Shown: in pieces, positions 1 through 64,000 of the stretch
Layout: each line of letters begins with the position of its first letter
Position numbering within the stretch: the stretch's first letter is position 1
Assembly (NCBI GenBank): GCA_051362555.1
Contig: CM120641.1
Coordinates: 11,966,001-12,030,000, forward strand
Direction of reading: 5' to 3'
DNA from: Lingula anatina
Lineage: Eukaryota > Animalia > Brachiopoda
DNA length: 64,000 nt
Position numbers and translations under genes: made by a program
Notes under the pieces: generated by a model
Told to the model about the DNA's origin: nothing
Databases searched by the model: none
The model's input: the letters and a program-made list of their open reading frames with translations, nothing else

Positions 1-138
1 GTCAATATAGGGTGAAATTTGCTGGATGGTCAAAACGTCAGGATTCATAGGTAAAACAAGTTTAGTCTTTTTAGAAACGGTTTACTTTTTTACCAACTGC
101 CATCTGGACTGGCCGTTTGCTATGAAAAAGTAAATAAC

Positions 139-1334
139 CTCTATCTCCGTGTCAGATATACCATCCATGGAGATCGGCACATCCAGAAATGCTTCCTCTC
201 TCCAGCAGTACGTATTTTCCCCGCACTGGATCGCCAGATCGTCGCGCACGTTTACTACCAGAACTACAGGGTGCTTTTTTGGACTGCTTGTCAACCGTTG
301 TATTACCAATTTGAGGCCCTGGATTAAAAGTCTCAGAAATGGTATATTGACTACTATTACTCCTACAACAACTTCTACTACAGGGCCTACTACTACTACT
401 ACTACTACTATTATTATTATTATTATGTTAAAAAAATTATTCTTTGTTTTGCCGTTTTGTTTCAAACTTTCCTTTCTTACCCAACTCTAATTTCTTGATA
501 CAAGATTGATGGGTTGCAGGTCAAGCTGATCTTTCTCAAAAATATGTTTTTACCTCTTTATTTGGTTGAGCCATGCCGTAAACAGGAATCTTCTTGATAT
601 CTCTGAAGTTTGACACAGACACGTCCAGTTTAGTGCTCAGGACGTCTAACCCCACGTGGTCATCTGCTACCTGTAGGCACACGAAGATTACTCACATTAA
701 TTTATACAGATACATGGCACGCGGTGTTTCATGATTGTATATGTTATTACGTGGCTGGCTTGTTAGTGATATTGCCTTACTGCCGTGTAAGTGATTTCAC
801 GAGACTGATTTGTATGTGAAATATGGTAATATTACTGCATAAAGTGAAACCCAATAAATTGGCAAACAAGATATTGCACTTACAAATATAAATTATAGTG
901 CAAATCTGTTGAGCTATACTGACATGAATCATAATTTTGCTTGGAATAATTAGCGGAAGAAGCTTTGACATATATCCCTTATCTAAATGAAATGGTCATT
1001 AGGAATTTGTATCTGGTGGGTAAATTTATTATCTTGTAAGAATCGCTGCTTTAGTTTTGCCGTGACAGCGGCTATCCCAGCGGGCAAATTATGTTGTTTT
1101 AACGTTGAAACAACGTTGAACCATAACGTTGAGAAGATATTGAATAAACGTTGGATTTGAAAGTTGTGTCAACCTCAGATAACAACGTTGTATCAACGTC
1201 AGAAAACAATGTTATATCAACCCCACCCAGCAGGAAATTAGCCTGGATGTGTTTAGCAGTAGGACATGTTTGATGGCTAAATATATGTAGGGTATTAATG
1301 TATGACCTTTATGTTAAAATTTCCGAGGTTTAGA

Positions 1335-1379
<45 letters not shown>

Positions 1380-2834
1380 CACTAGGTCACAGTCACCTCA
1401 ACCTGTCTATCTATAACAGGTTACCAAGAACTGTTAACTTTATTAATTCACTCCTCATTTACAGCAATTTATTCATCCTAGTGTTAGCTGACCTTGCAAG
1501 GAATGCAGTTTATTGGAATGTATTTCTGAATAAGAAGTTAAGAAAATTCACTAGTCAACTAAAGACACAAAACAACTGTCATTTTTACTTTAAAACCATT
1601 TTGTTATTATTTTGATAAATTTAGTTACAATATTGATAAACAAAGTATCACGTTTTCAATAATTAATATTTTAAATTACAACTGCAAGGTTGTGTCATTT
1701 ACCAAAATACAACGTTGAGTCAACGTCACATTATGACGGTGTTTCGACGTGGCTGGATCAACGTTGATTTTACGTTGAATTAAGGAAGATCAACGGCAAT
1801 TCAACGTATCAACCTGTTTTCAACGTTGATTCAACGCAACTATGCCTGCTGGGTTGAGACTTGAAAAGAATCGAGAACGTTCATATCAAAGTAGCCTACC
1901 TTGAATGTGTATTCCTCGTTCCATATATATACAGTATAAATGCACACGATTTTGTGTAAATTCTTCACATTGATATTAATCTCACTCTCCCTTGTATCGT
2001 CTAAGTAGACCATCGACAACATGAATCATTATCTCACACTGCCAATGCTCTTCATAGACAATATGAGTCATTATCTCGCAATTCCCAATGCACCTTAACC
2101 GTAAGAAGAAATCAATTCCCAGTGACAATTACCAAACAAGCCTAAACACTAACCAAGTAGCGCGTATTATCTAAGAGTAAACTGGGCTTTGTCGTTCTCT
2201 CAGATATATCTAGTTGTCCAAGAAGCCTGTATAACATGGGGTTGTCACGCATCCATTGGCTGAAACTGGTGTGGAACCTGAAACCATACTAAAACAAAAC
2301 CATAAGACATAGATTTGAGTGTGTCATATAGTCCCTGGAAAAATATAAGTCAAAATATAAGAAAAATAAAAGTCAAAATGAAAAAGTGGACGAAGACGCA
2401 GTGCAAATAAAGAATACTAAATAACATTTTCAAGAACAGCTTAGCACAACCATAACCAGTTTTGGCTACACATATATCATCAAGGTACAGTATGTCCATT
2501 GATTACATAAATAATACTTAACAAATTATATATATGATAAGAAAGCAATTTTCAAATTTTGAATAAAAGGAAAAAGCCAAACGTAAAGGAGGTAAATGAA
2601 TGTTCGATATTTAAAAGCATGCTTCTCAGAGACATTTTTCTTTGTAAGATTATGTCATAATAATAATTATGATTGTGCACCATGTGCGATAGTGTCTGTT
2701 ATTCCAATCCAACCATTAGCTCTTTTCCGTTCATCGTCACTTTTTTGTTTCTTTTTTTATCTTTATTACTCAGATCCAGTTTACTTTAACAGTGAACAGA
2801 TGTAATCATTCATTCTAGTCTATCGCCCTCCGGC

Positions 2835-2880
<46 letters not shown>

Positions 2881-5800
2881 TGGTCATGAAGATATGCGTT
2901 GAAGCATATCAGGTAGAAGTACCGCTCCAGATATCTCTTACAGCGATTGTGGAATCGCAGTCTTGCGCTTTCACCCTGATAGAAAGCAAAAAATGAAACA
3001 TACGAGGAATTTAGTTTCTGTGAGTCAAAGAAAGTCGGTGAAAAGTTGGCGTAAAACGCCACAAACAATAAATGTTGAATTATATCCATTATATCCGTAA
3101 AATTCTAAGCTTATTAACAGATTTTGTCAGTTTATTTTACTTTTTTATATCATGAATAAGAAAAACACTCGTAGGAAAATGCATGTGCATGCGTGCGTGT
3201 GTGTGTGTGTGTGTGTGTGTGACTGAATTCCTCACAGATATCTTACATCGACCGTGTAATCTTCGGTTACATTTTCTAGAGTTTCTCTGGCGTCGTTCAG
3301 CTTGTCGATAAGGTGATGCAGTCTCCCACACATGTTGATCATGGTATCAACCTACTCAGAAAAAAACATCTTATGATACACATCGGTACACGCAAGTAAA
3401 GCTTTTAAAAGCTATTTCGGGACTTTAAGTCGAATTGACGACGCTGAGTATCCCGGTCTACTGATAATATTGGTGGAACAACTGCTAGTCTTGTTATGTT
3501 ATCTTCGCGGCAAATGTGTGACCACCCTGACCCATATTTTACAGGTGGAACCTCCATCCCACCTGTTTATTCTCAGTAGCTCGGATGAATTTAACTCTCA
3601 TCTGATCATTCGGGATTCTACGAGATATGCGTGCGCCTGCGTGGTACTCAATTCTGCGTTCGCTTGTCTTCGTGCTCACACGTGCTCTCGATTATTCATC
3701 GATTTTTTATAATTTACGTGGTTTTTTAAAGACTGGTCATTCTCTTTTGTGAGAGATTGCTTGACAGACAATCTTTTGTACTATTTGACGCTGGTTTTTT
3801 AGCATGTCGTCGGCTCAGACCGGACTGCAAAGCGACTTAGTTGGCGCTATTATTGCTCAGGCTGAGGCAAGCCAGAGTGGCGCAGAGCGGGCTTCAGCAA
3901 AGGATGCTGGCTCAGAAAAATCGACTACCACAACCAAATCTAGTGGTAATAGGGGTAAAAGACTAAGAACCCCGAGCTCTGCTTATAGCAAAAGAGCAAA
4001 GCTGACAAAGGACGTCAGCTTCACGGACGGTGCAGGCTCCCATGGAAAAAACCTAAATTCCAAGGATGCGATTCCTTCGGAAACCTCCGTACACGAGGCA
4101 GATTCGGAGTCACGTGACGACCCGAACAACAAATCTAACAATTCGGCTACACATGATGGCAGCGCCCATGGTCCTAGAAGTAGCCGGAGCTCACGCTCGC
4201 ATGGAAACTACTCCAAGTCATTCAGTGACCATTCAGTGAGCTCTCGTGAGGTACAAAAAGATATGAACGACATGAAGGAGCAATTGTGTAATATTCAACA
4301 GATGCTAGCGTCTCTTACTCCTGTCGTATCGGAACTTAAACGTGCGTACGATGCTAGTATAAATAGCGACCAGGATGGTGAGCCCCCAGAGAAGAGACAG
4401 AGGCTTATTTTGTCAGATGATGAGGAATCCCTGTGTGAGGAATCTTACTTTCGTTCTACTCCTGCCAATGATGATAGTAATGCTGACAGTGATAGCAGTG
4501 ACAGTCCTGCTAAGGAAAAACCCTCAGAAAATCAGGTCAGTCAGCCTCAGGGCTTACAATGTTTGAAAAACATTTTGGCTGCAGTGACTAATGATGAAGT
4601 TAGAGGCCCGAAAGTTCATGATGATGTTGCTAAAATCATGAACACTGTTTTGTACAAGGGTATGCCTAAGGAAGTTCTGGAGGATATGGTGAAACTTTAT
4701 CACCCACCTGAGAACTGTACCTACATGACTCAGATCAAATGTAACCAGAGACTGTGGGGAACACTGAGACCTTTAACCAAATATAATGACAAGATAATGC
4801 AAAACTGGCAAACCAACATATTCCATGGACTTACACCCTTCCTGGAGATAGCTGATGCTTGTTCTAAACACCTTGAAGGAGAAGGAGATGTGCCTTCTCC
4901 TGAAACATTGCTAGCAAAGATGACAGACGGATTCAGCATCCTTGCTGCAGTTGTACATGACATTTCTATGTTTCGCAGAGAACTCGCCAAACCAGACATT
5001 AATGAGAAATACAAAGCTTTGGCTTCCCCACAGAATCCTGTCACCAAGGAGCTGTTTGGTGACAATTTGGATGCAAATATGAAGGATATTGAAGAAGGCC
5101 TAAAAATCTCTAACAAGGTTCAGAAGAAAATAGCACGCCCTAGACCCACAAATATCTTCTCCAAACCCAGGGGATTTCCTACAAGGGCAACAGCTCGCTA
5201 TGACAACAAAAAAGCTGGTTCTTTTTTAGGAGGGAAGAACCAGAGAAGTCAACAGAACAACAGGAAAAACTGGACAGGGAAAAAGTTCCAGAAGAAAGAG
5301 TATTAGGAAATACTCATGTAAGTCAACCTTTTGTTGCTGGTAATATAAAACAGTCTCTTCTTGAATGGCAGAAGTTGACTTCAGATCCAGTGATACTCTC
5401 TTATGTTGTAGGGGTCAAGTTAGACTTTACAGAACAACCTGTACAAGATTTTGAGCCTAACAGCTTAAACTTTAGTTCAGCAGAACAGCTTATTGTGGAT
5501 TCAGAAATTAAAAAATTGCTTGACAAAGGTGTCATCATATCCTCTAATGAGGAACCAGGACAGTTTGTTTCTCCCATTTTTCTCAGGCCAAAAAAGGATG
5601 GCACCCATAGGATGATTCTTAACTTGAGAAAATTGAACTCTTGTATAAAATACCATCATTTTAAAATGGACACGGTGCAAACTTGTCTAAATCTTATGAC
5701 TCCAAATTGTTACTTAGCTTCACTGGATCTGAAGCATGCTTACTACTCTGTCCCTGTAGCTCCAGAATTTCAGAAATACCTTAAATTTAGATGGAAAGGC

Positions 5801-8800
5801 AGTCTTTTTTCATATGTTGCACTTCCAAATGGACTGGCCTCTGCACCCAGAATCTGGACTAAGCTTCTTAAACCAGTTTTGGCACAATTAAGGTCAAAAG
5901 CATACATTTCCAGCATTTACTTGGATGACCTTTATTTACAAGGTGAAACTAAGGAAGCTTGTGAGGAGAATGTTAGAGAAACTGTGCAATTACTATCGAA
6001 ATTGGGTTTTGTTATTCATGAACAAAAGTCCACACTAGTTCCTGTTCAAATTATGGACCACTTGGGCTTTACCTTGAACTCTAGGTCAATGACAGTTATG
6101 CTCACTTCAGAGAGAAGGGCTAACATTGTTTCAAAATTAATGGACAGAATGAAAAAGCCTAAATGCACAATTAGGCAAGGTGCACAGTTGATAGGTTCCC
6201 TAGTTTCAGCTTTACCTGGGGTACAATATGGGGAACTACACTACAGGTCCCTGGAAATGGATAAAATTCTAGCCCTTAAGAAAAACAGGGGTAATTTTGA
6301 TGCACATATGATTTTTAGTAACAAGGCAATCACAGACATAGTATGGTGGATAGATAACATCAACTTGGCAAAAAATCTAAGACGCTCCAATCCTGACTGT
6401 ATTATTCAGACAGATGCATCAAAAATGGGATGGGGTGCAGTGTTACAAGAGTCCACAACAGGGGGTAGATGGCAGAAATGTGAAATGACTAAACATATCA
6501 ATTTTTTGGAACTTAGGGCGGCCCAGCTTGGGTTACGGTCTTTTCAAAAGGACATTTGTGGAAAACATGTACAGTTACAGATGGATAATACTACTGCTGT
6601 TGCATACATAAGAAATATGGGAGGCACCCATTCTAGTGAATGTAATGAGATCACCCTTTCTATCTGGAAGTGGGCAATTAAACACAACATTTGGCTCTCA
6701 GCAACTCACATCCCAGGTGTCCTTAATGTTGTGGCAGACAAACATAGCAGATATTTTAATGATAGGACAGAATGGTCTTTATCCCCCTCTATTTTTGAGC
6801 ATTTAGCTGCATTCCTTGGGAGACCTTCTGTTGACCTGTTTGCCTCCAGGTTGAATCATAAGACAGAACTTTATTATGCCTGGAAACCAGACCCCCATGC
6901 ACTTGCAATAGATGCTTTTCAGCAGTCTTGGTCTGTAAACTTAAACTATGCATTTCCTCCTTTCAGTATGCTGAATCAGGTCCTTCAGAAGCTGCAGACA
7001 GACCAGGCCGACATCTTGCTGATAGCTCCACTGTGGGCCACACAGCCATGGTTCCCAGTCCTCCTTCAGATGCTCTACAGAGAACCAGTGCTGTTGCCGC
7101 CAACACACAAAATCCTGAGCCTTCCGCACAAAAAAGGGGAGGTGCACCCACTGTCAGACAAGATGAGGCTGATGGCATGTTTGTTATCGGGAAAAGCTTA
7201 CAAGAAAAGGGTATTTCAGGCAAAACTCAAGACATTATTATGCAATCTTGGCGGACTGGCACACGAAAACAGTACAACACCTACATCAAAAAATGGATTA
7301 ATTACTGCACTAAACTCAATTATGATCCCTTTCAGCCAAGTGTGCCACAAATATTAGGATTTCTCACTGAACTGTTTGAAGCTGGTCTTAATTACAGTGC
7401 CATTTGCACTGCAAGATCTGCTTTATCAGCTTTTGTGCAACTGAAAGATTCCTCAACACTTTGATCTAACCAGCTCATCAAGCGTTTCATCAAAGGTGTA
7501 TTTCACAGCAGACCTTCTTTTCCCAGATACCAAACCACATGGGATACAAATATTGTATTAGCATACCTAGAGAAATTATCACCAGTTTCAGAACTTTCAG
7601 ACAAAGATCTAACACTCAAACTAGTTATGCTGGTGGCACTGATATCAGGACAAAGATGTCAATCAATTCATCTCATGAACCTTAAAACAGTGTTAAAAAC
7701 TGACACAGGAGTGGCTTTTTTAATTGATGCATTAGTTAAACAGTCTAGGCCAACAAAAGATCAGCCAATCATAAACTTACCTGGTTTCCCAGAGAACAGC
7801 AGACTCTGTGTGTTGAATGTGTTACATGAATATTTAATTAGAACTAGCAAATATAGAAGTAGTGGTGTTTCACAACTTTTTCTTAGTTACAACAGACCTT
7901 TTAATCCTGTAAAAAAGGATACGATTGCTAGATGGATAAAAACAGTCATGTTAAAGGCTGGAGTGGATACAAGTGTGTTTAAAGCACATAGCACACGTGC
8001 AGCTTCTACTAGTAAAGCTTTTGCTGCCAATATTCCACTCAGTACCATTTTACGTACAGCTGGTTGGAGTAACAACAATACCTTTTCTAGGTTTTATAAC
8101 AAACCAACAGTATCACAGAATACTAGTTTTGCTTTTTCAGTGCTTGAAAAACTGTGATTATGATTCATGAGAATATTGTTTGAGTTGCATTAAAAAAAAA
8201 AAAAAAAAAAAAACTTGTTTCAACAGTTCTTTGTTCGTGTTCACGACAGCTTTGAAATCTCGTAGAATCCCGAATGATCAGATGAGAGTTAAATTTAAAG
8301 ATTAAACGAGACTTACCTGTAAGTTGAAGTTTGATTGGAATTTAACTCTCATCTGGATCATTTGAGGGATTATACGCCCACCCTTATTTTCAGTTAACAC
8401 CCACCCTTCTTCCTTTGTTGCCGTGAACACTCAACTTTAAAGATTGAGTACCACGCAGGCGCACGCATATCTCGTATAATCCCTCAAATGATCCAGATGA
8501 GAGTTAAATTCCAATCAAACTTCAACTTACAGGTAAGTCTCGTTTAATCTTTAAAGTTTCCGAGTGGGAGGCGGAACGTCATTAGTTAGACTAAATTAAT
8601 AAGTCCAGTAATAGCTTAAAAAAAGCTTTTACCTGTGTAACATACGACTGGGTGACGTATCTTCACAGGCCAAGGGATTTAGAGGATTTTTAGGTCGTGT
8701 TCACAATCAAAGCTTTCAATTAAAATACGTAAGTGTTGCAAATATAAAATGTTTGGGGACAGGTGAATAAGCACCATATTGTTAATGATTTTTTTTTCAA

Positions 8801-9597
8801 CTTAAACTGTAACCTGCTAAAATGGAGCGATAGTTGACAGCATAGTATCAGTAAAAAGTACAAAGTTAGGGCCTATACCCGGTTTTTTATGGTTTTGGAG
8901 AGCTAAGATTAATTTTTGTGCAAAAAAGTCTCTTAAAGTCGATTATTCATCATTTAGAGTTCCACAGAACGACCCAAAACAGGAATACACCTGTAAAATA
9001 AAAGAATGATTATACTCGCCTCTATTTTATAGTTTCTTCCATTTGGAAAGTAATGCACCAACTCCTCAATGACCGCATAATGCCAACGCGAGCGTTTGGA
9101 GGGCTCGGGCACCGAATGCGAAACTCTGAAAAAACGTTAACGGTTCCAAAAGAAGTTGGAGTTGGAAAGGAAGTACTTTCTTATTCTCATTGATTAGTAT
9201 TTTTTAAAACAGGGTATTTTTAAAAGCAGAGAATGACGATTATCGAACGAAGTGCTCTTACTCCCGGAACTGTCACTGAAATCCTTCTTTTCTTTTCTAT
9301 TATTCTTTGAAACTTGTGAAACTACTACAAATTCTTTAAAACCTTTAAAACTCCAACAACTGTATGGGGAGATGAAACACTCAAAATAAATAAATAAATA
9401 AATAAATAAAACTCACAATATTGTCCGAAAGCCATGTTCATGCGCCAGAAGAAGGCAGCCTATCACGGATCCCAATGTCGACCGCGAAACTCCCGTGTGA
9501 TCCGCAAACACCAACGCCCTTGGACGCTTGGCCCCTTGCCCATGTATCGCGTCCTTAGTGGTACCATACAAGAATGGGTTGGGTTATATTCAAAGTG

Positions 9598-9650
<53 letters not shown>

Positions 9651-12600
9651 TCGAAGTGGATAGTCCAAATATTCCTTGTAAACCGCTTCATATACATAAA
9701 ACGTTCTTGTGTAAAATGCGTGTATTCGCCTTACACCAGTTACATAGCGCGTCAAAAAGGTGACTGTCACAACCTAATTTTATTAGGACTAAGCAGAGAT
9801 TTGTATTTTCCATAAATCAAGTAATCTTATATGCTGTCATGATGAGTGTCACCAGTAAGATGTCCTGATGTTTTGTGTGTGCTGTTTGCTAAGTTCGAGC
9901 GTTATTGCAAAATAATTAAGTAGCATCCCTGAACGTGTACACAAAATACAATCGCTGGTCAACCCATTATCCTGCGTTCTTTAAAGACAGCAAAAAGGAA
10001 ATAACTACCATATCACAGGTCTTACCTTATACAGTTTGAGTATTGAGTCAAAATCCGCTTCAGACGGGGCACCCTCGGGGGGAAAACAAAGTCGTCCATA
10101 TCTAAAAAACAAATATCTGCTATCAACTAACTGATGTATTCCTTTGTATTACAAAAAACTGTTTGCTTCTGTACCATACAGACAATAATGTCTTAAAAAG
10201 AGGAAAATCACATATATTTTCAGTATATTAAAATAAAGCTATTTATCCCACAGATTATGCAGGCCATATGCTAACAGTGCATTCAGAACAACTTGATCCA
10301 CGGACTAACAGATCCGCGGACTAAATATAGCCGACCCACTTAAAAGCAGCGCCGGCTTATCTCCTGATGGCCTCCCCGCCTCCATTCGCGCCGACGCTGC
10401 AGGGGTCTTGCAATTAAACCTCGGAGATTTAACCCGTTTAGTGGCGCGTTTGGCGGCGAGGAGTCCATCAGGGGGTTTAATCACTTGCTTTTAATTGGGC
10501 TCGGTCATATTTAATCGACAGATCAGTTAGTCCACGGGTCATCTGATTTGAATGTGCACATTTAGGAATCGTGTTAAGCCCACTGCTTATTACAAAGTAT
10601 ATAGGTCTTCTCATACTGTTATTATCCAACATTTGAGTGCAATGATGACAAACGTCGCGTCCATAATGGCTCAAGTTAAACAGAAAACAATATTCAAGCA
10701 AACAAAACACAAAAGCCATATATCACGCATCAATTCTTACACGTACGGAAGCATACACACACGCGCGCGCGCGCGCACGCACGCATGCACGCACGCACAC
10801 TAGGTAAACAGGCACGCCAACAGAAACAAACACACCCACGACACTACTTACATATGGGCTGCACTCGCACCCGTTAAAACAAGGCCTTGCATTCATGCGC
10901 ACATACCAGTGGGTCTACAAACACTCAAACATACACGAACAGACACACCTGATCAGCGGGTTGTAAAAGGTAAGTCTTGAGTAGACCTCCTCGCTGGATG
11001 TAATGAAGTCCTCGTGGGACACGCAGAGCATCTGGGGTTTACACGTTAAGTTCTTCAAATCAGTGTAGAAAAAGAAGCATCCATCGTCTCTCAAACTTCC
11101 CAATTCTATGATCTGAAAGAGGAAAATATGATAAATTTACATCTCAGTTATAATAATAATAAATATACTTTTTGGTATATTTTTGGTAAAATTAATGGTT
11201 AGGAAAAATGTTATTATGTTTAAAATACAAATTGTGTAATTTCAATGTATACCTAAAACAAATATGTTCTTAAAATCGTTTATCAAACATGAACAGCAGT
11301 ACAACTTTTCCTGATAATCAACCTCTTTTCTTATATCTGCTTCTAAGTCCGCCATTGTCTCAGGAGTGTGACATTCATGCTCAATGTCCTCGTGCGGATT
11401 GTCAATATGTCGAAGCGAAAACGGTATACTGTTCTTTTTAACATTATCTTGCACAAAAAAGACTGGGTCTTCCCGCAAACAAAAGAAAAGGACCTGGGAA
11501 TGGATAAATAAAATTACTACAAGTTACTCTCGATAAAAATTACATTTTTATCATAAAATTTCATTTTTATCATAAAATTACAATTACATGTAGATGTAAC
11601 AAGCAGGTTTTATGACAAAGTTATATTTCAAAAGAAAACTTATGGTTTTCTATTCTTCTTACACTAAGCGGTTTCTATGTAACACTGAGGTGCACGATTC
11701 GTGCTGATTTAAAGGAAAATGTTACCTTTACCATTTTCATATTGCTCCGAGTAATTAATGTCACTACCATGGTTAGACAAATTGCTTTTAGAAAACGTCG
11801 TTTAGGTTTTTTTTTTATGGACCATATTTATTTGTACATTTGTAGATGTTAAAATTATTAAAATAACAAAAATTGTGCCATCTCGTTATATCAAACAAAA
11901 CAACGTCTACGACTTTTGATTAAGCCTTGCGATCCAGATACATGACCGAGAAGACAGAAAAAAATCATCAAAGAGAGGGCTAATTTCCTATTTTTGTTGA
12001 TGAAATATGAAATGCAACTTTAAAAAATCTCGAGACATTCCTTAGAAGCCCCTTTTAATAACTGTCACAAACACAATAAATAAGATTGAATTTAGGCCTA
12101 TAGGTGATGTGGTGACCGAAAATGGCATTTCTACCCCAATACGAGTCTATTATGTAACCCGAAGAAAACAATATTTATAGCATTTTATCTCCGTAGTCTG
12201 TCAAATGAGTTAAGTCCTTTGTGCCAGATGACAGTAATGTTGTAAATTGGCAGGTGCTCCCACCTCTTCCCTGGAACTAAGACGATTAACATCGACGCTA
12301 GTTTTCCATTACACTGAACCATAATCATTGTTACATATTGGTTTCAGAGACCCTTATGCAATACCAGAATTAAGTTAACACCAACATATTGTATATCTTA
12401 TTGCATGTCAGTGTTGGATTAAGCTTCATTAACAGGAAACTACCGGCAAATGTTATTGGGAAATATCCAGACGACGAGGAACCAAAAGCTTTATTTACAT
12501 ACAGTATTACAGGTTATATATATAAAAGTTGAAAAAGTCACATTATGAAACCTACTTGTATGTTTCCTGACACATCTGAAACGGTAATGAATAATATGAT

Positions 12601-12742
12601 ATAGTAGATTTTTTCAAAATGTGACTTATTTCCACTTTTACACACACGCGCGCGCGCGCGCACACACACACACACACTCACACACACTCTATCTATCTAT
12701 CTATCTATCTATCTATATCTATCTATCTATCTATCTATCTAT

Positions 12743-12840
<98 letters not shown>

Positions 12841-13768
12841 GTCAATACCTCCATATTATCCTGTGTTAATTTGCACAAGATATTGTTAATCCCCTGCAGA
12901 GAGGGCTGGCCCATGGCATATACACTGTAACCAGCCGCGTTGCTGCGCACATTCGGAGTGTCATATGTTGCCATTGAGTTCAACTTGTCAAAATGGTCAG
13001 AAACATCTTTCACCAAAATATATTTATTCTACAATATACAAGCAAAGACCGGATTCAATGGAATCGAGAGCTTTGTTATTAATGGTGTACATTGTCAGTA
13101 ATGAAGGATACTATAAAAATCATCTGAAAATAATCATTATTTCAAACTTTTGGTTTAACTGACACAGTAAAATTAAGATGAATTCAACATTTTGTAGAAC
13201 TCTAGTCGAAAACGAACCCATTTAATTGTTCAAAAAATGACGAGGCTTTACTGATAAATGTAGATTTTCATTCTTTCTTATAATATGCTCTATCGATTCC
13301 TTCATACCCGAACTAGGGGGTGTTCTGGCAGCGAGTTTGCTATACGACCATATACGATTGGCTCTTTGAAGGTGAGGAAATGCTGAAACTCTTCTTGGCA
13401 GTTTCTGATAATAATTGGTGCCACTCTTCCAGCAGATCGTATAAGTTGACATCTCCCAGCGCACCTTTGTGCTAAAAAACAAATGTAGTTAGAATAAAAT
13501 AACAACGGTGTAGAAGAGTGAGTACCGTACTTTATCCTCAGCAGAATTCTTACACACAAGTAAACCATTGTGACAGCAAAGATCTGACTCTCTCCAAAGC
13601 CAAATAGTTTTGTCACCATGCAGAGACATAAGTTTTCATTTCTTGGGGGTATCAATACCAACCTTCTGTCGCCGTGTTTCTAGCGTGAAATTGGTCATAT
13701 ATTTGTGTCTCTCCTGTAAGCATGTCTTCCACAATAATACTTCTAGCTGAACTGGCAGAGGCACCCAT
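139..13768 (-). CDS. PALD1: Paladin-like protein/phosphoinositide phosphatase-fold protein, 5' part (continues beyond the left edge)
   Basis: Phase-consistent coding exons: 13768-13663, 13471-13308, 13028-12849, 11493-11323, 11112-10949, 10101-10026, 9553-9417, 9125-9020, 3351-3247, 2975-2880, 2288-2154, 670-554, 318-139 (1737 nt, 579 codons, no stop). The N-terminus MGASAS resembles the myristoylated paladin start. Paladin-type segments: VAPIIIRNCQEEFQ, EHPLVR, YAMGQPS, CLREDPV, YLERYFYLICFNAYLHDQ, NFRDIKKIPVYGMAQP. One intron is GC-AG. Confidence 0.88.
1076..1853. mobile_element. Non-autonomous DNA transposon with CCCAGC termini and AACGTT-rich subterminal repeats
   Basis: CCCAGCGGGCA at 1076 and TGCCTGCTGGG ending 1853. 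Many (C)AACGTT(G) units at both ends. Internal (TA)n tract. Related to 23728-23819. Confidence 0.7.
3804..5306 (+). CDS. DIRS ORF1, Gag-like protein (500 aa)
   Basis: Intact ATG-to-stop ORF in the ORF1 position. Low-complexity N-terminus, coiled-coil-like segment, PENC and LFGDNL segments typical of DIRS ORF1, basic C-terminus. Confidence 0.85.
   Translation: MSSAQTGLQSDLVGAIIAQAEASQSGAERASAKDAGSEKSTTTTKSSGNRGKRLRTPSSAYSKRAKLTKDVSFTDGAGSHGKNLNSKDAIPSETSVHEADSESRDDPNNKSNNSATHDGSAHGPRSSRSSRSHGNYSKSFSDHSVSSREVQKDMNDMKEQLCNIQQMLASLTPVVSELKRAYDASINSDQDGEPPEKRQRLILSDDEESLCEESYFRSTPANDDSNADSDSSDSPAKEKPSENQVSQPQGLQCLKNILAAVTNDEVRGPKVHDDVAKIMNTVLYKGMPKEVLEDMVKLYHPPENCTYMTQIKCNQRLWGTLRPLTKYNDKIMQNWQTNIFHGLTPFLEIADACSKHLEGEGDVPSPETLLAKMTDGFSILAAVVHDISMFRRELAKPDINEKYKALASPQNPVTKELFGDNLDANMKDIEEGLKISNKVQKKIARPRPTNIFSKPRGFPTRATARYDNKKAGSFLGGKNQRSQQNNRKNWTGKKFQKKEY
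5222..7357 (+). CDS. DIRS ORF2, reverse transcriptase-RNase H-adenine methyltransferase-like polyprotein
   Basis: The frame is open from 5204 (after TGA 5201-5203) to 7357. RT motifs LDLKHAY, LPNGL and YLDD. RNase H motifs TDAS, ELRA and DNTTAV. MT-like motifs DLFAS and YAFPPF. There is no in-frame ATG until 5612, so the start given here is the proposed frameshift site. Confidence 0.92.
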   Translation, partial: FFRREEPEKSTEQQEKLDREKVPEERVLGNTHVSQPFVAGNIKQSLLEWQKLTSDPVILSYVVGVKLDFTEQPVQDFEPNSLNFSSAEQLIVDSEIKKLLDKGVIISSNEEPGQFVSPIFLRPKKDGTHRMILNLRKLNSCIKYHHFKMDTVQTCLNLMTPNCYLASLDLKHAYYSVPVAPEFQKYLKFRWKGSLFSYVALPNGLASAPRIWTKLLKPVLAQLRSKAYISSIYLDDLYLQGETKEACEENVRETVQLLSKLGFVIHEQKSTLVPVQIMDHLGFTLNSRSMTVMLTSERRANIVSKLMDRMKKPKCTIRQGAQLIGSLVSALPGVQYGELHYRSLEMDKILALKKNRGNFDAHMIFSNKAITDIVWWIDNINLAKNLRRSNPDCIIQTDASKMGWGAVLQESTTGGRWQKCEMTKHINFLELRAAQLGLRSFQKDICGKHVQLQMDNTTAVAYIRNMGGTHSSECNEITLSIWKWAIKHNIWLSATHIPGVLNVVADKHSRYFNDRTEWSLSPSIFEHLAAFLGRPSVDLFASRLNHKTELYYAWKPDPHALAIDAFQQSWSVNLNYAFPPFSMLNQVLQKLQTDQADILLIAPLWATQPWFPVLLQMLYREPVLLPPTHKILSLPHKKGEVHPLSDKMRLMACLLSGKAYKKRVFQAKLKTLLCNLGGLAHENSTTPTSKNGLITALNSIMIPFSQVCHKY
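6928..8157 (+). pseudogene. DIRS ORF3, tyrosine recombinase, interrupted by one in-frame TGA (7462-7464)
   Basis: ORFs 6928-7464 and 7627-8157 share a frame, and 7465-7626 is open (SNQLIKRFIKGVFHSRPSFPRY). Catalytic motifs SGQR, HSTR, AGWS and FY are present. Overlaps pol at 6928-7357. Confidence 0.9.
8257..8376. repeat. DIRS internal complementary region (ICR)
   Basis: 8257-8295 is the exact reverse complement of 3588-3626. 8294-8376 is the exact reverse complement of 8473-8555. Together they spell the circle junction. Confidence 0.95.
10274..10561. mobile_element. Fold-back MITE in a paladin intron
   Basis: 10296-10350 (gatccacggactaacagatccgcggactaaatatagccgaccc...) is an imperfect inverted repeat of 10484-10540. 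GC-rich interior. Confidence 0.6.
12640..12840. repeat. Compound microsatellite (CA/CG/TATC/CT/TA/CA)
   Basis: Successive di- and tetranucleotide runs next to the donor of the 13028-12849 exon. Confidence 0.95.
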
Positions 13769-14946
13769 ACCTGGCATATAGAAGTAATTAAAACAAGTAG
13801 TATTAAACAATTCTCGGTGGTTAGTTAGTTAAGATAAATATATTTAATATTTTGATTGTTTTATAGTCCCAAAAGTATAATTGATAACAATAATTTCATT
13901 TATTGTAACAGGCACTATCATTCAACAAGAAACACAAGACCTACTTACTGGTAATTTAAGGTTTGCTAACAAGAATGCGAAAAAAGATTTTGCACAAAAA
14001 TATGTATATTCTGATTAAGCTATGTGACCATAGTACAATACCTTCTGCCCTTACTATAGTACTTCAACATGCGGCTAAAGAATACTATTACATACACGTA
14101 TATTGCATGATAGGAAAAGCATAGTAACAATCGTTTATCACAACAAATTTCTTACATACCCCTAGTATACAACTGCCATCATGAACATGTACAACAACAT
14201 GATACAAGTGTTCTTTTTATCACACTTTTATCGCTAAAATAAGTCACATTAGAAGTCCTTCCAAAATCTACAATGAATTAACACAAATGTAAATAAATAG
14301 GCCTAAATAGAGAATGAAATTGTTAAACGAAACGAAGAATCAGGATGTGTGTATCGCTGTGAATATTGTTTCTCCGCACCTCAGTTTCTGTCCGAAGTGC
14401 TTTTGACCGGCAAATGATCCAAAATATATTGATCATAAGGACGATTTATGTACAATAAGCATCAAGAAAACGTGCATACACGTGTATAGTAACCATGGCC
14501 TACACTTTCCATCTCTTTTTTTTTGTACGTAGATCAACATTACCTAATATAACGAAAAACTAATCATAAAGATGTGCATTGGCATCGATATTTTCCTTCT
14601 TATGTTCATTCATTTCTTCATATTTTAGAATGTATTTACAAAACATATTGTATTACTAGCATTTGTGAACCAAACACGCGTTTTTTATCATACTATTTGT
14701 CTATGAACGGGTGTACCCGTTTGTCTTTTCTATACAGCCACGTCTATACCGTGAACACTCGGTGTACAGAGCAATGAACACCTTCCTGTCGTTCTAAACA
14801 TGTACGCATCTCCAGAAAGAGATCTTTATCGCTCCTTGTCCACTTGTCCATTATAACACGATATACCAAATATATGGATTACGATCCACTTTCACAAAAA
14901 GGCTGAAGTACAGTATTGCATTTCCCTGTCATGAATATTTACTCAC

Positions 14947-15100
14947 CTTAAACCTTGACCATGTGCTCCCAGATCAGTGCCACTGCCAGAGCATACAGAA
15001 TTGTTCTGTCGCAACCTGTTAACTTGTGACAACCTGAGGTGCCGGCAATACACAGTATGTGATAACCATCGCACAACAATTTACACGGTTTGAGGAAGAA
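14947..15100 (-). other. Probable non-coding 5' exon of the paladin-like gene
   Basis: Strong minus-strand donor AAG|GTGAGT at 14947/14946. The first coding exon begins at an acceptor (13773-13771) two bases before the ATG, so an upstream exon is required. The 5' boundary is a guess. Confidence 0.45.
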
Positions 15101-17208
15101 CCAATCAATATGATTAGGCCTAAACAGACTCTATGTTATTCTAGGTAATCTTGAACAGACATTTTTGTTCAAACACTGTAGGGTGACTGCAAGACTAGAA
15201 TACAATGCATCGTTGACAACGTTGTACTGCAGGTCCAAACAACGGGAATATTAAATTTGTTTTGTTGTTTATTTCATATGTCAAAGCTAATACCAAGTAT
15301 AACATTTCAGGTACCATAACATATCACACGACCGTACGGATATGATAAATTTTTATGCTACATGACATGCTGTTGTAATGAGATCAAGCGTTCCATCTGA
15401 GTCTATGAAGAAAAATGTATCGAGACAATGGCACAGCAATAAAGATGCTTTCAGCACTAATTGTCAGTACAGTAAACTTGCCCTGTTACGCATGTTGGAA
15501 AAAATCTACATAATATATACTCACAATGTAAAATAATTGACTTGATCGAATATTAAAGATGAATACTGGTTTGTACACACCCGTTTTACAAATATATGAC
15601 AATGTAGGTAAAAATGTCATAGAAACTGAAAAATAAGGATGTAGCCTACACCGCCATATTGCTCTAAATATCTTATATTGGAGCTATGATTACATCTTGA
15701 AGCACGGGTTTTGTGCGAAGTGCATTTGTATTACTTTGCTGTGATTCTACTCGACATCGTGTTTTAAGGATTATCTCCTTAAGCAGGCATGCTTCATCTT
15801 TATCCTGAGATTTATTGATTTATCAGTTGTGTTGCTTAATCAAGCAGACAACAGAACGAAGTGTAAGAAATATTACCCGAGTAAGTTAGATGGTATATTG
15901 GAAAGTTACTTAGGTGGAAATAATACGCACTAGACTTTCATATTTAAAAAAATGGAAATTTCAGAACTTTGCCAATCAAAAAGATATATACTATTAAAAC
16001 CGTTCACAGAAATATGATCCATACACCCGTAATGGAGGAAAAGACTGACGACTTTCACTCTTGACCTGTAAAGATTGGTCACTCTATTACAAAGATACCG
16101 CAAACGGGTTTATGTATATATAATAATTATTTTCAACAGTTTAGTACACACATAAAAGGAAAGTTGGCCTTAGATGTATAGCATGTGTTTATCCCATTTT
16201 CTTAAGTGCAACGTCACAAAATTCACGCAGGATCTAAGTGGGGTTTATATTCAAAAGAACATTTATGAACATTCTAGAATTCGGAACAACAATGTAGAAT
16301 TTGGTAGACTATGGCACTGTAATAACTTCTAGAAGCTTCTATATCCTAGAAATTTCTAGAACTAAACAACTGAGGTTATATAATACATTTTAGGGCTCTT
16401 TCCGTCATAACTGTTTATTACTGCTTACTGGATACTGTTTGTTGTAGTCATTGCAACAACTTGGAATTGCAATACCGATTATCACGCAGATTATCACGCT
16501 GCTGGATTTACAATTTTGTAACTTGGGCACTTATTATAAAATAAAGAATAGAAACCTGTTTTGCGATTTAAAACACCTAAAAAGGTTTTTTATGTACTAA
16601 CATACCACTGACAGAAATATTTCTCACACAAGCGAATATACAAATACTAACCGCACATACAGGCAAGGAGACAAAAACTGAATAAATAAGGGGTATATTT
16701 AACTTCATGTACCGTAAGTAATGCAACGACTGGGATACATATCTTTAAAATCACACATGCGCAATAATCGAAGTTATCAAGTCTTACAAAGTGAAGTAAT
16801 TAAGTACTGAGTTCACAGAGAAACCTGTTCATCTGGGCTAAAATATATACATTTTATGGATTATCTGCAATAAAATCAAATTTAGAGGTAAAGATATTTG
16901 AACAAATTAATATTAGAAATAAAATCAAATGATGCATTTTCCTTTAGTATTTCTTTCCAAACCCTTCAGACCAGCTGCAATTTGTCTATCAAAATTATCA
17001 AACGAAGCGGAATTCAAATTATGATATTCTTATCTTACTGGAAAACAACAATTAAATAGCTTTAAAAGGCAAAGAAGAGCAATGAAAGAAAATAAGCCTA
17101 TTTCGTGTGACATTAAAAGATGACGTAAAATGTTTCATAATTCTCAAAATATTCAAAACATTGAAAAAGGCACGAATGGCTCCACGTGCATGTATAAAAC
17201 ACTGCCAT

Positions 17209-17388
17209 TAGGGAGAGGGGCTAGTTGGACCCCGGGGTAAGTTGGCCCCCATCAAGTCTCTGTAATAAAGTTACTTTAAGATGCTAAATTATTTCATTTG
17301 GACTCACTGCCGACGCTTTCATAGCACTATTGGATACGGTCACTTTACAAAATGATTTGATCAATTCTTCTAGCCCCGGTCTCCCCTA
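17209..17388. mobile_element. Short MITE with TAGGG(G)AGA..GGGGCTAG termini
   Basis: tagggagaggggctag at 17209 and ctagccccggtctcccta ending 17388. TA at both outer ends, compatible with a Tc1/mariner-pogo derivative (inference). Confidence 0.6.
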
Positions 17389-19461
17389 TGTACCATATGT
17401 AAATCTCAAAACAAAAATGCTTGCATCAATTTCTGAAATAGAAAAAGAGTACAGTCGAAGGCTCGAAAGACATGGAAGACGCACGAACAGAAAACGATAA
17501 CAAAACCATTATTCGAGAACACACTACTTGAACTGAATTCATATACATTGTTTTATTAATATAGTAACACTCATAATGCACCCTGATTCTTAGCATGTCT
17601 TTCAGTTTAATGTTTACAGACAGACAGCAAGAAGATAACAATGTGGTATCAAAATAAACCGCTTACCAATACAGAGAGTGGCAGATTATAATTAAATATA
17701 GCAAAAGGATAATAGTCACACAGTGAGCCAGAGGCTATTATATATATAAATAAGAGATTATTAACAGTTGGCTTACTTCACTCATATAAACGGTAAAAAA
17801 GGTAATGTAGACCTTGAACTTGGTTTTGAAAGTAGACATCACAAGCAGTGTACTGAAAGAGCTGAATGCGACAGGAGAGAAACGGTATTTCACACCCAAA
17901 AAACCAGAGACTGCTGCATTGCGTGGTTTTCCTTTGGCTCTCGACCAATTTCAAGTTTAAGTAAAACACCTATGCGTATGTTCATGTGTGTTTACTGATC
18001 CGGTAAGGTAGTCCTAAACAACGTTTTTGCTGTGACTGTCTTTAATTTACGTTAAATAATCCTTCTCTAGGGCACATATTGATATGGCACTAGAATCGCA
18101 GTACCGAGAACATCCTACAATTTAAAGGAGTTTACTCCCAGCCAGCAGATTCAAATGTGATTTATGAAATCGCCAAAACTTACAGTTTTACACGAATGTC
18201 AGGCGACAAGAAATTCTCTCTAATCACATGGTGAAAACTGTATATTTAAGGAAAAATTAAGAATTTTGATGAAAATGTATTTTTTTACATTTCCATATGA
18301 CCAAGTGCTGTTTGGTTAAGAAGGTTGGCGAGTGTTAGATTTATAGCAAATCTGAAGCAGGAAGTTGATATTTATCCTCCACCTCTTGCACTAGGGTTGT
18401 AGGGGAAAATAAAAAATAACACAAATGAGTGTAAACATCACAACCGAAGAAAGTATAACCTTCCAAACTGACCTAAACACGTGCGTTACATCGTAAAAGT
18501 ATAGTGAAATGAAAAAAAGCAGAGGAGAGGTTATTGCCGCTGTAAGAAACACCTCTTGGCACCCAAGACGCGTCCTGAGATCAAAGCAACTTTCATTTAC
18601 ACCTAATCTCTAAATCTACATCTCCCCTATCAAAAGAATATTTATAGGCCCTACTAGTCAGAATCCTGGAAAACAACAAAGCTCCTGGAAAACAACATCA
18701 GCACCTAAACCCATATACGGTGGTTCCAAAGGTCATCGAAGTCGAACAGGCATGGATTACTTAAGGAAAACAAGGCATTAAAAGCTTTCAAATGAATGGG
18801 TATATTAGAGCCATAACTGATAAAAGCAGTAACATTTAAACAGTCTTATAATGATGAACAGTCAATTCATCGATGGAAGTGTACTAAATAGATAATTAAA
18901 AGTAACACCTACAAATTGCAAATTTGTAAAGCTTATAAATCATTAAAAAGATGTATTGCTTCAAAACAATCCAATTAGACTTGTTTTCGTGCTCTAGCTA
19001 TATTTTAGTCCTATAGACCGTTCCTGTGATTTTAAGTATAGCCTAATATTTATTTCTGTAATTGTGATTACGATGACAATGCACAAAATACGTTCTTGCA
19101 AATATTGATACAATATTACATAATGCTTAAAATAATCACTTTCAATTTTCAAATATGCACCACTTTTACTGCAGACATTCAGATGTTTGTGGCACAGGGC
19201 TTTAGACACGCGGGAGTATAACCTGCAAACTGATAATTTGTGAAAAAAAAGAAGAAAAACACACACACACACACACACACAACATTTTTTTCTGCTGAAT
19301 TTCGAATTCGAAGTGCATTTTTGTCTTGAAAACCATTTATGTAGCCAAATATTCACGAGCACAACGAAGCTCTGTCTTTGTTTATAGGTAAACAAGATAA
19401 AGTTCATAGACTGAAAATTGTCATATATTAATGACAAAAAATGATAAGATACAAAGTTACA

Positions 19462-19755
19462 AAAATGGGGGGATAATCTTATATCCCAAATACTATATAA
19501 CTGCCATAATGTTAAATTAATGAAGTAGGATAATTAGTGCAACCAAGAAAAATATGTGAAACAACAGCAGCTATTGAAGCAAAAATATGACGCAAATGAA
19601 AAACAGATGTGGGGGATAATCATAGATCCCCATACTAAAGAACTACCATAATATATTATTACTCAAGTATGGGTGAATGAATGCAACCAACGTTCAGAAA
19701 ATTGACGACATCACGAAAAATATGTGTAACAACAAAAGCTATTGGAGCAAAAAGT
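19462..19755. repeat. Diverged ~145-bp tandem duplication
   Basis: Two copies of ggggataatc..tccc..atact..ccataat..tgcaaccaa..aaaaatatgtg..acaaca..agctattg.agcaaaaa. A partial third copy lies near 20068-20120. Confidence 0.7.
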
Positions 19756-21250
19756 TGGTTCAAGTGTAAAATAAAGGCTCAGAATAGAGCAAAAAGGAAT
19801 ACTAGAGAAAAACCCAAGGACGAAGGCAGGTGATATGGGATGGTGGAGGGCGTCCAAATAAAAATGAAACAAAATCTAAGTCATCTTCTAGTGTAGCTGC
19901 TAAAACTGCACTAGGGAACAATGCGGGTAAATATCACGACAGCCAAAAAGCTGAATGACTTTTCACTGATGCAGCTCGATAGAAATAAATGCCAAAATTG
20001 ATCAAAACAATTAAATATGTGTGTGCCTAGATACACAGCGGCTAAGACACACACACACACACACACATATATAACTGCCATAATATAAAATTAATAAATT
20101 AATATGAGTGCAAACTAGGCACAAATGAAAAATTAGGCCATAGATGTGCGAGAAGCTCACATCCCCGCAGCTTTGTCCAGACTCGTGTCTGTTCATAAAA
20201 GAAAGTATACGACGATGCATTCTGATAGCAAGTAAAATCAAAGTGAAAATTTCCTGATGGATTCCGAAAATATCAAAAAATAATTGCTTTCTGTAAGTCG
20301 ATGGAAAAGAAATCGATGGCGGTCCTCGAATTGATTACCAGAAATCCCCTTGACGTAAGGTGCTAAATGAATTCCACCATAGGTGTAGAAGGGTGTGAGG
20401 ATGTATGAAGCCAAAACAATAAGCGGATCAAAATACATTCGAAACTGACCTTTTAATACAGGAAGGATAAAAATTGTATCAGAAGAACGTCTGGTTTAGT
20501 GTCGCAGGCCTTAATTGACTGTGGACACTTATGAAACGAAGGTCATTCATTCATTTATTATAGTGTTATGTGTTACAGTGTATATCAAAACACCCGGCCC
20601 TTGTAACTTTGCCTGAATCATAATGTTTGCATTTCATAGATCCACCACGGGAGTACATGTAGATAGATATGTTAAATCCAGACTGTTACAAATTGCTGTT
20701 GTTCCGTCCCAATGAATAATTGAATGAATGAATGCATGAATGACTGAATGATTGAATGAATGAATAATAATAATAATGATGATAATAATACATCAAGCAA
20801 TTAACAAACAAATAAATAAATAAACATAATGACATTAAAATTTTAAAGTAAGCCATTACCCATTTTATCACAAGAAAAGAGAGTAATTCAATGTTTATAT
20901 CCAATAGAATAGCGATCTCCAATTATGTTTACTCGCATGCGACTAAATTATTGATAATTTGGTTATTAAGGTTATCATTTATGTACAAAAATGGTATTGG
21001 TTTACATTGCATCACATATTATGAGCCAATAATAAAAATATCCAACTAGTATTTTGGTCTTATTCTGCAGCTTGAAGGTTTGCTGTGCATATTGGGAAAC
21101 GTCAGCCTTAAGCGTGGGTGCATGCTTTGCTTTTCAGTGCAACCACTACTTTCAGTACTTAGTCGTGTTGAACCAATTGAAAGACTCGGGGTATAAAACG
21201 TTGTGGCAAATTGATCTGAACATACGGTCTGGTCCAGGTAGAATGCCAAC

Positions 21251-22814
21251 ATGACTTTGAATAACCTTAGTGGCGATAGCTTCAATGGAACTCTTGCTAA
21301 TTCGGTGCATCTTACAACTACAGAACACATTGTTATAGCTGTAATTATGCTCAACCTTTCCTTTTTGGGAATGGTGATGAACGTCGGTGTGATTCTTACA
21401 TATATTCTGAACAAGGAGTTACAGAATTCTGTCAATATGTTCATAGCGTCATTGTCGGTTGGAGATGCTTTGATGTCGTTTTTAGCAGTTTTGGTGGCCG
21501 TAAATAACTTTGCCGAAGAATGGCTTTACGGGGATGCAGGGTGCACGTTTTACGCGTTTTCCATGACCTTTTTGGGTCTCGCCGCTATAAACCAAATGAG
21601 CGCAGTGGCCGCTGATAGGTACGTTGTGGTCACACGACCCCACTCAGTACTGGTTGAGAAACCAGCAGCAGTCACAACGATCGTCATATGCTGGCTAGCG
21701 GCGGGAATTTGGGCTGTAATGCCCCTTGTGGGATGGAGCTCTTATCAGCCGGAGGCAGATGGCACCCATTGCAGCATCCACTGGGAAACAGAGGATGAAA
21801 ACGCTAGAAGCTACATCATATCATTGTTTGTTCTTGAGTTTTTCTTGCCTATAGTTATCATATGTTTTTGCTACGGTAACATCTTCCACAAGGTAAGAAA
21901 TTGTTTTATACTGCACTGTTTAATGGGATATGGTTTATCAAGAAGTAGAATAACAGAGACGAATGGTGTTTCATATGGTTTCTGACTCGATACGACATTT
22001 TAAACATGACAATAATGACAAATTGATATTTGTTAATTGATTTTACAAATCCACGCTCCTTCTCATTCATGTGTTCGATTAGGTCTTGAATCATGCTTTC
22101 ATACGCTGTCATTAATCTGTGCACCCCAAAATCCAATGTTTATGTTTTTCATTCTGCTTCAGCCTAAAAAAAAACGTTCAATTTTACGTTTTTTTTTTTT
22201 TTGGTTTGGCATAACCGCCTATTTTCTTTTTATTTATTCTGTAAGCAAAAGCCAAATACCTGTGCTAAAAGACAAGTTCATGTTTCCAGATGTGAAGCTA
22301 AGTCTCTCACTGGTGATTTCTTTAGTGAACGCTCATTTCATCGTGCAAACCTTATTGTCCTCACGAACATCCCTTAATATTTGACGTCCTGGATTCCCAG
22401 ATAATTTTATATTACGATGCTCTTCAATGAAACACTATTTGTGCACATATTTGCGTCTTCCAGATGTTAACTGTTATTGACGACCAATATTGCATTTAAG
22501 TGCACAGTCGAGTTGTTACTCACACCTACTCAATAGTCCATGACCCAATGTTCTTCCCTGTAATGTTTTATTTACAGAAATGTTTTTCTTGTAGATATAA
22601 AAACATCCTTAGCTTTGTTTCTACTTTTGAGCAAGACATTGATCTTTTTTGAAGGAAAATCGTTTTTTGAAGAAAAAGGTTTAGCATTTCAGCAACTCGA
22701 CTAACAAGTTATCACGTCAAAGTATATTTCTGTCGCCCTTAACGTTCAATATCCCATTACATGTATTATTAATTTCATTGATAATTAAGACAATTGTATA
22801 ATATGGTAAATGAC

Positions 22815-22855
<41 letters not shown>

Positions 22856-25373
22856 ACGTTAAGAGAGCTGGAAAGGGAAATTCATAAACGAAATAATTAA
22901 AAAAAGACATTTAAGACATTTACGTCCAGAAATATAATAATTATAACCCGAGATCACAGGAGTCTAATGATCCCCAATGAAAAGTATGTACAGTTTGGTA
23001 TGCAGTGGTACATATTCCCCATATCAATTCGACAAGAGAAAGGCTGTGTTTGACGACCAGTCAGTTGCTTTCCACAAGAAGAAACATTTAGATAACAATT
23101 ACAGGACATCAGATTTGTGGTCAAAATGGAAAACCCTGTTTTAAACCCTGTTACGACGGGCTTTACGAAAAGACTGCAATATACATAATCCATTAACACT
23201 GATGTATGAATTTGATGTTGATTATAAAATATTGTCATAGTCCAAACTTCGATTTGGGGTGAGAATGGAGCAGTCACAGCCCAGCGTAACAGGGACTACA
23301 AAAACATATACATCTCACCCAGCAAACCTCTTAACAGGTACCCCCCCCCCCCCCCCAAAAAAAAAAATGTTATGAAAATAGATTTCTTTCACTAGATTTT
23401 CACAGATACTTCTCTGGCTACTTATTACGTAGGCTACACTTTTCTGCACTGTACTGCCCACCAGTTAGTTTTGCACATAATTGACGGCATCTGTCACTTG
23501 GGCTCTGGAAAAGAGTATCAGGGGACCGTGTATATATACGCACTTTTGAGAACAGACAGACGGTCAACTGGGATTTTTATCATATACAAATGGACAAACT
23601 TACCCACATACACATACTTGATGAACGAAGGCAGTGTAATTTAAAATAAAATAAAATTATGTCATCTTGTAAAAGAAAATTGTAAATACATGTATACCAA
23701 AAGATGATTATATAAAAATGGGGTTTACCCAGCAAGCACATAACGTTATTATGACGTTACCATAACGTTTATATAACCAACGTTATGGCAACGTTATAAA
23801 ACGTTATGTGTTTGCCGGGTTATTAGTCACTTGCATGATTCCGGGGCTAATCTTATAAGTGCTCCCGACCGAGATGAGTAGCTTAAGGTAGATCAATACG
23901 TAGGGTCTGTTACCTTATCAGCTTTGATAATGAAGAAAGAAAAAAAAGTGTCACGTTGTGAGTAATGCTGTCACATCAAAAATATCTAGTGGTGAATTTT
24001 CCAATTAGAGTGTGGTGAAAATTGTGTTTTCGATTTCAAACATTAATCCCTTTTTAATCACACACATAAGCACCACAATCTGGTGCCAGTGAATCATCTT
24101 GTGGGCTTACATCTAATAAACAAGTAAGATTAAAAAAAAAGTCTGGCACCGATCGCAATTCACACCCTGGTCGCCAGCCATGCCAATTTTCAGACTGCGT
24201 TACCGGGTTACGACGCGAACCAATCACTGTCTTACACCAATTTACAAAGTAGTTTAATTGACAATAAACGGGGTTAGAGTTTAAAAGCAGAAATGCGTGA
24301 GGTGGAGAATAATTAAAACAACGAAAAAAAAAGGATTTTTGCTCTTAAAGCGTTTAATTATTTCACAGTAATAACTAGAAAAGTATTTTACAAAAAAGGA
24401 AACGGTGGAATGGGTATTTTGACCAAATCCAAATCAGGCCACTTTTTACATCTAGCTTAACTCTATGGCCCTCTATTATTTGGGGCATTCTTACTGACCT
24501 ACTGTCTACTGACATGTTGTCTACTGTCGTTTTGTCTACTAACCTATTGTTGACTCACATACAAATGTACATCTAGCTTCTAGACTTTTAATTATAGATT
24601 ACATGTATACCGAACCTCGAACCAACATAATATGCATTTTTCATTCGAAGTTAATCTAAATATAGACGATACATTCAAACCAATTGTCGAGCATGTCTTT
24701 AAGTGTTTCCATATGCTTCTTGAAATGGCCCTTAACATATTGCCTTTTAATAACATAGCCTCTCTGGCAGTTGTCTCCAAGCTCCTACTTTGAGTATGGA
24801 AGTACATCCATGCTTTGAGATAGAATGAACGCCTCGATAATTACTTTCCTGTATGTCGCATACAGTGGACGACTCGTGTTGTAACTAGTGCTAACTGTTT
24901 ACGTCAGTTATACGTGTTGCAAAAGTTACATCTAATGATTGGAATGGGTCACACCCGTAGGCACTCCGTATTACGGTAGACTTTGATTAAATTGGTATCT
25001 GTTTGCAATAGCATCAGTTAGTAAGGTACCAGAAAGTAGGGCTTCGCCATACTTCGTTTTAATCAATAGCAGGGTGCAAAACTGAAATCGTGGCTAGTAA
25101 ATCACATAGAATATATTGTGTGGGCCGTGAACACAAAGAATCTCAAATCATGTAAGAACTCCTACTTAACACATTTTATATTTCGAATGCAGTTAGGTGT
25201 ACTTCATGATACAAACATTTATTCTATGGGAATATCGGGCAGACACTTGCAAGTCAATAAGATATATCGAAGTAAGAAAATAACTCCAAGTGGGCCGTAT
25301 AAATAATAGCGAAAAAAAAATCAATGGTACAGCAGAGAAAACAGATATTGGTTTATTCATTAAATTTCTGTTG

Positions 25374-25418
<45 letters not shown>

Positions 25419-27491
25419 TTGACTGAAAGCAGATGAAATATTGGATGGTAAGATCAGACAAATATTAGTAGCTATAGACAAAAGAATCTTCACAAGTCCA
25501 ATGATATTGACATCTACATATCCTTATGCAGACGAAGCAATAGAGGAGAGAAAATTGACTAAAGGAAGTTTCAAATACCAGAAGCCGTTTTGATATTTTG
25601 TTGTGAGACTTTTGCTCATTATAGTATTCCAGAAAAATTATCCACCCTTGGCAGGGTTCTAGTAGGCCTATCATGTCATGTTGGTGCAAAATCCCTTGAC
25701 CACAGAACAGAAACGTACACAGCTTAAGTGAATAACCAGAGAAATATCTGTGAATATCTAGTGAACAAAATTCTCTCTGTGGTCCTGGTGTAGAGTAAGT
25801 TTCTAGTTGAAACCTAGAAATATCAACTTGGCGAACGTCGTCAAGAAGTTCTTGTCAGCTAGGACAGCATTAGTAAAAGCAACCATAATGGAACGTAGTT
25901 TTTTTTCGTTTGAATATTGATAGTCTACAATATTGGTGGTCAACCTAGTCACTTATTAATTAGTGCACATGTACACGTAGGCCATTAAGCCATCCGCTCA
26001 TCATTTCATAATTCACTTACATCTTGTCAGAAACCATCCAGCCTATTACCAAAATATGTATGATCAAGTCTTTCCCTTATTATAAGTGTGCCTGCCTTTA
26101 CTTTTCTTAATGCTTGCAGTCAATTTATATCCAGCCTCTTATTTTGTTCAGTTTTGTGGATTTCAGTATTTTACCCATTTCTGGTCTTTTTCACAATACG
26201 TTATGAAAAGCATTCCAAATTTCTAATTCCAAACGATTCTATAATCATTCTGTAATACAAATGAGACAAAAACAACCAAGTCAAAGTAATAACACTCTGA
26301 CAAAAAGGAGCATGCGGCCTTTAGTCACGCAAAAGTCTAATAAAGAAAATGGAAACGCGTTGAGTTACACCTCGATACCTACGTGACGCTACAAAATTTG
26401 ATATACTTAGTTGATATATTTAGATATAATTAGAAGGAGAGTGGTCATCATTTTCTTCCACAGTCGTTATATGTACGTTCTGTATTTTTCTATTATCTCA
26501 GTTAGCTATAAGCCAACTTTCTCTCTAGTTTTGCCTTTCCATTGTAAAGGTTTTGAACAGATTTGTATGGCGATGTTAAAAAGTTGAAAAGTTCGGCACG
26601 TTAGGATTTTTCCTTATCCGCCTAGATAAAGCGAAATAAACATTGTCATGTTATGAGATAATGCTGTGACATCAAAAATAAATCTCCCTCACCTGAACAG
26701 CAATCAATACCTTTTAAACGTATAAGTACTACAATCCGGTGTCGGGAAAACTTCATGAAAACATCAATTCTGATTTCCTTAAATTTTAACATATCATACC
26801 CCTTAAACATGTAAGCCAGATGATTAACCATTCAGAATTTTTGTGAATGTATCTTGACTAAATAAAGCTTTTCTGTGTTTTCAGTTTAAGTTTATTGGAA
26901 CTAAGGTACATAATGAGAAAAGTACCGCATATCGCCGCAGAAAACGTGTAGAGAGAAGACTGGTCAAAGTGATATGTTTGATGATTGGTGAGTTTGGTTT
27001 GCATTAACTTTCATTATAATTGTTCTATGAAGCCACCAAATTAAGGTAGTTAAGTAAGACCTTTCGGTGAAAGCGGAATCATAACTGATACTGAATAATC
27101 AAGTAGACCACGTCATATACCTTGTGGAAACTTATATTTCCCAGGTTGTTTTTTGGCCTCCTGGACCCCATATGCGGTGTTCTCAATGTGGGCTGCGTTT
27201 GGTGATGTCACGTCCATACCCAGTTTGGCGCGCGTCGTCCCAGCTCTACTTGCTAAGCTCTCATGTGTATGGGACCCCATCATCTACGTTGGGGGTAACG
27301 CCCATTTTAGGACCCACTTTGTAAAATACTTACCAAGAATGCTTACCAGAAAGTGCATTGAAGAAGGTGAGGATCAAAGAAGAAGCGACAAAAGCAGAAG
27401 TTCATTACCAGTCGACGAAAGAAAGCAATGCGAACTCAAAGAAATCATAAAGGAAAATGGCACGCAAGATTTGAGTGGCGACGATGAATAA
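21251..27491 (+). CDS. Opsin (class A GPCR photopigment), xenopsin-like, 363 aa
   Basis: Exons 21251-21892, 26885-26987 and 27145-27491 join through GT-AG introns in matching phase (0 and 1). Seven hydrophobic segments. Motifs C110 (GCTFY), DRY, GWSSYQPE181..C187, SWTPYA, retinal Lys296 equivalent (ALLAK, codon 27255-27257) and WDPIIY. Opsin identity is secure; the subfamily is an inference. Confidence 0.92.
23728..23819. mobile_element. 92-bp palindromic mini-element with CCCAGC/CCGGG termini
   Basis: cccagcaagcacataacgtt pairs with aacgttatgtgtttgccggg. The interior consists of AACGTT units. Confidence 0.7.
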
Positions 27492-27589
27492 AAATACATG
27501 ACACAGTGTATGGTGAGAATACTGGTTGATCGAGTTGCTGACGACCGTCCACAAATACCCATCAGATCTTGAAAGACAGCCTTTGTGTA

Positions 27590-27830
27590 CCCGAAAATAC
27601 TACCTGAAAACCGTTTGTGTTCTTTTTGTTAGGTGAAAGAAGATGAGATACACTTCATGTACCACTGTATCAGATATATAACAAGGAAGCATGACTTGTT
27701 GCACTAATAGAAAATTAAATGAAAACTATTCCCGTAAGTGACAATGAGAAACTTATTGCTTTGCTCACAACAAAGGACACACAAACCTTGCTGAGTGCGA
27801 GTCATTATAGTACAAATGATTCCAAACTCG
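27590..27830 (+). mobile_element. 3' fragment of a non-LTR retrotransposon (C-terminal zinc knuckle)
   Basis: Translates as LPENRLCSFC*VKEDEIHFMYHC, the CxxC..H....C motif of LINE ORF2 C-termini. A second copy lies at 29749-29849. Confidence 0.65.
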
Positions 27831-28096
27831 TAGTGACGTTTTGTGATGTGTAATTGCTGTAAATAATTTCTGGTACTTATGCAGTTTGCCCCCCAAAGAT
27901 ATGAAGCATACATATTGAATGTGAGCAGGCAAGAAAAAAAAACACCTTGTAGCAAAAATACATTGGCATTTGTACAATGTCTGTGCCTGTTTTGCTATAG
28001 CTTACCTTGGTGAGTTATAACACCACCTATCAACCCACAGTGTATTTATTTACCTATTTACCTACATGTGTGTACCAACCTGGGCACCTGTACATA

Positions 28097-28144
<48 letters not shown>

Positions 28145-28749
28145 GGCAGTGAGAATTGTGTGCATTTAAAAGATTGATCCTTTGGTAAAAATGTATATAA
28201 AGATATGGATTGGTTTTGTGTATGTGTGTAAAGAAATCATGCTACATCTTTAATTTTTTTATATTTTGAAGATATTGGTGCTGTTTGATCACCTCAAAAC
28301 CTTGAGGATATGAAGTGCTTGTTATTTGTTACATTACCACATTATGTAATCTACAAAAAAGTAAATTGATATTTTGAACATCTTGTTTTTCTTTTATCAA
28401 CAATTAAAGAATAATGATAATGATTGTTCTTGTAACTAAAAGTTGGCTTTTACAAAAAAATTAAAAATTTTAAAAACAATTAATACACATTATGACAATA
28501 CAACATAAAAGAATTCCCTGATTAAAATACTACATTTAAATGGCTTCTTTTGAATAGTTCAATATCATAAAAGAATTAAATTAATATAAAAATATTAAAT
28601 CAATCATTTCATTAAAAATAGTAACATAAAAGAATTCAATTATTAAAATATTATATCAATCAGTTTCTTTAAAATAGTTAAGAGTTTGTATATTAAAATT
28701 TCTGAGGGCATTTGATTAAAGTCTGCAGATCTGACAGTTTTAACCTTTG

Positions 28750-29710
28750 GGATATAGAAGTTCTGAGAGTGCCTCAGAGAATGCAAATGTTCTTTCATTT
28801 TTGGTAATAAACTCAGCAAGGCTCTTCCATACACTTGCATTTTTTTTGTAATGCTTCGGTGTACGAAATATTTGGATACACAGTATCTTAAAAACTCTCT
28901 TCTGGACAGATTTTTTTTTTAGCTTGGCACTTGGTCAGTCCAGGGTGCCACACTTGCACAGCATATTCAAGGGTAGTAGGACTTGCAACAGACATGTAGA
29001 TTTTCAGTAAGTCATGAGGTGAGAACCCACTTTCTTAAAATTCTTCTAAAATGTATTCTCTGGCTAGCCTTTTTGTTAATGTGATTGATATGGGTTTCTC
29101 AATTTAGATCTTGACTTATACCGAGTCCTAAGAATGCGGAAGAATTCACTCTTACCATCAATTGTTATTGGTTGGAATTCTGACCAGATTTTGAGAAATT
29201 GAACCTTATCTCCTTTGTTTCCTTGGAATTTATGGACATGTTATTTTTTTTTGTGACCAACAGAAGGTTTCTGTTGCAACAGTTTGTATTTGGTCTAGAG
29301 TTATTGGTGGCAAAATTAATTAGAGTTGTGTTGTCAACATATTTAAAGGTGTCTGTGGAGGTTTTGAGGTCATTGATCATTGCACAAAGAGCACAGGGCC
29401 AAGTTTTTACCTTGTGTACTCCAGCAATTATTCTGGATTTTCACAAATTGCTTTCTCTCTGTGAGAAATTCAGTGACCCACCAAATAATGACCTTGTGGA
29501 GTCCCAAAGGATGAAGTTTTTGTGTAAGTAGATAGTGAGCAATTTTGTGTCAAACACTTTAGCACAGTCTACCAGTAGCATTCTAGCATACCGACTTGGC
29601 AATGATATCAATGGCTTCAATCAAAGCAAAAGTAGTGCAACTACCCTTTATGCTGCCAAACTGTCTCTGATCAATTTTTTCTTGGATATTATTCCAAATC
29701 CATGATAAGC
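28750..29710 (-). mobile_element. Degenerate CR1/L2-like LINE reverse-transcriptase fragment
   Basis: Frameshifted RT pieces: QFGSIKGSCTTFALI, LLVDCAKVFD, MINDL..FKYVDNTT (YVDD equivalent), KETKEI and LEYAVQVWHPGL. Confidence 0.8.
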
Positions 29711-30260
29711 TACACATTTTCCTTTTATGGTTTTTGTAAGGTGAATGAAGATGAGCTACACTTCATGTGCCACTGTATCAAATATATACCAAGGAAGCAT
29801 GAGTTGTTTGCACTGATAGAAAATTAAATGAAAACTATTCCCGTAAGTATCACTGAAAGTGCACGATGACAACAGTGACAATAGACGCAGGTGATGGCTA
29901 TACAGATGTGTACGAACTCTTTGTCGATACATAAAATTGATAAATAAATCAAGTTTAGTCAAATTCAGTTTTTCAGACTTAGTTTATATTTTATTCCTTA
30001 TAATTCAAAGTATGTGCACAATATCAAAGGAACTTCTTTTTCTTAGATATTCTAATACAACATGACTTATTCAGATATTATAATTCCTAGATCAATAACA
30101 AAACCACTCAGTTGCTGCACGTTTATAATCAATCACAAATTATATATAAAAGTGCTCAAAAGGCTTTTTGTCACCAACAGAATGGTGGAATAATCCTACT
30201 GAAAATGGCTTTTGTATGCTAACCAATACTGCAATTTAAGTTATTTGCCTTTGACTTTTA

Positions 30261-30503
30261 GACCCCATTCCCATACCTAGATCAATCTAGCAGGATCGAC
30301 CCATCTCCGAGGGGATTCTCTCTAAATTGCATTCAGATTAAGCAGCTTAGATGTCTGGCACGCCTACTGAAGCTGCTAAATGATAGTTAATTATGCCCTA
30401 ACAGCTTCAGTAGGCGTGCCAGACAGAGCGAATGTAATTTAGCAAGAAACCCCTCAGAGATGGGTCGATCCTGCTAGATCAATCTAGGTATGGGAATGGG
30501 GTC
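30261..30503. mobile_element. PIF/Harbinger-type palindromic MITE
   Basis: Near-perfect long TIRs gaccccattcccatacctagatc.., with an inner palindrome and TTA on both flanks (30258-30260, 30504-30506). Diverged relative at 62564-62810. Confidence 0.85.
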
Positions 30504-31403
30504 TTAACCCACTGTGGTGTTATTCAAAGGACAGATATATTACTGAAATCCAGCTTTTAAAATGTCATCATACCGTGACAGTATATAATCAGATGTGAGC
30601 ATGGAGAGTCCATTCTGTGGGAGCATCTGCTTGCTACCACAACAAAGAGATTGTTGCTCCCTAGGAAGATATTAACTGACTTGTAGTCATAGATGATAAA
30701 CAATTTACATTTTGAATACTGAAGATACATGTAACCCTTTCTGTCTTTGGCAGGACAGGCTGTTAGCATGGTGTTCACTTATAATCCAACATATACAGTA
30801 CGCACAAGAAAGAGTTCCAAGTTGAACTGTCAACCTAAGGCCCTTTTCACATTGAATGGTATACTTTCCTGTACAGCTCCGCTTTGAGAGACTGACAATT
30901 TAATAGCCTGGCTATTACATAGCAAAGGAAGTTAAGCAGAGCCCTACGTTAGTTAACCAGGATTATTATGGTGAGAACATTGTGGCTTGTAAAAGAAACC
31001 TCCCATAGCTTGTATATATAAACATGAACAAAAAACTGTACCACTTGATGTGAGAAAGGTTTATGTGACAGTTCAGCCTGTATGAATATATACTGTGATC
31101 TTGATGTCAAAATGTTTGCTACAAGCCAACATTTTTAAATATTGCACTATGAGCTCACATGCCCATCATGGCAGCACAGACAATTACGTGTTTTAAACAA
31201 CACAAATATTTACCAATCCCTGCATCAGATATAACATACATTGTCCATCAGTTTATACAAATGTACATACACTTATAGGCTGCAGACTTTTCAAGTCTTT
31301 TTGGTAGCAATTGGTTGCAAAAAGTATTTAATGACATGTTTTTTTTAAATCTTAATGAGGGCCTTCCAGAGTCTACAAGATGTTGCTGAAGTCTGTTGTC
31401 CCA

Positions 31404-61647
<30,244 letters not shown>

Positions 61648-61649
61648 TG

Positions 61650-62150
61650 TCCTTCCGAATAATACCGTTTTCGATTTACATTAATTTCAAACCGCGACTT
61701 CCTGACAGTTCACTATGACTATATACATCGTTTTCAATATCAGAGTTCTATCACATGATGTTGAATATGACTCTCCATATGCTGAAGAGTGCCGTTTGTT
61801 TACAGAAGGTGGCAGCACCTCTCATTAGTCTGGCAAAACTATTCAAGATAGTCCATGTCTCAACCAAAGCATTTTGTGGTGCTGTTTGTGGCGCACTGGA
61901 TGAAGCGAGGGGGACTGTCTGATATTAAACAAGCAAGGTGGGTTATAGCTGCATAATGTTTCATTAATTGCGTTTTTATCAACTATTACATTACGAAAAA
62001 AAGCGAGTATGCTTTTAAACTTATAGTAGAAAAACTTAATTGATTCAGACAAATTTAACATGCACAGCATGGTCAATAAAGGGAACCGGAGGAAAAAGGA
62101 TTGTACCGGAAGTGTGCGTCATATGACGTCGAGTGGTGTAAGACATGAAG
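61650..62150. promoter_or_regulatory. Probable bidirectional promoter (VPS39 and the divergent gene)
   Basis: Short spacer between the VPS39 ATG and a + strand first exon. M-box TCACATGA at 61751-61758, CTCF-like AGAAGGTGGCAGCA at ~61804, ETS CCGGAAGT at 62106, TGACGTC at 62124. Confidence 0.55.
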
Positions 62151-62563
62151 CTGCCTGGTCATTTTTAGCTGGAAGTACATGAGAATAGAGCCGTGAGTGT
62201 GAAGTTGAAGCAGATTTTCTGACAGCATGGAAGCACAATTTTGCAACTTCAAGCTTCATGATTCACTTTCATATCATATTCCCCGTATTTCTACAAGTAC
62301 TGTATTCTCTGCTCAAAATGTAGAAAGACAAAAATATTATCTTACCATGCCGTCAGAAAATCTGCTACAACTTCACACTGTTGTGTACTTTCAGCTAAAA
62401 ATGACCAAGCAGCTTCATGTCTTACAACTCTCAATGTCATATGTTGCGCACTTCCAGCACAATCCTTTCTCCTCAGGTTCCTTTTAAGAACATCTATTTC
62501 TGCTGTGCCCATTATATGTAATTACAGGAAGGGACAGTTTTATTGTGTGAAATGAAAGCATAT

Positions 62564-62810
62564 GGGACCATTCTCAGACCCTATGGTACTAACTGTGGAT
62601 CGATCTATCCCCAAGGGGATTCTTGCTAAATTTCAATCAACAATTAGCAGCTTAATTAGATGTCTGTCACGCCTACTGAAGATGCAAGGGGGTAATTAAT
62701 TATCATCTAGCAGCTTCATTTAAGCTGCTTAAGCTGAAAGCAATATAGCGAGAAACCCCTTGGAAATGGATCAATCCTGGTAGATCGATCTAAGTATGGT
62801 GAATGCCCCC
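62564..62810. mobile_element. Diverged copy of the 30261-30503 MITE family
   Basis: Shares ggatcga..aggggattct..ctaaatt, gcagctt, cacgcctactgaag and agaaacccct..atcctg.tagatc.atcta.gtatgg. Confidence 0.75.
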
Positions 62811-63758
62811 CCCCCCTTCCCAAGTAATTGACACTGGTGTGAAATTCTTTAAAGTTTTGAGCATTCACTGCAGTTCTTTGGTATTGAACTGTAATTTGTT
62901 TTTGGTGTTGGTGTTGTGACCCTTACACGCTTCCATACCTTCCTGGCCTGTAAGACATTCTGTCAAGAATGCACTGCCCTCTGTGAAACTGAGATCCTGC
63001 TTATCAAGTCTAGGTGATGCTTATGTAAACAACTGTTTCTGAGTCAGTCATAGGTCTATCATCATAGGTAGTGAAGTATGGCTTATCACGGTAAAAAACG
63101 GCCTGTTTTGTGTGAGTATTTTTCACTTCAAAATTACTGTTTTGTAAGTGCCGTGTTTTACATTCACTTAGGGATTTCAGTGTTCACAAACAAGTTTGTC
63201 ATTAGGATAGTTGGTAAATATGGAACAGGTCCTCTCTTATTTTTTCTTTGCTGTTAGATATTTGTATGCTACAGTCTAAGCTTCTTCCTATATTGCTTTG
63301 TAAAAGAAACATTGTCAGGGCAAATGTTGAAGCAATCCATTGAACATTTTTGACTGTGTTCAAACTCCACTCACCATCGCTGAACACTGCTCAACAGGTG
63401 ATAAAATGCTCTGAACATTTGACCTCAACAAATGTGAAGAAATGTTCAGTGAAATGTTGAGTGTTTTAACCATGAAAGTATTTTAAATTGATTTGATTCC
63501 TCAAATTTTTGACACCTTAATTTTAAAATAAGATGTTTTTCATTTTCTCATAACAAATGCTGCTCATTTGATATTCTATACTGTAAGAATTAATGCATGT
63601 CTATGTTTAAGCATTAAGTAACATTTAATTTAACAATTTCTTTTTAAAAATTGCTTGGTCCCTATTAAATTAAGAATAACATTAATACTCTTCATGTATA
63701 TTTGCATCTTGAACAGTGAGATTTTACACAAATATATGATTAAACTTCACACTTGCAG

Positions 63759-64000
63759 ATGTCTAGTACCAAAGAAAATGAAGCCAAAGCTGGTCTGTCA
63801 ACAACTTCTGGAAAGTCGAGGATGCTTAAAAAACACACTGCTCGCAAGACAATGTCTTCGCGCTGTAAGGTACAAAGTAAAATGATGGTGAGTGCTGCTT
63901 GCAAGACTGGGATTGTGGTAAGCACAGATCCTGAAAGAGTCAGGGATGAGTCGGCAAACAAGATGGCAGTAGTGCATACTAACAGCAATACAAAAACAAG
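63759..64000 (+). CDS. First coding exon of an unidentified gene (runs off the right edge)
   Basis: Acceptor cacttgcag directly followed by ATG at 63759. The frame is open to the window end (MSSTKENEAKAGLSTTSGKSRMLKKH...). Candidate upstream exon ends at donor CC|GTGAGT (62192/62193). No recognisable domain. Confidence 0.5.
   Translation, partial: MSSTKENEAKAGLSTTSGKSRMLKKHTARKTMSSRCKVQSKMMVSAACKTGIVVSTDPERVRDESANKMAVVHTNSNTKT

Follow-up and report, generated by a model that had tools for sequence, protein, structure and literature searches.

Predicted -1 frameshifting and optional splicing in a DIRS1-like retrotransposon of Lingula anatina and its relatives

Organization of the element

The window, a stretch of 64,000 nucleotides of Lingula anatina (contig CM120641.1, positions 11,966,001 to 12,030,000), contained one DIRS1-like retrotransposon with a length of 4,969 bp, all features of which are on the forward strand. 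The left terminus (ITR, 3589–3652) begins with ATT, and inverted pairs were formed by 3588–3626 with 8257–8295 and by 3612–3652 with 8443–8483. The internal complementary region (ICR, 8257–8376) carries the circular-junction AAT at 8292–8294, and the right ITR with its extension (8443–8557) ends with AGT. This pattern of termini and junction, with the inverted pairs I1, I3 and I4, matches Table 3 of PMC3266345.

The gag-like ORF1 (3804–5306, 500 aa) starts at ATG 3804 within a frame open from 3789 to 5306, and ends at the stop TAG at 5304–5306. It was recognized by tblastn similarity to the ORF1 of relatives, a similar ORF1 being present in 40 of the 51 representatives (window element counted), and a profile search of the ORF gave no Pfam family match. 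The pol ORF (5204–7357, first ATG at 5612) encodes the reverse transcriptase (RT; RVT_1, E 6.7e-21), an RNase H (RT_RNaseH, E 3e-4 to 6e-4, weaker than the curated cut-off) and, after it, a putative Dam-like methyltransferase (MT), with a weak match to PF05869 (E 0.037), a family recorded for many homologues of pol. The tyrosine recombinase (YR) exon (6967–8157) comprises a SAM-like domain and a catalytic domain (Phage_integrase, E 2.2e-8). The Pfam search of the element detected no integrase or protease families at E 0.01, and two scans of viral contigs gave no relatives of the element.

The YR frame has its own ATG at 7048, as originally noted, but a premature in-frame TGA at 7462–7464 had been overlooked; it splits the frame, so that the window copy could make a truncated YR only.

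The element shares its set of ORFs (gag, RT/RH with the putative MT, YR), its ITRs and ICR, its NTT start and the complementary circular junction with the DIRS1-like tyrosine-recombinase retrotransposons of the order DIRS (PMC3266345, PMC7192593, PMC9210276); among these it is of the type in which pol and YR have no long overlap. Unlike the present analysis, the accessible passages of these papers mention no mechanism for pol/YR translation and no -1 site combined with an optional pol intron.

Signals at the gag-pol boundary and in the methyltransferase region

The gag register divides positions 5222–5228 as T TTT TTA, the pol frame is -1 to gag, and it opens after the TGA at 5201–5203, as originally predicted. 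The heptamer is followed by a predicted transframe segment of about 30 codons in the pol frame (5229–5317), which, from the relatives, would be common to Gag-Pol and Gag-YR. Eleven nucleotides past the gag stop lies a 5' splice donor, CAT|GTAAGT (5315–5323, cut at 5317/5318), in phase 0 in pol. The 3' acceptor (6949–6967), which ends ...TTTCCTCCTTTCAG|TAT with the cut at 6966/6967, has 13 pyrimidines in 15 positions, and its next base is in phase 0 in the YR frame; it overlaps the pol YAFPPFS codons, in line with an earlier caveat, and a conserved MT motif. Within the predicted optional intron (5318–6966, 1,649 nt) would lie the RT, the RNase H and the initial portion of the methyltransferase region. 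A GT donor consensus, a pyrimidine tract with AG and a compatible phase, as expected for a U2-type intron, were all present. Taken alone, the signals of the window are weak evidence, further slippery-type heptamers and other good acceptors occurring within the element.

The comparison comprised 51 divergent elements (the window element and 50 relatives), which share descent, so that the statistical significance of counts over them is overstated. In 40/51, a heptamer of the U6N or A6C type stood upstream of the donor in the register for a -1 frameshift; of the remaining 11, four had another strict in-register heptamer, four looked damaged by indels, one was truncated and two (L053 and L054) had no strict heptamer. 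The in-register heptamer was present in 36 of 45 elements, in contrast to 3 of 86 control windows, and in the other registers in only 3/45 and 2/45. Where the gag tail has Phe-Leu, its sequence was T TTT TTR in 30/31 cases; for pol the figure was 8/131. Gag was +1 to pol in 36/40 elements; the pol frame was closed within 90 nt upstream of the heptamer in 37/38, and was open from heptamer to donor in 38/40. No pol-frame ATG preceded the N-terminal motif of RT in 27 of 45 elements. For the A6C site, parsimony gave four changes, of which the supported branches force only one; independent origins are therefore not claimed.

U UUU UUA and A AAA AAC are -1 gag-pol frameshift sites of HIV-1 and LTR-retrotransposons. 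The heptamers of the elements studied here are of the same classes and in the same register; the short overlap of gag with pol is shared as well, as are a predicted transframe peptide and, for some members of the family, a predicted 3' hairpin. Folds without pseudoknots gave a 3' structure with z<-1.5 in 17/40 elements, compared with 2/40 just upstream and 5/40 further down; L005, L025 and L060 are relatives with strong hairpins. The window copy (z -0.9 and -0.6) lacked clear stimulatory structure, as the original prediction had cautioned, and so did 23/40 elements; no alignment was obtained for a consensus stimulator across relatives. A -1 frameshift is supported as a prediction, by two heptamer types conserved register-specifically and synonymously, together with the lack of a usable ATG.

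The best donor was in phase 0 in pol in 48/51 elements (116/306 control windows), with a median score of 5.3 (-0.1 in the controls). It was located 50 nt or less after the gag stop in 41/43 elements (where room exists, 33/35 against 22 expected) and 12–84 nt ahead of the RT motif, in an unalignable region with a mean column identity of 39%; its distance to the PPF codons was 1,613–1,898 nt (42 elements). The acceptor Ser was coded AGY in 37/40, compared with 7/41 for the conserved Ser of FAS. AG was absent from the PPF site in 12/49 elements; the YR frame was open after the acceptor in 31 of 34 elements with AG, versus 2 of 11 without it. Judged by these sequences, heptamer, donor and acceptor are signals far beyond chance, conserved with their phases in relatives, and the original observation is confirmed.

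Junctions in relatives and other explanations

Splicing at the exact donor and acceptor sites is supported directly in relatives, by Logan-contig proteins of three families and five gene models; the junctions are seen at the protein level, Logan contigs may derive from RNA or DNA runs, and gene models are predictions. In P0147, residues 1–39 correspond to the pol frame up to the donor of L025/L018 and residues 40–436 to YR from the acceptor, and the same join was found in P0247, P0250 and P0251. P0521 (Logan, two contigs) runs from gag through heptamer and transframe into YR, exactly at the sites of L041. The L060 junction was matched by P0449 (Logan, five contigs) and the gene models P0442 and P0443, with five residues on the donor side. 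Gene models P0450 and P0451 use a +12 alternative acceptor already listed for the L045 type, and P0299 has the same transframe-YR layout. The screen comprised 65 of 308 proteins (at least 400 aa) and 33 of 127 (at least 390 aa); shorter proteins begin at an internal Met, so that no junction is visible in them. A search for long proteins containing Gag gave one unrelated fusion model, which is weak evidence either way. YR proteins of 870–1030 aa were considered as Gag-YR fusions and rejected, most of them being YR frames open through the whole RT region, of the long-overlap DIRS type.

Eight RNA runs of L. anatina were mapped on the window copy (6–30% of each run; three reads needed to call a joint). 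No junction joint was listed in any of the eight, at a coverage of 4–27 coding-region reads per run. First-mate-minus reads occurred in run X2 on gag and again from the bin starting at 6967, with almost none between, and in run X6 inside the intron (6482–6772); run X1 had reads of opposite orientation at 5227–5540. The read counts of these three runs are too low for a conclusion.

A real splice could also be combined with separate initiation, YR and Pol each using their own AUG (by reinitiation after gag, or at an internal AUG such as 7048), with the U-run as a Gag motif or minor site. The ATG 7048 of the window is in a good context, L053 and L054 have no heptamer, and 13/45 elements have a pol-frame ATG ahead of the donor, the reason why P0147 and P0449 could be recognized as proteins. 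Against this, the majority without a pol-frame ATG before the RT motif has been noted above, 6 of 27 intact elements offer no ATG route to the full YR, and a Met equivalent to 7048 is present in only 12/41, where it arises from pol Pro-Trp codons. Nor does amino-acid constraint explain the synonymous T TTT TTR usage, or why the phase of the donor is tied to the shifted frame. This explanation is considered unlikely.

Less probable still is that TTTTTTAG is a 3' splice site, with an upstream intron carrying translation into the downstream frame and no frameshift, an alternative raised with the original prediction. A G directly follows the heptamer in 21/40 elements, and the gene model P0556, from a truncated copy, appears to splice window-equivalent 5119 to 5230. 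The alternative failed in the comparison, where 19/40 elements lack the AG (A6C, TTTTTTAT, TTTTTTG, TTTTTTT); other candidate acceptors occur nearby in all three phases (10/14/5), and the spliced P0521 is continuous through the heptamer. Reads of the truncated copy cover 5120–5229 at a depth of 5–8 with no joint, a weak test as they are probably of the opposite strand.

That the signals arose by chance or as side effects of protein motifs (Gag FL, methyltransferase FPPF), and that the joined contigs are deletions, is very improbable and already largely refuted by the junctions of relatives: the acceptor does lie within the conserved MT motif, AGY serine codons can persist through descent and L. 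anatina RNA, at very low coverage, showed no junction, but joins fall at pre-predicted GT and AG in three families, the donor is in the unalignable region ahead of the RT motif, and AG loss accompanies stops in the YR frame.

Proposed expression scheme

The preferred reading, to which a probability of about 0.78 is given, is that three proteins are made from one gag start: Gag, Gag-Pol by slippage, and Gag-YR by slippage plus splicing. Unshifted ribosomes would make Gag, and as they stop before the donor, both RNAs would give an identical product. A -1 slip at 5222–5228 would yield Gag-Pol on unspliced RNA, and the same slip Gag-recombinase on RNA spliced over 5318–6966. The slip would thus set the ratio of enzyme to Gag, and splicing that of Pol to YR. 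In the scheme as first predicted, the splice is now seen in relatives and the frameshift, as we infer it, is backed by conservation, but the YR of the window copy is broken and its product would be truncated at 7462.

DIRS elements are without a protease according to PMC3783388, which makes it likely that the two enzymes would remain attached to Gag and enter packaging together with it. The fusion proteins, the packaging and the splicing of the window copy itself are all predicted. With the donor 50 nt or less after the gag stop, the spliced RNA may be spared junction-dependent decay; it would retain both termini and the ICR, and could consequently be copied into daughter elements without pol.

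Compared with HIV-1 and LTR-retrotransposons, the transframe of the DIRS elements ends at a donor, one shift would supply two enzymes, and a protease is absent. Retroviruses and gypsy/copia elements make spliced subgenomic RNAs (env, foamy-virus pol, copia gag). In these, as in the present scheme, an optional intron takes pol out of a genomic RNA of which an unspliced form is needed as well; the difference is that the DIRS downstream exon is the integrating enzyme and would be reachable only via a frameshift upstream of the donor. Programmed frameshifting has been proposed for another YR retrotransposon, Ngaro (Poulter and Butler 2015, as quoted in PMC13003380), with the proposed shift at the RT/RH-YR overlap, whereas in the window element it would be at gag-pol, with YR reached by splicing. 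The literature searched, outside which lie key subscription reviews, contained no statement of the combined scheme, in keeping with the earlier remark that it is not known to be established for DIRS.

It appears reasonably probable, with somewhat less confidence, that this two-switch plan is followed by most of the DIRS1-like elements of animals in which the ORFs have no long overlap, in which the transframe peptide would end at the donor, optional splicing would choose RT or recombinase as the partner of Gag, and the recombinase would be packaged as Gag-YR. The order is widespread in animals, and the translation of its second and third ORFs is unexplained in accessible papers. YR ORFs annotated from internal ATGs and pol-YR fusion gene models are probably wrong at their N-termini. 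The scheme yields exact and cheap tests, namely one junction, one heptamer and one transframe peptide. If it is true, the recombinase would work while fused to Gag, a point of importance to anyone reconstructing DIRS integration in vitro.

The element and its relatives

The element at 3589–8557 is a DIRS1-like retrotransposon, with ATT at its start, AGT at its end and an AAT junction. Its gag runs from the ATG at 3804 to the stop at 5306. The pol frame is open over 5204–7357 and includes reverse transcriptase (RT; E 6.7e-21), RNase H and a weak Dam-like methyltransferase; the 3' ORF is that of the tyrosine recombinase (YR; integrase match, E 2.2e-8), and an internal complementary region (8257–8376) pairs with the inverted termini. 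The coordinates and phases of the original prediction, that is, the heptamer T TTT TTA at 5222–5228, the donor CAT/GTAAGT at 5317/5318 and the acceptor at 6966/6967, were all correct on recheck of the sequence. A TGA at 7462–7464, absent from that prediction, interrupts YR in frame, separating its SAM-like domain from the catalytic one. The copy is probably integration-defective; coverage by reads was too low to distinguish a TGA allele from an error. Further GTAAGT motifs were present at 8319 (internal complementary region) and 8533 (right inverted terminal repeat), as well as a poly(A) run at 8192–8213, 3' of the YR stop. Elsewhere in the window, a 7TM receptor of the rhodopsin family, opsin-like by eye, has exons within 21242–27491 (PF00001, E 5e-38 and 9.5e-5).

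Relatives were the best 80 of 551 confirmed metagenome loci, fetched with a profile of 86 pol sequences (identity 42–52%). The RT N-terminus was present in 74 sequences, the window included, reduced to 51 representatives at <85% nucleotide identity. Heptamer, donor and acceptor were conserved in register and phase in most of this set; p-values on element counts are overstated because the elements share descent. The heptamer-to-donor region was unalignable even inside the window's own clade.

Slippery site

Gag was +1 relative to pol in 36/40 elements with a gag match. Within 200 nt 5' of the donor, 36/45 elements had U6N or A6C in the frameshift register, against 3/86 gag control windows; the other two registers gave 3/45 and 2/45. 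Within 260 nt the count was 40/51 (TTTTTTA 29, AAAAAAC 7, TTTTTTG 3, TTTTTTT 1); these heptamers are the slip sites of HIV-1 and other retroviruses. The remaining 11 comprised four with another strict heptamer in register, four apparently damaged by indels, one truncated and two with none. These last two, elements L053 and L054, have strong phase-0 donors and may have another route into pol.

Phe-Leu in the gag tail was written T TTT TTR in 30/31 cases versus 8/131 in pol, and therefore the constraint acts on RNA. The pol frame was shut within 90 nt 5' of the heptamer in 37/38 elements (the codon directly before it was a stop in four), the stretch from heptamer to donor was open in this frame in 38/40, and no pol-frame ATG preceded the RT N-terminal motif in 27/45. 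The 50 nt 3' of the heptamer folded more stably than shuffled sequence (mean z -1.3), with z < -1.5 in 17/40 elements compared with 2/40 just upstream and 5/40 further down; folding was weak in the window copy. A possible H-type pseudoknot (GCGAC/GTCGC with GACCG/CGGTC) was noticed by eye 3' of the heptamer in element L048, at about 2773–2810.

Splice sites and joined proteins

Introns were reportedly described in some YR elements by Goodwin and Poulter in 2004. Donor strength was estimated with an approximate matrix, over the 150 nt 5' of the RT motif. The best donor was in phase 0 of pol in 48/51 elements (median score 5.3), against 116/306 pol control windows (median -0.1), and among GTs from 1 kb upstream through the acceptor it was the strongest in 30/42 and second in nine. 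It lay 2–41 nt 3' of the gag stop in 41/43, both exceptions being damaged copies; where there was room for more, 33/35 lay within 50 nt, with 22 expected. This short distance would fit a possible escape from junction-dependent decay.

At the acceptor, the codon 3' of PPF was AGY in 37/49, TGY in eight and TCN in four. Serines at this position were AGY in 37/40, whereas the conserved FAS serine was AGY in 7/41 and serines overall in 21%. The YR frame was open for at least 150 nt in 31/34 elements with AG versus 2/11 without, a count leaving out three frameshifted copies and one duplicate, and 11/12 elements lacking AG at the PPF site had an in-frame YAG further 3'.

The predicted donor-acceptor join was found in proteins of relatives, examined after the sites had been predicted. 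Residues 1–39 of the Logan protein P0147 follow the L025/L018 pol frame to the donor and residues 40–436 are YR from the acceptor, skipping 1,703 nt of L025; three members of its cluster have the same junction. Logan protein P0521 runs from gag through heptamer and transframe to YR, joined exactly at the L041 sites, its gag frame passing into the pol frame via a change 5' of the heptamer. Logan protein P0449 agrees with the L060 junction, as do gene models P0442 and P0443, with just five residues on the donor side. Gene models, themselves predictions, also included P0450 and P0451, joined at +12, an acceptor listed for L045-type elements, and P0299, with the same layout. Joins exact to GT-AG in Logan contigs point to splicing, whether the contigs derive from RNA or DNA.

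Other models (P0254, P0255, P0437, P0439–P0441) combine the same acceptor with a donor within pol. P0254, P0255 and P0170 splice to it from just past the pol HIPG motif (window ~6700–6725), which gives Pol-YR and is due to a second donor or to an artefact of gene prediction. In P0379, P0381, P0384, P0411 and P0415, long-overlap DIRS, the YR frame is open through all of RT (870–1030 aa), and a different path to YR is probable for them.

No splice joint on the window copy was listed in eight Lingula anatina RNA runs, with just 4–27 coding-region reads per run. Many of these reads derive from a truncated, diverged copy spanning 4915–5252, transcribed within other sequence, probably antisense; no read differences were listed at its heptamer. 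The gene model P0556 includes this fragment and apparently uses TTTTTTAG as acceptor. In run X1, about 300 reads match only a 35-nt piece of the left terminus (3591–3625) with foreign sequence on both flanks, which is a terminus fragment within an expressed host transcript.

Proposed expression and standing

We infer that unshifted ribosomes would produce Gag (500 aa) on unspliced and spliced RNA alike. After a -1 shift, unspliced RNA would yield Gag-Pol (~1,184 aa) and spliced RNA would yield Gag-YR (~900 aa if the element is intact, ~670 in the window copy, were it spliced likewise). Both fusions could be packaged via Gag. The main rival, in which YR is initiated internally on the spliced RNA, is improbable. 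A Met equivalent to window 7048 was present in 12/41 elements, and 10/31 intact YR frames had no ATG 5' of the first conserved core motif. The alternative of the original prediction, TTTTTTAG as a 3' splice site, fails in 19/40 elements and is very improbable.

The scheme of one slip and an optional pol intron is unstated in passages of PMC7192593, PMC6681497, PMC3266345, PMC3783388, PMC13003380, PMC4157794, PMC9210276, PMC8547959, PMC9940879, PMC5718144 and bioRxiv 10.1101/2021.01.25.428050; an earlier mention may exist. Poulter and Butler (2015), as quoted in a passage of PMC13003380, proposed frameshifting where RT and YR overlap in Ngaro, which is not the site of the slip proposed here. 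The feature is real and conserved, and the proposed expression would be a variation within a known family.
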